A stretch of DNA of 64,000 bases, taken from NCBI GenBank assembly GCA_963758525.1, contig CAVWVQ010000003.1, positions 3,424,001 to 3,488,000 on the forward strand. The letters run 5' to 3'. Shown piece after piece: positions 1 through 64,000 of this stretch. A program made the translations under genes and the position numbers. Positions within the stretch are counted from its first letter, which is position 1. Every line of letters starts with the position of its first letter. This stretch comes from an uncultured Phycisphaerales bacterium (GTDB taxonomy: Bacteria > Planctomycetota > Phycisphaerae > Tepidisphaerales > Tepidisphaeraceae). Below the pieces are notes generated by a model. It saw only the letters and a program-made list of their open reading frames with translations, ran no database searches and was not told the origin of the DNA.

Positions 1-1
1 G

Positions 2-199
2 GAGCGGGATGAGCTGCGCCAGCACCTTTCCATTTGCCGGATTTGCGCTCGGCACGCCGCGGAACTGCGCGCGGTGAGGCAGACCATCGGGCGTTTTGCC
101 GCTGACACCCCCGAGCCTTCGGCCAGCGAGGTTCCCCTCGCATTAATCCAGGCGATCCTGGAAATGGCGGAGTCGCCGCCCGACTGGCAACAGTTTTGA
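2..199 (+). CDS. 3' part of a zinc-binding anti-sigma factor (zf-HC2/ZAS), truncated by the window edge
   Basis: Frame 2 reads ERDELRQHLSICRICARHAAEL...WQQF*, which contains the HxxxCxxC motif; TGA at 197-199. Confidence 0.7.
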   Translation, partial: ERDELRQHLSICRICARHAAELRAVRQTIGRFAADTPEPSASEVPLALIQAILEMAESPPDWQQF

Positions 200-592
200 C
201 CCACTCTCCGCGTTCTCTCTGGAAAATCTTTCCTCATCTTTCGCGGCCGTGCTTTTCTTCCGTTCAAGTGGGAATTTTCATTCCCACCGACTCTCCGTTG
301 GAATAGACTTTCCGTCCCGCGGGTTCCCCTCTTACGACCCGCCTGTTGCGAGCAGATCGAAGGCGGGTCTTGGGTTCGAGCGGATGAGAAAACCGGAGTC
401 AGATGGCCTCGGGTCCGCTCCGTCGCCCGGCAATCAACGGCGAAGGAGGTGCTGCTCGGCAATGCTGATTGTTCCCAAAAGATCGTGGCCAGCGCGGTCC
501 GCGCGTGCGGCAAAACTCGCTGTCCGATCTGTCAGTTCACGGTTGTACGACGAATCAATTGTTCCCCACACTTTCTGCGAAAGGATAACGCC

Positions 593-868
593 ATGAAGTC
601 CTCGAAAATGATGCTCGCTGCTGCCGCCATGGGTGGTTTGGTTGCTGGCGCCGCGATGAATGTCTCGGCCTCCGCCTCGACCCATTCCCAGAAGTCGGCC
701 GTTCAGTCCCAGGTCGGCGCCAAGGGCGCCGCGATCGCGCTCGATAAGCACGATTGCAAAGGCATGAATTCCTGCAAGGGCCAGGGCGGTTGCAAGACCG
801 GCGACAACGGCTGCAAGGGCAAGAATTCCTGCAAGGGCAACGGCGGCTGCAAAGTCTCCGAGCTGTAA
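593..868 (+). CDS. Bufferin-type RiPP precursor: signal peptide plus 6-Cys core
   Basis: MKSSKMMLAAAAMGGLVAGAA signal-like N-terminus; core CKGMNSCKGQGGC-KTGDNG-CKGKNSCKGNGGC; RBS AAGGA; directly upstream of DUF692. Confidence 0.85.
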   Translation: MKSSKMMLAAAAMGGLVAGAAMNVSASASTHSQKSAVQSQVGAKGAAIALDKHDCKGMNSCKGQGGCKTGDNGCKGKNSCKGNGGCKVSEL

Positions 869-925
869 CGCGTTCTCCCTCGGTGTAGCCGGCGAGCATG
901 CTCGCCGTTTGTTCAGCGTCCCAGC

Positions 926-970
926 ATGAAGGGTCTGGACCCGCATTTGGTTCCGGTCCAGACCCTTCAT
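926..970 (+). promoter_or_regulatory. Perfect 16-bp stem-loop between the precursor and MNIO genes
   Basis: ATGAAGGGTCTGGACC (926-941) pairs with GGTCCAGACCCTTCAT (955-970); no U-tract. Confidence 0.6.
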
Positions 971-993
971 CGCTTTTTGCCGAGATCACTCTG

Positions 994-1887
994 ATGCCCG
1001 CAAATCGCTTCAACGGATTCACGGATCTGGGAATCGGCATCGGCCTGCGGGTGCCGCATTACCGCCACATTCTCGACAAGAAGCCCGCCTGCGATTGGTT
1101 TGAGGTCATCAGCGAAAATTACATGTGCGATGGCGGTCGGCCGCTCGAAGTGCTGGATGAAATCCTCGAGCAGTACAAGGTGGTGCAGCACGGGGTGTCG
1201 ATGTATTTCGGCTCAGCGGACAAGCTGAACCGCGAGCATCTCAAACGGCTGAAGAATCTGGTCAAACGCACGAAAACGCCGTTTCTTTCCGACCATCTCT
1301 GCTGGGGCAGCGTCGATGGAACCTACTCCCATGATTTGCTGCCGATGCCCTACACATTTGCCGCCGCCAAGCTGACCGCGCAGCACGTCCGCGAGGCCAG
1401 CGATTTTCTGGAGGTCCCGATCTGCGTGGAAAACGTGAGCAGCTATGCCGAATATCACGTTTCGGAAATGACCGAATGGGAGTTTCTTTCCGAAGTCGTC
1501 GACCTGGCGGATTGCGGAATGCTGCTCGACGTCAACAACATTTACGTTTCCAGCAAGAACCACGGCTTCGATCCATACGACTACCTTCGCGGCGTGCCGC
1601 TCGATCGGGTCGGGCAGATGCACATTGCCGGGCACAGCAAGTACGAAAAATACATTCTCGATACGCATGACCATCCCGTGCTCGATCCGGTCTGGAAAAT
1701 GTACGAGCATGTGATCGAACGCATCGGGCCCGTGAACACGCTCCTGGAATGGGACGCCCACATCCCATCGTTCGACGAAGTTCACAACGAGGCGCTCAAG
1801 GCCAACAAGTTTGTCGCGCGCGTTCTGAACAATGGACGTATTCAGAAGAAGCGGAAGCGGGAGGCGCATGAAGCGCTCACGGTCTGA
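994..1887 (+). CDS. DUF692 family multinuclear non-heme iron oxidase (MNIO, BufB-like)
   Basis: GIGLRVPHY, EVISENY, HGVSM, SDHLCW, HDLLP, ENVSSY, LLDVNN, HIAGH, DTHD, LLEWD motifs. Confidence 0.95.
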   Translation: MPANRFNGFTDLGIGIGLRVPHYRHILDKKPACDWFEVISENYMCDGGRPLEVLDEILEQYKVVQHGVSMYFGSADKLNREHLKRLKNLVKRTKTPFLSDHLCWGSVDGTYSHDLLPMPYTFAAAKLTAQHVREASDFLEVPICVENVSSYAEYHVSEMTEWEFLSEVVDLADCGMLLDVNNIYVSSKNHGFDPYDYLRGVPLDRVGQMHIAGHSKYEKYILDTHDHPVLDPVWKMYEHVIERIGPVNTLLEWDAHIPSFDEVHNEALKANKFVARVLNNGRIQKKRKREAHEALTV

Positions 1888-2820
1888 ATCGCTGCCGGCG
1901 ATCGCGCCGTTGTCCGCCCCTGCGCCGCGCCGGCGACAGACGCTCGGCGAGCTCAAGGAACTGCAGCGGCTCACGTTCTCCGCGATCAGCCGGCAGCTTG
2001 GGCCGTCCAACTCCATGCAGCGCACCTGGACGGACGGGCGGCCCACCGCGAATGTGATTGCCGAGTTTATCAAACCGAATGACCGGCTCACGTCGCTGGA
2101 ACGCATCGAACTGTATAACAAGCAGTATTGGTTCCGTCTCCTCGATTGCCTCTACGACGACTTTCCCGGCCTGCGCGATCCTCGGCGAAAATAAGTTCCG
2201 CAAACTGCGCATCGCATACCTCGATCGATATCCGTCCAAATCCTTCACCATGCGCAATCTCGGATCGCGGCTCGTTGAATTTCTCGCCGCCAATCCGCAG
2301 CTCATTGCGCCGCACACCGCGATGTGCATGGAGATGGCCCGTTTTGAATGGGCTCAGATTGTCGCGTTTGACGGCCTGATGCTGCCCCCGCTGGTGCCCG
2401 AGGATCTCCTCGGCCGCGATCCGCAGAAGCTGACGCTCGCACTGCAGCCGTACGTCACTTTGCTGGAACTCGGTTATCCGCTAGACGAGTTCGTGCTGGC
2501 GATCAAGAAGACGTCGCTGGCGCAGAAGCGAGCAACGCCATCGAGATGGAAGAGCAGTCATCCACCCGAAAACGCACGGTCCCTCTTCCCCGCCCGCGGA
2601 AGATGTTCATCGGCGTGCATCGCTGGAACAACAGTCTTTATTACAAAAGGCTGGAGCCGGGCGCATTTCATCTGCTTTGCGCCTGCGCGATGGAAGCACG
2701 GTAGCCGAGGCTTGCGCCATCTCAATCGAAACCGGCGGGGAAGAGGAGAACGACTGGGCCGGGCGCATCCGCGCGTGGTTTCAGCTTTTCACCGAACTGG
2801 GTTGGCTCTGCAAAGCGTGA
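1868..2820 (+). CDS. DUF2063/BufC-like MNIO partner protein (frameshifted in this assembly)
   Basis: IKPNDRLTSLERIELYNKQYWFRLLDCLYDDFPGL continues in another frame as YLDRYPSKSFTMRNLGSRL..EMARFEWAQ; overlaps the DUF692 stop. Confidence 0.8.
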
Positions 2821-2856
2821 ATCGCACTCCGCACAAAATTCCACTACGGATTTCCC

Positions 2857-3405
2857 ATGACTGAATGCAAAACTGATCTGGCACACGAACTGGTTCTGCG
2901 CGGGTACAGCACCTTCGACAGGGTCGCCAACAATCTCCGTTCATTCGTTCTGCTCTTCATCCGCCTCTGTTTCGGCTGGGAGTTGTATGTTTCCGGCCGG
3001 GGACATCTGCAGAACGTTGATGTGATGATCCAGAGATTTATCGAATGGCACGTTCCGTTCCCGCACATCAATGTCTACATCTCCGCCTACACTGAAATGA
3101 TCGGTGGGATGGCGATGCTGTTCGGTGTCTTTTCGCGACTGGTCGCGGTGCCGCTGACCGTCAACTTCATCGTCGCCTACCTGACCGCCAGCCGGGACAC
3201 CGTGATTCATCTGCTGCACGGGCCGGACCGGCTCAAAGCCGTCGACGACTTCACAGGGGATACCGCCTTTTTCTTTCTCGTTGCTGCCCTGGTCATTCTG
3301 GCATTCGGTCCGGGAAAGGCGTCGATCGATTACCTTCTCTCCCGCACGCTCTTCAAGAAACGGCAGCATTTGTTAGCCGGCAGTCAAATTCGCTCGAAGA
3401 GTTGA
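2857..3405 (+). CDS. DoxX family membrane protein (BufD-like)
   Basis: LLFIRLCFGW, EMIGG..LFG..SRL, GPGKASID motifs. Confidence 0.9.
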   Translation: MTECKTDLAHELVLRGYSTFDRVANNLRSFVLLFIRLCFGWELYVSGRGHLQNVDVMIQRFIEWHVPFPHINVYISAYTEMIGGMAMLFGVFSRLVAVPLTVNFIVAYLTASRDTVIHLLHGPDRLKAVDDFTGDTAFFFLVAALVILAFGPGKASIDYLLSRTLFKKRQHLLAGSQIRSKS

Positions 3406-3474
3406 CCGCGGCCGCGATCGAATGAGAACGCGCGAAGTTCCGCAACGCGTTCTGGTTCATAAGCGATTTCGGCA

Positions 3475-3586
3475 CCTGCTTAGCCGCGCCGCGAAGCGAA
3501 GCGCGTCCGGGAGGGCCGTATTGACGGATTGAGTCAAACTTGCGGAAAACACCGCTGGACGCGCTTCGCTGCGCGGCTAAGCAGGT
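3475..3586. repeat. REP-like inverted-repeat doublet (TTAGCCGC family)
   Basis: ACCTGCTTAGCCGCG...CGCGGCTAAGCAGGT between convergent genes. Confidence 0.7.
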
Positions 3587-3640
3587 GACGAAGCGTGCGC
3601 CGAATGCGTGCGCCGAAGTTCCTGAACGCTTCTGATTCGC

Positions 3641-5631
3641 TTATCCTTCGCTCTTGAAGCTCTTCATCGCCGCCATCACGCGATCGATCGCGCCGCTCCA
3701 ATCCCCGGCGCGGGCTGTCGAAACAATCGCATGCTCGGATACCACGGCGTGTCCGCGCGATGCAGCAGCCAGCGCCAATCCGGCGCGAATGCGAGCAGCG
3801 TCCACACCGGTCTGCCCATCGCGCCGGCGAGGTGAACGATGCTCGTGTCGACCGAAATCACCAGGTCCAGATTGGCCACCAGTGCCGCGGTATCGGAAAA
3901 ATCCTGCAGTTGATCGCTCACGTCGTGCAGCGTCATGCCAGCAGGAGGATTTGCCGCCTGCGATGCCGGCGGTCCTTTCTGAAGACTGATCAGCGCCGCG
4001 TCCGGCACGCTCGCCAGCGGCGCCAGCGCGAGCAGCCCGCAGGACCGCTCCTGGTCGCGCTGATGATCCGGATTGCCGGCCCACGCGATGCCGATCTTCA
4101 GCTTTCCGGGCATCGCGGACAGCTTCTCCTTCCATCGCATCACCTTGGAGGGCTCGGCAAAAAGATACGGGATTTCCGACGGAATAGTCGCCAGCGTCGT
4201 CTGCAGGATCGTCGGCAGGCTCAGAAGCGAGCAGTGCGCGTCGAAAGTCGGGTCCGGGTCGGGCGCACAATGAATCCCATGAACGCCCGGAAGCGTCGCG
4301 AACAGTCTTTTCATCGACGGTTGACACTGCAGGATGACTTTTGCTCCCTGCCGGACCACGAGCGGGGCATATCTCGCAAACTGAATCGCGTCGCCAAGGC
4401 CCTGCTCCGAGTAAATCAGGATCGTCTTTCCCGCCGGATCCGAGCCATCCCATTCCGGCTGCGGAAACTTCCGGCGGGGCGGGTAAAAATCCGTGCATTC
4501 CCAGCGCCATTCATACTCCTTCCAGCCTTCCAGATAATCCCCATTGACCAGCAGCGACAGCGACAGTCCCCAGTGCGGCAGCGGCGCGGTCGGTTTCACT
4601 TCCACCGCTTTGCGAAAACAGGCGATCGCCTGATCGATCTCGCACAAATCCAGATGCACGACGCCAAGGTTGTAGTGATTCAACGGCGCGGTCGGCTTCA
4701 ACTCGATCGCGCGGCGGCAGGCGTGCTTTGCTTCGTCGAATCGGCGCAGAGTCCTGAGCACCGAGCCGATTTCCATCCAGGTCTCCTCGCCATCGGGATC
4801 CAGTTGCAGGGCTTTGCGATACTCGGCGAGGGCCTCTTCGTTGCGCCGCATTTTCGAGAGCACCGATCCCAGATTGCGCTGCGCGTCCACATAGCTGCTC
4901 CGCAGACGCAGCGCCTGCCGCACCTCCGCCTCGGCCTGGTCATACATCTTGGAAGCCACCAGCGCCATTGCCAGATTGTTGTGCCCTTGCGGATAATCCG
5001 GTCGAAGCGCGACGGCGCGGCGGCAGCTGGCCAGCGACTCTTCATTGCGATGCAGTTCCGCGAGGGTGGCGCCCAGCCCTGAGTACGCCTCGGCGTAGTT
5101 CGGGCGCGCTGCAATCGCCTTGCGGTAACATGCTTCCGATTCTTCCAGTTTTTCCGCGATGCGGAGCGCCCCGGCCAAGCTGTTCAGCGCCTCGGGGAAG
5201 GTGGGGTTGAGCGCCAACGCGCGTCGAAAGCATTGCTCGGCTTCATCCGTTTCGCCCAATTCGTTGAGGACCACGCCGAGATTCTGATGCGCCGCCGCCA
5301 TCTTCGGATCGAGCTCCACGGCTTTGCGCAGATGCGGCAGCGCCTCCGCGGGCCGGTCGCGATCGCGCAGCAAATTTCCCAGATTGCTGTGTGCGACCGC
5401 GATGTTCGGCCTGAGGTGAACAGCCCTCCGCAGGAAAGTCTCCGCCTGGTCGAACCGCCGCGTCTGGCTCAGCAGCACGCCGTAGAGATGCAGCGCGTCG
5501 AAGTGGTCCGGCGAACGATTCAGCACCTGCCGATACAGCGGCTCGGCCTCGGCCAGCTTACCGGCCGAGTGCAATTGCGCCGCTCGCTGAACGACGCTCG
5601 AAACCCGGTCATTGTCAAAGGGTAAAGGCAT
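3641..5631 (-). CDS. TPR-repeat protein with C-terminal glycosyltransferase (GT9-like) domain; frameshift near the 3' end
   Basis: About 10 TPRs followed by EQGLGDAIQFARY, IGIAWAGNP, LDLVISVDTSIVHLAGAMG, PWYPSMRLFRQ; the GDW terminus lies in another frame. Confidence 0.9.
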
Positions 5632-5648
5632 TTGCGTTGTTCCTTCCC

Positions 5649-5801
5649 GCGTGCGCAGCACTCCGAATCGTTTAGTTAGCCGCCTCGCTGGCGAGGCGTG
5701 TCCAATAGCGCAATTGTTACCGCGTCAAACTGGACTACCGCGCCGCTGGACACCCTCGCGAGCGAGGCGGCTAACTAAAGGATTCGGAGTGCTGCGCACG
5801 C
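5649..5801. repeat. ~150-bp REPIN-like element with 41-bp inverted arms
   Basis: GCGTGCGCAGCACTCCGAATCGTTTAGTTAGCCGCCTCGCT and its near-perfect reverse complement; related copy at ~59538-59691. Confidence 0.8.
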
Positions 5802-5822
5802 AGTGAGGAGGCGTCATCCCCG

Positions 5823-7673
5823 TCATCCCTCCGACGGTGCCGGCAGTTCCTCCGACGACCGCATAAACCGCGCGAACCATCCTTCGTTCCTCGCCAGCAT
5901 CTGCGGCGAACCCTGCTCGGTCACCTGGCCGTCCTCGATCACATACACCATGTCCGCCTGATTGATCAGGCTCGGCCGATGGCTCGTCAGCACGGTGGTG
6001 CGCCCCGCCATCAGGCGGTCCAGGGCGGCAACAATCGCCGCTTCTGAATCGGGCTCGACGCTGCTGGTCGGCTCGTCGAGCAGGAGCACCGTCGGATTCG
6101 CCAGGAACGCCCGGGCGATGCTGATCCGCTGCTTCTGCCCGCCGCTGAGTCGCACGCCGCGTTCCCCCACCCGCGTGTCATACCCGGATGGCAGTCGTTC
6201 GATAAACGCATGAGCATTGGCGGCTTTGGCCGCGGCAACCACCTGCGCCATCGTCGCCTCGGGATGACCGTAACGAATGTTGTCGATAATGCGATCGTTG
6301 AAGAGAAACGTCTCCTGCTGCACCAGCGCGAAGTGCCTCCGCAGATCGTCGCGGCGGATTGAACGCAGTTCCCGGCCATCCAGCATCACCTTGCCGCGCA
6401 GCGGATCGTAGAAGCGCAGCAGCAGATTCAGTACGGTGCTTTTTCCGGCGCCGCTGGGCCCGCAGAGCGCAACCGTCTGCCCTCGGTGAATAACGATATT
6501 CGCGTCACGAAGCACCACCGGTGGCTCGCCGTCGTCGCCTTCGGGGTAGCGGAACGTCACGCCGATCAGTTCCATTTCACCAGCAATCTGTCGGAGCGGA
6601 GCGGCATTGGGATCGTCCGGAAGCTCGTCGGGCGCGTCGAGAATTTCGAACACCCGCCGCCCGGATGCGATCGCCCGTTGCACCATGTCGTTGACCCGCG
6701 CCAGCGTCTGCACCGGCCCGAAAAGCCGCCACCAATAGGCCCGGAACGCGAGCAGCTTGCCGACCGTGAATCCGCCGCCGGTGAGGATGGAGTATCCCCC
6801 GACGCCGATCATGAAAATATTGCTGAAGAAGCCAACCGCGCGGGTGAAGGGGAAGAACAGAGTCCGCGCATTGATCGCCCGGATCTGCTGGCGGTAATAC
6901 CCCTCGGTGGCAGCGCGGAACCTCTCGGCCTCCTGCCGCTCGCGCCCGAAGATTTTGATGACGATCACGCCCGACAGATTTTCCTGAAGCCGTGTCGTGA
7001 CATCCGCCGCACGCTCGCGCACGGTTGTGTAGATGGATTTGACGCGGGCGTTAAAAATCCGCAGCAGCACATAGACGACGGCCATCGGCGCCAATGATGC
7101 TGACGCGACCTTCCAATCCATCAGCATCACCAGCGCGACCGTGGCGCACCACTGGAGGCCGTCACCGATGATCTGGTCGATCCCGTTGACGATGAACGAC
7201 TGCAGCTCGTCGACATCGCCGATCGCCCGGCTGATCAGATCGCCGCTGCGCTGCCGCTGCAGATATCCGAGGCTCTGCGACTGCAGCTTGTGATACACGC
7301 GGTTTCTGATGCCGAGGATAAACTTCTGCGCCACGCGGTTGAGCACATTTGTGCTGGCGGTTCCCATCGCTTCGCCGATCACATACACCCCGAAGAGCCA
7401 GATGATGGCAGACAGCAGCAACGCCAGTTTGCCGTTGAAATGTCCAGCGAACGAGAAAAGAAACGGAAGCACGGGCGTTGGCCGCGACCTGCCCGCGAGG
7501 ATCAGGTCGTCGGTGACATATTTCCAGACCAGCGCCGGAAACAGCTCACACGGCGCCGAGAGGATCAGCAGGAGCATCCCCGCCCCAATGGCGGCATAGT
7601 GGGGGCGCAGCATCTTCAGCAGCCGTCTGAAGACGCTGCCCGATGACTGGGTTTGCACGGTCCACGTGGTCAT
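5823..7673 (-). CDS. ABC exporter, fused permease/ATPase (MsbA/MdlB-like)
   Basis: TM domain, GPSGAGKST, LSGGQKQR, LLLDE. Confidence 0.95.
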   Translation of the reverse strand: MTTWTVQTQSSGSVFRRLLKMLRPHYAAIGAGMLLLILSAPCELFPALVWKYVTDDLILAGRSRPTPVLPFLFSFAGHFNGKLALLLSAIIWLFGVYVIGEAMGTASTNVLNRVAQKFILGIRNRVYHKLQSQSLGYLQRQRSGDLISRAIGDVDELQSFIVNGIDQIIGDGLQWCATVALVMLMDWKVASASLAPMAVVYVLLRIFNARVKSIYTTVRERAADVTTRLQENLSGVIVIKIFGRERQEAERFRAATEGYYRQQIRAINARTLFFPFTRAVGFFSNIFMIGVGGYSILTGGGFTVGKLLAFRAYWWRLFGPVQTLARVNDMVQRAIASGRRVFEILDAPDELPDDPNAAPLRQIAGEMELIGVTFRYPEGDDGEPPVVLRDANIVIHRGQTVALCGPSGAGKSTVLNLLLRFYDPLRGKVMLDGRELRSIRRDDLRRHFALVQQETFLFNDRIIDNIRYGHPEATMAQVVAAAKAANAHAFIERLPSGYDTRVGERGVRLSGGQKQRISIARAFLANPTVLLLDEPTSSVEPDSEAAIVAALDRLMAGRTTVLTSHRPSLINQADMVYVIEDGQVTEQGSPQMLARNEGWFARFMRSSEELPAPSEG

Positions 7674-7725
7674 GTTTTCACTGTTCCGCTACGCCGCCAG
7701 CGCTCAGTTTACCGAAAATAGAGAT

Positions 7726-9328
7726 ATGCTGCCCTTCGCGATTGGTCCTGGAGCAGAGAAGCGAACCCGGCTGGGTTTCTCGCTCGCAATCGGGCTGATC
7801 GCACTGCTGGCGGTAGCGAAAGTCGTTCTGTTCGACACCCTCGATCCGGATTGCTTCTGGCACCTGCGCGTCGCCCAGCAACTCAAAACCGAAGGAATCG
7901 GACCGCTGGTCGATAATCTCTCGTTTGCTTCGATGCAGAGGCCATGGACCCCGTACTCCTGGTTGGCCGAGCTGGCGATGCGCTGGATCTGGCAGAATGC
8001 CGGCTGGCGCGGCGCGGTCGCGACCCAGGCATTGCTCCAGGCGGCCTTCGTGATATTCCTGGCCGCCGCCTGTCGCGCTCGGTCGACTTCACCCCGAGCC
8101 CATCTTGGCCCGCGCGGCCAGGGCGCCGACCGATCCGGGCGCGCTTCAGGCCGTCGTTGCCACGCTCTTTGGAACGGTCCTCTCGCTGCCGTATCTGAGC
8201 TTTCGTCCGGTAACCGCGGCGCTGGCGGCGCTGACTGCCTGCGCATGGCTGATCATCCGCGATCGGCGCGCGGCCGAACGCACCTGGGCCGTGTGGCTCC
8301 TGGCGCCGCTGACGGCGTTGATCGTCAACTTGCATCTCTACGCGATCTTTGTCCCGCTTTGGATCTTCGCGCTGTTGCTCGGCGCGGCATGGGAACGGCG
8401 GGCGCTGAGCAGCCCCGCCGACCGACCTGAAGCAAATCGGCGCATCGAACGCTATGCGATCCTGCTGGTGCTCACGACGGCCGCTTGCGCGATCACGCCG
8501 ATGCTTCCCGGCGCGATCAGCGTTGCGGCGCACTATCAGTTTGCCGACGTGATGGTGCGCGGCACCATGATCGCGGAGATGCAGCCGTTTTATTCCGGGA
8601 TGGCAGGCCGCGTGGCGGCGGCACTGGTCGTCGCGTTCATGTGCTGCGTCACGTTCAATCACCGCAAGCTCCGCAGCGGCGAGATTCTCTGGCTGCTGAT
8701 GAGCTTCCTCCTGCTGCTGCGGCTCGGGCGATTTGCGCCAATTTTCGCGATCGTCGCCGCCCCGATTGCCTCGGCGACCCTGCCGACGCTCTCCGATCGC
8801 CTGCTTGGGCGGACGGCATTGTGCGGCGCGATGACCATCGTTCTCGCGCTGGGCGTTGCGCGCGTTTTCAATTCGTTTCCGCCCCCGGATCAGTCTCTTT
8901 CCGATTGGCTCAACCGCCACGGCTCCGACACGCCCGGATATCCCTGTGCGGCCGCCGACTTCGTCGGTGCGAGGGTGAAGCCCGCTTCGGGCCGGCTCAT
9001 CAATGAGTTCTCGTGGGGCGGATATCTCGAGTGGCGTCTGGGAGACAGGTACCAGACATTGCTGGACGGCCGCACGCAGTTGTTCGTGCCCGAGTTCTGG
9101 AAATGCACCTATCTCGGTCAGCCCGCCGAGCGCGAGCGCTTCCTGGGCGAGTTGGGCGCCGACGCCGCGATCCTGCCGACGCACAATAGCATTTTTCACG
9201 ATTCGCTATCCCACTTGGGCTGGCATACCGCGTTCCGCGACGATCGCTCCGAGGTGATGTTGCCGCCACCTGGCGTCGCGCCAAAACAATCGGACTGGCC
9301 CACCGCGTCGATTCTCCTGGGGGAGTAG
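7726..9328 (+). CDS. Polytopic membrane protein, GT-C-like (frameshift ~8100)
   Basis: DPDCFWHL, WTPYSWLAE, VNLHL, NEFSWGGYLEW, LLDGR across two frames. Confidence 0.7.
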
Positions 9329-9417
9329 CTTCCGCATCGCCGCTCGCGGCTTCGCTGCGCGAGACCTCGGCGTCGACCACTTCTCTCGACGAGTAAAATA
9401 ATGCTCGTCCGCTGAGT

Positions 9418-10349
9418 CTACTTCTTCTTCGTGGAAGTGCCGCTGCTCGACGAATCCGCCACTGCCGTTTTGGTCGGTGCGACCTTCGGCGTCGCCTCGA
9501 TGTCGCGCAGGTACGAATTGCCATTGTCTTCCACGATGCGGAACGTCACCATCGCGCCGGGCTTAAACTTGCGAAGCTCACTGAGCACTTTCCCATCGAC
9601 GGTCCATCGTTTCCCCTCGAGATGCCCCGGCACTACCACGGTGACGGGGCTGCCGTCCACCTCAATATCGGCTTCGGTCGTTTTGTTCCCATCCACGTCC
9701 GCCGGCTTGATCGCCTTGAGCGTCCCGCTTTGCGGCGTGTTGTAGACCTCAATGCTCTTGATCACCGGGTATTTCACGCCGTTGGTGGCATTGATCAGAA
9801 CCACTTGCCCGTCTTTGAGCTTGTTGATCGAAGCCGTCAGATCGGGATCCGGCGCCATCGCGCCGGTGGAATCCTTCTTATTCGGCAGTGCGAATGAAGT
9901 CACCTTGTCGAAGCGCTTGGCGTCGACCAGCGTGAGGACGTTGTGATTCTCGGAGTGGTCGTACATCTCGTGAAACAAATAAGCGTTAGGCAGCTCCATG
10001 CCCGGCTGCATCGGATACGCCGCAATGCTGCGCATCATGTGTGTCTTGTCAGATTCAATCGTGTAGATGACCTTGACCATGTCACCCGGCGCCACTGCCT
10101 TGATTTGATCCAGAATATCAGTCACGGGATCAACCTTGTAGCCCTTCTCGTCCTTGTTCGTGATGCCGACCTGGACCGGAGCTCCGTCGATGGGCTTGAT
10201 GGTCACCACGTACCGCGGGCATCGTGGTATCGCAACTGTGTCGCATCGGCCAGTCGGCCGATCGCCACGCCTTCTTCGGCGGCCGCGACGCTCGCGAACG
10301 AAAGCACCAGGCCCATCGCCGGCGCCCAGATTCTGTTGCGATTTTGCAT
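9418..10349 (-). CDS. Secreted hypothetical protein with three OB-fold-like repeats (frameshift ~10210)
   Basis: Signal-like MQNRNRIWAPAMGLVLSFASVAAA from ATG 10349; repeats ending IKAVAPGDMVKV / INKLKDGQVVLI / LRKFKPGAMVTF. Confidence 0.55.
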
Positions 10350-10489
10350 GTGCGATCTCCTCTGCCACACCCTGCCGTATTGTATCAGTCCGCGAAGCGG
10401 CTGCGAAGTAGCTTATGAAAATTGCACAGCGGGGGATTTTGCAAGCCGCTTCCTCCGCGGGCTTGCCGGACTGATCGCGGGCCGCTTCA

Positions 10490-11005
10490 TCATTTCGCTG
10501 CATCACTGTCGGACGGCATGAACTGGTCGTGCCCGTCTTCTTCCTGCTGCTTCAACTGCTTGTAAATCTCCTGCGCCTTGGCGTTGTCCCCGTCGAGAAC
10601 GGCGGTTTCCATGTTGCACATGCTGATCAGCAGGGCTGCCATCCGTTTGTGATAATCCGACACGAAAGCCGGCTGCTGGTCGGAAGGCATCGTGGTGGCG
10701 CGCGACGGGGTCATCGCTTTGGAGTCCAAAACCGCCTGCTCCACCTTCGCGATGGTTTCCAGAGATTGTGCGTTCGCCTCTTTGCTCCGCAAAGACCGGC
10801 GAAGCTTCTTCATCCCGTTGTCGATCTGCTCCATCGCCTTGCCAAGCGGTGTCTGCGGCTTCTTGTCCTCCGCGCTCGCCCGCCGCGATTCGCAGAACAG
10901 CACCCCCATCGCCAGCAAACCGACAACGCACACTCGTACCACGGGTTTCCAACCCGTGCCAACACCGCCGATGGTCAGCATCACTTTCTCCTTCACGGCA
11001 AACAC
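10490..11005 (-). CDS. Cytochrome b562-like four-helix-bundle protein
   Basis: Signal peptide; TPLGKAMEQI (candidate Met ligand); C-terminal EDGHDQF (candidate His ligand). Confidence 0.7.
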   Translation of the reverse strand: MFAVKEKVMLTIGGVGTGWKPVVRVCVVGLLAMGVLFCESRRASAEDKKPQTPLGKAMEQIDNGMKKLRRSLRSKEANAQSLETIAKVEQAVLDSKAMTPSRATTMPSDQQPAFVSDYHKRMAALLISMCNMETAVLDGDNAKAQEIYKQLKQQEEDGHDQFMPSDSDAAK

Positions 11006-11079
11006 ACTCCACGAAAAGTTATTCGTCCTCGAGCACTAGTGATTCGTTCCAACAGAATGTACGGCTCGATCGATCCGTG

Positions 11080-11209
11080 GTAGGGCGGGATTCCTCCCGC
11101 CGCACTTGAGCGGCGGCGGGATGAATCCCGCCCTACACACTGTGGCACAGCCGTCCCGGCTGTGATTTCCAACCCGAGCCGAAACCACAGCCGACACGGC
11201 TGTGCTACA
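11080..11209. repeat. Two adjacent REP doublets (GTAGGGCGGGATT..CCCGCC and GTGGCACAGCCGTCCCGGCTGTG families)
   Basis: Inverted pairs at 11080-11136 and 11141-11209; the second family recurs at ~43398-43458. Confidence 0.8.
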
Positions 11210-11262
11210 TCATGCCTGATTGCATTGCTTCAAAACCGATAAGGTAATTCTTGCTCGAGTCT

Positions 11263-12575
11263 CTACACTTTGTCGTTAATCACCTTCGTCACCCCCGGCG
11301 TCGGAATCGGGTATTTCCCGTCCTTATCCGGCATCGTCGGAGGATCGGCGTGGAAGTCGAAGTTGGTCGGCATCACGCTAATCGTGCTGTTCAGCGCATC
11401 TTCCCACTTGATCTCGTGGCCCGAATACGTCGCCATCCGGCCCATCAGCGCGGTCATCGTGCTGTGAGCGCCGCGCTCGGCTTCGTTGTATTCCTTATTG
11501 TTGCGGATCGCGTCGAAGAGATCGTTGTGCTCCACCTGGTATGGGTCGATACGATCGCCCTTCCAGCGCCACTTCACTCCGTCGGTGCCGTCGATCTCCC
11601 CGCCGCCCACGTTGGCGTAAGTGCCGGGGCCGTGCGCGTGCTCTGATACATTGTTCCAGCAGTTTGGCATGTGCCGGCATTGGCTCAAACACGTCATGCC
11701 GTCGGGATAGGTGAATTCCACGAAGTGATGATCGTAGATTTCCCCGCTGTCCTTGCCGACATGCACCTGGCGTCCGCCCTGGCCCTGTGCCTTGGCGGGC
11801 GGACCGCCCTTGACCCAGTTGGCAACGTCGAGGTTGTGGATGTGCTGTTCGTTGATGTGATCCCCGCACAGCCAGAGGAAGTAGTACCAGTTGCGCATCT
11901 GGTACTCCATCTCGGTCTGATCGGGTTTGCGCGGCGCACCCACGGGCGGTCGCCATTCCAGTAGACGCGCATCAGCTCCAGCTTGCCCATCTGCCCGTCC
12001 TGAATGCGCTTGACAGTTTCGATGTACTTCGCGTCATGGTGCCGTTGCAGTCCGACGCCGACTTTCAGGTTCTTCTTCTTGGCTTCCTCCGCGGCGGCCA
12101 GCACCTTGCGGATGCCCGGCGCGTCGGTCGACACCGGCTTTTCCATGAAGATGTTCTTGCCGGCCGCGACCGCCGCCTCAAAATGGATCGGCCGAAAACC
12201 GGGCGGCGTCGCCAGGATCACCATGTCGGCTTCTGTTGCCAGCGCCTTTTGATACGCGTCGAACCCGGAGAAGATGTGATCGTCCTTCACGTCTACCAGC
12301 CCCGGATGAGCGTTCTTCAAATTTTCCAGGGACCGCTTGGCGTTGTCCTCAAACGCGTCGGCAACCGCGATCAGCTTAACGGGGCCGCTGGTGCTCAGCG
12401 CCTGCCCGGTGGCTCCGCTTCCGCGTCCGCCGCAGCCGATCAACGCGATCTTGACCGTATCATCCCCGGCGGCATAAACGGAACTGGAGAGCAAGCTTCC
12501 CGCGATCGTCGAGGCGGCCACGATTCCCGCGGAACTCTTGAGAAAATCACGTCGCGACTGATTCAACTGAGGCAT
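11263..12575 (-). CDS. Tat-exported Gfo/Idh/MocA oxidoreductase (frameshift ~11940)
   Basis: SRRDFLK Tat motif; LIGCGGRGSGA; ATPPGFRP; EKP; EQHIHNLD. Confidence 0.9.
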
Positions 12576-12692
12576 GATACTCCTGGGGTTGGTGTTCCTA
12601 TGAGCTTGCTCGATGACTCGCTCGATTTCCGTCTACGTTTAGTTTAGCAGCCGCCCAGAGGGCGGCGCGTTCCCGCACTCGCGTGCGCAAAC

Positions 12693-13805
12693 TCATTTTC
12701 CCGGAACCAGCGCCGGCGGTTGCAGCAACTCGCGAATCTCGCGGTCGCGCTGAGTCGTCCGGATCGTCGTCTCGTCATCGGCATTCCAATATTTGTTCTT
12801 CTCGTCCTCCGAAGGCTCCTTGAGCGGAGCCACCACGCGAAATCCGATCCAGAAGCCGTCGCTGAGCCAGTGCGGACTCTGCGGCAACTGCGGGTCCTTC
12901 ACGTTCATCGACTTGTCGGAAACGATTCGCGCCGCCGACCGGCAGTCTGCCGCTTCCGAATTCCAGCTTCCGCCGCGGAGGATGCGTCCATACTGCTTGG
13001 TGGGCCAGTCGATCACGTCGTGCCAGGTCGGAGTCTTCCCGGCAAACTCCTGATAATGCGTCGCGGAATATCCGTCGATGCACCACTGCGCGACATTGCC
13101 GTGCATGTCGTACAGTCCCCACGGATTGGGCTTTTTCTGCCCGACCGGGTGATATCCACCATCGCCGTCGGCCAGCGCCGAGTTGTCAAAATACCAGCCG
13201 TAATCCTTGAGCTGCGCCGGATCGTCACCGAAGCTGTAGGCGGTGGTCGTGCCGGCCCGGCAGGCGTATTCCCACTCGGCCTCGGTCGGCAGCCGGTAGA
13301 AGCGCCCCGTTTTCTTGCTCAGCCATTTCGTGTATTGCCGCGCCGCAAACTGCGACATGATCACCGCCGGAAAGCTTCCGCCCCGTCCCATGCGGTCGAA
13401 GACCGGCCCGGCTTCCAGCTCGTACATCGGCGTCGGATACGTGACCGCGTCAGCCATCTTGTCGGCCGGAATCACCGGCGCGCCCGCCGCCGCCAGCCGC
13501 TGATAGTTCGACAGGAACAGGTTGTATTCCGACTGCGTGACCGTGTACTTCCCCATGTAAAAGGCATCCACCTGCACGGGGAACTGCGGGCCTTCGTCCT
13601 TCTTTCTTCCCTTCTCCGAATCGGGGCTCCCCATCGTGAACGTGCCAGCGGGAATCGGCACCACGTCGAACTTCACGTCCGAGCCGGGAATCGCTTCAGT
13701 GAAAGGTTTGGCATCCCCCGCGCCGCTTTCCGCAAAAGCGGGCGACCCCGCCAACATCAAAACGAGCAGACCACAAGCTACAATCAGCGAACTTAAAACC
13801 CTCAT
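12693..13805 (-). CDS. Formylglycine-generating-enzyme (SUMF1/PvdO) domain protein, secreted
   Basis: FTMGSP, RLPTEAEWEYACRAG, NPWGLYDMHGNVAQW, RGGSW, GFRVV. Confidence 0.9.
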   Translation of the reverse strand: MRVLSSLIVACGLLVLMLAGSPAFAESGAGDAKPFTEAIPGSDVKFDVVPIPAGTFTMGSPDSEKGRKKDEGPQFPVQVDAFYMGKYTVTQSEYNLFLSNYQRLAAAGAPVIPADKMADAVTYPTPMYELEAGPVFDRMGRGGSFPAVIMSQFAARQYTKWLSKKTGRFYRLPTEAEWEYACRAGTTTAYSFGDDPAQLKDYGWYFDNSALADGDGGYHPVGQKKPNPWGLYDMHGNVAQWCIDGYSATHYQEFAGKTPTWHDVIDWPTKQYGRILRGGSWNSEAADCRSAARIVSDKSMNVKDPQLPQSPHWLSDGFWIGFRVVAPLKEPSEDEKNKYWNADDETTIRTTQRDREIRELLQPPALVPGK

Positions 13806-14091
13806 CGCGTCTGCTCCTCGTCCACGTGTCCCCTGTACGGCACCGTCGCCTTAGATATCCTAGCCGAACGCACAATGTTGAAGCAAAGAAATGTATTGGC
13901 AAAGAGGCACGGAGGCACCGAGGCACCCGCCGCGGCGGGTAAACTGGGGCACGAAGGGGGAGAGCAGGGGGAGGCGAACCTGCGCACGCACACACCGCCC
14001 TGGTGCCCTCGCGGCGCTGCTCTGTTTTGCCAGAAACCTCGTTGCTGCGGTGTGCCTTTGACGGCTCCGCCAGGAGGCCTCCGTGAACTCT

Positions 14092-14207
14092 CCCCGTGGC
14101 ATGGGCGTCCCGCGCGTCCCGCCCGTGCGGACTGCGGAAGAGTTTCGGAAGACGTTGTCTGCAAATATCCACGCAATCAGCACGGGCGGGACGCCCATGC
14201 CACGGGG
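14092..14207. repeat. REP doublet (GTGGCATGGGCGTCCCGC family)
   Basis: CCCCGTGGCATGGGCGTCCCG...CGGGACGCCCATGCCACGGGG. Confidence 0.75.
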
Positions 14208-14228
14208 CCACGATTCGCAGCGGCGCGA

Positions 14229-15251
14229 ATTGCGTGCATCCTGACCGGTGTGTTCGCACTGGGGTGTGCGGCGCACCTCCAAAAATTCGACTACGTTCGC
14301 CCGAAAATGGGCACCGGCTTCCACATGGAGCTTTATGCCCCCGATGCGCCCTCCGCCGAATCGGCCGCGGAGGCGGCATTCGCGCGGATCGATCGGCTCA
14401 ATGCGGAGTTCAGTGATTACGACGATCACAGCGAGCTGAGTCTCCTTTCGCAGAAGACCAACGACGGTCCCATGACCCAGCCGGTGAAAGTGAGCGACGA
14501 TCTTTGGCGCGTGCTGACGAAATCGAAAGAGATCTCCGAGCTCTCCGATGGCGCGTTTGATGTGACGGTCGGTCCCTTCGTCCGCCTCTGGCGAAGGTCG
14601 CGCGCCCTGCAACAACTTCCAACAACGCAGCGCCTTGCCGATGCTCGAGCATCGGTTGGCTACCGCCTCCTGCTGCTCTACCCCGCCACGCGATCGGTGC
14701 AGCTCATGGCAGCGCACATGCGCCTCGATCTTGGCGGCATCGCCAAAGGGTTCGCGGCCGAGGAAGCGCTGCACGTACTCGCGCAGCATGGCATCTCGCG
14801 CGCGCTTGTCGGCGCCGCCGGTGATATTGCTGTCGGCGATCCGCCTCCCGGCAAGCAAGGCTGGGTCATCGGGTTTGAAAACCCCGGCACCTCCAAAGGA
14901 ACCAACGGCATCTACGTCCAACTCCGCAATCTGCGTGTCTCCACTTCCGGCGACACCTATCGCTTCGTCGAAATCGAAGGCAAGCGGTACTCGCACATCA
15001 TCGATCCCACCACCGGCCTCGGGCAGACCCGCCGCATCGAAGCGTCGGTGATTTCCAGTGATGGGATGACCGCCGACACGCTGGCGCTGGTCGTTTGCGT
15101 CCTGGGGCCGCGGAAGGGGCTGGCGCTGATCGACCGTCTCCCCGGAACCGCCGCGATCGTGACAACGTATGATGCGGGAACGCCGACGGTGTATCGTTCC
15201 CGGCTGTTCTCGAAATACGAAGTGCTCAACACCGCGCCGGATGCGCAGTAA
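14229..15251 (+). CDS. apbE: FAD:protein FMN transferase ApbE lipoprotein (start uncertain)
   Basis: LGC lipobox; MGT; GAFDVTVGP; LDLGGIAKG; STSGD; YSHIIDP; ADTLA. Confidence 0.9.
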   Translation: MACILTGVFALGCAAHLQKFDYVRPKMGTGFHMELYAPDAPSAESAAEAAFARIDRLNAEFSDYDDHSELSLLSQKTNDGPMTQPVKVSDDLWRVLTKSKEISELSDGAFDVTVGPFVRLWRRSRALQQLPTTQRLADARASVGYRLLLLYPATRSVQLMAAHMRLDLGGIAKGFAAEEALHVLAQHGISRALVGAAGDIAVGDPPPGKQGWVIGFENPGTSKGTNGIYVQLRNLRVSTSGDTYRFVEIEGKRYSHIIDPTTGLGQTRRIEASVISSDGMTADTLALVVCVLGPRKGLALIDRLPGTAAIVTTYDAGTPTVYRSRLFSKYEVLNTAPDAQ

Positions 15252-15427
15252 TCAAATGGACGGGGTGAGGAGGCGGTTTCAAATTTCCAAACGAAACGCG
15301 AGCCCGCGCTCCGCTGCGCGTCGCGGCTAACCGTGGAAGGAAGTCGGAGCACGACGTATCCTTAGATGTCGTGGTATCTCCTTTAGAGTATTGAACGAAC
15401 CGCACAATCCAACAGGAAAAGTTTCCC

Positions 15428-16729
15428 ATGCCGCAATCCACGACCGACCGCGCGTCCATACCAACCCGCCGCCAATTCATCGCCAAATCCGGCGCCGCCG
15501 TCGCGGCGGCGGCCGTCGCCAGCTCGGCAATTCAATCCGCCGTCTATGCTGGCTCAACGGACACGATCAAGATCGGACTGGTCGGCTGCGGCGGGCGCGG
15601 AACCGGGGCCGCTGCCAACGCGCTGGGGGCCGATCCCAACATCAAGCTCGTGGCGCTGGGCGACATGTTCAAGGATCAGTTCGATATCGCGCTGGGAAGC
15701 CTGATGCAGACGCCCGTCGCGTCGCAGGTGGCGGTCACCGACGATCACAAGTACGTCGGCTGGGACGCGTACAAGGGCGTGATCGAAGCAAGCGACGTCA
15801 TCCTGCTCGCCACGCCGCCCCATTTCCGTCCGGTGCATGTCAACGCCGTCATCGCGGCCGGCAAGCATTGCTTCTGCGAAAAGCCTGTCGGCGTCGACGC
15901 GCTGAGCGTGCAATCGGTCATGGAGGCCGTGAAGGTCGCGAAGGACAAAAATCTCAATCTCGTCTCCGGGCTCTGCTACCGCTACGACGCGGCTAAGCAG
16001 GAATGCATCAAGCGCATTCACGACGGCGCGGTCGGGCAGATCAGAACGCTGCAAGCCAACTATCTGACGACCGGCTTGTGGTACAAGCCGCGCAAGCCGG
16101 AGTGGACCGACTTCGAATGGCAACTGCGCGACTGGCTCTACTTCTACTGGCTCAGCGGCGACCAGGTCGTCGAACAGCACATTCACAGCCTCGATAAGGC
16201 GCTGTGGATCATGCAGGACGTGCCGCCCAAGAAAGTCATCGCCAGCGGCGGTCGCGCCTGCCGGACGCAGCCGCAATACGGGAACGTCTACGATCACTTC
16301 AACTCCATTTTCGAATGGGAAAATGGCGTGAAGTGCTATTCCGGCTGCCGCCAGTGGTCGGGACCGGAGCAGATTGCCCTGGAAGTCAGCGACTGGGTCT
16401 ATGGCACCGACGGCATCGCCAACGTTCAGCAGCAGCGCATCACCGGCAAGAATCCCTTCCGCAAGCCCGACTCACACATCAACATGTATGACGCCGAGCA
16501 CCAGGCGCTCTTCTCTGCCATCCGATCCGGCAACACGATCAACAACGGCGACTACATGTGCAAATCCACCCTCATGGGAATCATGGCCCGCCAAAGCGCC
16601 TACACCGGGAAGATGGTGACTTGGGACCAGGTGATGAGTTCCAAAGAAGATTTGCGTCCCGCCAAGTACGAGTTCGGCCCATTTGAAGTCCCGCCGATCG
16701 CGGTGCCGGGCATCACGAAGTGGGTGTGA
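15428..16729 (+). CDS. Tat-exported Gfo/Idh/MocA oxidoreductase
   Basis: TRRQFI Tat motif; GLVGCGGRGTGA; ATPPHFRP; CEKP; EQHIHSLD. Confidence 0.92.
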   Translation: MPQSTTDRASIPTRRQFIAKSGAAVAAAAVASSAIQSAVYAGSTDTIKIGLVGCGGRGTGAAANALGADPNIKLVALGDMFKDQFDIALGSLMQTPVASQVAVTDDHKYVGWDAYKGVIEASDVILLATPPHFRPVHVNAVIAAGKHCFCEKPVGVDALSVQSVMEAVKVAKDKNLNLVSGLCYRYDAAKQECIKRIHDGAVGQIRTLQANYLTTGLWYKPRKPEWTDFEWQLRDWLYFYWLSGDQVVEQHIHSLDKALWIMQDVPPKKVIASGGRACRTQPQYGNVYDHFNSIFEWENGVKCYSGCRQWSGPEQIALEVSDWVYGTDGIANVQQQRITGKNPFRKPDSHINMYDAEHQALFSAIRSGNTINNGDYMCKSTLMGIMARQSAYTGKMVTWDQVMSSKEDLRPAKYEFGPFEVPPIAVPGITKWV

Positions 16730-16833
16730 ATTGCCGCCGGGGCGGCAATGAAGCGGAGAGGGTAGAAAGTCGAAAGTAGAGCAAGCAATCCGCCCGCAGC
16801 CACTCATTCCGGGCTGGCCCGGGCGTCCGCCCC

Positions 16834-16911
16834 GACTACGTCAGCAGCACCTCGAACATCATCAATCAGACGGTCACGCCCTGACGAAGGGGTCGACACC
16901 TGCACATCATC
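16834..16911 (+). pseudogene. Remnant 3' end of a paralogous Ig-domain gene
   Basis: Encodes DYVSSTSNIINQTVTP*; 28 bp identical to 20786-20813. Confidence 0.7.
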
Positions 16912-17038
16912 TCCTCGCGCGGCCGGCGCTCCCGAATCGGGCACACCCCGCAGGTATCGCTCTTTAAATGAGGCGAAAGGGCGGACAAATGTCGAAAAAT
17001 CACTCCCTTGGGCAATTTGCATCGGCGGATGCTGAGAT

Positions 17039-20000
17039 TTGATCGGAACTGTCGGTCTGCGCCCGTGGACGGACCTCGCGACGGTTTCAAAGCAGCAACG
17101 AAGGAGCACTCCTCTGACGCAAACCCTTCGACATCGAAAACGCCCGCGAACGGGGCGCGTTCACCTGATGGAAGCGCTGGAAAGCCGAACGCTGTTCGCC
17201 TTCGGCCTGACGACCACCAGCTCGAGCTACACCGTCGACACGGGCGCGGGACTTGTCTTCAGCGTCCTGCGCGGCGGATCCACCAGCAGCACCGTTCACC
17301 TCGGCGATCTGACCAGCGCCGTCTATAACGGCACCCAAACCCTCGCGTCCTACTCCCAGTCGAGCCGGTATTCGCATTACGAGGAAGGGCTCAGCTCCGC
17401 CACCGTCATCACCGCGACCGTCGATCCGAATAATCAATGGATTCTCATCTCCTGCGACGACACCGCCGGCAGCGGCGCCGGTGTCATCCAGTATTACCTC
17501 GCGCGCAACGGCTACAACAACATTTACATGGCGACGTATTCGCCGGGACCGAGCGCCTCCTTCGCCGGGGGAAATGCGGTTCATCACCTACACCAACCCC
17601 TCCGTCCTTACCGATATCCCCGCTTCCTCAAATAACAACGGCTCGACCGGCGCCATCGAAAGCCAGGACGTCTTTGGCCACCCCGATGGCACCACCACCT
17701 CCAAATATTACGGCGAATATCGCGCCATCGACACCCAAACCTACGGTGACACCGGCAGCGGGCCTGGCGTGTTCATGAACATCGGCAACCGCGAAACCAG
17801 CAGCGGCGGGCCCTTCTTCAAGGACATCGATTTCCAGAATAATGAGCTATACAACTACACCTTCTCGGGCCACTCGCAGACGGAGAATTTCCGACCGGGT
17901 CTCAAAGGTTTCTATGCGTTGGAATTCACCACCGGCGCCACGCCGGCAGCACCCGATTACAGCTTCATCGACACCCTCGGCATCGGCAGCGACATCGCCG
18001 GCTACGTCGGCAGTTCCGGGCGCGGCACGCTCGCCGGCATCGCAAGCGGAGTGCCCGCCACACTCCAGGAGACCGTCGGCCTGAGCAACGCGGCCGACCA
18101 ATATTGGGCAACCCCCAGCGCCAATACCGGCGCGTACGTCATCGCCGGCATCCTTCCCGGCACGTACACCGAGACAGTCTACCAGGGCGAACTGGCCGTT
18201 GGCACGCGGATGGTCACGATCACCGCCGGGCAAACCACCGCCGCCAACATCACCGACACGCTGTACGCGCCCAGCGCCGCCAGCACGATCTTCCGCATCG
18301 GCACGTCGGACGGCACGCCGCTGGGCTTCCTCAACGCCGACAAGATCACAAACATGCATCCCACCGACGTTCGCATGTCCCCATGGGCGGATTCGACGGG
18401 CATGACCAACTTCACCGTCGGCGCCGATTCCGACAGCAGTTGGCCCATGGCGGAATGGCACGCGGGGGCTTCCGCCGCGCCGTATGTCGATACCGCGAAC
18501 CAAATCACGTTCTCCTTGACGGCCGCGCAGGCGGCGACCGCGCAGACGCTGCAGATCGGTCTCACACGCCTCAGTAGCGGCAGGCCCACCATCGACGTCA
18601 ACAGCGGCGCCTGGAATTCGCCGGTTCCCGCGCTAACCACACAGCCCAGCTCCCGGGGTCTGACCACCGGCAACTGGCGCGGCAACAACTGCGTCTACAC
18701 GTTCAACATTCCGACCAATGCATTGAAAGCCGGAACCAACACGATCGACATCTACTGCACCAGCGGATCCACCGGCACCCTCTATTCGGGATACCAGATC
18801 TACGATGCCGTCGATCTGGTCAATACCAGCAGCATCGCGAATGCGCCCGTCCTCAGCCGCATCGCCGTGAGCCCGGCGAGCCCGAGCGTGCCGCTGAATG
18901 GCACGCAGGCTTTCGCCGCCGCCGCGTTCGATCAGTTCAACAATCCGATGCCCGCCAACGTCACCTGGTCGGCGAGCAGCGGCACCATCGATGGAACCGG
19001 TCTGTACGCCGCCGGCGGAACCGCGGGCACGGCGACAATCGCCGCCGCCAGCGGCAGCGTCAGCGGTGACGCGACCTTGACCATCGTGAACACCGCTCCC
19101 ACGATAGCGACCGCCGCCACCGCCTCACCCAACTATGGCAGCGGCGCCACCGCGAACCTGTCCGTCCTGGGCGCCGACGATGGCGGCGAAGCCAACCTCA
19201 CTTACACGTGGACCGCCGATCCCTCCAACCCGGCGCCATCGTCGATCTCCTTTGCTTCCGGTGTGAGCAATGGCGCCAATGCCGCTAAGAACGCCGCCGC
19301 CACGTTTGACGCGGTCGGAACGTACGGGTTTCAGGTGACGATCGCCGACGGCTCGGGCCTGAGCGTCACCAGCACCGTTTCAGTCACGGTGATGCCGACG
19401 CTCATCTCACTGCACGTCGCTCCATCCAGCCCCACGGTTGGTCCCCACGGCACCGATCAATTCACCGCCGACGGCGTCGATCAATTTGGCAATCCGCTGG
19501 CGATTTCCGGCGCTGTCTGGAGTCTGATCGGTCAACCGAGCGGCGCATCCGCCGGCGTTGACAGCAACGGCGTTCTCTCGATCGGAACCGTCGAGGGAAA
19601 TTACACGGTTCAAGCATCGCTCAATGGCTTGGTCAACTTCGCAACCGTCAACACCACCCCGGCGGTGAATGCCTCCATCACGCTCTCTCCCGGGAGCGTC
19701 ACGCTCAACGCCGGCGCCATGCAGCAGTTTTCCACAACGGTCTACGATCAGTTTGGCAGCACCGTCGCATCGCCGACGATAACTTGGAGCGTAACTGGAG
19801 CCGGGAACGTGATCGGTGCAACCGGCCTGCTCACCGCCGGCGCGACGGCCGGAACGTTCGTCGTCACCGCCGCCGCGGGAAGCGTCGCGACGACCGCGAG
19901 TCTCATCGTCAACAAAACCATCCCTTCGTTGACGCTCACCAAGAACACAACCGCTCCCATCAAGTTCGGGCAGAGCGTCACGCTCACCGCGACCATGGCG

Positions 20001-20804
20001 GCCGTGAGTCCCGGCCCCGGCGTTCCGACCGGCACGATCACATTCAAGGACGGATCGATCACACTCGGAGCGGCCACGCTCAGGGGTGGAATCGCGACCT
20101 TGACAACCACCACAATCCCCGCGGGAATCAACTCGATCACCGCCGTCTACGGCGGAGACGCAAACTTCTCCGCCATCACCTCCGCCGCGCTCATTCAGAC
20201 GGTCAACCCGTCGGCGACCACCACAAAGCTCACCAAGAACACCACCACCGCCATCAAGTTCGGGCAGAGCGTTACATTCACCGCCACCATGGCCGCCGTG
20301 AGTCCCGGCGGAGGCGTCCCCACCGGCGTCGTCGCGTTCAAGGACGGCTCAACCGTACTGGGAACCGCAACTATCAGCGGCGGCGTCGCCACCTTCACCT
20401 CATCTGCTCTTCCCGTCGGCAGTAACTCGATTACCGCCGTCTGCAGCGGCGACGGCAACTTCACCGCCAGCACTTCCGCCGCGCTCGCTCAGACGGTCAA
20501 CCCGGCGGCGACCACGACGAAGCTGGCCAAGAGCACCACCACCGCCATCAAGTTCGGCAAGAGCGTTACATTCACCGCCACCCTGGCCGTGATAAGCCCC
20601 GGCGGCGGCATCCCGATCGGCGCAGTGATCTTCATGGACAACGGCACTCAGATCGGCACCGGCACGCTCAACGCCGCCGGCGTTGCGACGTTCACAATCA
20701 CAATGCTTCCCATCGGCAGCGAATCGATCACCGCCGTCTGGAGCGGCAACCTGGATTACGCGAGCAGTGTCTCCAACATTGTCCGTCAGACGGTCACGCC
20801 CTGA
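17039..20804 (+). CDS. Rhamnogalacturonan lyase (PL4, RhgB-like) with Ig-like repeats; frameshift ~17560
   Basis: EALESRTLFA (LEPRxLL-type motif); FGLTTTSSSYTVDTG; RETSSGGPFFKDI; SGHSQTENFRPGL; MHPTDVRM; three C-terminal Big_3-like repeats. Confidence 0.85.
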
Positions 20805-20864
20805 CGAAGGGGTAACACCCGCACATCATCCTCGAAGCGCTTCCCGCATCACGCTGTGCCCCGC

Positions 20865-22217
20865 TCATTTTGTTCGCTCCGGCGAATGAAAAATGTGCCA
20901 GTCCGATCCCGGAGCGCTCGCCAGAAACGGGGCCGCCTCGGCATCCTCTTCCCAACCGGCGCGGCGCACTTCCTCCAGGGTGACTGCTCGATCGGAGTTT
21001 GCGTTCTTGGGACCATAGAGTGGATCCCAGATCAAAAGCGTCTCCGGCGGCGGGTGAAAGATCGTCGTCCGCGTCCAATCCTGCATCGACTTTCCACTGG
21101 GGCTCACGTCCAACGCATAGAAAAAACCCATGTGCGAGCAGAGCAGATAAGGGTAGCGCCGACGCGCATCGCTCTGCGAATACCACCGCGCGACGCGATC
21201 AGCCATCACCCAACTCGGCGGCGGACGCAAGGGAACGATCGGATGAAACGCGTTCAGCACCAGCGGCGCCAGCGCCGCAATTGCAGCCCAGCGAACTGGG
21301 ACCGGCCAGCCGAGCCGGTCAAAACACCACTGCCAGCCCCGACCCGAGAGAACTCCCCAGAACGGCGCCGCGATCAGCAGATATCGCGCTTCGCCGTAGC
21401 TCCCAAGTTTTCCTGTGGCATACAGAATCGTGTGTACCGAGAGCACAAACAGCGGAACCGCGGCCGTCACAACGCGAAGCCGCGTTCTCTCCGCGGCGCT
21501 GCGCCAAATTCCCAGCAGCGTCGCCGGCAGAATCAATGGTGAGACAACGATGGGAAGCTCCGCGACAAACGTCAGCGGATCGCCCGGGAAATACATGCTG
21601 TGCGTCGACCAGGGCCATTGCTTGATCAACCAATGCCACCACGGCCCCTGACGATAGTCGATGATCCACCCCGCGATATCCCATGTCAGCAGCGGCAGCG
21701 GCAAAATCGCCAGCCAGCGCCATTGCCGCCGCCAGATCAGCGCAGCCGCGATGATGAGGATAAATCCGAATCCTTCGGGCCGCGTGAGCGGCATCAACGC
21801 CGCGAGCAGCGCGACCAGGCCCCATCGTTCGGTTAGAAATGCGAGAAACGCGCCCCCGAGCAGCAGCGCGAAGGGCAGTTCCGTCATCGCGCTGAGCGAG
21901 TGAATAAATAACATCGGCTGCGCCAGCGTGAAGATCATCGCCAGGGCCGGCAGCCGATCGCCTTGATGGCGGGCGATGCGATAGCTGACGATGCCGCAGC
22001 CGATGGCCACCAGCGCGCTGGTGGCGCAGTCCCCAAACTTTCCGCCCAGGACCGCCGGCACCGCATAGAGCGCCGTGCAGACTGGCCGGCCCCACATGTC
22101 CACGAAATTGCCGGGAATTTGAAAGGCAAACCGCGCGCACAGATAGTGCGTGCATCCGTCCGCCTCTGGAAAGCCCCGCGAGTAGATCGCCGCCGGGAGC
22201 CACAACAACAGAAACAC
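20865..22217 (-). CDS. Polytopic membrane protein, GT-C-like
   Basis: EADGCTHY, WGRP, TELPF, LTRPEG, EARYLL motifs with many TM segments. Confidence 0.65.
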   Translation of the reverse strand: MFLLLWLPAAIYSRGFPEADGCTHYLCARFAFQIPGNFVDMWGRPVCTALYAVPAVLGGKFGDCATSALVAIGCGIVSYRIARHQGDRLPALAMIFTLAQPMLFIHSLSAMTELPFALLLGGAFLAFLTERWGLVALLAALMPLTRPEGFGFILIIAAALIWRRQWRWLAILPLPLLTWDIAGWIIDYRQGPWWHWLIKQWPWSTHSMYFPGDPLTFVAELPIVVSPLILPATLLGIWRSAAERTRLRVVTAAVPLFVLSVHTILYATGKLGSYGEARYLLIAAPFWGVLSGRGWQWCFDRLGWPVPVRWAAIAALAPLVLNAFHPIVPLRPPPSWVMADRVARWYSQSDARRRYPYLLCSHMGFFYALDVSPSGKSMQDWTRTTIFHPPPETLLIWDPLYGPKNANSDRAVTLEEVRRAGWEEDAEAAPFLASAPGSDWHIFHSPERTK

Positions 22218-22380
22218 CGCGATCGCAATCGCCGCGATCTTCCAGTCGCGCAGACCTTCCCCCGCGGCACGGGCAGCCTGCCCGTGCGAGGTGCGTCTTG
22301 CTCAAGAGTGCCGCTGATACCCAATCTTCCTTCCATCCCTTGCGCCCAAGTCCGGCGCGGCGGGCATACCGAGAGCCAGC

Positions 22381-24291
22381 TCAGGATCGCGAAACCGAAG
22401 CGACCAGCAGCTCATTCACCCGTCGCGCAAAATCGGAAGGGTCCTGCACGCGCGACCCTTCCGCGATCACCGAAAGATCGTACAAAACCCGCGCGGCTGT
22501 CGCCAACCGTGACTCGTCCCCCTGGCCGTCCGCGACTGCCTGCATCGCCTTGACGACCGGATGCTCCGGATTCAACTCCAGAATTCGCTTCGATTCGGGG
22601 ATCTCGCTGCCTCGGCCCATTCGCCCAAGCAACCGCTCCATGTGAGCGCTGATCCCGCCGTCGTCGGCAACCAGACATGCCGCGCTCTCTTTCAACCGCG
22701 ACGAAATACGAATCTCCTTCACTTCGGGAACGTGCGGCTTGAGCTTCTCCACCAACGTCTTGAACTGCTCGGCTTCGGCCTTGAGTTTCTCCGCCGACGC
22801 TTCGTCCTTGGGAAGATCGCCACGGTCGGCGGCGTGCAGCGGCTTGTCCTTGTATGCCGGCAAAGACGCGACGAGAAACTCATCCACCGGATCGGTGAGC
22901 AGCAGCACTTCCTGCCCGTTCGCTTTGAAGGCTTCGAGATACGGAGAGCCTTCAATCAGCGCCCTGCTCTCGCCGATCAGATAGTAAATCTCTTTCTGAT
23001 CCGACTTCATCCCTTCCAGATATTTCGCCAGCGTCGTGTATTTGCCCGGCTCCGTCTTGGTCGACTGCAGCAGCAGCAGATCCGCCAGCCGCTCGCGATT
23101 GACGTAATCCTGCCCGACCCCCTCCTTCAGATACGCCCCGAACTCCTCGTAAAACTTCTGGTATTTCTCCGCTTCGCCCTCCTTCATCTCTTCAAGCGTC
23201 TTGAGGATGCGGTTGACGAGATTCGATTTGATCTTCGCCAGCAGCGGGTTGTGCTGCAGCGTCTCGCGTGAGACGTTCAACGGCAGATCCGCCGAATCGA
23301 CCACGCCGCGAATGAAGCGCAGATACGACGGAATCACCTCTTCGCAATCGTGCGTGATCAACACCCGCCGGACATACAGGTCGATCGACGATTTCTTCTC
23401 CGGCCCCGTCATCCAGTCGAACCCGCGCTTCTCCGGCACGAACAGCAGCGCGCGAAATTCCGTCGCGCCCTCAGCCGCAAGATGGATCGTCGTCAGCGGA
23501 TCGCCGCCGTCGCGGCTGATCTGCCGATAAAACGCGGCGTATTCCTCCGGCTTGATCTGGGCCTTGGGCCGCAGCCAAATCGCCTGGCGGGAGTTGAGCG
23601 TCTCCTCTTCGGTGGTTTTAGTCCCGTCCTTCTCCTTCTCGACATCCATCACCACCGGATGCTCGATGTAATCCGAGTAACGCTTCACAATGTCGCGCAA
23701 CCGCCATGGCGTCAGAAATTCCTTCGAGTCGTCCCGGAAATGCAGGATCACATCTGTCCCGCGCGTCGCCTTTTCTGCCGGCCCCACGCTGTACGTTCCC
23801 TGTCCATCACTTTCCCACCGCACCGGCTGCGCATCACTCCCCGCCGCTTTGGAGATCACCGTGACGCGATCCGCAACCATGAACGACGAATAGAACCCGA
23901 CGCCGAACTGCCCGATCAACTCGGGCCGATCCTGGGCATTGGCTTCCTTCAGGCTGTCGAGGAACGCCCGCGTCCCCGACTTGGCGATGGTGCCAAGGTT
24001 CTCGACGATCGCGTCATGCGTCATCCCGATGCCGTTATCGCTGACGGTGAGCGTCCCGGCTTTTTCGTCGGGAATCAGTTTGATCTTCCATTCGCTTCCC
24101 GCCTCGGCCAGCGACGGATCTTTGAGCGACTCAAATCGCAGCTTGTCGATCGCGTCCGCCGCGTTGCTGATCAATTCGCGAAGAAAGATTTCCTTCTTCG
24201 TGTAGAGCGAATGAATGATCAGATCGAGGAGTTGCTTGAGTTCGGTCTTGAATTCCAGTTTTTCAGTTGGCTCAGATTGCGCAACAGTCAT
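22381..24291 (-). CDS. htpG: Chaperone HtpG (Hsp90)
   Basis: IHSLYTKKEIFLRELISNA, DNGIGM, IGQFGVGFYSSF, DLPLNVSRE. Confidence 0.98.
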   Translation of the reverse strand: MTVAQSEPTEKLEFKTELKQLLDLIIHSLYTKKEIFLRELISNAADAIDKLRFESLKDPSLAEAGSEWKIKLIPDEKAGTLTVSDNGIGMTHDAIVENLGTIAKSGTRAFLDSLKEANAQDRPELIGQFGVGFYSSFMVADRVTVISKAAGSDAQPVRWESDGQGTYSVGPAEKATRGTDVILHFRDDSKEFLTPWRLRDIVKRYSDYIEHPVVMDVEKEKDGTKTTEEETLNSRQAIWLRPKAQIKPEEYAAFYRQISRDGGDPLTTIHLAAEGATEFRALLFVPEKRGFDWMTGPEKKSSIDLYVRRVLITHDCEEVIPSYLRFIRGVVDSADLPLNVSRETLQHNPLLAKIKSNLVNRILKTLEEMKEGEAEKYQKFYEEFGAYLKEGVGQDYVNRERLADLLLLQSTKTEPGKYTTLAKYLEGMKSDQKEIYYLIGESRALIEGSPYLEAFKANGQEVLLLTDPVDEFLVASLPAYKDKPLHAADRGDLPKDEASAEKLKAEAEQFKTLVEKLKPHVPEVKEIRISSRLKESAACLVADDGGISAHMERLLGRMGRGSEIPESKRILELNPEHPVVKAMQAVADGQGDESRLATAARVLYDLSVIAEGSRVQDPSDFARRVNELLVASVSRS

Positions 24292-24729
24292 TCGATGGCC
24301 TCCGCTTTCGTTAGTTGGGTGCAGTTGTGCGAGCCTGTCCACTGATCAAAGAGCGTGCCGCCCCTGGCGTTTCGTAAGACCTTTCCAAGCTGTAGTTTAC
24401 AAGAGGACATCGACATCCCGCTCTGCCAGAATTGCAGTTTCCCCGCCGTCTGAGCTCGCAAAGGCAGTCTGAAATTCCCTAAACAGTCCCCCTTCCTCCC
24501 CTTCGTGCCGCAGCAAGGTCCCGCGCGCCGGGGTCCCTTCGTGCCTTCGTCCCTTCTTCCAGCAATGCGACATCGCGCGACAGATTTTGCAGCGCCGCAT
24601 GTCGCATCCGGCATCCAACTCCTTGCCATGCCACGGGATACTTCCCGTCCCCGCGCGACACCGCGCGCAACAGTTGCGCGCCGAACGCTGAAAACGAGGC
24701 ATCGTCGGTCGCTGGACCCCGTGCGAGAT

Positions 24730-25145
24730 TGATTGGCCTCCGGCGCCTCATCGCCCGGCGATTTCGTCTGCCCCGGCTCAACGAAAACTCCAAGTGCTTT
24801 GGGCAAGTTTTGATTCATGGCGTCGAACCTACGAAATCCCCCCTTTGCGAAGCGACATTTACTGCCGGCCGAATCTGTAATCAGAAAGCCCCGACCTCAG
24901 CTTCACCTTGTAAAGTGGCACGAAATGGCACGAATTGGCACACTTTTGAAGTTGCTCTGTGCCGATCGAGGAGGAAGTGAATGTTGACAAAGCCATCAAA
25001 TTTCATCTCACACGTACTGTCAGCGGAACTCCTCCTCGTTTAGCCGGCGGGCATGCCCGCCGTGTCGCCGCAGGCGAAAAAACTATTTCCGGAAACTCCG
25101 TGGAGTACCGCGGATCCCGGCGAGCATGCTCGCCGGCTAAACAGC
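24730..25145. repeat. Dispersed ~400-bp non-coding repeat; diverged copy at ~42632-43172
   Basis: Shared blocks TGATTGGCCTCCGGC, CTACGAAATCCCCC, AAAGTGGCACGAA, CCTCCTCGTTTAGCCGG.GGGCATGCCCGCCGTGTCGCCGCAGGCGAA. Confidence 0.7.
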
Positions 25146-25176
25146 CCCCCTTCTTCCCCTTCGTGCCGCAGTGATA

Positions 25177-25410
25177 TCAGCGAGGAAATGCATCTTCCTC
25201 GTCAAAGATTTCGGCGATCTTCTCGTTTGTGAGGTGCAGCGACCCGGGTCTATCCGAGTCGACCATAGGCAACTTCACCCGGTGCCCGGCTTTCTTTTCC
25301 GCTCCAGCCGGCGCCAGGTCATAGACGATGCGCACCACGGCACCTTCGGGGAGATGCGCATCTCCCTGCGGAATGATCACCCCATGATTGACGCGACCCA
25401 GCAACTCCAT
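25177..25410 (-). CDS. Putative antitoxin (AF2212/DUF104-like)
   Basis: MELLGRVNHGVIIPQGDAHLPEGAVVRIV pattern. Confidence 0.55.
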   Translation of the reverse strand: MELLGRVNHGVIIPQGDAHLPEGAVVRIVYDLAPAGAEKKAGHRVKLPMVDSDRPGSLHLTNEKIAEIFDEEDAFPR

Positions 25411-25412
25411 GG

Positions 25413-25739
25413 TCAAATTGTACGCCGCGGCGCCGGAAACGGGAAACGGATCCGCGGGGACCACGATCGCCCGCCCTGCTTCGTCGCCTCCGGCCGGCGC
25501 GGCGCGCGGCGAACCGTCTGGCGACCCTCCTGATCCTGCTGGCGGCGCAAGTCGGCGGCGATCGCGTGAACGTCATAGTTGAACGACGCGGCGTATTGCT
25601 CGCGATCGCGTCGAACAGCCTCGACAATCGGGTCATCGTTCATGGGGTCGTCCTGCTGAGCGAGTCGAATGACATCCCGGCTCGGCCAGGCGGTCAGGTA
25701 GCTGAGTATCGTCGTCTCGATGTAAACGGTCGGTTTCAA
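25413..25739 (-). pseudogene. Truncated PIN/VapC-like toxin N-terminus joined to its small partner gene
   Basis: MKPTVYIETTILSYLTAWPSRD is followed directly by MNDDPIVEAVRRDREQYAASFNYDVHAI (start 25643). Confidence 0.6.
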
Positions 25740-25874
25740 CGGCCGTCATTATAACGTGCCGACAACCGATCCATTACAGGAGAGCTGTGCGGGACACCTT
25801 ATCGAACCGGACAGAGAATTTCCTCCTCAATCTACGCTTGCGTAACATTAGAGTGCGGCAACCAGTGACAACAA

Positions 25875-26255
25875 ATGAGTCGCGGCAAATCCAATTCGCG
25901 CGAGCGTGAGATCCGAAAGGCTCGGCGTCTGCTCTCGGATGAGCAACTCTTGTCGCTCCTGCGGGCGATGAGGCGGCCCGGGCAGTCGTCGTTTGCGGTG
26001 GAGCAGATCAATGCCGACCTGAACCAGGGACAGATGCTCGATCAGATCTTTTACACGGGGGAGAGCGACGGCTTCCATCTGAAGATCACGCGGCAGGCCG
26101 CCTCGCGCCTGCAAATCGAATTCTCATGGACATTCCAGCAGACACTCGGAAACTCGACGTCGTTCAGTGAAGGGGCCGGCGGAACGTGGTTCGTGGAAGT
26201 CGACGCATCAGGTGCGGTGCGATTGCTGGACGGCGCGATGATTTGGATGAGTTGA
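25875..26255 (+). CDS. Hypothetical protein (paralog of 26892-27251)
   Basis: Same N-terminus MSRGKSNSREREIRKARRLLSDEQL; shared DQIFYTG.SDGF. Confidence 0.7.
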   Translation: MSRGKSNSREREIRKARRLLSDEQLLSLLRAMRRPGQSSFAVEQINADLNQGQMLDQIFYTGESDGFHLKITRQAASRLQIEFSWTFQQTLGNSTSFSEGAGGTWFVEVDASGAVRLLDGAMIWMS

Positions 26256-26281
26256 AGGTTTCGCGCAACGCGCTCAGCGTG

Positions 26282-26599
26282 CTACGGCAGTTCCAAGCGA
26301 CGGTATTCGCCCGGTCGTATTGACGAGATCGCAGACTGAATAAGGCCGACGTTCGTGACGATTCGACGAAGCTTGTTTGTTGAGAGCTCAAGAATCGCTA
26401 TCCGACGCCCGGCGAGATTCTGCTGATACGCGAGGTTCTGATCGGAGGTGATGAAGAGATCAAACGTCGGCTCGGCGAGGCGGAGTAGTTCGCCATTTCT
26501 AACGCCAGCCCAACCACAGAGCTGAACCGGCCGGCATTCATGGCCGGTTAGATATTTGGCTAATGGCCAAGGCACACACTCATCGAGCAGGATCTTCAC
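26282..26599 (-). CDS. DUF5615 PIN-like toxin
   Basis: VKILLDECVP...GWAGVRNGELL...FITSDQNL. Confidence 0.85.
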   Translation of the reverse strand: MKILLDECVPWPLAKYLTGHECRPVQLCGWAGVRNGELLRLAEPTFDLFITSDQNLAYQQNLAGRRIAILELSTNKLRRIVTNVGLIQSAISSIRPGEYRRLELP

Positions 26600-26814
26600 G
26601 GCGCCGCCGGCGCGAGAAGAGCGGACTCGGATCTTTCCAGCACGCGACACGCCATCTCACGCGTCACCGTCGGAAAGCATTCGAGAAACTCATCGAGCGC
26701 GTAGTCGTCTTCAAGGTAGTCGAACAGCGACTTGACCGGAACGCGCGTTCCCCTGAAGACCGGCGTGCCTCCGAGAATTTCCGGGTCGATGGTGATGAGA
26801 TCGCGGGCGTCCAT
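26596..26814 (-). CDS. DUF433 antitoxin
   Basis: IDPEILGGTPVFRGTRVPV...FLECFP; 4-bp overlap with the toxin gene. Confidence 0.9.
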   Translation of the reverse strand: MDARDLITIDPEILGGTPVFRGTRVPVKSLFDYLEDDYALDEFLECFPTVTREMACRVLERSESALLAPAAP

Positions 26815-26891
26815 GGCCCTGAATTTTAGCAGGTCTCTTGAGGCACTGCAAAATATGCTGGATGCCTGGGGGCGGCTAAAAGTGGAGACAA

Positions 26892-27251
26892 ATGAGTCGC
26901 GGCAAATCCAATTCGCGCGAGCGTGAGATTCGGAAGGCCCGCCGTCTGCTCTCCGACGAACAACTGGTAGCGATTTTCCGCGCGATCGAGCGGAGCCCGG
27001 AAACGAACATCTTCGCGGTTACGCTCGCGAACGAAGAGCTGAGCCGGGGACAATCACCGGACCAGATCTTCTACACCGGCGCCAGCGACGGCTTCGTCCT
27101 GAGCGTCAAAAGACTTTCCTCGTCACGGGTCGAAATCGACTTCGGCTACGTCCCGGTCCCACTCGCCGGCGATGGGGGCGCCTGGGTCGTGCAACTTGAC
27201 GAAGCCCGAGACGTGCGATCGGTGCAGAATAAAATCTGCTGGACAAGCTGA
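26892..27251 (+). CDS. Hypothetical protein (paralog of 25875-26255)
   Basis: Shared motifs with the paralog; RBS GGAG. Confidence 0.7.
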   Translation: MSRGKSNSREREIRKARRLLSDEQLVAIFRAIERSPETNIFAVTLANEELSRGQSPDQIFYTGASDGFVLSVKRLSSSRVEIDFGYVPVPLAGDGGAWVVQLDEARDVRSVQNKICWTS

Positions 27252-27296
27252 GGCCCTTCGTCACTCGCGGTGTTCCATTTCATGCGCCGGCGCCCC

Positions 27297-27416
27297 AAAG
27301 CCAACGGATTGCCATCCGTTGGGCATTTTCTGCGAGGGAACGAGGGGAGCGATGGGAAAAAACGCGGGATTGCAAATGGGAAATCGGGGAACAGCGGATG
27401 GCAATCCGTTGGCTTT
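27297..27416. repeat. REP doublet AAAGCCAACGGATTGCCATCCGTTGG; third copy at 28703-28728
   Basis: Inverted copies at 27297-27322 and 27391-27416. Confidence 0.8.
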
Positions 27417-27880
27417 ATTGGGGAAACGGACCGGCGCGATCGAATCTCCAGACCCGGGCCCCGCGCTTCGCGTGATCGAGAATGTATCCAAATGCTTCGA
27501 CCTGATGCCCCCGGTCGGCGATCGGCTCAGCGCGCGAGCGCTTCGCCCACAATCCGCCCTTGGCGCTGCGAAGGCCCAACTGACGAACGGAGTGCGACGC
27601 GTGCTTCTTTGCAAGGCCGATCCAGTGTCTGGGTTTGTGATCGGGGAAGCGAGCGAGGACGTGGAGGTGCCGGGAATCCAGCGAGACAATGAGAACTTCA
27701 ATCCCGTTGCGACTCAGGTTTTCCGCGATGGCATCAGCAACGAACTGCCGAAGTTCCGTTGCGATGCGCACCGCGTCACGCTGCATGAGCGCTTTGGAGA
27801 GTTCGTGCAGATTGTGGTACTTGCCCTTGGGCGGCGGATGCTTGTACTCACCGTCCACATGTTCGGGATGGTGCACACTA
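27415..27880 (-). pseudogene. 5'-truncated Y1/HUH (RAYT-like) transposase
   Basis: SLDSRHLHVLARF (HUH), GLAKKHAS, LWAKR, FGYILDH (candidate catalytic Tyr). Confidence 0.7.
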
Positions 27881-27961
27881 CTATCTCCGTCGCTCGTGGC
27901 ATTGAATTCGAAAGGGCACGGCTCGCAAGCGAACCGGCTAAAAGTGCAGACTGCGCTAGTA

Positions 27962-28656
27962 AAGAGATCCGACGTTCGCAAAACTGGATCGGCGGTACGC
28001 GGCCCGGCAACGCCCGGTTCGTCCCGCCGCCGCCGGACGAAGTGGCCGGTGCGATGTCGGCGCTGGAGAAGTGGATTCATGCTACGGACCCGCTGCCACC
28101 GCTGGTGAGGGTGGGCTTGGCCCACGTCCAGTTCGAGACCATTCATCCATTTCTGGACGGCAACGGCCGTATCGGTCGACTGTTGATCGCGCTGCTCGCG
28201 GAGCACTGGGGCCTTCTCAAACTGCCGCTGTTGTACCTCAGCGTAGCGTTCAAACGGCACCGCGAGGAGTATTACCGGCTGCTCGGTGCGGTTCGGACCC
28301 AAGGCGATTGGGAAGGCTGGACGGGCTATTTTCTGGACTGCGTCCGCGAAGCCGCCCAGGACGGCGTGTCGGCGGCGCAGCGACTGTTTTTGCTGATTGG
28401 CAAAGACCGCATTCGGCTGGCGAACCATCCCTCGGCCACCGTTGCGGCCATCCGGCTCTTCGACCAGATGCCCGCCCACCCCATCGTCACCCTGGCAACG
28501 GCGATCAAGCTGCTCAACGTGACGAAGCCGACGGCAGGCAAAGCGATCGACGCACTCAGGCAAGCCCGAATTCTCCGCGAAACCACCGGCAGGAAGCGAG
28601 ACCGTGTGTACGCGTACGATGCCTACCTGAAGGTGCTGACCACCGATACGGGGTGA
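27962..28656 (+). pseudogene. 5'-truncated Fic family protein
   Basis: RRSQNWIGG, HVQFETIHPFLDGNGRIGR, ETTGRKRDRVY; N-terminal region absent. Confidence 0.8.
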
Positions 28657-28843
28657 TATCCTGATTGGAGCAGCAGACAGGCGCGAGTCACTGACGGGAG
28701 GACCAACGGATGGCAATCCGTTGGCTTTCCGAGGGCGGCAAGAGCGGGTCTGGGCTGACGCGACTGCGCTGACGCGATAACTGCGCGGCGGTGCCATTGG
28801 TATGATGGTGGCCGCGCTCGGCTCCGTTTCTTAAAATTTCCGC

Positions 28844-29668
28844 ATGATCTTCGGCCATATCATTTTGGAAGCGCGCCCGAGCGACAGCAATAGCGTCCTC
28901 ACCGCGCTCCTGCCGATCATTGTGGTGACGGCGATTGTCGTCGTGCGGCGCTCGAACCGGCCCAAGCGACGGGCGGCGGCGGCGACGAAGCCGGCGGCGA
29001 CATTTGTTCCCACCACGCACCCGGTGATTATGCCGCGGGCCGGCGGCGGGACGCCGTCGCGGGTTTTGTCGCCGATTGAATCGATCCGTCACCTCCTGGG
29101 GCCGGCGCCGCGGACGTTTGATCCGGGTCTTGGCTCGTATCTCACGGTGTTGCCGCCGAAGTGGCTGGAGAAAAGCCCGGCGGATGAGATGTGGCTCAAT
29201 GTCAAACACCAGGAGCGCGTGCGGCGCGATGGGCAAGTCGTGTGGGCGACGATCGTCCAGGCCAATAACAATCTCTTCAAACTGATCGCGGCCGAATCGG
29301 GCGCATCGGTGATCTACAGCCCCGACCCCTTTTTTGACGGCACGCGCGTCATGCTTCGGTCGATCGCCGGCCAGTGTTTCGCCACGAAGGGAACCGACCC
29401 GGCCGACCCGGAATCCGCCGTCTTTGCACGGATGCTCACCAATGAGATGACGCGTGGCATGCGATTGAAGGTGCCTGGCGCTTTCACCAGCGGCCGGCAG
29501 GTCTTTCACTCGTCGATGCTGATGCCGCGCAAGCACCTGCCCAAAGGCGTTCTCTCGGGGAGTTTCTTCCCTGTGTGGATCGATCCGCAAAATACCGGGG
29601 CGGTGGTCATGGTTCCCGCCGCCTACTGGCCGGCGAGTCTTACCGCCGAGTGGGATAAGCCCGGATGA
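28844..29668 (+). CDS. Hypothetical protein with N-terminal TM anchor
   Basis: 274-aa ORF with typical codon bias; VVWATIVQANNNLF. Confidence 0.7.
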   Translation: MIFGHIILEARPSDSNSVLTALLPIIVVTAIVVVRRSNRPKRRAAAATKPAATFVPTTHPVIMPRAGGGTPSRVLSPIESIRHLLGPAPRTFDPGLGSYLTVLPPKWLEKSPADEMWLNVKHQERVRRDGQVVWATIVQANNNLFKLIAAESGASVIYSPDPFFDGTRVMLRSIAGQCFATKGTDPADPESAVFARMLTNEMTRGMRLKVPGAFTSGRQVFHSSMLMPRKHLPKGVLSGSFFPVWIDPQNTGAVVMVPAAYWPASLTAEWDKPG

Positions 29669-29677
29669 AGACACTGA

Positions 29678-29946
29678 CCCTCACCCCGACCGTCTCCCGG
29701 ACTTTTTCATGGGGGCCCCACGCCCAGAGAGAGTGAAATGGGGTTGCTCTGGCATTGGGTGGCGTGGGTGGCGTCTCTTTTCAGAGCAGAAATGTCCAAG
29801 GCCCAATGGCCAACAAAGCCCCAAGGTCCAAGGCCCAAGGTTGGTTCTCCCACTGGTCATTGCGATTTGGGATTTTGTTGGCCATTGGGCCTTGGACATT
29901 TCTGGGTCTCCCACATCTCTTTTCGGAGCAGTACCGGGAGAGGGGG
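29678..29946. repeat. Nested repeat: a split CCCTCACCCC..CTCCCGG|GTACCGGGAGAGGG element containing a 31-bp perfect inverted repeat
   Basis: IR at 29787-29817 / 29874-29904; near-direct repeat TCTCTTTTC(A/G)GAGCAG at 29774 and 29916. Confidence 0.65.
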
Positions 29947-29994
29947 GGAAAGTGCTTGATCGCCCCTATCAATCCCCACATTCCCCTCGCAATT

Positions 29995-30137
29995 GGGTGT
30001 AACTTTTATTTGTGGCGATTGCAGATTTTGCGATCGTAGGGCGGGATTCATCCCGCCGTTTTCTCAGCCGGCCAACAAATCGGCGGGATGACTCCCGCCC
30101 TACTCGGAGCCGATCGCCACTTTCGAGCGCCACACCC
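29995..30137 (-). mobile_element. 143-bp MITE, copy 1
   Basis: GGGTGT...ACACCC ends; flanks TCGCAATT / TCGCAATC (7/8 TSD); internal GTAG REP doublet. Confidence 0.85.
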
Positions 30138-30163
30138 TCGCAATCGCATTTCCCGCCGTCGCA

Positions 30164-30191
30164 TTGACCCTCGCGCGGTGGCAGCTATGAT
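30164..30191 (+). promoter_or_regulatory. Putative sigma70 promoter for the cimA leader
   Basis: TTGACC-N16-TATGAT. Confidence 0.5.
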
Positions 30192-30198
30192 TGCACCT

Positions 30199-30261
30199 AT
30201 GCATCGGCGGACGATTCGAATTGCCCCGGCCACGATTATGATCGCGATCCATCGCGGGTGA
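30199..30261 (+). CDS. Ile-rich leader peptide MHRRTIRIAPATIMIAIHRG (alternative start 30187)
   Basis: 5 Ile in 20 codons, upstream of a terminator and cimA. Confidence 0.75.
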   Translation: MHRRTIRIAPATIMIAIHRG

Positions 30262-30291
30262 GGGCTATTCGTTGATCGAATACAGTGAGAC

Positions 30292-30322
30292 AGCCCTGCC
30301 CCGCCGGCAGGGCTTCTTTTTT
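30292..30322 (+). terminator. Attenuator terminator upstream of cimA
   Basis: AGCCCTGCC-ccgcc-GGCAGGGCT followed by TCTTTTTT; alternative pairing with AGGGCT at 30261-30266. Confidence 0.85.
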
Positions 30323-30354
30323 AACTTGGTTTTCCAGTTTAATCAGGTGCTTTC

Positions 30355-31997
30355 ATGACCGACCAGCGCCGCATCGAAATCTACGACACGACCCTGCGCG
30401 ACGGGACGCAAGGCGAAGGGTTCAATCTCTCGTTGCAGGACAAGCTCCTGATTGCCAGGAAGCTCGATGAGCTGGGCGTGGATTACATCGAAGGCGGGTT
30501 CCCGCTTTCCAATCCAAAGGACGCGGCGTTTTTTGAGGAGGCGCGGCAAATCCACTTCCGGCACGCGAAGATCGCGGCCTTTGGAATGACGCGCCGGCGG
30601 GGAATCAAAGCCTCGGACGATCCGGGGATGCAGGCGCTGGTGCATGCGCAAACGCCGGTCGTCACGCTGGTCGGCAAGAGCAGCGAGTTTCACGCGACGG
30701 CGGTGCTCTCGGTCAGCCCGGAGGAGAATCTGCAGATGATCGCCGACTCCGTCCGCTTTATCCGCGAGGCGGGTCGGACGGTGGTGTACGATGCCGAGCA
30801 TTTCTTCGATGCGTTCAAGGCCAATCGCGAATATGCGATCAAGACGCTGATGGCAGCTCAGGAGGCGGGCGCATCGGTGCTGGTGCTTTGCGATACCAAT
30901 GGTGGGACGATGCCGGAGCAGGTTGCCGAGGCGGTCGCGGCGGTGAAAGCCGCGGCGTCGGTCATGGTAGGCATTCATACGCATAATGACGCAAGCCTTG
31001 CGGTCGCGAATGGACTGGCGGCCGTGCGGGCGGGCGCGGCGCATGTGCAGGGGACGATCAACGGAGTGGGCGAGCGCTGCGGCAACATGGATCTGCTGCC
31101 GCTGATCGCGAATCTGCAACTCAAGTACAACCTCTCGTGCCTGGCGCCGGGGACGCTGTGCGCATCACCGAGACGAGCCGATTCGTCTATGAGACGGCCA
31201 ATCTGAACATGTGGTCGGGCCAGCCGTACGTGGGGAGCAGCGCGTTTGCCCATAAGGGAGGGATGCACGTGCACGCGGTGCAGAAAAACGCCAGCACGTA
31301 TGAGCACGTTTCGCCGGAGCTGGTGGGAAATACGCGGCGGGTGCTGATCAGCGAATTGTCGGGGGCGAGCAACATCGCCGCCAAGGCGGGCAGGAAGTTT
31401 GACATCGAGTCGGACAAGGCCGCGCTGCGGAAGGTGCTGGAAACGGTGCAGGACCTGGAGAATGCCGGGTATCAGTTCGAAGCAGCCGAGGCCAGCTTCG
31501 AGCTGTTGCTTCGCAAGCAGATCGGCCGGCATCAGCGATTTTTCACGCTGGATCACTACCGGGTAAGCGTTCTGAAACAGGGGGAATCGGATGCGATTTC
31601 CGAAGCGACCGTGAAGTTGCTCGTCAAAGAAACCACGGAGCACCGCGTCGCGGAGGGAGATGGGCCGATCAACGCGCTCGATGGCGCGCTGCGAAAGGCG
31701 CTTCGGCCGCACTACGCGTCGATCGATGAGGTGCATCTGACCGACTACAAAGTGCGGGTGATCAACTCCAAGGACGAGACGGCGGCCAGCGTGCGCGTCA
31801 TCATCGAGTGCCGGCGTCTGCGCCGGGATGGTTCCAAGGAAGCATTCGGAACGATCGGCGTGAGCGAGAATATCATCGACGCGAGCTGGCAGGCGCTGGT
31901 GGATGCCTACGAATATCACCTGATCCATGTGGCGGAGGAATCGGCGCCGCAAGGGACGACGACGCCGGCTGAGGCGCCGGCGATGGCTGTTCGCTAA
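30355..31997 (+). CDS. cimA: Citramalate synthase (frameshift ~31160)
   Basis: YDTTLRDGTQGEG, YDAEHFFD, LCDTNGG, HTHND, GERCGN, AHKGGMH, GVSENIIDASW. Confidence 0.93.
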
Positions 31998-32127
31998 TCA
32001 CGAGCGGACGGAGTTTCCCAGAAGTTGCGGAGTCCAGCGAATCGCAATCCGTCTGCTGTCGGCTGTAATCGAGCGCGCGGCCGATCAATATGCGCGATTG
32101 CACAACCACCCCAGGGCCAAATTAATC

Positions 32128-32604
32128 TCATGCATCGATCCGGCTCGTAATAATAAAACCATGAGCAATCTCAACGCCTTCAAACTGGCGGGAGGAGATC
32201 TCCACCAACCCATGATCTACGGTCACCGCTTGATGAATGGCGCGAAGAAATTGATCCTTCGCTCCCAGCAGCACGATCCGGGAGATCATCAACAACTGCT
32301 GGCGCGTGAGCGCGTGCGACAGCCTTTCGGAAAGGAATTCCAGGGAGTTTCGTCGATCCGTGAGCCACGGTGCGGCAACGGCCCAATCCCATCGGTCTGG
32401 CGAGCCCTCCCGGAGCAGTAGCGCGAACAAGGAAAAATCGCCCTTCTCGCCAGACAGTTCCCCTTCAAGGATTCTCAGCCTGTCCACGATCGTGGCTATA
32501 GAACCGACATAAGAGACTGCACTGCCTGAATCATTTGCGCCGCGTCCGCCCTGGTGAGCGTTCCTGGCACGGGCGATTGTGCGAAGTTCGTCACGGGTAA
32601 GCAT
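32128..32604 (-). pseudogene. Collapsed HEPN-toxin N-terminus plus partner protein
   Basis: MLTRDELRTIARAR resembles a HEPN N-terminus; followed by EKGDFSLFALLLRE..DRWD..AAPWL partner-like sequence. Confidence 0.45.
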
Positions 32605-32699
32605 CGACCACCCCACGCCGAGAATCAATGATATTCGTCAGACTATTGTACCACCGATCAGTTCGGCAGGAAGTCTATCGCGTTATCGCCAGCGTCACC

Positions 32700-32842
32700 G
32701 GGTGTGGCGCTCGAAAGTGGCGATCGGCTCCGAGTAGGGCGGGATTCATCCCGCCGATTTGTTGGCCGGCTGAGAAAACGGCGGGATGAATCCCGCCCTA
32801 CGATCGCAAAATCTGCAATCGCCACAAATAAAAGTTACACCC
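32700..32842 (+). mobile_element. 143-bp MITE, copy 2
   Basis: Perfect 8-bp TSD GCGTCACC at 32692-32699 and 32843-32850. Confidence 0.9.
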
Positions 32843-32976
32843 GCGTCACCTGTCGTCGCGTGTGCTGCGGCAAACCGGCGAAACTGGGGGAATTGGGCAT
32901 GCGATTTTATCGTCCTTTACGTTTGCCTGACGCGGACGTACGTTAGTCCCCGGATCGTTGGCGGGACGGACCGGAC

Positions 32977-33737
32977 ATGAGCCTTTTGGACGACATCACT
33001 CCCGAGCGAATCCCCCGGCACATTGCCGTGATCATGGATGGCAATGGCCGCTGGGCGGTGCAGCGCGGCCTGGAGCGGGTTCGCGGCCATCAACAGGGGG
33101 CGCGGGTCGTGCGGACCATCGTGACGGAGTGTTCACGCATTCGCCGCGAGCGCGGCGGGCCGGATTACCTCACGCTCTACTCATTCAGCCTGGAAAACTG
33201 GAAACGCCCGCCGGGCGAAATCTCGTTTTTGATGCAGATGTACATCGATTATCTGCGGACGGAACGCCCGACGATGATGGAGAACAACATCCGTTTTCGC
33301 CAGATCGGACGACTCGACAATCTTCCCCAACCCGTCCTGGACGAGGTCGAGGCGACACTCGAAGAAACCCGCAAGAACGACGGGCTGACCCTGATGCTTG
33401 CGCTGAATTATGGCAGCCGGGCCGAGATTACCGACGCCGTTCGGGCGATCGCCGAGGAAGTGCGTGACGGCCGGCTTCGGCCCGAGCAGATTCAGGAATC
33501 GACCATCTCCCAGCACCTCTACACTGCCGGCATCCCCGACCCGGATCTTCTGGTGCGCACGGCGGGCGAAATGCGGATCAGCAATTATCTGCTGTGGCAA
33601 ATCAGTTATGCGGAGCTGTTTATCAGCAATGTGCTCTGGCCGGACTTCGGCATCGACAACCTGCACGAAGCGCTGCACGCCTACGCGTCGCGCAACCGGC
33701 GGTTTGTGCGCTGGATCGCACCAATACGCTCCTCTGA
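32977..33737 (+). CDS. uppS: Undecaprenyl diphosphate synthase
   Basis: HIAVIMDGNGRWA, FSLENWKRP, PDPDLLVRTAGEMRISNYLLWQ. Confidence 0.95.
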
Positions 33738-33741
33738 TTTG

Positions 33742-34668
33742 ATGGAACCCGCGCTGAAAAACCGCCTGACGTTTGGTTCGCTGATGCTCGCGGGGCTCTT
33801 TTTCCTGCTCTGGCTTGATGCCGCCGTCGAACGCTGGACCAAGCCCTGGATGATCAACTCGCACAAGGATCACCCGGTGCGCCACGGGCTGGGCGGCGTC
33901 GGGTTGCTGATTGTGCTGATGATTATCCTTCCGCTTGCGGTAACCGAGCTGGCCGCGCTGTTTACTGCTGAGCAGGTGCGTCCGTATCGCATCATCGCCG
34001 CATTCGGGTCCGGAGCCCTGGTGCTCCATGCCTTTCTCACGCAGCTTCCCAAGTTCCAGATCGTTGCGGCTTCCTCGCTGGCGATGATCGTGGTCTCCGT
34101 GATGCTTCTGGCGGCGGGCCGCAGGGCATGGGAACGCCAGACAGACCGCGCCATTCTCCGCATGGCCGGCACTGTGCTCGCGACGCTCTATTTGGGAGGC
34201 CTGGCGTGGTTTCTCATGGCGATCCGCGTCAAGCAATCGTTGTATTTCCACGGCAGCACCATGGTCGTCCTCATGATCCTGCTGGTGGTGAAGTCCACCG
34301 ATATCGGCGCGTACTTTGGCGGTCGAGCACTGGGGCGACGCAAGCTGATCGCCTGGCTCAGCCCCGGCAAGACGTGGGAGGGGCTGATCTGCGGAATGAT
34401 CACCGCCGGATTCGTCGGGATGATCTGCTCGCTGTTCGTACGCGAGGTCTATCTCAGCCCGCACAAGGGATTCATTTTTGGCGTGGTGATCGGCGGAATC
34501 GGACAAGTGGGCGACCTGCTCGAAAGCCTGATGAAGCGCGATGCTGGCATCAAAGACAGCGGGCGGCTCATTCCCGGATTTGGGGGCATTCTGGACGTGA
34601 TTGACAGTCCGCTCTTTGCGGCCCCGTTCGCTTACCTGCTTTTCAGCCTGTTCGCGTTCCGCGCATAA
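33742..34668 (+). CDS. cdsA: Phosphatidate cytidylyltransferase
   Basis: DIGAYFGG, LSPGKTWEG, GDLLESLMKRDAGIKDSG, GGILDVIDS. Confidence 0.93.
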   Translation: MEPALKNRLTFGSLMLAGLFFLLWLDAAVERWTKPWMINSHKDHPVRHGLGGVGLLIVLMIILPLAVTELAALFTAEQVRPYRIIAAFGSGALVLHAFLTQLPKFQIVAASSLAMIVVSVMLLAAGRRAWERQTDRAILRMAGTVLATLYLGGLAWFLMAIRVKQSLYFHGSTMVVLMILLVVKSTDIGAYFGGRALGRRKLIAWLSPGKTWEGLICGMITAGFVGMICSLFVREVYLSPHKGFIFGVVIGGIGQVGDLLESLMKRDAGIKDSGRLIPGFGGILDVIDSPLFAAPFAYLLFSLFAFRA

Positions 34669-34841
34669 CCGTCATATCTGGCATAGGTTGCAGCTCATCG
34701 GCAACTTGGACCTCGCTGCGCGATGTTATTGGAACACACGCTTCTCGACATCCTGGCGCGGATTGGCAACAATGTCCCCGAACCAACTGCGATGAGCCAA
34801 GGCAAAAATGCCAATGGCATAAACGTTGTTCTCTCCGAACC

Positions 34842-35783
34842 GTGGACCTCAATATCACTGTCGAGCAGCCGGATAAGAAGCTGGCCCTGTTTGGGTCTGC
34901 AGATCGGCATTTGCGCATGATTCGCGACACGTTCGGCGTTCAAGTCGTCAGCCGGGAGGACGAATTGCGCCTCTCGGGCGACCGCACGCAGGTCGGTCGG
35001 GCGGCAGCAGTGTTGGAACAGATGCAGCGCAAGCTGCGCCGCCAGGACTGGCTGAGCGTGGAAGACGTCGGCGGCGCGATCGGCAGCGCGGTTGACGAGA
35101 TGCGCGAGCGCTCCGCCGACGAGATCGACGTCTACGCCAAAGGGCATGCGATCCGGCCCAAGACCGAGGGCCAGAAGCGCTATTTCCACGCGATCCAGAA
35201 TCACGACCTGACTTTCTGCATCGGACCGGCCGGCACGGGAAAAACGTATCTGGCCGTCGCTGCCGCCGCGAGCATGCTCAAGACCGGCCGCGCCCGCCGG
35301 CTGGTGCTGGCGCGCCCCGCCGTCGAGGCGGGCGAACGCCTTGGGTTTCTCCCGGGCGATCTGCAGGCGAAGGTGAATCCCTACCTTCGGCCCCTCTTTG
35401 ACGCGTTGCACGACATGATGGATTTTGACCAGGTGAAGCGATTCATGGTCAATGATGTGATCGAGGTCATCCCGCTGGCGTTTATGCGGGGGCGAACCCT
35501 CAACGAATGCGTGGTCATCCTTGATGAAGCGCAGAACACGACCGCCGCCCAGATGCTGATGTTCCTGACGCGTCTGGGGCATGATTCGAAGATGATCGTC
35601 ACCGGCGACGCAACCCAGGTCGACCTCCCGGACGGCACGCGCAGCGGTCTGGTCGACGCGATCGGCAAGCTCCGGGGAATCAAGGGAATTGGAATCGTCG
35701 AGCTCGAACAGAGTGACATCGTTCGGCATCGGCTAGTGCAAAGCATTGTCAACGCCTACGAAAGGAGCGGCGGCCAGTCCTAG
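34842..35783 (+). CDS. phoH: PhoH family ATPase
   Basis: GPAGTGKTYLA, RPAVEAGE.LGFLPG, LAFMRGRTL, ILDEAQN. Confidence 0.95.
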   Translation: MDLNITVEQPDKKLALFGSADRHLRMIRDTFGVQVVSREDELRLSGDRTQVGRAAAVLEQMQRKLRRQDWLSVEDVGGAIGSAVDEMRERSADEIDVYAKGHAIRPKTEGQKRYFHAIQNHDLTFCIGPAGTGKTYLAVAAAASMLKTGRARRLVLARPAVEAGERLGFLPGDLQAKVNPYLRPLFDALHDMMDFDQVKRFMVNDVIEVIPLAFMRGRTLNECVVILDEAQNTTAAQMLMFLTRLGHDSKMIVTGDATQVDLPDGTRSGLVDAIGKLRGIKGIGIVELEQSDIVRHRLVQSIVNAYERSGGQS

Positions 35784-35801
35784 ACTGGAACGCCGCATTG
35801 A

Positions 35802-38102
35802 ATGATGCCTTCCATCGAGTCCAGCCGGGCCCGCCGCGAGGAAATCCGCCGCAAGAGCCGCGCGGAAACCTCCGGATTCCGCGTGCACCATCTCCGCCAG
35901 GACGGGGTGGTCGAATCCATCTGCATCGCAGCCGTCTTCTTCCTCGTGGCGACGATGATTCTGGTGCTCCGCCAGGGCGTGATGCAGTATCGCCCCGGGC
36001 AGTGGGTTGCCAGCGACATCGTGAGCCGGGTTGCTTTTGGCTACAACGATCCCGACCAGCTCCTCCGCGCCCAGCGCGACCGCGCCGATCAGGAGCCGCG
36101 GGTCTATCACGCGATTCCCAACACCGATATCTGGGCTTCACTGGAGCAGTCGCTGCTGGATCTTCCCGACAAGTTGGCCGTCGGCAGCCAGGATTCGCAG
36201 CCGAAGGAATTGCGCGACATTTTCGACAGCGGCTCCATCACTGCATTGCGCCGATATCTCGCCCCCGAGCAGCGCAAGGGCTACGTCCGCCGGGTGACGG
36301 CATACGTGCAGGCGCTGCGGGAGTATCGGATTGTTGCGGGCGGCCAGAAATGGCCCATCTATATTCTTCCTGCTGATCAGCGCATGCAGGACATCCGTGC
36401 GCATCGTGATATTCACATCGACAACGCCGGCATTATCGCTCCCGAGCGCACGTTCGCCCCGCAATCCGACGACTTGCGGGCGATTCTCGCAGACGTGGTG
36501 CAAGCCCATTTCCTGCTGTCTCTGCGGCCGATGATCGTGGACTACACCCTTGCGGTGCTCCAGCCCAATTACCAGTACGATGACTTCGCCACCGCCGAGG
36601 CGCGTCAATCGGCGTTCAGCAGCGTGTCGCCCAATGCCGGTCAGCGCCATTATCCCGCCGACTTCATGCTCGTTCCCGGTTCCAGGACGCTGACGACACA
36701 GGACTGGCAACTGCTCAAGGCGGAAAACGATCAATATCTGCGGACGATCAAGGGAACCCGCTGGAGCGCGAAGCTCGGAACCGCCCTGTTCGCGCTGATC
36801 ATGACCATTGTGATCAGCGGCTACATCGTGCGCTATCAGCCGAGGATCGTGACGAATCACGCCCGCGCCATCGCCATCGCGGGCCTGCTGCTGGCGATGC
36901 TGCTGCTCAATCAGCTTGCCGGGCTGAGCAACGGGCCGCTCTATCTGTTCGGAATCGCGCCGACGCTGCTGGTGGCGATGATTCTGACGATTGCCTACGA
37001 CCAGCGATTCGGCATCGGCATTGCCAGCATGCACGGCACCCTCGCGGCCCTGGCGCTCAATGAAGGCGTGCCGTTCTTCATCATCATCTGGGTTGGAGTG
37101 CTGGTAACCTGCTTCATGCTCGATGAAATCCGCACCCGCAGCAAACTGATCGAAGTCGGCGGCGCCGCGGCGCTGGCGATGGTCGTTGCCACGGCAGCTT
37201 CCGGACTGATCGAGTTTGACCCATGGCCATTCGTTCTGCAGAACTGCCTCTACGCAGGCGCGGCCGGCTTGGCCGTGGGCTTTGTGGTGCTCGGAATTCT
37301 CCCCTTTGTTGAGAAGGCGTTCCGCATCACCACTTCGATGACACTGCTCGAACTGGCGGATGTGAGCCAGCCGCTGCTCCGCCGGCTGCAGAGCGAAGCG
37401 CCCGGGACCTACAACCACAGCCTTCAGGTTGCCACGCTCAGCGAAGCCGCGGCGGCGGCGATCGGCGCCAACGCGCTGCTCTGCCGGGTCGCGGCGTACT
37501 ACCACGACGTCGGCAAGATGAACAAAGCCGAGTACTTCGTCGAAAATCAGAGCGGCGGAGAAAGCCGCCATCTCAACCTCAGCCCCAACGTGTCGCTGAT
37601 GATCATTACCGGGCATGTTCGCGACGGCGTCGAGCTGGCGCATGAGTACAACCTGCCCACCAGCATCGTCCCATTTATTCAGCAGCATCACGGCACGACG
37701 CTCGTCGAATTCTTCTATCGCGCGGCATGCTCCCAGCACGAGCAGCAGCAGCCGGACATGCCGGCCATCAGTGAGCATCAATTCCGCTACCCCGGTCCCA
37801 AGCCCAGAACGCGCGAGGTGGCGGTCGTGATGCTGGCCGATGCTGTCGAGAGCGCGACCCGCACCCTGGTGGAGCCCAATGCGAGCCGCATTGAGGCGCT
37901 GGTGCATGACCTGGCGATGAAACGGCTGATCGACGGTCAGTTCGACGAATGCGCCCTGACCATGAAGGATCTGGAGCAGATGGAGCGGTCGATGATCAAA
38001 ACCCTCGTCGCGTTTTACCACGGGCGCATCGCCTACCCCTCCACTGCCGGCCTTTCCGCGGCGCCCGGTTCGTCGCAGGGGCCAGCGATGCGGAGCGCAT
38101 GA
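35802..38102 (+). CDS. 7TM-HDIG membrane phosphohydrolase (PgpH-like)
   Basis: APGTYNHS, YYHDVGK, FVENQ, QHHGT, FRYPGPKP, MLAD. Confidence 0.92.
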   Translation: MMPSIESSRARREEIRRKSRAETSGFRVHHLRQDGVVESICIAAVFFLVATMILVLRQGVMQYRPGQWVASDIVSRVAFGYNDPDQLLRAQRDRADQEPRVYHAIPNTDIWASLEQSLLDLPDKLAVGSQDSQPKELRDIFDSGSITALRRYLAPEQRKGYVRRVTAYVQALREYRIVAGGQKWPIYILPADQRMQDIRAHRDIHIDNAGIIAPERTFAPQSDDLRAILADVVQAHFLLSLRPMIVDYTLAVLQPNYQYDDFATAEARQSAFSSVSPNAGQRHYPADFMLVPGSRTLTTQDWQLLKAENDQYLRTIKGTRWSAKLGTALFALIMTIVISGYIVRYQPRIVTNHARAIAIAGLLLAMLLLNQLAGLSNGPLYLFGIAPTLLVAMILTIAYDQRFGIGIASMHGTLAALALNEGVPFFIIIWVGVLVTCFMLDEIRTRSKLIEVGGAAALAMVVATAASGLIEFDPWPFVLQNCLYAGAAGLAVGFVVLGILPFVEKAFRITTSMTLLELADVSQPLLRRLQSEAPGTYNHSLQVATLSEAAAAAIGANALLCRVAAYYHDVGKMNKAEYFVENQSGGESRHLNLSPNVSLMIITGHVRDGVELAHEYNLPTSIVPFIQQHHGTTLVEFFYRAACSQHEQQQPDMPAISEHQFRYPGPKPRTREVAVVMLADAVESATRTLVEPNASRIEALVHDLAMKRLIDGQFDECALTMKDLEQMERSMIKTLVAFYHGRIAYPSTAGLSAAPGSSQGPAMRSA

Positions 38103-38620
38103 CCCGAAGCTCTCAGATTTCACGCAGCGCCGACTCCGTCTCCAAGCTCGATCTGGCGATTTCCACCACCGCAAGCGCCGCCAAGTTCGTTCCGCTGCTG
38201 CGGACCAGCCTGCGCAAAGTTCACGCAATGCTGCGGCCCAGCCTGGGGGAGTTATCAGTCGCACTGATCGGCGACAGGCAAATGTCAGAACTGCACCACG
38301 AGTTTCTGGGAATTGTCGGCCCGACCGATGTGCTGACTTTCACGCTGGAGACAGATCCGCGTGGACGGGTAACCTCTGGGGAAATAGCGATTTGCGTTCC
38401 GGAAGCCCGCCGCCAGGCACGACAGCGCGGTGGAAAAGTGGAACATGAGGTGCTCCTCTATGCCGTGCATGGCGTGTTGCATCTGTGCGGCTTCAGCGAT
38501 AAAACCGACCGGGGTTTTCAGGCCATGCATCGCCGCGAAGATCAGATTCTCACCGCTTTGGGAATAGGGCCTGTTTTCCGCCCCGCGCCAGCCCGCCGCC
38601 AACGCCGTGGAGTTCGTTGA
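38099..38620 (+). CDS. ybeY: rRNA maturation RNase YbeY
   Basis: PTDVLTF, HGVLHLCGF; the third His appears as S (GFSD). Confidence 0.85.
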   Translation: MTRSSQISRSADSVSKLDLAISTTASAAKFVPLLRTSLRKVHAMLRPSLGELSVALIGDRQMSELHHEFLGIVGPTDVLTFTLETDPRGRVTSGEIAICVPEARRQARQRGGKVEHEVLLYAVHGVLHLCGFSDKTDRGFQAMHRREDQILTALGIGPVFRPAPARRQRRGVR

Positions 38621-39891
38621 TGCCTGCGTATTTCTATGTGACGGCGGTCGCCGCGGCTTCTCTCGCGTCCTTGCTTTTTGCCACGCTGAACTACGCACTG
38701 CGCGACATCTCCCGCCTGCGGCTCGAACAATACCTCGAGCGGCAAGGCCGACTACGCTGGCTGGAGCCCACCATCCAACGCCGCGGCGAACTGTTGATCG
38801 TCACCGCGGTCGTCCGTCTCATCAGCAATACCCTCATCGCGCTCACCCTCTTTGACGGCCTGCACCGCGCCCTCGATCACCCTGTGCTTGCGTTCTGGCT
38901 CGCTGCGGCAATTTCGCTGGTTCTGACATTCTTCTTCTCCGTGGCGCTCCCCCACGCACTGGCGGAAATTGCCGGCGTCCCGTTCGTCGGCGCCGCCGCG
39001 GCGCCGCTGCATGTGCTTGCCAAGGCGCTGACGCCCTTCACCAGCATCACCAATCTCGTTGAAAACCGGGTGCAGAACACCATGGGCGATTCTGAAGCAT
39101 CCGAGCCGGCCAAGATCGAGGAAGAGTTGCTGGCCGTCGTCGAAGAGGGTGAAAAGGAAGGCGTCGTCGACAAGCAGGAGCGCGTCATTATCGAATCCGC
39201 CATCGGATTTCACGACACCACGGTCGGCCGGATCATGAGCCCGCGCGCCGACATCGAGGCGCTGCCGGTCGATTCGACTCTGGAACAGATTCAGGCCGAG
39301 ATCAGGAAGACCGGCCACTCCCGCATCCCCGTGTACCGCGGCACGCTCGATCAGATCGTCGGCATTCTTTACGCACGCGATCTGTTGCACCTTCTGGGCA
39401 AAACGCCCGCCGCCTTTGACATCAAGTCGATCACCCGCCCCGCCCTGTTCATCCCGGAGACCAAGACGCTCCGCGATCTGCTGCATGATTTCCGCCTGCA
39501 GAAGGTGCACATCGCGATTGTGCTGGACGAATACGGGAGCACCGCCGGCTTGATCACCATTGAAGACATGCTCAAGCAGTTGCTGGGCGACATCAGCGAC
39601 GAGCATGAGCCGCTGGAGCCGCCGATGTTCCGCAGGATTGACGATCAGATCAGCGAAGCAGACGCGCGGCTGCGGATCGATGAATTGAATCGGCTTACGG
39701 GGCTGTCGCTCCCTGAGGATGCCGGGTACGAAACACTGGGCGGCTTCATCTCAACAACGCTCGGTCGAATCCCCAAGGCCGGCGTTGTGCTCGAGCACTC
39801 CGGCGCGAAGTTCACCGTCCTTGATGCCGAGCCTCAAAAGGTCAATCGCCTGCGGGTTGAGCTGCTGCCCGTGCCGCAGCCGGTGAGTTAG
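38620..39891 (+). CDS. Hemolysin/CorC family protein (DUF21-CBS-CorC)
   Basis: IMSPR, GHSRIPVY, AIVLDEYG, ITIED, YETLGG. Confidence 0.92.
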   Translation: MPAYFYVTAVAAASLASLLFATLNYALRDISRLRLEQYLERQGRLRWLEPTIQRRGELLIVTAVVRLISNTLIALTLFDGLHRALDHPVLAFWLAAAISLVLTFFFSVALPHALAEIAGVPFVGAAAAPLHVLAKALTPFTSITNLVENRVQNTMGDSEASEPAKIEEELLAVVEEGEKEGVVDKQERVIIESAIGFHDTTVGRIMSPRADIEALPVDSTLEQIQAEIRKTGHSRIPVYRGTLDQIVGILYARDLLHLLGKTPAAFDIKSITRPALFIPETKTLRDLLHDFRLQKVHIAIVLDEYGSTAGLITIEDMLKQLLGDISDEHEPLEPPMFRRIDDQISEADARLRIDELNRLTGLSLPEDAGYETLGGFISTTLGRIPKAGVVLEHSGAKFTVLDAEPQKVNRLRVELLPVPQPVS

Positions 39892-39982
39892 TCCCCCTTT
39901 CACAACCCTACTTCTGATCCGTGCCACAATCTGTCGAAACTTCGCGCGCTGCGCAAATGTTCCTGGCCGACAATAAGCCAAA

Positions 39983-41034
39983 GATAAAGAGCCGCGAAGA
40001 CGCGAAGCAGCGAAGACAAACGCGAAGGAAGACAATTCAATTGCACATAAAAGCCAAAGCAAAATCCCGGGGATTCCAGCCCTGCGTTTTCTTACCTTCG
40101 TTTCTGTCTTCGCGCCTTCGCGCCTTCGCGGCTCTTCCTCTTGCGGCTTGCCGCGCTGGGATAAAGAGCCGCGAAGACGCGAAGCAGCGAAGACAAACGC
40201 GAAGGAAGACAATTCAATTGCACATAAAAGCCAAAGCAAAATCCCTGAGCTTCCGGCCCTGGGTTTTCTTACCTTTCGCTTCTGTCTTCGCGCCTTCGCG
40301 CCTTCGCGGCTCTTCCTCTTGCGGCTTGCCGCGCTGGGATAAAGAGCCGCGAAGACGCGAAGCAGCGAAGACAAACGCGAAGGAAGACAATTCAATTGCA
40401 CATAAAAGCCAAAGGCAAAATCCCGGGGGCTTCCAGCCCTGCGTTTTCTTACCTTCGCTTCTGTCTTCGCGCCTTCGCGCCTTCGCGGCTCTTCCTCTTG
40501 CGGCTTGCCGCGCTGGGATAAAGAGCAGCGAAGACGCGAAGCAGCGAAGACAAACGCGAAGGAAGACAATTCAATTGCACATAAAAGCCAAAGCAAAATC
40601 CCTGAGCTTCCAGCCCTGCGTTTTCTTACCTTCGCTTCTGTCTTCGCGCCTTCGCGCCTTCGCGGCTCTTTCTCTTGCGGCTTGCCGCGCTGGGATAAAG
40701 AGCCGCGAAGACGCGAAGCAGCGAAGACAAACGCGAAGGAAGACAATTCAATTGCACATAAAAGCCAAAGGCAAAATCCCGGGGGCTTCCAGCCCTGCGT
40801 TTTCTTACCTTCGCTTCTGTCTTCGCGCCTTCGCGCCTTCGCGGCTCTTCCTCTTGCGGCTTGCCGCGCTGGGATAAAGAGCAGCGAAGACGCGAAGCAG
40901 CGAAGACAAACGCGAAGGAAGACAATTCAATTGCACATAAAAACCAAAGGCAAAATCCCGGGGCTTCCGGCCCTGCGTTTTCTTACCTTCGCTTCTGTCT
41001 TCGCGCCTTCGCGCCTTCGCGGCTCTTCCTCTTG
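39983..41034. repeat. Tandem array of ~5.9 units of 177-179 bp, each internally palindromic
   Basis: Units start at 39983, 40160, 40338, 40517, 40694, 40873; arms AAGAGCCGCGAAGACGCGAAG / CTTCGCGCCTTCGCGGCTCTT. Confidence 0.95.
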
Positions 41035-41068
41035 GGACCTCAGTGTAATCCGTGGTGAATGACCTGGC

Positions 41069-42046
41069 CTAATCCCCCGGCAGCCGATACAGATCGCCGA
41101 ACTCCCGGTACCAGGCCACGAACTGCCGCAGTCCCTCCGCCAGCGGGGTCGTTGGCTGATATCCTAATTCGGCGCTAGACCGCGTCAGATCGGCAAACGT
41201 CCGCTCCACATCGCCAGGCTGCGAAGGCCGTTGCTCGATGATTGCCTTCTTCCCCACCGCGGTCTCGATCGCGGCAATCAAACCGGAGAGCGTGATCGGC
41301 TCCGAGCCGCCGAGGTTGTAGATGCGATACCGGTCGCAATGATCCAGGCTCGACAGAATTCCCGCGACGATGTCCTTGATAAACGTGTAATCCCGGCTCG
41401 TCGTCCCATCGCCGAACATCGGCACCGGCTTGCCATGGTCGATCAGTCGGATGAACTTATGGATCGCCAGGTCGGGCCGTTGCCGCGGCCCATACACCGT
41501 AAAAAACCGCAGGCAGAACACCGGAAGCTTGTAGAGATGCCAATACGCATGGCAGAGCAATTCGCCCGACCGCTTCGTCGCCGCGTACGGACTGATCGGC
41601 TCCGCGACCGGATCCTCCTCGTGAAACGGCACCCGCCCCAGATTGCCATACACGCTTGAACTGGAGGCGAAGAGGAATTTGCCGACCTTGTGATTGACGG
41701 CCGCCTGCAGCAGATGCGTCGTCCCCTCCACATTGACCCGCGCATAATACCCCGGCTGCTCGATTGACGGCCGCACCCCCGCCATCGCCGCCAGATGCAG
41801 AATCGCCAGCGGCCGCGTCCGCGCCACCAACTGGTCGATCCGCGGCCCGTCGATGATGTCGATTTCCTCAACATCGACCGGCTCCCCATGGATGCTCTTC
41901 AGATTGGTTTCCTTCCACGTGCGGTCGTAGAAGTCGCAGAAATTATCGACGCCGATGACGCGGTACCCGCGCTCGAGCAGCGCTTGCGCCGCGTGCGAGC
42001 CGATAAAGCCCGCCGCTCCGGTGACGAGAATGTTCTGCCTGGGCAT
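41069..42046 (-). CDS. NAD-dependent epimerase (UDP-glucuronate 4-epimerase-like)
   Basis: TGAAGFIG, HLAAMAGVRPS, YAATK, RFFTVYGPRQRPD. Confidence 0.93.
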   Translation of the reverse strand: MPRQNILVTGAAGFIGSHAAQALLERGYRVIGVDNFCDFYDRTWKETNLKSIHGEPVDVEEIDIIDGPRIDQLVARTRPLAILHLAAMAGVRPSIEQPGYYARVNVEGTTHLLQAAVNHKVGKFLFASSSSVYGNLGRVPFHEEDPVAEPISPYAATKRSGELLCHAYWHLYKLPVFCLRFFTVYGPRQRPDLAIHKFIRLIDHGKPVPMFGDGTTSRDYTFIKDIVAGILSSLDHCDRYRIYNLGGSEPITLSGLIAAIETAVGKKAIIEQRPSQPGDVERTFADLTRSSAELGYQPTTPLAEGLRQFVAWYREFGDLYRLPGD

Positions 42047-42154
42047 CGCGGGGAGTCTAAAAGCCGAGGAGATGAAATGCCAGTGATGACGGCTCATTTG
42101 GGTTCATTGACGTTCATTGACGCGGCGTCAGGCGCAAGCCGGGCTTGCGGAGGG

Positions 42155-42376
42155 GAATCCAAGGAGGAACTGGCTGCGTTGCGCCGCGCGGTTGCTCGCG
42201 GCCGTCCCCACGGCGATGATCGCTGATCACAGCGGACGGCCAGGGCGCTGGGGACGGAAAGCTCCTTGCGCCCAATTGGCCGCCCGAGGACATCAAAGTC
42301 GCGCAAGAAGAAAGAATGATGCGGATGCCGGAACATTGGCTTATGACCCCTTTCCTCACTCCCCCTTTCCTCACTC
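42155..42376 (+). pseudogene. C-terminal remnant of a RAYT-like transposase with its right end
   Basis: ESKEELAALRRAVARGRPHGDDR*SQRTARALG..SLRPIGRPR aligns to the C-terminus of 43532-44203; followed by TTATGACCCCTTTCC with a 15-bp duplication. Confidence 0.65.
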
Positions 42377-43239
42377 TAGCCGTACAACAAAGAGATGCCG
42401 CGCACGAGAGCAGCTTCCGATTCACTTTCTGCTCTTGCCCGTCGCCTCTCTCTTTCCCTTTTTGTGTTTTTGTGTTTTTTGTGGCCATTCGCTGATTGAT
42501 CCCAACGCGCTCGGCCATGGTCTGCGCACATCGTCAATCAGAGTGCGACTTGGTGCTGAACCCGCGGCTGTCCCAGCGGATCTGTTGTCATTGCCTCACC
42601 GTATCATTTTCGCTCGACGCGATGCGACATTGATTGGCCTCCGGCTTCTCCGCTGCCAACGATTCGGTCTGTTCGAGGCGTAGGGTCCGCTCGGCGGCTC
42701 CTAAGGTACGCCTCGAATGGCCGAAAGCGGCGAGCCGCCGTGCGGACCATTCCTCGACTTCCGCGAGAATCCTCGACGGCGCTCTCCGCTGTCCATAATG
42801 AGTTATCCATTCAACCCGTTTCTAACAGCTGTCGCAGACGGTAATCCACCTTGATTGCGTGTGTCCAAAAGCCGACGGATCCTCCGTCGGAACTGCTCTG
42901 CGCCTGGGCCGCAGCCGATGTCTCGAACTCCTGACTCCTGGGTTCCCTCTCCTCTCCTCCGGCCCCGATTCGTGGCGTTGAAACTACGAAATCCCCCGTC
43001 TGCGATGCGACGTTTACTGTCGCCCGAATTTTGCAATCAGGACGTCCAGACCCCAGCTTCCCCCGCAAAGTGGCACGAAGTGGCACATTATTTTCCGAGC
43101 CCGACCGTGCTTTCAGCGGATTTCCCTCCTCGTTTAGCCGGTGGGCATGCCCGCCGTGTCGCCGCAGGCGAACCGATTTCCAAAACCACGCAGTGTCCTG
43201 CGCTATCCGATGCGCCGCGAAAACTTCTAACCGGACGAA

Positions 43240-43378
43240 ACTTGCAACGGCTCACCATCACACATGTCCGGCGATGGGTGGAACATCACCATCGGGTGGG
43301 ATATGGATCGGTCTATCAGGGCCGCTACAAGTCCTTCCCCGTCCAGGACGATGCGCATTTCTCCACGCTGGTGCGAAG
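43240..43378 (+). pseudogene. Internal fragment of a RAYT-like transposase
   Basis: LQRLTITHVRRW..GSVYQGRYKSFPVQDDAHF. Confidence 0.75.
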
Positions 43379-43465
43379 CCGGCAGAGGAGATTCCCCTGT
43401 AGTAGCAAGGCCGTCCCGGCTGTGATTCAAAAGCCACAGCCGAGACGGCTGTGCTGCAGCCTGCA

Positions 43466-44232
43466 GGAAGGCTGTTAAGGTGACATCCATCTTTCTTGAC
43501 GATGCTCATCCGCTGAATATATCATGCGGCCAGGCCCCGCACTTCTCGAGCCGCGATCGGCGGTCTGGTTTACCACGTTCTCAATCGCGGCAACGGCCGG
43601 CTGGAGATCTTCCGCAAGCCGGGAGACTTCCTGGCGTTTTGCGATCTGATGGTCGACGCCAAGGAACGGGCCGAGGTCGAAGTGTTCGGCTTCTGTCTGA
43701 TGTCCAACCACTGGCACATGGTGGTGCGGCCGCGTCGGGATCAGGACCTGGCGAGGTACTTCTCCTGGCTGACCAATACGCACGTGAAGCGGTACCGTGC
43801 TCATTACCGTCGGACCAGCGGCCATCTGTATCAGGGCCGCTACAAGAGCTTCGTTGTCCAGGAAGATGGGCATTTGCTAACACTGCTGCGTTATGTGGAA
43901 GCCGATCCATTGCGGGCGAACATGGTGGAGCGGGCGCAGGACTGGCACTGGTCGAGCCTGGGCTGCCAGAAAGAGCTGGCGAGACAACTGCTCGACGATT
44001 GGCCGATCGACCGCCCGCGGAACTGGACGGCGCTGGTGAACGAGCCGATGGATCCGGCCGCCGTGAAACGGGTGGCACTTAGCTTCGAGCGTGGCCGGCC
44101 GCTGGGAAGCGATCCCTGGACCCTGAAAATGGCGGGCCGGATGGGGCTGCAGTACACTCTGAATCCGAGAGGCAGGCCGAAGATGCCGGAAAAAGGCAAA
44201 TAAAAACGGTGGATGTCACCTTAACAGCTTCC
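43466..44232 (+). mobile_element. Y1/HUH (RAYT-like) element 1 bounded by inverted repeats; ORF 43532-44203, start codon mutated to AGG
   Basis: Ends GCTGTTAAGGTGACATCCA / TGGATGTCACCTTAACAGC; YHVLNRGN, MSNHWH, QGRYKS, LRYVEADP. Confidence 0.88.
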
Positions 44233-44472
44233 CCTGACGCGCATTACGGCGATTGGACGGACGCGGATCCAAAAGTTTGCGATTGCATAACCAGTCAGGC
44301 TAAGCAGAAACAATTCAATAATAACGATAAAGCTGCGTACCGGCTCCTGGGAACGAATAGCAATTGGGCGTCGAAGTGCTACTTAAAGTCATGCTGTGGC
44401 CACGAGTTGGCATTGCCACCAGGGGCGGTCGGGGCGAATGACGGCACTCAATGCCCGAGCTGTGGTTGCTGA
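44233..44472 (+). pseudogene. 5'-truncated orphan toxin C-terminal domain
   Basis: Lower GC; Cys-rich; YRLLGTNSN motif; begins at the element right end. Confidence 0.55.
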
Positions 44473-44554
44473 AGATTGGCATCGCGATGTTTTCAAGTTT
44501 CGGTTGGTTCTGTCGTCTACTATAAACGGGTACGAGATAGTTGGAGATGCTGCT

Positions 44555-44890
44555 ATGCTACGCCACCTAATGGGATTGCTGAATGTCGGCGTAATTCTAT
44601 TTGCAGCAGATGCAGGGTGCTGTACTGTTAGCCCCAACCAAGACCAAATTGAGGCATGGGTTCGCACTGAACTGCCGCGGGGGAGTACTGATTCGGACGT
44701 GCGCGCGTTCTGTGTCCGGCATCATTTCTTCTATGATCACAACGTCATGGCCGACAAGACCGGAGTCGAGCTTCTGCGTCCGCTGAAAGGATGTGATAGC
44801 CAGAAGCCAATGGCCACGATAACGGTCACCTACGACGCCGACGGACGACTGGTCGAGGCGGTAACTAAAACATTTGGTCTGACATTTTAA
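44555..44890 (+). CDS. Putative immunity lipoprotein
   Basis: Hydrophobic leader followed by AGC; follows the toxin fragment; lower GC. Confidence 0.55.
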   Translation: MLRHLMGLLNVGVILFAADAGCCTVSPNQDQIEAWVRTELPRGSTDSDVRAFCVRHHFFYDHNVMADKTGVELLRPLKGCDSQKPMATITVTYDADGRLVEAVTKTFGLTF

Positions 44891-44928
44891 GAGGTCATGA
44901 GCGGGATGCAGCTGGTTTTGGAGAAACA

Positions 44929-46689
44929 GAAGCTGTTAAGGTGACATCCATCTTTGATTGACAGACTTTTTGCCGGAGTTATGATCCAACTATGCCCCGC
45001 ACGTCCCGCGCAGCTGTCGGCGGGTCTTGTCTACCACGTTCTCAATCGCGGCAACGGCCGGCTGGAGATCTTCCGCAAGCCGGGAGACTTCCTGGCGTTT
45101 TGCGATCTGATGGTCGACGCCAAGGAACGGGCCGAGATCGAAGTCTTCGGCTTCTGCCTGATGTCCAACCACTGGCACATGGTGGTGCGGCCGCGTCGGG
45201 ATCAGGACCTGGCGAGGTACTTCTCCTGGCTGACCAATACGCACGTGAAGCGGTACCGTGCTCATTATCGGCGGACCAGCGGCCATCTCTATCAGGGTCG
45301 CTAGGCTCTGTCTGACGGATCGAATGTTCGGCGCTCGTTAGGTATTGCGCGTTCTTCTATGATCGTCATGATGTTCTCCACATGGAGGACAGATGGCGCA
45401 CTACGAACTCACGGATGATCACTGGAACCTGATCAAGGCACTTTTCCCCGTACAAAAACGTGGCGGACGATGGAACGACCACCGCATCACGCTCAATGGG
45501 ATGCTCTGGATTCTTCGCTCCGGAGCTCCATGGCGAGACATGCCCGAACGCTACGGGAAATGGAAGAGCGTCTATGATCGCTTCAACCGCTGGCGGCGCG
45601 AAGGCTTCTTCGATCGCATCCTCAAAGCACTGCGGATTCGACTCAACAAGGAGGGCAAGATCGATTGGGATCTCTGGCTCGTCGACGGCTCCAATGTGCG
45701 TGCTTCTCGCGCTGCCGCCGGGCGCGCAAAAGGGGGCGCGGCCTCGACTTCGAACCGGCCGACCACGCGCTGGGCCGCTCGCGCGGCGGATGGGGATCAA
45801 AGTTCCACGTGGTTACTGACGGAAAGGGCCTTGTGCTCGCCGTCACCGTTACCGCGGGGCAAACGCACGAATCCACGCAGCTCCACAAGGTGATGCACGC
45901 GGTGCAGCACCCCTGCACATCGGCTGGCCGGGGAAGATCGCGGGCGACAAAGGGTACAGCTACGAAACCGTTCGCCAGTTCCTGGCCGATTGCGGGATCG
46001 AAGCCGTCATCCCGCGCAAATCCAATCAGCCACGACCAAAGGGCGAGCGATTCGATAAAAGCAGCTACCGCAAACGAAGCCGCATCGAGTGTGCTATCGG
46101 ATGGCTCAAGGAATGTCGTCGGCTGGGAACACGCTATGAGAAGCTGGCTCTTAACTTCTTGAGCTTCGCCAAACTCGCTATCATGCTGAAATACCTGAGG
46201 GTTCTCGATCCGTCAGACAGAGCCTACAAGAGCTTCGTTGTCCGGGAAGATGGGCATTTGCTGACACTGCTGCGTTATGTGGAAGCCAATCCATTGCGGG
46301 CGAAGATGGTGGAGCGGGCGCAGGACTGGCACTGGTCGAGCCTGGGCTGCCAGAAAGAGCTGGCGAGACAACTGCTCGGCGATTGGCCGATCGACCGCCC
46401 GCAGAACTGGACGGCGCTGGTGAACGAGCCGATGGATCCGGCCGCCGTGAAACGGGTGGCACTTAGCTTCGAGCGTGGCCGGCCGCTGGGAAGCGATCCC
46501 TGGACCCTGAAAATGGCGGGCCGGATGGCGCTGCAGTACACTCTGAATCCGAGAGGCAGGCCGAAGATGCCGGAAAAAGGCAAATAAAAACGGTGAATGT
46601 CACCTTAACAGCTTCCTGAATCCGAGAGGCAGGCCGAAGATGCCGGAAAAAGGCAAATAAAAACGGTGAATGTCACCTTAACAGCTTCC
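44929..46689 (+). mobile_element. Y1/HUH element 2, interrupted by IS5, with a duplicated right end
   Basis: Left end GAAGCTGTTAAGGTGACATCCA; near-identical to element 1; right end repeated with a 73-bp period. Confidence 0.88.
45304..46224 (+). mobile_element. IS5-family (IS427-like) insertion sequence, 921 bp
   Basis: Perfect 20-bp TIR GGCTCTGTCTGACGGATCGA; TA duplication; WILRSGAPWRDMPERYG; likely slippery AAAAGGGGG at ~45728; DKGY; RYEK. Confidence 0.95.
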
Positions 46690-46697
46690 CCACGCTC

Positions 46698-49600
46698 GTG
46701 GCGAAGTACGGGTACGACGGCCGGGGCTTCCGCATCGTCAAGAAAACCTACACGTCTGGCACGCTCTCCGAAACCCGTGATTTCTACTTCACCAGCAACT
46801 GGCAGAGCATCGAAGAGCGGGTCGGCGGAAGTATGGTCGATCAGCACGTCTGGGGCGTCCGTTTCATTGATGAACTGGTCTGCCGCGACGATGCTACGCC
46901 CCAACGCCTCTACGCCATGCAGGATGCCAACTTCAATCTGACGTGCATCAGCGATGCCAGCGGCATTGTCGTCGAACGATACGTATTTGATCCGTACGCA
47001 AAGCGTGCTATTTTGAGCAGCTCGTGGGGCCTCATCTACACAAGCAGCTATGGATGGGTGGTAGGATTTCAAGGACTCAACTACGATAATTTTAGCAACG
47101 CGATATACGCAAGAAATCGATATCTTCACCAGCTAGGACTTTGGCTGAGCCGGGATCCTCTGAAATCTTCAATGGAGCGTAATTTATATCAGTATATCAA
47201 CAGTAATCCGTTGAAATACGTTGACCCAATAGGGCTACAAGCTGGTCCAACAAAACAGCCGACGACACGGCCATCGCTCATTCCGCCACAACATGTTCCG
47301 GCGGAGGACGACCCCAAATGCGGCGTCACTCTTAATCAAAGGAAAGAAATCGGCGGACACGAATGGATCGGTATCGATTTGGGTGTTCCAGGCCAGTTGC
47401 CTCTCGGTGCGGGATTTTGGCCCTCCGGTTGGCAAACGTGGGAACCAGCACGCAAAACTCAATCCGTAATTGGAACCGAGCAAGGGGAATATTCGAAGGC
47501 CGGCGATCCCCAAACAGGCTGGGGAGACCCATACGCGGGATCCACCCATTTGACTCGCAGCCGCGCACATCAGACGCTGACCTACGCAGTGAACGTGAGC
47601 ACCGGAGACGTCGGAAACGCCTTGATTGGAAACACCTGGTACGACCCCTCGGGAAATGTTCTGCAGAGCATCGGCGAGGGAGCCGGCAAAGTCTTCACCA
47701 AGCAAACCTACAACGGCGTCGGCTGGGTGATGTCCAGCTACCGCGGTTACAACACGTCGGGCGTCAGCTACTCGCAAGCGACGACCGTGTCCGGCGATAT
47801 CATCGTCGAGCAGAAGGACAACACATACGACGAAGCGGGGAATATCGTCGGTTCCGCAATGAGTCAGCGGCTCAACGACGCGCCTGCCAGCGGAACGGGA
47901 AGCACGGGCGCACTGTCGTACAGCAGCGATCCCAAGGCCCGCGTCTCGTACACGGCAAGCTGGTTCGACGGAGTTGATCGGGGAATCGCGAGTGCCAACT
48001 ATGGCGCAATCGCGAGTTTCACCCGGCCCAGTACACCGCCTTCGTCTTCGGCGTCCGTTCTTGTCACTTCAACCGCGTACGATGATGCCAGCCGGCCCTA
48101 CCAGGCGACCGACCCGATGGGCGTCCTGAACCAGACCGGCTTCGACAACGCCAATCGAACGACGCAGACAACCGAGGACCTCGGCGGGCTCGCACGCACC
48201 ACGAACTTCACGTACACGTTAGATAACCTGATCCGGACGATGACAGCGGTGAACTCCAGCACCGGCGACCAGACCACAACCTGGGTGTACGGCACGACAC
48301 TGGCAAATTCCGGCGTCGCCCGCAACGATCTGCTCCGAGCGACGATTTATCCCAACACCGATCTTTCGTGGGCGACACTGACCGCCGATCAGTGGACGAG
48401 CCTCACCGCCGCTCAGTGGGCCTCCCTACGGGCATATCCAGTGGATACGACATTCGCGAACTACAATCGACTCGGCGAGCAGACGACCTTCACCGATCAG
48501 CGGAGAGCTGTCCGGACCTTCACGCGCAACGCGCTTGGCCGGCAGACCGATGATGGCGTCACCACGGTCGGCGCGAATACCGACAGCGCGGTGTTGCGGA
48601 TCAGTCGCGCGTACGAAATTCGCGGCTTGGTCTCGATGATCACCAGCGCCGATAACGCCACGCCCGGCGCTGGCACGATCCTCAATCAGTTCAAACTTAC
48701 GTACAACGATTTCAGCCAGCTCAGCAAAGATGACCAGGAACATTCCGGCGCAGTCGGCAGTTCAACACCGAGTGTGCAATACGGCTACGACTCCGGCGCT
48801 TCGAGCTCGAATCAGGTTCGATTGAATCGCTTGACTTACCCGAACGCCCGCCAGATCACCTATAGCTTCGGAACCTCTGGCGGCATGAGCGACTACCTGG
48901 GCCGAGTGGAGGACATCATCGACACCACCAGCGGAAGCACGACGCTGGCGCAATATCTGTACGTTGGCGCAGGCAAGGTCATCCGAATCACCTACCCCGA
49001 GCCCGGCGTCTGGCTGGATTTGTGGGGTGGAACCTCGGGAACTTTCGCCGGAATCGATCTCTTCGGAAGAATCATCGACCAGCGCTGGCAGAACAACATC
49101 GCCAGCACGCCAGGCGATATCGACCGCTACAAATACGGCTACGACCAGAACTCCAATCGTCTCTGGAAAGCCAACGTCGTCGGCACCGCCGCCATGACCG
49201 CGGGACTCGACGAGTTCTACGTGTACGACCCTCTGAATCGCCTTACCGAAATGCAGCGGGGTGTACTCAACGGCACCCAAACGGGCATCACGGGAACGCC
49301 AAGCATCGAGCAGGACTGGACACTCGATCCCACCGGCAACTGGGCCAACTTCACGACCAAGGCCAGCGGAACGACGGATCTCGATCAAACCCGCACTGCG
49401 AACACTGTCAACGAGATCACCAACATTACAGAAAGCACCGGCCCGACCTGGGTCGTCCCGGCATACGATGCGGCGGGTAATACAATAACGATGCCGCAGC
49501 CGGCGAGTCCGACGAACAGCTTTGCCGCCGCATACGATGCATGGAACCGGATGGTCAGCATCAATGATTCAGCAAATCCGGTCGGTAAGTATCAGTATGA

Positions 49601-50759
49601 CGGCCGGAACTTCCGGATCGTGAAGAAAACATATACCTCGGGCGTGCTCTCGGAAACTCGCGATTTCTACTTCACGAGCAACTGGCAGGATATCGAAGAG
49701 CAAGTCGGCGGAAGCATGGTCGATCAGTACGTTTGGGGGATTCGCTATATCGACGAACTGGTCTGCCGCGATGATGCCACGCCGCAACGGCTATACGGCA
49801 CACAAGACGCAAACTTTAATCTAACGACCGTTACCGACAGCACCGGGACCGTAATTGAACGTTATCTATTTGATCCGTACGGCGTTCGAACGGTCATGAA
49901 TGCTTCATGGAGTATTTCGGGCTTCAGTAGCCATGCATGGCGCATAGGATTTCAGGGCTGGTACGAAGACGCAGAGAGCGCCCTGCAAAATGATCGAAAT
50001 CGTGTGCTCAGCGCGCTCATCGGTTCATGGCTGCAGCGAGACGACCGATACCGCCAAAACGCAAGCCTTTACTCTCTTGAGGGGAACTCCCCCATCGGCC
50101 GGCGAGACCCAACCGGCCGCGACTACTATTCCGACTCGGGCTTTGCGGGCCAGATTTCCCGCGACGAGTTTAACGAGCTGCGCGCGATCATCGAGAAGCA
50201 AACTGGCGAGGCGCATGGTTACGGGAGCGGCGTCGATACCGTAAGTGCCCTGTATGCTACGCAAGCTTTAGGATGGGACGTCAGCAAGCTCTCAGCCGCA
50301 CAGATATTTAAGTTCTTTCGGGAAGAACTGTCGGTACAGGCTGCTATGAACAACGCGTGGAACAAGAGCCTCGCAAACGATCCGGCGATACTTTGCTACC
50401 TCAATTGCAAGAAGAAGTCACTCGCGGGAGCGGCTGGAGTTGGAGGCCTCGGTGGTGCGCTTCCGAATCTTCCCTATTTCCCCAAGGTGTTGTCGTACCC
50501 ATTCCTGGATCCAGGTTCCTACGCCGACTATTTGAAGGGAGGGCCGATTGGAACATTACGCACTGCCGTAGCGGCAGTCGCCGAGCAGTTTGGGTTCGAT
50601 GGCGTATATGAGTCGCTGATGGCCGGACGCGGTCTCGCTCTTGTGCGCGGTGGGACGAGTCCGTTCCTCGCGTATGGCGGTGCGGGTGCAATCGAGGGAG
50701 CACTCCTCCTTGTCACATCGCTGTCGATATACTGCTCCCTCAAATGCCGCTGCAAATGA
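46698..50759 (+). CDS. Chimeric, 5'-truncated RHS/YD-repeat polymorphic toxin ORF with two RHS core ends
   Basis: YD repeats; DPIG at 47223 and DPTG at 50106; 295-bp core block repeated at 46704-46998 and 49587-49881. Confidence 0.9.
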   Translation: MAKYGYDGRGFRIVKKTYTSGTLSETRDFYFTSNWQSIEERVGGSMVDQHVWGVRFIDELVCRDDATPQRLYAMQDANFNLTCISDASGIVVERYVFDPYAKRAILSSSWGLIYTSSYGWVVGFQGLNYDNFSNAIYARNRYLHQLGLWLSRDPLKSSMERNLYQYINSNPLKYVDPIGLQAGPTKQPTTRPSLIPPQHVPAEDDPKCGVTLNQRKEIGGHEWIGIDLGVPGQLPLGAGFWPSGWQTWEPARKTQSVIGTEQGEYSKAGDPQTGWGDPYAGSTHLTRSRAHQTLTYAVNVSTGDVGNALIGNTWYDPSGNVLQSIGEGAGKVFTKQTYNGVGWVMSSYRGYNTSGVSYSQATTVSGDIIVEQKDNTYDEAGNIVGSAMSQRLNDAPASGTGSTGALSYSSDPKARVSYTASWFDGVDRGIASANYGAIASFTRPSTPPSSSASVLVTSTAYDDASRPYQATDPMGVLNQTGFDNANRTTQTTEDLGGLARTTNFTYTLDNLIRTMTAVNSSTGDQTTTWVYGTTLANSGVARNDLLRATIYPNTDLSWATLTADQWTSLTAAQWASLRAYPVDTTFANYNRLGEQTTFTDQRRAVRTFTRNALGRQTDDGVTTVGANTDSAVLRISRAYEIRGLVSMITSADNATPGAGTILNQFKLTYNDFSQLSKDDQEHSGAVGSSTPSVQYGYDSGASSSNQVRLNRLTYPNARQITYSFGTSGGMSDYLGRVEDIIDTTSGSTTLAQYLYVGAGKVIRITYPEPGVWLDLWGGTSGTFAGIDLFGRIIDQRWQNNIASTPGDIDRYKYGYDQNSNRLWKANVVGTAAMTAGLDEFYVYDPLNRLTEMQRGVLNGTQTGITGTPSIEQDWTLDPTGNWANFTTKASGTTDLDQTRTANTVNEITNITESTGPTWVVPAYDAAGNTITMPQPASPTNSFAAAYDAWNRMVSINDSANPVGKYQYDGRNFRIVKKTYTSGVLSETRDFYFTSNWQDIEEQVGGSMVDQYVWGIRYIDELVCRDDATPQRLYGTQDANFNLTTVTDSTGTVIERYLFDPYGVRTVMNASWSISGFSSHAWRIGFQGWYEDAESALQNDRNRVLSALIGSWLQRDDRYRQNASLYSLEGNSPIGRRDPTGRDYYSDSGFAGQISRDEFNELRAIIEKQTGEAHGYGSGVDTVSALYATQALGWDVSKLSAAQIFKFFREELSVQAAMNNAWNKSLANDPAILCYLNCKKKSLAGAAGVGGLGGALPNLPYFPKVLSYPFLDPGSYADYLKGGPIGTLRTAVAAVAEQFGFDGVYESLMAGRGLALVRGGTSPFLAYGGAGAIEGALLLVTSLSIYCSLKCRCK

Positions 50760-50806
50760 TCGGCGCCGTGAAACCGCCGACGTGCTTTGGCTCGAAGGGT
50801 CCGGTG

Positions 50807-51064
50807 ATGGGAATTGAGCACATTGACATGGCACGAAGACTGGAGAGCCGGCTCGCGGTGTCGCGTCGCGAGATTTGGGCCGACCCTCCGCCGAGGACCT
50901 TTGGCGAACTCTATTCAAATCTACGTCGATTGCCACAACTGGCGTCGGTGCCAGATGAATTATTATGGGAGGCGATCATCCAATCACTGCGCGGCACCGT
51001 GCATCCTCTGATTCCTCACATAGACGAGAATACAGAAATTGACGATATTCTCTCAGGACTATAA
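50807..51064 (+). CDS. Putative immunity protein
   Basis: Small, lower-GC ORF directly after the RHS C-terminus. Confidence 0.5.
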   Translation: MGIEHIDMARRLESRLAVSRREIWADPPPRTFGELYSNLRRLPQLASVPDELLWEAIIQSLRGTVHPLIPHIDENTEIDDILSGL

Positions 51065-51147
51065 CACTACGAAACCTGGGTGAGGAAAGACTGCTATGGA
51101 TGAAAACTTCTAATGGGACGTCCCGTTAGAAGTTCTGCCGCCGAAAG

Positions 51148-51390
51148 ATGGGAAGCGGCGCTTGGGATCCGGTAGAGCAGGCCTCGTATGCCTATTACGG
51201 CGCTTCGGACGCCAATGGCAACGTCAACGATCTTCAGTCCGCCTCCCGCCAGCTTCCCGATGGCTCGGGCGGGTGGAACACCGTCGCGGTGGAGTATGAC
51301 CGCTATTACCTGACCACCGCGGGCACCGGCATCGTTCACGGCCTGAAGATGCACTTCGGCACCGCAAAAGAATTGGACCCGTCCCGTTAG
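51148..51390 (+). pseudogene. Orphan internal RHS fragment
   Basis: QASYAYYGASDANGNVNDLQSA...YDRYY...HGLKM. Confidence 0.55.
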
Positions 51391-51700
51391 GCGATTCCGA
51401 ATACGTAAAATTCTGTAAAGTTGTGTAAACCGAACCGCTGATTCCGAGCGACAAACAAGGGTTGACCGCCCGGCGGTCACTGGCGTTGTCCCGGATTGTA
51501 AAGCGGGCTGTTTGCTATGATCCCCTTTCCTAACCCCGGCGGTCCGCCGGCGGGGCGGGATGACGGTGACCCCGGAACATAGGGAGTGAATCTACCCGCA
51601 GACCGCTTGGCGACGGTTGTGAAAAAAACGTCTCGCTATGCTGGCCTGCGGGCAAGTGGTTCTTCTTGACCTCCCAATCGGCGCACATTACGGTTTGATC

Positions 51701-51949
51701 ATGACGATCGAGCAGATCCGCAGGATGCACCAGGCCAAGCCATTCCATCCGTTCGATGTGAACATGGCGGACGGTCGGTCTCTGCCGGTGATGCATCCGG
51801 AGTTCCTGGCGCTGACGCCGCCGGGTCGGACCATTGGTATTGGGCTAGCCGACGGGACCATTGAGATCGTTGACTTGCTTCTGGTGACGAGTTTGAAGCC
51901 GCGGTCGAACGCCCGGCCGCGCGGAAGACGTAACGGGGGCACCAATTGA
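51701..51949 (+). CDS. Small hypothetical protein
   Basis: MTIEQIRRMHQAKPFHPF..MADGRSLPVMHPE. Confidence 0.7.
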   Translation: MTIEQIRRMHQAKPFHPFDVNMADGRSLPVMHPEFLALTPPGRTIGIGLADGTIEIVDLLLVTSLKPRSNARPRGRRNGGTN

Positions 51950-52086
51950 CGAATAAACGCGGAGGAATTCCGCTTCGTGAAGATTCGTGCGAAAATCGTG
52001 TCCATTCGTGTTCCGCATTTGTCCGTCACTTCGGACCGGGCCGAATTGCGTCAGCGATTCGAGCGAAAGCACGAGAGCACGCCAGG

Positions 52087-53391
52087 CTACCCAATCTTCT
52101 CCCGCCCGCCCATGTAGGTTCGCAGCGCTTCGGGAATCGTCACCGTTCCATCGGCGTTCTGATAGTTCTCCAATATTGGAATGAGGATCCGCGGGCTGGC
52201 GACCACCGTGTTGTTCAGCGTGTGGCAGAAACGGATTTTTCCGTCCGAGCCTTTGTAGCGAAGACCCAAACGGCGCGCCTGGAACTCGTAGAGGCGCGAG
52301 GCGGAGTGCGTTTCGCCGTACCCGCTCCCGGGGTGCTTGGGATCCTGGCGGCTGGGCATCCAGGTTTCGATGTCCATCATCGAGGCATTCTTGACGCCGA
52401 TGTCTCCCGTGCAGCATTGAATGACGCGATAGGGAAGATTCAGCCGTTTGAGCACCTCCTCGCTGTACGAGAGCATCTCCAGGTGCCATCGGCGGCTCTC
52501 CTGGACATCGTTGCGGCAGATGACCACCTGCTCGCACTTGTCGAATTGGTGAACGCGATACAAGCCGGCGGTGTCCTTGCCGTAGGTGCCCGCCTCGCGG
52601 CGGAAGCAGGTGCTGACAGACGTGTATTTGAGCGGCAGATCGGCCTCGCTCAGCGTGACCTTGTCCCCGTCCGGCATCTCATAGGCGGTGAGCCCCACTT
52701 CGGCGGTGCCAGTGAGAAACAGATTGTCGTCGCCCACGTGATAGGTCTGCTCGCGGCCCGCCGGGAAAAATCCGGTGCCGCGCATCGCATCCTCGCGCAC
52801 GAGCACCGGCACGGACATCGGCACGAAGCCCTTCTCGCGCACCATCATGTCCATCGCCAGCCGAAGCACGGCCCAATGCAACTCAGCTCCCTGCCCCTTG
52901 AGAAAATACGACCGCGTCCCGGCGATGCGCACGCCCGCGGCAAAGTCGATGATGTCGAGCTTCTCCCCAAGCTCCAGGTGATTCAGCGGCTTGAATTCAA
53001 ACTTCCGCGGCTGGCCCCAGTGATAGAGCACGACGTTCTGCGTTGCATCCTTCCCGACCGGCACGTCGTCGTCGGGCGGCTGGGGAACCTGCAGCAACAG
53101 CGGAAGCAGCGCCGCCTCCATGGCCTTGGCGCGCTCCTCGGCCAGCTTCACCAGCGACTTGATCTCGCCGACGCGGGCGATCGCCGCCTGCTTCGACGCC
53201 GCGTCCTTCAGTTGGGAAATTTGCTTGCTGGCCTCGTTCTGCTCGGCCCGGGCTTTTTCGAATTCCTTCTGCGCTTCGAGCCGATCGGCTTCAAAGCGCA
53301 GAATCTCATCGATCTCGACCTTCACACCCTTCAACTCCGCCCCGCGGCGGTATTTGTCAGGGTTTTCCCGTAAGTCTTTCAAATCCACCAT
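52087..53391 (-). CDS. serS: Serine--tRNA ligase
   Basis: LTGTAEV, CFRREAG, GLYRVHQF.K.E, ETHSAS, HTLNNT. Confidence 0.97.
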   Translation of the reverse strand: MVDLKDLRENPDKYRRGAELKGVKVEIDEILRFEADRLEAQKEFEKARAEQNEASKQISQLKDAASKQAAIARVGEIKSLVKLAEERAKAMEAALLPLLLQVPQPPDDDVPVGKDATQNVVLYHWGQPRKFEFKPLNHLELGEKLDIIDFAAGVRIAGTRSYFLKGQGAELHWAVLRLAMDMMVREKGFVPMSVPVLVREDAMRGTGFFPAGREQTYHVGDDNLFLTGTAEVGLTAYEMPDGDKVTLSEADLPLKYTSVSTCFRREAGTYGKDTAGLYRVHQFDKCEQVVICRNDVQESRRWHLEMLSYSEEVLKRLNLPYRVIQCCTGDIGVKNASMMDIETWMPSRQDPKHPGSGYGETHSASRLYEFQARRLGLRYKGSDGKIRFCHTLNNTVVASPRILIPILENYQNADGTVTIPEALRTYMGGREKIG

Positions 53392-53434
53392 TGTGCTTCC
53401 TCAACAGAGCTCCAGCAGGGCCAAGCCGAAAACT

Positions 53435-53650
53435 AAAGAGCCGCGAAGACGCGAAGACAGACGCGAAGAAGAAGGAGAGTAAAAAAAAGCGATTTCCACG
53501 GCTCGAGGGCGACGGGGCCCGCTTCCCCAGCGTTGAAAGGATCTCCTCCGCGCCATCTTCAGTCTCGCGCAGCTTCTCGTTTTCGTAACATGATGTTTTT
53601 CGATCTTCCTTCGCGTTTGTCTTCGCGCCTTCGCGTCTTCGCGGCTCTTT
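53435..53650. repeat. Single copy of the GCGAAG-type inverted-repeat element
   Basis: Same arms as the units of the 39983-41034 array, different interior. Confidence 0.8.
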
Positions 53651-53762
53651 GCTTTTGTTTTTTCCGGCAGTGCGACAATCAGGACCACTCGCGCAAATCA
53701 AAAGTCCACGAAGCACGCTTCGTGGACCTTGATCGATTGAATCGCATTGTACGGATTTAAGG

Positions 53763-54239
53763 CTACCAGGCGAAGTGGGCGAACGCCTTGTTGGCCTCGG
53801 CCATGCGGTGCGTGTCGTCGCGCTTCTTCATGGCAAGGCCCTCCTTGCGGTAGGCCGCCATCAGCTCGTCCGCCAGGCGGGCGTGCATCGGCCGGCCGCC
53901 CGCGGCGCGGCAGGCGTTGATCAGCCAGCGAAACGCCAGGCTCTGCTGACGCCGTTTGTTCACCTGCATGGGGACCTGATAGTTGGCCCCGCCGACGCGA
54001 CGGCTCCGCACCTCGACATACGGCTTGACGTTATTGATCGCGGTCTCGAACAGCTCCAGCGGCGGAACGTCCTTGTTCTTCTTGATCACCAGATCCATGG
54101 CTTCGTAAAAGAGCTTCTGCGCAACCGACTTCTTGCCTCCCCACATGAGGGAGTTGATGAACTTGCTGACCAGCTTGCTGTTATAGCGCGGGTCAGGCTT
54201 GAGCATTGCTTCGCTGGCGGTGAATTTCTTGTAAGCCAT
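53763..54239 (-). CDS. rpsG: 30S ribosomal protein S7
   Basis: VEVRSRRVGGANYQVP, HRMAEANKAFAHF. Confidence 0.99.
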   Translation of the reverse strand: MAYKKFTASEAMLKPDPRYNSKLVSKFINSLMWGGKKSVAQKLFYEAMDLVIKKNKDVPPLELFETAINNVKPYVEVRSRRVGGANYQVPMQVNKRRQQSLAFRWLINACRAAGGRPMHARLADELMAAYRKEGLAMKKRDDTHRMAEANKAFAHFAW

Positions 54240-54279
54240 AGGAAAGGGTTCAGGGTTCGGGGTTCAGGGTTTTAGTCTA

Positions 54280-54651
<372 letters not shown>

Positions 54652-54708
54652 ACGCTACCTTCGTTCCATCTTCCGCCGCGTTCCGCCACGGCAAATCGAA
54701 AGCGGGGC

Positions 54709-54737
54709 AGTATAAGGAGAGTCCCGCCGAGTCGCAA
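54709..54737 (-). promoter_or_regulatory. Putative sigma70 promoter of rpsL
   Basis: TTGCGA-N17-TATACT on the minus strand. Confidence 0.6.
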
Positions 54738-54762
54738 GTGGTGGGGGGGACGCTTGAAAATG

Positions 54763-54905
54763 GGGTGTGGCGCTCGAAAGTGGCGATCGGCTCCGAGTAG
54801 GGCGGGATTCATCCCGCCGATTTGTTGGCCGGCTGAGAAAACGGCGGGATGAATCCCGCCCTACGATCGCAAAATCTGCAATCGCCACAAATAAAAGGTA
54901 CACCC
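54763..54905 (+). mobile_element. 143-bp MITE, copy 3
   Basis: Perfect 8-bp TSD TGAAAATG at 54755-54762 and 54906-54913. Confidence 0.9.
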
Positions 54906-55056
54906 TGAAAATGAGGGCGTGGGGGAGATCGTTCATTTGACGCGGCCCGCCGGACGGACGAACCCCCACCCCAACCCTCCCCCAGACTACTAGGGGAGGG
55001 GCAAGAGCGGGATAAGCAGCAAATTTGGCTGCGCAGCTTGAGAGGGCTCTTGCAAC

Positions 55057-56380
55057 TCAAGAGCGGGACTTGGCGACGGCGGCGAAGGCCTTTTCGGCGG
55101 CGCGGATGGTTTCCTCAACCAGTTCATCAGTGTGGCTCAGGCTGACGAACATGGCTTCGTATTGCGACGGGGCCAGGTAGATTCCGTTGTCGAGCATCGC
55201 ATGGAAGAAAATCGCGTAGGCGGCGGTATCGCAACTGGTCGCGTCGGCGTAATTGCTGACTGGTTGGCCCGCGGTTTTGGTGAAGAACGGGGTGAGCATG
55301 GACGCCACGCGGTTGATCGTGACTGGCACTTTCGCCTCTTCCGCGGCGGCGGCGAGGCCGCTGGCGAGCATCGCGCCGTGCCATTCGAGCGCCTCGTAGG
55401 CGCCGCTTTCCTGCAAAACTTCGAGCGTTGCCAGGCCGCCCGCCATGGCAAGGGGATTGCCGCTGAGCGTTCCGGCCTGATAGACCTTGCCGGCGGGGCT
55501 GATCTGTTCCATGAGTTTTCGCGATCCGCCGTACGCTGCGCACGGCAATCCTCCGCCTATCACTTTGCCCAGACAGGTCAAATCGGGCGCGAGGTCATAC
55601 AGGACTTGCGCCGCCCCAGGCAACGCGGAACCCGGTCATCACTTCGTCGAAGATCAGCATTGCGCCGCTCTCGTCGCAGAGTCGTCGCAGGCCGCTCAGA
55701 TATCCCTCGGCTGGCGGAACCACGCCCATGTTTCCCGCAACGGGCTCGATGATGAACCCGGCAATGCGGTTTGCGTAAACTTGAAACAGCGACTTGGCGG
55801 CCTCGAGGTCGTTGTACGGCGCGACAATCGTGGCGGCGGCGATTGCCTCCGGCACGCCCGGACTGCTGGGCGTTCCCAACGTCAGCGCGCCGCTGCCGGC
55901 TTGCACGAGCATCCCGTCGGAGTGCCCGTGATAGCCGCCGGCGCATTTGATGATCAGGTCGCGCCCGGTGACCGCCCGCGCCAGGCGTACGGCGCTCATC
56001 GTCGCCTCGGTGCCGCTGTTCACAAAGCGGATCATGTCGACGGCGGGCAGTGCTCCGATGATGACCGAGGCGAGCTGTGTCTCCAATTCGGTGGGCGCGC
56101 CGAAGCTTGTCCCACGCCCGATGGCTTTGGAGAGAGCGGCGACCACCCGCTCGTTGGTATGACCGGCGATGAGCGGGCCGTAGCTTCCCACGTAGTCGAC
56201 GTAGGTGTTGCCATCGATGTCCTTGAGATGAGCCCCTTCGCCTTCACGAATGAAAAGGGGGGTGCCGCCCACCGCCTTGAACGCCCGCACCGGAGAACTC
56301 ACTCCGCCTGGCATAACGGCGTTGGCCTCGGTGAACGCGGCTTGGGAGTCAACGATGCTTCGCACTTCTTGTTCGCCCAT
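55057..56380 (-). CDS. hemL: Glutamate-1-semialdehyde 2,1-aminomutase (frameshift ~55610)
   Basis: [54 protein letters not shown]. Confidence 0.95.
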
Positions 56381-56553
56381 GCTCGGCGCGATCTTAAAAG
56401 GGGGTCCGGCCGAAGGCAAATCCGCTTGCCATACTGGCAGCAGTATCAGGTCGACTGTCGAATTGGCACTCGCGGCCTCGGCTGGCTGATCGGGCGTGCT
56501 CGCTTATGTACGTGCAGGAGCAAGGCTTGGAGCGATCTGGCGGACGAAATGCA

Positions 56554-56568
56554 TGGCACATTCTTTGC
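56554..56568 (+). promoter_or_regulatory. Sigma54 (-24/-12) promoter upstream of dnaK
   Basis: TGGCAC-ATTCT-TTGC, 60 bp before the ATG. Confidence 0.65.
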
Positions 56569-56628
56569 GACAGCGTGCCTAGTCCCGCGGGTATTTCCCT
56601 CGGGTTCAATCCTAGAAGGAGCCGTTTC

Positions 56629-58533
56629 ATGGCGAAGATCATTGGAATTGACTTGGGCACGACCAACAGCGTGGTTGCCATCATGGAAGGAGATCAGCCA
56701 AAGGTGCTGATTAATTCCCAGGGGAGCCGGCTGACGCCGTCAGTCGTTGCCTTTACGGAGAAGGGCGATCGTCTGATCGGTCAGACCGCCAAGCATCAAC
56801 AAATCACCAATCCGAAAAACACGATTTTCTCGATCAAGCGATTCATGGGGCGTCGTCACAGCGAAGTGGGCCAGGAAGAAAAGATGGTCCCATACGAAGT
56901 GGTCGGCGGGCCGCAGGAGTATGTGAAGGTGCGTGTTCGGGGCAAAGACTACACCCCCGAGCAGATCTCCGCGTTTATTCTGCAGGATTTGAAAAAGACC
57001 GCCGAGGATTACCTGGGCGAGAAGGTGACGGACGCGGTGATCACCGTTCCGGCATACTTCAACGACGCGCAGCGCAAAGCGACCAAGGATGCCGGCGAGA
57101 TCGCGGGGCTCAAGGTGCTTCGCGTGCTTCCCGAACCGACCGCGGCTGCGCTCGCGTACGGGCTGGACAAGAAAAAGAACGAGAAGATCTGCGTCTTCGA
57201 TCTGGGCGGCGGCACGTTTGACGTGTCGGTGCTTGACGTCGGCGACGGGGTCTTCGAGGTTCTCTCGATCAATGGGGACACTCACCTCGGCGGCGACGAC
57301 TTCGACCAGGTGCTGATCAATTTCCTGGCCGATGAATTCAAGCGCACCGAGGGGATCGATCTCCGCAAAGACGCGATGGCGCTGCAGCGTCTGAAGGAGT
57401 CGGCTGAAAAAGCCAAGATCGAGCTTTCCACGGCGATGGAAGCGACCGTGAATCTGCCGTTCATCACGGCGGACCAGAGCGGCCCCAAGCACCTGCAGAT
57501 CACCGTGACGCGCACCAAGTTTGAGCAACTGATCGGTCCGCTGGTCGATAAGTGCCGCAAGCCGTTGCTGGATGCGCTGTCCGATGCGAAGCTGCAGCCG
57601 GAGAAAATCGATGAAGTTGTGCTGGTCGGCGGATCGACGCGGGTCCCGATGGTGCAGCGCATGGTCAAGGAGCTGTTCAAAGGCAAAGAGCCGAACCGCA
57701 GCGTGAATCCCGACGAAGTGGTTGCCATTGGCGCCGCCATTCAGGGCGCGATCGCAACCGGCGATGTGAAGGACATTCTGGTTCTTGACGCCACGCCGCT
57801 TTCGCTGGGAGTCGAAACGCTGGGCGGCGTGATGACTCCGCTGATTGCCCGCAATACCACCATCCCCAGCAGCAAGAAGGAAGTCTTCTCCACTGCCTCG
57901 GACAATCAGAACGCGGTCACGATCAACGTCCTGCAGGGCGAACGTGAATTCGCCAAGGACAACCGTCTGCTCGGCACCTTCAATCTGACCGACATTCCGC
58001 CCGCTCCGCGAGGAGTGCCGCAGATCGAGGTCAGCTTCAACATCGATGTCAACGGCATCCTGACCGTGTCGGCAAAGGAGCTGGGCACCGGCAAGGAAAG
58101 CAAGGTGACCATCCAGAACAGCGGCGGCCTTTCCAAGGAAGAGATCGAGAAGATGAAGCGCGACGCCGAGGTCCATGCCGCCGAAGACAAGAAGCGGCGT
58201 GAGACGATTGAGTTGAAGAATCAGGCGGAGAATCTGGCGTTTCAGACGGAGAAGGCGCTGAAGGACAACGGAGAGAAAGTCTCCGCCGACGTCCGCAGCG
58301 GGGCCGAAAGCGCGTTGAATGCGTTGAAAGACGCGATCGGCAGCGACGACGCCGACCGGATGAAGAAGACGATGGAGAATCTCCACGTGATTCTTCACAA
58401 CCTCGGCGCCGCGGCCGGCAGCGCCGGCGCCGGCCCCACGCCGCCACCGAGCGATCGCGCCACCGGCGGCCCGACCGGCGAAGCGAAGAAGGACGAAGAC
58501 GTCATCGACGCCGAGTACGAAGTGAAGGAGTAA
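56629..58533 (+). CDS. dnaK: Chaperone DnaK
   Basis: [38 protein letters not shown]. Confidence 0.99.
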
Positions 58534-58548
58534 CCGGGCGTTTCATTA

Positions 58549-58857
58549 TTATTTCGATAGAGACCACCTCGGCGGGCGCAAAGAATCGCGCCCGCCGTTG
58601 TTTTTGCGGGCGCGCGGCGCGTAGGGTGGGGAACGATTCTCCGCCGACGGAGTGGTGCTTGTAATGTCCGGAGTTGTTCGGTGGAGAACGACGGGGAACC
58701 CGCGGCGGCCGGGTTGAGCCTGGTGCCGCATGCCGTAGCGTCCTATGAAAAAGCCGATGATAAACATCACCGTCGCGGCGATCGCCAGAATTACGAGAAA
58801 AGCCGTCACCATTTGATCCAGCATTTCTCCCATATTTGCGATGACGGTGCCATTCAT
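58549..58857 (-). CDS. Small single-pass membrane hypothetical protein
   Basis: One TM segment followed by RRGFPV. Confidence 0.45.
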   Translation of the reverse strand: MNGTVIANMGEMLDQMVTAFLVILAIAATVMFIIGFFIGRYGMRHQAQPGRRGFPVVLHRTTPDITSTTPSAENRSPPYAPRARKNNGGRDSLRPPRWSLSK

Positions 58858-58999
58858 GCTTGTAATCCGAGGAAAACCCTCGGGATGATGTCGCGTTGGC
58901 GACTTGGCGACCCGCCGTTAACCCGAGTTGCGTAAATTGGGCTAACCGCTCCACCAGTCAACCTTCGCGGCTTGACCCTTCGTCCGCTATCATAGCATC

Positions 59000-59509
59000 A
59001 TGCTCGATAAGTCGTTCACAAAATGGTGGTTGGTGAGGGTGCAGCCGTTTCGGGAAGTGCCCAATGAAAAGCTGTCGGCCGAGCGCGAGGCGATGGCCCG
59101 CCAGCAGGATTACAACCGCAACTACGCAGAATTTTTGAACAACGCTGTTTTTCCCGCGGTCGACAACCTCGTGCAGGTGCTGGCTAAAGCGAACATCGTG
59201 CATCGCGTTTCAACCTGGGGGAACCAGCTTTCGTTGCGGGTGCATCTCGCGTGGCGGTGGGGGGAGTTGGTGATCATGCAGAGCCATGAGGATTGTGTGA
59301 CATTCGAGCATCACATCATTACGGAAGGCGAGAAACGCGGCGATGACTCCGCCGAGGACCACTCTCATCAGTACGACCTGCGCGACGCCATTCCCGCGGC
59401 GATCGCCAGCGAGCAGATTCAATTTTTCCTGGGCCGGCTGGCGCAGGATCTGGTGGAGCCCGAGCCCGAGCCGGAGATTCCTCCGGGCGAAACGCCGCCG
59501 GTGGGGTGA
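59000..59509 (+). CDS. Hypothetical protein
   Basis: 169-aa ORF with typical codon usage. Confidence 0.7.
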   Translation: MLDKSFTKWWLVRVQPFREVPNEKLSAEREAMARQQDYNRNYAEFLNNAVFPAVDNLVQVLAKANIVHRVSTWGNQLSLRVHLAWRWGELVIMQSHEDCVTFEHHIITEGEKRGDDSAEDHSHQYDLRDAIPAAIASEQIQFFLGRLAQDLVEPEPEPEIPPGETPPVG

Positions 59510-59537
59510 GGCGCACGGGCGCAACGCAATCCCGTCC

Positions 59538-59691
59538 GTGCGCGCGGCACTCAGAATCGTTTAGCCGCCTCGCTTGCGAGGCGCGGCAAGCGGTGCGGAT
59601 GCCTGGCTTGGCGCGGTTGGAACAGTTGCGCCGCCAGACACGCCTCGCGAGCGAGGCGGCTAACTAAAGGATTTGGAGTGCTGCGCACACG
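59538..59691. repeat. Second copy of the TTAGCCGCCTCGC REPIN-like element
   Basis: Arms match 5649-5801. Confidence 0.75.
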
Positions 59692-59772
59692 TTGAGGAGT
59701 TGAGGGGAGTTGAGGATCTCTTGATGGCGGCGGCTGGTTAATTCTCCCGCCCGCTCCTAACATTGGTCAACG

Positions 59773-60159
59773 ATGTCGAAACAGCCATCAGCTCGTCGTG
59801 TGGAATATGACGTGATTGAGCCGACCGGCAAGCGCGTTGTCATTCGCAAGGACGACAACAAGCGGCAGACGCGCGGAGGCATCGTGTTGCCCGACAGCCA
59901 CGAGATTCCAGTCATCACCGGTCGCGTGATCGCGATCAGCAAGGCGATCGAGAACGACGAGGACGAAACCATCCGGCAATACGACAAGGTGCTCTTCGAC
60001 CCGCGCGAAGCGATCCCCGTTGAGCTCGAGCACGACAATCGGTTGTTCGTCGTGGGCATCGATCGTGTGCTGGCAATCTTTCGCCGGTCGGACAAGAACA
60101 AGGCGTCTGTCCAGGACGCGTCGGACAGCGGCGCCCAAGACGATCCGGACCCCCTTTGA
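59773..60159 (+). CDS. groES: GroES family co-chaperonin (divergent, no adjacent groEL)
   Basis: IEPTGKRVVIR..QTRGGIVLPD..GRVIAI..DKVLF. Confidence 0.8.
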   Translation: MSKQPSARRVEYDVIEPTGKRVVIRKDDNKRQTRGGIVLPDSHEIPVITGRVIAISKAIENDEDETIRQYDKVLFDPREAIPVELEHDNRLFVVGIDRVLAIFRRSDKNKASVQDASDSGAQDDPDPL

Positions 60160-60175
60160 GCAAGGATGTATCGCG

Positions 60176-60574
60176 ATGTCACAGCGCGTTGTATTAGTCG
60201 GTCATTGCGGCCCGGACAGCAGCTATCTTCGAATCTCCGTTGCCAACGCGCTCCCGGGCGCGAAGGTTTCCGCCGTTGACGATGCGGTTGAACTGGAACA
60301 AGGCATTAAGAGCGGCGTTGATTTGCTGCTGGTCAACCGCCTGCTCGATTACGGATTTGAGGAAACTGAAGGCGTCACGCTGATCCGCAACCTGCGATTG
60401 CGCCATCCGGAGTTAAAGGCGATTCTTGTCAGCAATTACCCCGAAGCGCAGAACGCCGCGATTGCCGCGGGGGCGGTGGGCGCTTTCGGAAAGCGCGAGC
60501 TTGGAACGCCGCGCGTGACGGAACTGCTGCGTGAGGTGCTCAAGACCAACGGGCAGGGCTCTGCGGTCAAGTGA
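60176..60574 (+). CDS. Atypical single-domain receiver-like protein
   Basis: VVLVGHCGPD, DLLLVNR (N in place of the phospho-Asp), ILVSN, FGK. Confidence 0.65.
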   Translation: MSQRVVLVGHCGPDSSYLRISVANALPGAKVSAVDDAVELEQGIKSGVDLLLVNRLLDYGFEETEGVTLIRNLRLRHPELKAILVSNYPEAQNAAIAAGAVGAFGKRELGTPRVTELLREVLKTNGQGSAVK

Positions 60575-60584
60575 CTGATCTGCC

Positions 60585-61558
60585 CTACGCCGCGTGAGGT
60601 TGGCGCAGCACTTCCGAGGCCTGCTGGACGCAGTTTTTCCCGCGGCGTTTGGCGGCATAGAGGGCAGCATCCGCATGCCGCAGAATCCGCTCGGGCGTGG
60701 CGGATTCTGGCGATCGCGCAGCCACGCCGGCGCTGATCGTCGCGCCCACGCATGCGGCCTCCACCGCGGCGCGGTAGCGATCGGCCGCCAGCGCGGCGCC
60801 GCTCTCATTCTGGTGCGGCATGATAATGAGGAACTCTTCACCGCCATGGCGGATGACGACATCGGTGTCCCTGGCGGTCGAGCGCAACACCATGCCGACG
60901 TTGCGCAGCACCACGTCACCGCCGCCGTGCCCCATCGTGTCATTGATCCGCTTGAAGTTGTCGATGTCGATCATCGCGCAGGAAAGCTGCTGATCGTAGC
61001 GCACCGAAATGCGCCACTCCTCGTCCAATCGCTCCAGGCCGCAGCGGCGGTTGAGCAGGCCGGTGAGCGTATCCGTTGACGCCAGGGACTGCAGCTTGTT
61101 GTTCAGCATCGCGAGCCGGTTGCTCATCCGCTGCCCGACCAGCGCGCGAGCGGCCAGCGATCGTTGCAGGCTGACTGTGCGCGCGCCGCGCGCAGACGGG
61201 CGAACAACTCGGCGGATTTGAACGGCTTGGTCAGGTAGTCGTCTGCACCGGCATCCAGCGCCTCGACAATCCGATGCGTGGCAGAGTGCACCGTCAGCAT
61301 GATGACATACGGCGGCGGGGTCCCAAGCGAACGAAGCTCCCGGCAGACGGCAGGCCCCTGCAATTCGGGCATGACCCAATCCAGTATCACGATCTGCGGG
61401 CGATGCCTTTGGACGATCCGCAGCGCTTCGTGGCCATCTTTGGCCGCCATGGAGGGGAAGCCGGCCGCGGCCAGTTGTCTTTCCAGCAGGGCGAACGTCA
61501 GCGGATCGTCGTCGACCACCAGCACGGTCGGTTTTCGCGCGCGATTGCCAGTAGTCAT
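60585..61558 (-). CDS. Response regulator diguanylate cyclase (REC-GGDEF; frameshift ~61185)
   Basis: VLVVDDD, ILDWVMP, DDYLTKP; DTLTGLLNRR, DIDNFKRIND, RDTD I-site, GGEEF. Confidence 0.9.
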
Positions 61559-62571
61559 GCGGCCTCCAAAAGCTTCTCCGCGAAACGGTTCGCGATATCG
61601 ATAAATTGCTGCTCGCACGCGAGGAACGTCTCAACGATGCGCGGATCGAAGTGGGTGCCGCTCTCTGCGAGGATGATCGACTTGGCCACTTCGTGCTGGA
61701 ACGCGGCCTTGTACACGCGCTTGGTGGTCAATGCATCGTATACGTCGGCCAGCGCGACGATTCTTCCGCTGAGCGGGATGTCGGTCGCCTTCAGTCCCTT
61801 TGGGTATCCGGTGCCGTCGAACCGCTCGTGATGGGTCGCGGCGATTTCGCGCGCCATTCTCAGGAACTTCGCTTCAGGATGCTGCTTGAGCGCGGCGTCG
61901 AGGGTCTCGGCGCCGAGCATCGCGTGTGATTTCATAATCGTGAACTCACGATCGCTCAGTCGGCCGGGCTTGAGAAGGACACAGTCGGGAATGGCGACCT
62001 TGCCGATATCGTGAAGCGGACTGGTTTCGTAGATCAGGCGGACAAATCCGTCATTGGCCTCCGCCGCGAATTCCGGCCGCCCCGACAGATGGTGCGCCAG
62101 CGCCCGGGAATAACAGCAGACGCGCTCCAGGTGCGCCCCGGTTTCCGGGTCGCGGGATTCGGCGAGCTTCGCCAGGGCGAAGATCGTCAGATCGCGCTGC
62201 TCGAGAGAAAGGATGCGCTCCCCGATGCGGATGCGAACGGCCAATTCCGCGGGATTGAAGGGCTTGGTCATGAAGTCGTCGGCGCCAGCGCCGAGTCCTT
62301 CAACGGTGTCGGCGGAGCTGTCCCGCGAGCTGAGCAAAATGAGATAGACGTACCCCGCCGAGTCGCGCGATCGCAGCGCCCGGCACAGCTCGACTCCGTT
62401 CATCTCCGGCATTTCCCAGTCGCAGATCAACAGGCGCACGGAACCGCTCTGGACAATCTCCAGCGCCTCCCGCCCGTTCTTGGCGCTGAGAACCTCGTGT
62501 CCGAGCTTCTGCAGCGAATGCCGCAGAAGCGCCAGGGCCATCGGATCGTCATCAACGATGAGAATTCGCAT
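61555..62571 (-). CDS. Response regulator HD-GYP phosphodiesterase (RpfG-like)
   Basis: REC domain plus ETGAHLERV, LHDIGK, HHERFDGTGYP, ADVYDAL. Confidence 0.95.
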   Translation of the reverse strand: MRILIVDDDPMALALLRHSLQKLGHEVLSAKNGREALEIVQSGSVRLLICDWEMPEMNGVELCRALRSRDSAGYVYLILLSSRDSSADTVEGLGAGADDFMTKPFNPAELAVRIRIGERILSLEQRDLTIFALAKLAESRDPETGAHLERVCCYSRALAHHLSGRPEFAAEANDGFVRLIYETSPLHDIGKVAIPDCVLLKPGRLSDREFTIMKSHAMLGAETLDAALKQHPEAKFLRMAREIAATHHERFDGTGYPKGLKATDIPLSGRIVALADVYDALTTKRVYKAAFQHEVAKSIILAESGTHFDPRIVETFLACEQQFIDIANRFAEKLLEAA

Positions 62572-62574
62572 CGG

Positions 62575-64000
62575 CTACTCCGAAGCTCCGTTTCCTTTTG
62601 ATCGCGACGCTTTCGAACCGCCGGCAGGTGTGCCGCCTTCCATATGCTCGCGAACAAATTCGACGCATCGCTGCATCTCGGCCTGCAGCAGCTCCATGGT
62701 TTGCTGAGCTTCGCTCAGCGTGGCGGCTCGACCCAGCTCCTCCAGCTTGGCCGCGTACGCGCTCATTCTCTGGGCGGAAAGATTCGCTGAAGACCCTTTC
62801 AGGCCGTGTGCCAGCCGGGAGACCCGTGCAGGATCCGCGGCGATGACACTCGCGCCCAGGTCGGCAATCTGACGCGGCGCCTGTTCCAGGAAGAGCGAGA
62901 GCATTTGAGACGCGAACTCCGCGTCGCCAAGACAGCGCTCCTGCAGCGAAGCAATGTCGATCGGAGGAGCAGAAGGGGCATCTGCCGAGACCGGCGCCAC
63001 TGCCGTCGCTTCCGGCGTCGCGTCGGCCTGCGGGCGCTGATTGAGAATCCGATCAATCGTGGCGATGAGCTGGCGCTGGTCGAGCGGCTTGGACAGATAG
63101 TCATCCATCCCGCATTCGAGGCAATGTTCGCGGTCACCTTTGATGGCGTTGGCGGTGAGGGCGACGATCGGAACTCTTCGATGCACCGCAGCCTCCGCTT
63201 CCCTCCGCCGAATTTCCATCGTGGCGGTGAAGCCGTCCATGATCGGCATCTGGCAGTCCATCAACACCAGCTCATAATGCGCGGACATCGCCGCTTCCAC
63301 GGCCTTGGCCCCGTCGCCCACCACATCACACTGAAATCCGGCCCGCCCCAGCAGCTCGCAAGCGACGAACTGGTTGATCTCGTTGTCCTCGGCGAGAAGG
63401 ATCCGCGCATCGGAAGTGGGGCGGGCGGTGCGTCCCGCGGCAGCAGCACGTGGTGCATCGAGCGTGTCGCCCGCGATTTGCCGCATCACAGTGTCCAGAA
63501 GCTGCGATTGCCGAAGCGGCTTGGTCACCTGATCGCCAAATCCGGCTTCGCGGGCGCGCTCGATCTCCACGGGTGTTTCGATGGAAGACAGGAGCACCAG
63601 AGCCGTATCGCGCAGCAGGATGTCGGCGCGCACCTCGCGAGCAAACGTTGCCGAGTTCGTCCCCGGCATGAGCATGTCGATCATCGCCAGACGGTACGGG
63701 TCGCCCGAGGCGGCGGCTTCACGAAGACGTTGCATCGCCTCCGCGCCGCCCGCAACTGCCGTGGCGCGCATGCCCCAGGCCGTCAGTTGCTCGCACAGCG
63801 CCTCGCGCGGCGCCTCCGTGTCGTCTGCCACCAGTGCCCGAACACCGCGAAGGTCCACCAGCAGTTGCGCGCCAGGCCCCGGATCCGATGCAGCCGGCTC
63901 CAGCGGCACCGTAAAGGAAAAAGTGGAGCCCTCGTTCGCCGCGCTCTGCACCGAGATGGTTCCGCCGAGCGCTTCGACGATCTGCTTGCTGATTGCCAGA
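62575..64000 (-). CDS. Hybrid histidine kinase, 3' part (HATPase end, two REC domains, Hpt)
   Basis: GSTFSF, LLAEDNEINQ, LMDCQMP, DDYLSKP, AHGLKGSSANL. Confidence 0.93.
   Translation of the reverse strand, partial: LAISKQIVEALGGTISVQSAANEGSTFSFTVPLEPAASDPGPGAQLLVDLRGVRALVADDTEAPREALCEQLTAWGMRATAVAGGAEAMQRLREAAASGDPYRLAMIDMLMPGTNSATFAREVRADILLRDTALVLLSSIETPVEIERAREAGFGDQVTKPLRQSQLLDTVMRQIAGDTLDAPRAAAAGRTARPTSDARILLAEDNEINQFVACELLGRAGFQCDVVGDGAKAVEAAMSAHYELVLMDCQMPIMDGFTATMEIRRREAEAAVHRRVPIVALTANAIKGDREHCLECGMDDYLSKPLDQRQLIATIDRILNQRPQADATPEATAVAPVSADAPSAPPIDIASLQERCLGDAEFASQMLSLFLEQAPRQIADLGASVIAADPARVSRLAHGLKGSSANLSAQRMSAYAAKLEELGRAATLSEAQQTMELLQAEMQRCVEFVREHMEGGTPAGGSKASRSKGNGASE

What the first reader, a model, noticed from the sequence alone, without database searches (positions are those of the whole stretch)
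30164..30354. Isoleucine-sensing leader-peptide attenuator upstream of cimA
Seen: a promoter-like TTGACC/TATGAT; a 20-codon ORF with 5 Ile, three of them in IMIAI near the end; AGGGCT at the stop codon able to pair with the terminator 5' arm AGCCCT; and a 9-bp GC hairpin with a U-tract. Known: CimA starts the threonine-independent Ile pathway. The ATG lies ~7 nt after the -10 box, so the leader may be translated leaderless. I am not aware of such an attenuator being described in Planctomycetes.
Basis: partly seen in the sequence, partly recalled or inferred. Interest (0 to 1): 0.7.

Follow-up and report, generated by a model that had tools for sequence, protein, structure and literature searches.

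The report
Isoleucine-sensing attenuator before citramalate synthase
A 20-codon mini-gene with five isoleucine codons, followed by RNA segments predicted to fold into competing hairpins, sits in front of the citramalate synthase gene here and in most close relatives examined, and likely lets the ribosome switch this isoleucine-pathway gene on when isoleucine runs short, a textbook mechanism on a new gene and lineage.

Summary
Observation confirmed; interpretation strongly supported, by computation only. A promoter-like site, a 20-codon ORF with 5 Ile, an antiterminator arm at its stop codon and a 9-bp terminator precede cimA. The element stands before cimA in 32 of 34 genomes of the family, probably Tepidisphaeraceae. 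One rule applied to two genes found Ile-rich leaders before cimA (28 of 34) and never before leuA (0 of 30), whose leaders are Leu-rich (30 of 30). Ile codons cluster 5-7 codons before the antiterminator arm and are 71% ATT against 13% in cimA. The ATG lies 6-10 nt behind the -10 box in 29 of 31, so the leader is probably leaderless. Elsewhere in Planctomycetota the leader is Val-rich mostly where valS follows cimA (17 of 20, against 2 of 39). No transcript or ribosome data; within-family covariation is weak; this assembly's cimA is split by a 1-nt frameshift, probably an assembly error. A classical ribosome-mediated attenuator with a new target and lineage. Not in Rfam or ten literature searches, but the key 2010 survey could not be read. 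This scan found the same device earlier in other planctomycete genomes.

The parts
30164..30191 (+). Promoter-like site, -35 TTGACC, 16 nt, -10 TATGAT
   Evidence: a matching site whose first downstream ATG opens the Ile ORF in 25 of 34 family loci
30199..30261 (+). Leader ORF, 20 codons, Ile at codons 6, 8, 13 (ATT) and 15, 17 (ATC); probably translated leaderless
   Evidence: counterparts in 32 of 34 family loci
30212..30236 (+). Segment 1, predicted 5' side of the protector (1:2) hairpin, inside the ORF
   Evidence: -28.3 kcal/mol but z 0.12 in this copy alone; family: more 1:2 pairs than synonymous variants in 26 of 30
30254..30266 (+). Segment 2, antiterminator 5' arm (GCGGG-TG-AGGGCT) spanning the stop codon
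   Evidence: family consensus GGGTAGGGC; 95.1% of cells paired with segment 3
30292..30304 (+). Segment 3, shared arm: pairs with segment 2 (antiterminator) or segment 4 (terminator)
30292..30322 (+). Intrinsic terminator-like hairpin (9 bp) and U-tract
   Evidence: 98.3% of 240 cells paired, 2 pairs with changes on both sides
30355..31997 (+). cimA, citramalate synthase (TIGR00977), split in this assembly by a 1-nt frameshift near 31164
   Evidence: none of the 52 other matches shows a frame ending at this point (one has a stop elsewhere, one frame is 367 aa)

Best explanation
A 20-codon Ile-rich ORF, a shared-arm hairpin pair and a U-tract lie between a promoter-like site and cimA, and likely form a ribosome-mediated transcription attenuator that lets cimA be transcribed only when charged Ile-tRNA is scarce. 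Step 1 (inferred): transcription starts at or within about 3 nt of the ATG, so a ribosome loads on a leaderless RNA. Step 2 (predicted): with Ile plentiful the ribosome runs to the stop codon, which lies in segment 2, covers it, and segments 3:4 form the terminator 40 nt before cimA. Step 3 (predicted): with Ile scarce the ribosome waits at the ATT codons, above all codon 13, six codons before segment 2; segment 1 is covered, segment 2 is free and pairs with segment 3, so RNA polymerase reads into cimA. Step 4 (inferred): the ATT bias sharpens the pause, since the genome has only GAU-anticodon Ile tRNAs for ATT/ATC and ATT is read by wobble. Step 5 (established knowledge): CimA starts the citramalate route to 2-ketobutyrate; no threonine dehydratase was found in this genome, so this is likely its main entry to Ile.
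For: Shown by calls: anatomy. Conservation in 32 of 34 family loci. Reciprocal control with one rule: cimA loci Ile>=3 in 28 of 34, Leu>=3 in 1 of 34; leuA loci Ile>=3 in 0 of 30, Leu>=3 in 30 of 30. Ile is 24.4% of 528 leader residues against 4.7% in long ORFs of this genome. 28, 26 and 15 of 31 loci have Ile at 5, 6 and 7 codons before segment 2, while the stop codon moves (earlier in L002, L003, L026; later in L019, L020), so the Ile-to-RNA distance is what is kept. ATT is 91 of 129 leader Ile codons against 95 of 714 in the same cimA genes; swapping ATT for ATC in silico changes the predicted 1:2 energy by only -0.1 kcal/mol on average (30 loci). Across the phylum each stop region pairs better with its own terminator arm than with others' (-15.7 against -12.1 kcal/mol, 33 of 37 better than the median, 0 of 10,000 permutations). 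Masking up to an Ile codon gives at least 7 antiterminator pairs in 28 of 31 loci. Val content follows valS adjacency. No threonine dehydratase among 5 PALP genes or by TIGR01124.
Against: No expression, start-site, termination or ribosome data. Within-family covariation is weak: 1 antiterminator pair with a change on both sides, matched by 90 of 500 shuffles. The 1:2 hairpin of this copy is no more stable than shuffles (z 0.12). Without a ribosome, the nascent RNA favours 2:3 over 1:2 at equilibrium in this copy (6.9 against 0.2 pairs) and most relatives, and the terminator wins in the full leader in only 24 of 31 loci, so the off state depends on folding kinetics that I did not model. This copy has Met at the most conserved Ile position and an Ile only 6 nt before segment 2, where a stall leaves 5.0 pairs. 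cimA is frameshifted in this assembly. Two family members lack the element (L111, L123). The element also persists in relatives with an ilvA-like gene (18 of 36 have a sub-cut-off match).
Confidence: 0.9

Rival explanations
1. The leader controls translation initiation of cimA (ribosome-site occlusion, as described for leaderless poly-Cys ORFs in mycobacteria) rather than transcription termination.
For: A small hairpin (30326-30345) lies just before the cimA start in this copy; some relatives have short or interrupted U-tracts.
Against: A hairpin plus U-rich tract was found in 31 of 34 loci; the terminator arm lies anywhere from 36 to 305 nt before the cimA start, and the RNA between is not conserved.
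Confidence: 0.04
2. The nascent peptide itself stalls the ribosome in response to free Ile or another metabolite (TnaC-like), and the codons are secondary.
For: Many leaders end in P-x-x-R-G.
Against: The peptides share little besides Ile; L002, L003 and L026 stop before the R-G codons yet keep the same nucleotides, so the motif is an RNA arm; synonymous ATT bias would not be expected from a peptide-level sensor.
Confidence: 0.03
3. A constitutive or differently controlled leader terminator; the Ile-rich ORF is a by-product of base composition or of RNA pairing.
For: C-rich Thr, Pro and Ala codons in the ORF do look driven by pairing with segment 2; compensatory changes within the family are few.
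Against: Amino-acid content matches the downstream gene for cimA (Ile), leuA (Leu) and, in this genome, a DAHP synthase (Phe, Trp, Tyr); frame and start are kept while the peptide diverges.
Confidence: 0.03

Closest known systems
E. coli ilvL / thrL / leuL leader-peptide attenuators (classical four-segment attenuation; mechanism recalled, ilvL sequence read)
   Same: Short ORF with cognate codons, mutually exclusive antiterminator and terminator, U-tract before the first biosynthetic gene; ilvL also uses ATT for 4 of 5 Ile codons.
   Different: Target is cimA, not ilvGMEDA or thr; input is Ile alone in this family; leader is 15-20 codons and apparently leaderless; no Rfam match.
Leaderless leader peptides of Actinobacteria: Streptomyces lividans ilvL, leuL1, leuL2, trpL1 (PMC8079986, passages)
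   Same: Short leader ORF transcribed leaderless, followed by hairpins and a U-rich stretch, before amino-acid genes.
   Different: Other phylum and target genes; there the starts were mapped, here only inferred; 'citramalate' does not occur in that paper's main text.
Mycobacterial leaderless poly-Cys ORFs (10.1101/834739, search listing and start of abstract only)
   Same: Leaderless short ORF sensing an amino acid through cognate codons.
   Different: Cys, not Ile; recalled as acting on downstream translation, whereas this element has an intrinsic terminator.
T-box riboswitches and Rfam leader families (Leu, Thr, His, Trp leaders; names recalled)
   Same: Also control amino-acid genes by termination or antitermination.
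   Different: No family reached its gathering score in this region or in 16 related loci, apart from one tRNA; the 90 nt between the ATG and the terminator leave no room for a T-box.

Membership tests
Classical ribosome-mediated transcription attenuator | Short ORF enriched in codons for the pathway's product | tested here: met
   5 of 20 Ile; 28 of 34 cimA loci Ile>=3 against 0 of 30 leuA loci; Ile-richest of 214 combinations in the genome
Classical ribosome-mediated transcription attenuator | Intrinsic terminator between ORF and structural gene | tested here: met
   by sequence and folding only
Classical ribosome-mediated transcription attenuator | Antiterminator that shares an arm with the terminator | tested here: met
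   conserved pairing, cross-clade matching; few compensatory changes within the family
Classical ribosome-mediated transcription attenuator | Geometry: stall frees segment 2, ribosome at stop covers it | tested here: met
   at least 7 pairs on a stall in 28 of 31 loci; 0.1 or fewer at the stop in 29 of 31 (a consequence of the assumed 10-nt footprint, not independent)
Classical ribosome-mediated transcription attenuator | Protector / pause hairpin 1:2 | tested here: inconclusive
   predicted here but z 0.12; exceeds synonymous variants in 26 of 30 loci, energy z only -0.5 with genome codon weights
Classical ribosome-mediated transcription attenuator | Leader ORF is translated and read-through depends on the amino acid | not testable with these tools
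   no RNA holder listed
Leaderless leader-peptide attenuators (actinobacterial type) | Transcript starts at the leader's start codon | tested here: inconclusive
   gap of 6-10 nt behind the -10 box in 29 of 31, SD-like word in 2 of 31; start not mapped, gaps of 9-10 allow a 2-4 nt leader
Rfam families (T-box, amino-acid leaders, riboswitches) | Covariance-model score at or above gathering | tested here: not met
NCBIfam leader-peptide models | HMM match | tested here: not met
   0 families at E<=1 for this peptide and one relative; 20-residue queries have little power
CimA citramalate synthase (TIGR00977), the regulated gene | Score above the 450-bit cut-off | tested here: inconclusive
   two frameshifted halves score 356 and 293 bits, best family for both, neither above the cut-off alone; activity not tested

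The most novel reading that the evidence does not exclude
Planctomycetota carry an uncatalogued, phylum-wide family of cimA attenuators whose sensing input was re-tuned with operon content: Ile-plus-Val leaders, often longer and with a ribosome-binding site, where valS follows cimA, and compact leaderless Ile-only leaders where cimA stands alone. In Tepidisphaeraceae a matched set of leaderless leaders (Ile before cimA, Leu before leuA, aromatic before DAHP synthase) uses U-ending, wobble-read codons as the sensor, a natural experiment on how attenuator inputs evolve and on codon choice within one tRNA species.
Probability: 0.55. Interest if true: 0.58.

Novelty: new member of a known kind. 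Interest (0 to 1): 0.42.

Why it matters
It would give the threonine-independent isoleucine pathway a transcriptional control element and extend amino-acid leader attenuation to Planctomycetota, for which my searches found no described case. It supports the annotation of these TIGR00977 genes as Ile-pathway enzymes, separate from leuA. The Val content that follows valS adjacency, and the ATT and CTT bias for codons read by the same tRNA as their C-ending synonyms, are testable leads on how attenuators are tuned. The mechanism itself is textbook, and this scan has already met the device in other planctomycetes, which limits the surprise.

Tried and rejected
Rfam: 12 sub-threshold matches in 29600-30500, none near gathering; 16 related loci gave one tRNA only. 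NCBIfam: no model for the peptide. Sequencing runs: no RNA holder listed; the one DNA run with a small share gave short pieces, none over the leader or across the frameshift. The longer in-frame ATG at 30187 lies inside the -10 box and was rejected as the start. The hairpins at 30040-30099 belong to a dispersed repeat, not to the attenuator. RNAalifold found only the terminator on alignment A1, since it cannot show two exclusive folds. Synonymous-variant test with uniform codons (mean z -1.6) is inflated by lower G+C; with genome codon weights it is -0.5. No comparable leader plus terminator was seen by eye before ilvB, ileS or valS in this genome or picked up by the genome scan. Genome-wide promoter-to-ATG distances peak at 5-6 nt but rest on 74 sites: a weak hint only. 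One search read minus-strand loci unoriented and was redone; part's output was cut and was covered again; one search stopped after its tRNA count and was redone. Segment 2 was mis-assigned for L012 and L030, segment 3 for a few loci (L004, L033, L060), and about 3 of 30 leuA ORFs; all stay in the counts. Literature searches gave no paper on a cimA or planctomycete amino-acid attenuator. Xu 2004, Risso 2008 and Lopatovskaya 2010 are not held; Vitreschak 2004 was not requested.

Full report
Observation. Folding gives three structures: 1:2 (-28.3 kcal/mol, z 0.12), antiterminator 2:3 (-24.3, z -3.4) and terminator 3:4 (-19.6, z -4.3); the full leader folds as 1:2 plus 3:4. In a genome-wide scan of 214 short-ORF-plus-terminator combinations it is the only one with more than 3 Ile in its last 16 codons.

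The regulated gene. Both halves of 30355-31997 match TIGR00977 best. They are separated by a 1-nt frameshift near 31164. No relative's frame ends at that point, and the essential valS of this assembly is also split over two frames, though ileS and rpoC are intact. An assembly error is the likelier cause (inference); reads could not decide it. The citramalate route yields 2-ketobutyrate for Ile (PMC7476758, passages). The five PALP genes found are cysK, cysM, two thrC and trpB and TIGR01124 found nothing in this genome, which is 90.9% complete; 18 of 36 family relatives have a sub-cut-off ilvA-like match.

Conservation in the family. cimA was found in 53 of 61 genomes; I read the upstream DNA of all 53. 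Thirty-four belong to the window's family, probably Tepidisphaeraceae, going by the titles of the closest named records. One rule (ATG/GTG ORF of at least 12 codons ending within 75 nt of a hairpin with U-rich tail) found a terminator in 31 of 34 and Ile>=3 in 28 of 34; three more have two Ile, and L030 has a divergent terminator seen by eye, giving 32 of 34; L111 and L123 lack the element. The same rule on 30 of the 36 leuA matches gave Ile>=3 in 0 and Leu>=3 in 30, against Leu>=3 in 1 of 34 cimA loci. These genomes are kin, so the counts are not independent events. One cimA locus and one leuA locus come from the unpublished genome G004; they enter the counts as one row each and were left out of alignment A1.

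What is kept. In 31 curated leaders Ile is 24.4% of residues and Val 1.5%. Ile stands 5, 6 and 7 codons before segment 2 in 28, 26 and 15 of 31 loci, with a second cluster at 10-11, while the stop codon shifts in five loci. The window's Ile13 is at position 6; position 5 is Met here. On 30 aligned loci the antiterminator pairs in 95.1% of cells (slid controls 34-59%) but has one two-sided change, which 90 of 500 shuffles match; the terminator pairs in 98.3% with two such changes. Better evidence comes from divergent clades: for 37 of 38 hand-picked loci, the stop region pairs with its own terminator arm at -15.7 kcal/mol against -12.1 for others', 0 of 10,000 permutations as good. With a ribosome modelled as a mask ending 10 nt past its codon, a stall gives at least 7 antiterminator pairs in 28 of 31 loci. 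Against the simple picture, 2:3 also beats 1:2 at equilibrium on the untranslated nascent RNA in most loci, so kinetics matter and were not modelled.

Leaderless start. In 25 of 34 loci a promoter-like site has a first ATG 6-10 nt downstream that opens the Ile ORF (no manual choice). With relaxed matching the gap is 6-10 nt in 29 of 31 and an SD-like word appears in 2; where several ATGs were in frame I chose the first behind the -10 box, so that count is partly by construction. Many leuA leaders show the same spacing by eye. Leaderless leader peptides are described in Streptomyces (PMC8079986, passages), so this trait is not new.

Codon choice. ATT makes up 91 of 129 leader Ile codons against 95 of 714 in the same cimA genes and 25.8% in this genome's long ORFs. 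leuA leaders use CTT in 93 of 188 Leu codons against 13.8%. The genome has two tRNA-Ile(GAU) genes and one tRNA-Leu(GAG), so the U-ending codons are read by wobble (established knowledge). Changing ATT to ATC barely alters predicted 1:2 energy. The selective-charging theory explains bias between isoacceptors (PMC1183508, passages); here both Ile codons share one tRNA, so slower decoding is my inference. E. coli ilvL shows the same tilt, 4 of 5.

Wider spread and valS. Of the 19 class relatives outside the family, 8 passed the strict rule. valS directly follows cimA in 11 of these 19 and in 0 of 30 family loci checked. Among hand-picked leaders, Val>=2 in the last 18 codons occurs in 17 of 20 with valS adjacent, 2 of 8 non-adjacent outside the family and 0 of 31 in the family. 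Four of the 11 adjacent genomes show no leader and two lack a clear terminator. No tree was built, so the number of independent changes is unknown.

What is known. No Rfam or NCBIfam match. Ten searches of the open library gave no paper on a cimA leader or a planctomycete amino-acid attenuator. Passages read: PMC2965389 (no 'Planctomyc', 'cimA' or 'citramalate' in the main text), PMC4833913 (planctomycete leader genes only as a distance statistic), PMC2864571, PMC12452182 and PMC3082878 (nothing relevant). Their supplements were not opened and may list such elements. Lopatovskaya 2010, the broadest survey, and the Leptospira and Geobacter cimA papers could not be read, so 'undescribed' holds only for these searches. 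The scan's own index lists 94 findings with these words, among them two in other planctomycetes; these are unchecked notes and not independent support.

Verdict. A real, well-conserved element that works like, and by every feature testable here belongs to, the classical leader-peptide attenuators (confidence 0.9). New member of a known kind: new target gene, new lineage, probable leaderless start, and an input that appears to follow operon content. Interest 0.42.

Noticed in passing
window 31150-31165: cimA is split by a 1-nt frameshift; valS of the same assembly is also split over two frames, so probably assembly errors.
   Followed up: partly
G000:C2 minus strand, about 388260-388370 (L138, L139): Leu-rich, probably leaderless leader with the same hairpin layout before leuA; Leu>=3 in 30 of 30 family loci, CTT-biased.
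   Followed up: partly
G000:C2 minus strand, about 119680-119810 (L174): Short ORF rich in Phe, Trp and Tyr with a terminator before a DAHP synthase (TIGR01361 over cut-off): a third candidate attenuator.
   Followed up: partly
window 29995-30137: 143-bp palindromic dispersed repeat with 195 BLAST hits in the genome, 91 of at least 100 nt, many 99% identical; a copy also lies upstream of valS.
   Followed up: partly
window 29780-29900: A second palindromic repeat with 43 BLAST hits in the genome.
   Followed up: no
window 27415-28797 (-) and 27172-28656 (+): Overlapping long ORFs: a weak REP-associated tyrosine transposase match (E 0.0014) on the minus strand and a Fic domain on the plus strand; perhaps linked to the repeats nearby.
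   Followed up: no
window 32977-34668: One ORF joins uppS and cdsA domains: a real fusion or another assembly frameshift.
   Followed up: no
window 25875-26255 and 26892-27251: Two neighbouring ORFs share an identical 26-residue start and then diverge.
   Followed up: no
L095, L099 upstream of cimA: Records titled Thermodesulfobacteriota and Desulfatiglandales have 38-codon leaders with successive Ile, Val and Leu blocks and a terminator.
   Followed up: no
L105 upstream of cimA: A Terriglobia (Acidobacteriota) record has a Leu/Ile/Val leader and terminator before cimA.
   Followed up: no
L111, L123: The two family members without the leader have a -10-like box about 7 nt before the cimA start itself, suggesting a leaderless cimA mRNA.
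   Followed up: no

Follow-up and report, generated by a model that had tools for sequence, protein, structure and literature searches.

TIRtron ends at the joints of truncated RHS and toxin-like gene pieces in an uncultured Phycisphaerales bacterium

The TIRtron and its TIRYT gene were named in 2013 (PMC3733652). The TIRYT group corresponds to TnpA-Y1 subclass 2.1, which according to the accessible text of PMC6006769 ranks second in size among the groups of Y1 HUH proteins and is present in 14.9% of strains. The elements described below resemble the published ones in carrying a class-2 Y1 HUH gene (Y---NP) with a C-terminal extension, and in lacking REP hairpins and having terminal inverted repeats whose core is GGGGWSAS-like (PMC3733652, PMC6006769, accessible sections). 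According to the same sections, the published extension resembles HTH domains (Bac_DnaA_C, HTH_23, HTH_28) and class 2 members are low in copy number and diverged within a genome, whereas here a single family, designated A, has 31 ends at 12 loci with genes that are 85-100% identical. In their accessible parts neither paper gives a cut site or mechanism, and the word rhs is absent from both main texts, to which this search was confined. A literature search, with subscription papers and supplements outside its reach, found no biochemical study of subclass 2.1 and no report of a link between TIRtrons, RAYTs or HUH enzymes and RHS, polymorphic toxins or immunity genes. The accessible texts of three further documents (10.1101/2024.07.17.603846, 10.64898/2026.07.13.738213 and PMC13560087) have no bearing on such a link, and that of PMC3482391 mentions XerC/D and not HUH.

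The nearest precedent for subclass 2.1 beside a variable gene family is a preprint in which TnpA-REP genes of this subclass lie next to prochlorosin genes (bioRxiv 10.1101/2020.03.09.984088). Diversifying recombination was proposed there, although the authors considered causation to be without strong evidence either way. The two cases share the subclass, and in both whole and truncated copies are interspersed with the variable family; however, the prochlorosin-associated genes are arranged face to face with constant spacing and inverted repeats were not found, whereas the present ends are fused into genes, on the same strand and at variable points. The best solved fold for the modelled enzyme is that of E. 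coli TnpA-REP (4ER8, E 8.8e-8), for which the accessible text of PMC3479197 proposes that any single-stranded 3'-OH can resolve the phosphotyrosine intermediate. That enzyme depends on a GTAG-bearing REP hairpin and its cleavage site is CT, in contrast to the non-folding ends found here, with a joint at a fixed distance and no fixed sequence.

Partial cores, tips and small downstream genes are also arrayed in Rhs C-terminal displacement arrays, for which the model in the accessible part of PMC2935791 invokes an intact gene followed by almost identical cores that undergo homologous recombination. In the present case, the cores are only 74-78% alike, the intact rhs gene is missing and the pieces begin at element ends; a classical displacement array was rejected on the degree of core similarity and the lack of a full-length gene at the locus. 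The Bacteroidales rAID-1 system likewise has immunity genes that follow a recombinase gene in the same direction, but it uses an XerD-type enzyme, intergenic repeats and whole genes (bioRxiv 10.1101/471110, accessible text), as opposed to the HUH enzyme, arbitrary cuts and mixed cargo seen here. An integron-like or rAID cassette array, which would consist of whole genes with a recombination site at each boundary, was discarded because the genes here are cut arbitrarily and not every joint has an end. IS91 and ISCR elements capture DNA by one-ended rolling-circle transposition, with a Y2 enzyme and two unlike ends. They resemble the present elements in their HUH enzyme, the absence of target duplication and one-sided joints that carry neighbouring DNA, and differ from them in that the latter have a Y1 enzyme and two like ends.

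Enzyme, ends and gene pieces in the window

On sequence grounds the elements in the window (the whole 64,000-nt stretch of DNA that was analysed) are TIRtrons (TIRYT, TnpA-REP subclass 2.1 / TnpA-Y1 subclass 2.1). The enzyme is a 223-aa Y1 HUH protein with the class-2 motif Y---NP; PF01797 is present in all 38 aligned members. H60, H62 and N125 are invariant and Y121 is nearly so. It scores 63 bits against NF047646, where the cut-off is 80. A helical C-terminal extension of about 80 aa is seen in the predicted model, and no HTH Pfam match was found among the 38 members. Inverted arms, some of them weak, frame 173 of 200 full-length genes, and the end profile across relatives has the core G-G-[GT]-G-[AT]-C-[AG], family A reading GGTGACAT. 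IS200/IS605 membership was rejected (short protein, Y---Q, unlike hairpin ends and a fixed target word, against the longer Y---NP protein, like ends and no fixed target found here). The transposase patterns were unmatched in viral contigs.

The coordinates of all features are given in Table 1. The first-pass annotation described two near-identical RAYT-like genes bounded by inverted ends of about 20 bp, and this was borne out: the two transposase copies are 97-98% identical, and a 19-nt end is found at five positions: 43471(+) and 44932(+) are left ends, whereas 44210(-), 46594(-) and 46667(-) are right ends. A search allowing up to 4 mismatches found no further copy in the window. The first-pass annotation noted that HUH Y1 enzymes cut and rejoin DNA at hairpins; the end regions here fold no better than shuffled sequences (z -0.4 to -0.7), and hairpin ends were therefore rejected, as was membership of the REPtrons (RAYT proper), which are flanked by REP hairpins with a 5' tetranucleotide. 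Both TIRtron copies are damaged and their own genes look dead. Features overlooked in the first pass are the IS5 copy that splits element 2, the 73-nt duplication at the right end of that element, and, in the gene of element 1, the loss of the ATG and the replacement of the invariant Asn125 by Asp. Since both genes look dead, any present activity would come from elsewhere in the genome, in trans, C1:316072-316740 being one of the copies that look intact.

Table 1. Features of the TIRtron and RHS region (positions are those of the window; a dot denotes no strand)
Feature	Position	Strand	Details
Family-B TIRtron, older: right half and right end with short stutter	42162..42376	+	86% to C1:205195-205991
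Multi-copy segment, apparently non-coding	42380..43218	.	between family-B right end and family-C left end
Family-C outer left end (18 nt) joined at core to internal piece of family-C transposase gene	43219..43377	+	sequence; tblastn 52%
TIRtron element 1, family A	43467..44232	+	end positions +/-1-3 nt in G/C run
Sigma70-like promoter match, element 1 left end	43496..43525	+	10/12 positions; predicted from sequence
TIRYT gene 1, likely dead	43532..44203	+	PF01797; start codon lost; Asn of Y---NP replaced
Putative toxin domain, C-terminal half, 5'-truncated at right end	44233..44472	+	residues 90-169 of P0001
Lipoprotein-like gene, intact, candidate immunity protein	44555..44890	+	111 aa; 97% to P0002
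TIRtron element 2, family A, interrupted	44929..46689	+	
Sigma70-like promoter match, element 2 left end	44958..44985	+	11/12 positions; predicted
IS5-family DDE element inside element 2	45304..46223	+	920 bp; CTA target duplication; 1 of 9 genome copies
Right-end tandem duplication (stutter), element 2	46617..46689	+	73 nt
Second-allele RHS core end and truncated C-terminal domain	46690..47555	+	TIGR03696, 45.5 bits
5'-truncated RHS core, complete C-terminal domain	47556..50759	+	in-frame joint to preceding piece
Small gene, candidate immunity protein	50807..51064	+	position only
Empty family-C element: two outer ends joined at core, true palindrome	51102..51135	.	
Slice of N-terminal part of RHS gene	51136..51362	+	37-40% to RHS proteins of relatives G028 and G002
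Family-C right end, final 36 nt	51363..51398	+	matches C1:319410 and C3:4265201
Solo family-B end	51517..51534	-	2 mismatches to family-B motif

Both right ends had been reported to run straight into 5'-truncated coding sequence, and they do. Beyond 44232 the product shows 85% identity to the second half of the 169-aa P0001, a protein from another contig; a search of this genome failed to find the N-terminal half of such a gene, and the domain gave only weak papain-like leads. The small gene that follows gave 27 matches, about 20 of which are relatives with a length of 98-115 aa, and an immunity role is inferred from its position. Beyond 46689 lies the middle of an RHS core, with 78% nucleotide identity to 49587-49881. 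This piece is itself joined in frame at 47555 to a second RHS piece, forming a chimera of 1353 codons, and no end motif is found at that joint. The proposed content of toxins and immunity genes stood in part: the RHS pieces are supported by homology, but the C-terminal domains and immunity candidates of the window have no match in Pfam or NCBIfam. The second C-terminal domain found no usable match in the Atlas, the small gene at 50807 has no family match, and an immunity-gene profile detected no relative in the retrieved loci. The word toxin is thus backed by homology for the RHS pieces only, and the toxin-immunity pair is suggested by the architecture. No full-length RHS gene of this type was found at the locus or elsewhere in the genome.

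Two older remnants noticed in the first pass are real and come from two sister families, B and C; the genome has at least four end families. The first (42162-42359) aligns at 86% to positions 599-795 of the family-B element C1:205195-205991, and its right end has an end-motif score of 17.2. The segment between the two remnants shows 93% identity to C3:302973-303691 and has many other matches in the genome, and the second remnant (43219-43377) recurs at C3:4264714 and C3:303778. Four additional palindromes had been proposed, three of them at RHS breakpoints; three of the four proved to be sister-family ends (51102-51135, 51363-51398 and 51517-51534). Of these motifs, 51102-51135 alone folds as a true hairpin (z -5.35), and its point of fusion is the inner edge of the core. 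The fourth, 47535-47551, is unsupported: it has no family resemblance, folds no better than shuffles, and no copy sharing its context was found in the genome or the retrieved loci.

Joints and stutters at element ends

RHS-core homology is present at 2 of the 12 family-A loci in this genome (the window and C3:304856-305665). Inspection by eye showed that 10 of 20 right-end matches lead into a truncated reading frame on the same strand, followed by a small intact gene or RHS, and the remainder adjoin other repeats, ordinary genes or part of a DUF4058 gene that shows 76% identity to a paralog resident in the genome. A DUF2515 fragment at C2:453636 matches longer proteins, for which no RHS domain is listed (proteins of up to 2000 aa). 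As previously noted for the window, target duplications were not seen; none is visible by eye at any of the nine complete family-A elements. IS5 copies occur at family-A loci in three of nine cases, and ISAzo13-like and other IS sequences share these islands. GC skew was flat in a test of replication-strand bias.

The outer edge of many ends is spanned by a tandem duplication, 9 nt or longer and here called a stutter, as at the right end of element 2. Stutters are present at 62 of 248 distinct ends, compared with 11 of 744 control positions inside genes and 11 of 626 in flanks. The outer edge of the stutter lies at -10 to -14 nt from the core in 42 of the 62 and the inner edge is variable; the joints in the window lie 12-15 nt from the core. 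Where a further copy in the genome reveals the interrupted sequence, the bases at the joint are A^T, G^C, G^A, T^C and C^C, with 0-1 shared bases. In two complete elements, C3:303778 and C3:4614567, the left flank matches repeats that go on differently from the right flank, and left and right flanks are accordingly unrelated in both of the complete elements that could be tested directly. At C3:303778 one duplication begins in the flank, outside the outer end. The geometry of the stutters points to a likely nick 10-14 nt outside the core motif, and polymerase slippage at a protein-bound end could be an alternative source of the duplications.

These observations can be accommodated by a model in which the HUH transposase would nick the strand reading into the element, 10-14 nt from the G[GT]G[AT]C core on its outer side, its tyrosine holding the 5' end of the element as a phosphotyrosine (a chemistry presumed from the HUH family), and the held end would be joined to almost any free 3' end. 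A stutter would arise when the 3' end of the nick itself is briefly extended and then rejoined, and a one-sided joint when the acceptor is foreign or broken DNA, two such joints bracketing a random slice of an RHS array. These steps we regard as likely. In a further step, the promoter of the element may read past the right end into intact immunity genes, so that RHS slices are kept more often than others, and the tolerance of RHS islands for rearrangement may be an additional reason for their persistence. The left-end promoter matches, of which that of element 2 is the best of 3 in 8.5 kb (3.6 expected in shuffles), together with the absence of any terminator match on the + strand of the window right ends, indicate that downstream immunity genes could be read; retention through selection for immunity is nevertheless put forward tentatively, as somewhat less probable than its opposite.

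RHS neighbours in related genomes

Among 40 related genomes, TIRYT matches were counted in those having RHS. Within 3 kb of an RHS core lie 9 of 77 such matches, where 0.3 are expected (among the RHS matches listed); all nine are on the same strand as the RHS gene and they come from 5 of 22 genomes, five of the nine from G002. Same-strand neighbours are a majority in general (45 of 70). On the same basis (the RHS matches listed), other IS families are near RHS in 2 of 172 cases (DDE_Tnp_1 2/111, 0.49 expected; IS110 0/61), with 0/50 for IS5, a set that overlaps the DDE one. The difference between 9/77 and 2/172 has a Fisher p of 5.6e-4, which is overstated by kinship. One control match and a few of the tally rows come from an unpublished genome, G004.

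Right ends are joined straight to RHS cores in three relatives (G001, G002 and G016), the end sequences of which differ, and their transposases show 44-48% identity to the intact copy of the present genome. The RHS breakpoints differ as well, at query positions of about 191, 492 and 747, against 659 in the window. G019 has an RHS piece that leads into a left end. In G002, whole elements, mini-elements or solo ends lie at most of the module boundaries in three RHS arrays, and one array (L051) is headed by a large RHS gene. An RHS joint near 8850 in L004 has no end motif. TIRtron arrays, from 3 genomes, have overlapping RHS pieces of 70-87% identity; in the arrays used for comparison the identity is mostly 80-99%.

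A wider sample comprised 159 loci, the best matches listed from genome and metagenome scans. An RHS core was found in the available flanks of 6 of these 159 best matches, four on the same strand, with about 1 expected by a rough density figure, and most elements lie between ordinary genes. In RHS loci across the phylum, 1 of 30 has an end-like match, which is the background level; among loci not selected for TIRYT, an end is present at 4 of 69 truncated orphan RHS starts (background about 1.4%). Taken together, these counts (1/30, 4/69 and 6/159) indicate that RHS arrays mostly arise without TIRtrons and that TIRtrons are mostly found away from RHS. With a threshold score of 11, which overlooks some ends seen by eye and admits a few rows that are frameshift pieces, ends are found at 5/39 orphan starts in genomes with a close TIRYT, 0/13 with a distant one and 2/33 with none; after the removal of 16 rows from loci chosen for TIRYT, the first figure becomes 2/23. 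The idea that orphan starts carry ends only where the genome has TIRYT was therefore rejected (2/23 versus 2/33 in the larger set). Enrichment beside RHS genes, raised as a check in the first pass, is seen for the TIRYT matches of the related genomes, where the link to RHS is not random.

Competing explanations for the RHS joints

We consider it rather probable that sequence-blind end joining by the TIRtron HUH enzyme brackets random slices of RHS arrays. The proposal that the HUH enzyme and its ends capture and rejoin cassettes survives to the extent that the ends are joints and the enzyme is their likely maker, but not as a dedicated system for shuffling toxins. Promiscuous joining with an RHS bias limited to certain lineages fits the evidence better than a dedicated toxin shuffler, and such joining would collect immunity genes, not build new working toxins. 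In its most developed form this becomes a site-free capture platform, in which the HUH enzyme would ligate broken foreign DNA between its ends and the element's promoter would drive expression of that DNA; the platform might serve this planctomycete lineage as an acquired defence that stockpiles the RHS immunity genes of rivals, including alleles too diverged for homologous recombination. That extension we hold to be unlikely. The closest competitor of the preferred reading, held to be unlikely, is ordinary insertion into dispensable RHS debris, followed by deletion beside the ends or by recombination between near-identical copies, with neither capture nor benefit. The mixture of IS5, ISAzo13-like and other IS sequences in the same islands agrees with this, as do the whole elements found between ordinary genes elsewhere, the pair of DDE_Tnp_1 matches near RHS and the formation of RHS arrays without TIRtrons. 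Yet other IS families are about tenfold rarer near RHS, the nearby TIRYT matches are without exception on the same strand, toxin-like fragments adjoin ends that lie far from RHS cores, and the half that the gene at 44233 lacks was not found in the genome. The geometry of the stutters is compatible with insertion and deletion but left unexplained by them.

A dedicated, HUH-driven swapping of toxin tips onto a working RHS gene, as the first-pass annotation envisaged, is improbable. The elements at module boundaries in G002, the large gene heading L051 and the long in-frame chimera in the window are what it would lead one to expect; against it, breakpoints are variable, toxin domains are cut and ends remain between the pieces, a full-length RHS gene of this type was not found in the genome, ends are found at few orphan starts and no more often with a close TIRYT than with none, RHS is rare near elements in the wider sample, and the in-frame joint itself lacks an end. 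Promiscuous end joining remains the preferred reading, and under it the stutter pattern supplies a concrete predicted cut site and substrate for subclass 2.1. If the ends do ligate unrelated DNA, mosaic toxin-immunity loci could form without sequence homology, in addition to the recombination usually invoked for orphan RHS tips.

Such joints would also be created by chimeric assembly at a repeated element. The assembly is of the metagenome type, with 6% contamination, and its 31 near-identical ends, as well as indels in the window IS5 relative to other sequencing runs, might be taken as a warning. This explanation is nonetheless very improbable, as the layout is repeated in independent genomes with different end sequences, the distance from joint to core is fixed, and a contig from another sample (run X2) contains 44103-44232 unchanged and loses identity exactly at 44232, continuing into different DNA. 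No sequencing run has half of the words of the region, and no RNA run is listed among the holders. Contigs from run X3 extend inward from 51363, and the run contigs as a whole cover mainly the mobile parts of the region, together with scattered RHS pieces.

Small indels in element 2 and its IS5

Contigs from other sequencing runs differ from the window by small indels within element 2, a family-A TIRtron, and the IS5-family element that splits it, and for this reason some frameshifts may be assembly errors.

TIRtron ends and candidate immunity genes

Ends of families D, B and A are nested as chimeras in two copies in the source genome (G000). In a relative, G002, an RHS fragment is joined to a C-terminal domain fragment by a mini-TIRtron that spans about 105 nt and retains its left and right ends. 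Imm22 and DMP19-like genes surround a family-B TIRtron at a G000 locus resembling a polyimmunity locus. In three genomes, membrane proteins with a terminal zinc-ribbon motif of the CxxCGYDLRA type lie downstream of TIRtron ends (one of these loci, L028, is from the unpublished genome G004), and they possibly represent an unnamed immunity family. An orphan RHS piece in the relative G040 is preceded by a stuttered end-like motif; the transposase (TIRYT) was not found in that genome in a search with alignment A1.

Repeats in the window and genome

Units of 178 bp with an internal inverted repeat family stand in tandem, about six in a row, and there are solo copies elsewhere in the window. A 600–800-bp repeated segment, apparently non-coding, has copies that are 80–95% identical; TIRtron ends often adjoin them, and the segment is possibly a non-autonomous passenger.

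Coordinates of the features described
Feature	Position
Indels	window 45719, 45727, 45909, 45022
Nested D, B and A ends	C3:224536-224911; C3:4614802-4615058
Mini-TIRtron	L052:12215-12320
Family-B TIRtron locus	L012 (C1:200000-211000)
CxxCGYDLRA-type membrane proteins	L003:8100-10500; L028; L029
Stuttered end-like motif, G040	L297 near 1437 (reverse strand)
178-bp array	window 39918-41109
Solo copies (array unit/inverted repeat family)	window 53429-53657 (near 53.4-53.7 kb)
600–800-bp segment	window 42380-43218
Its copies in G000	C3:302973, 881417, 2840744, 3844703, 4150467, 4263874, 4624457
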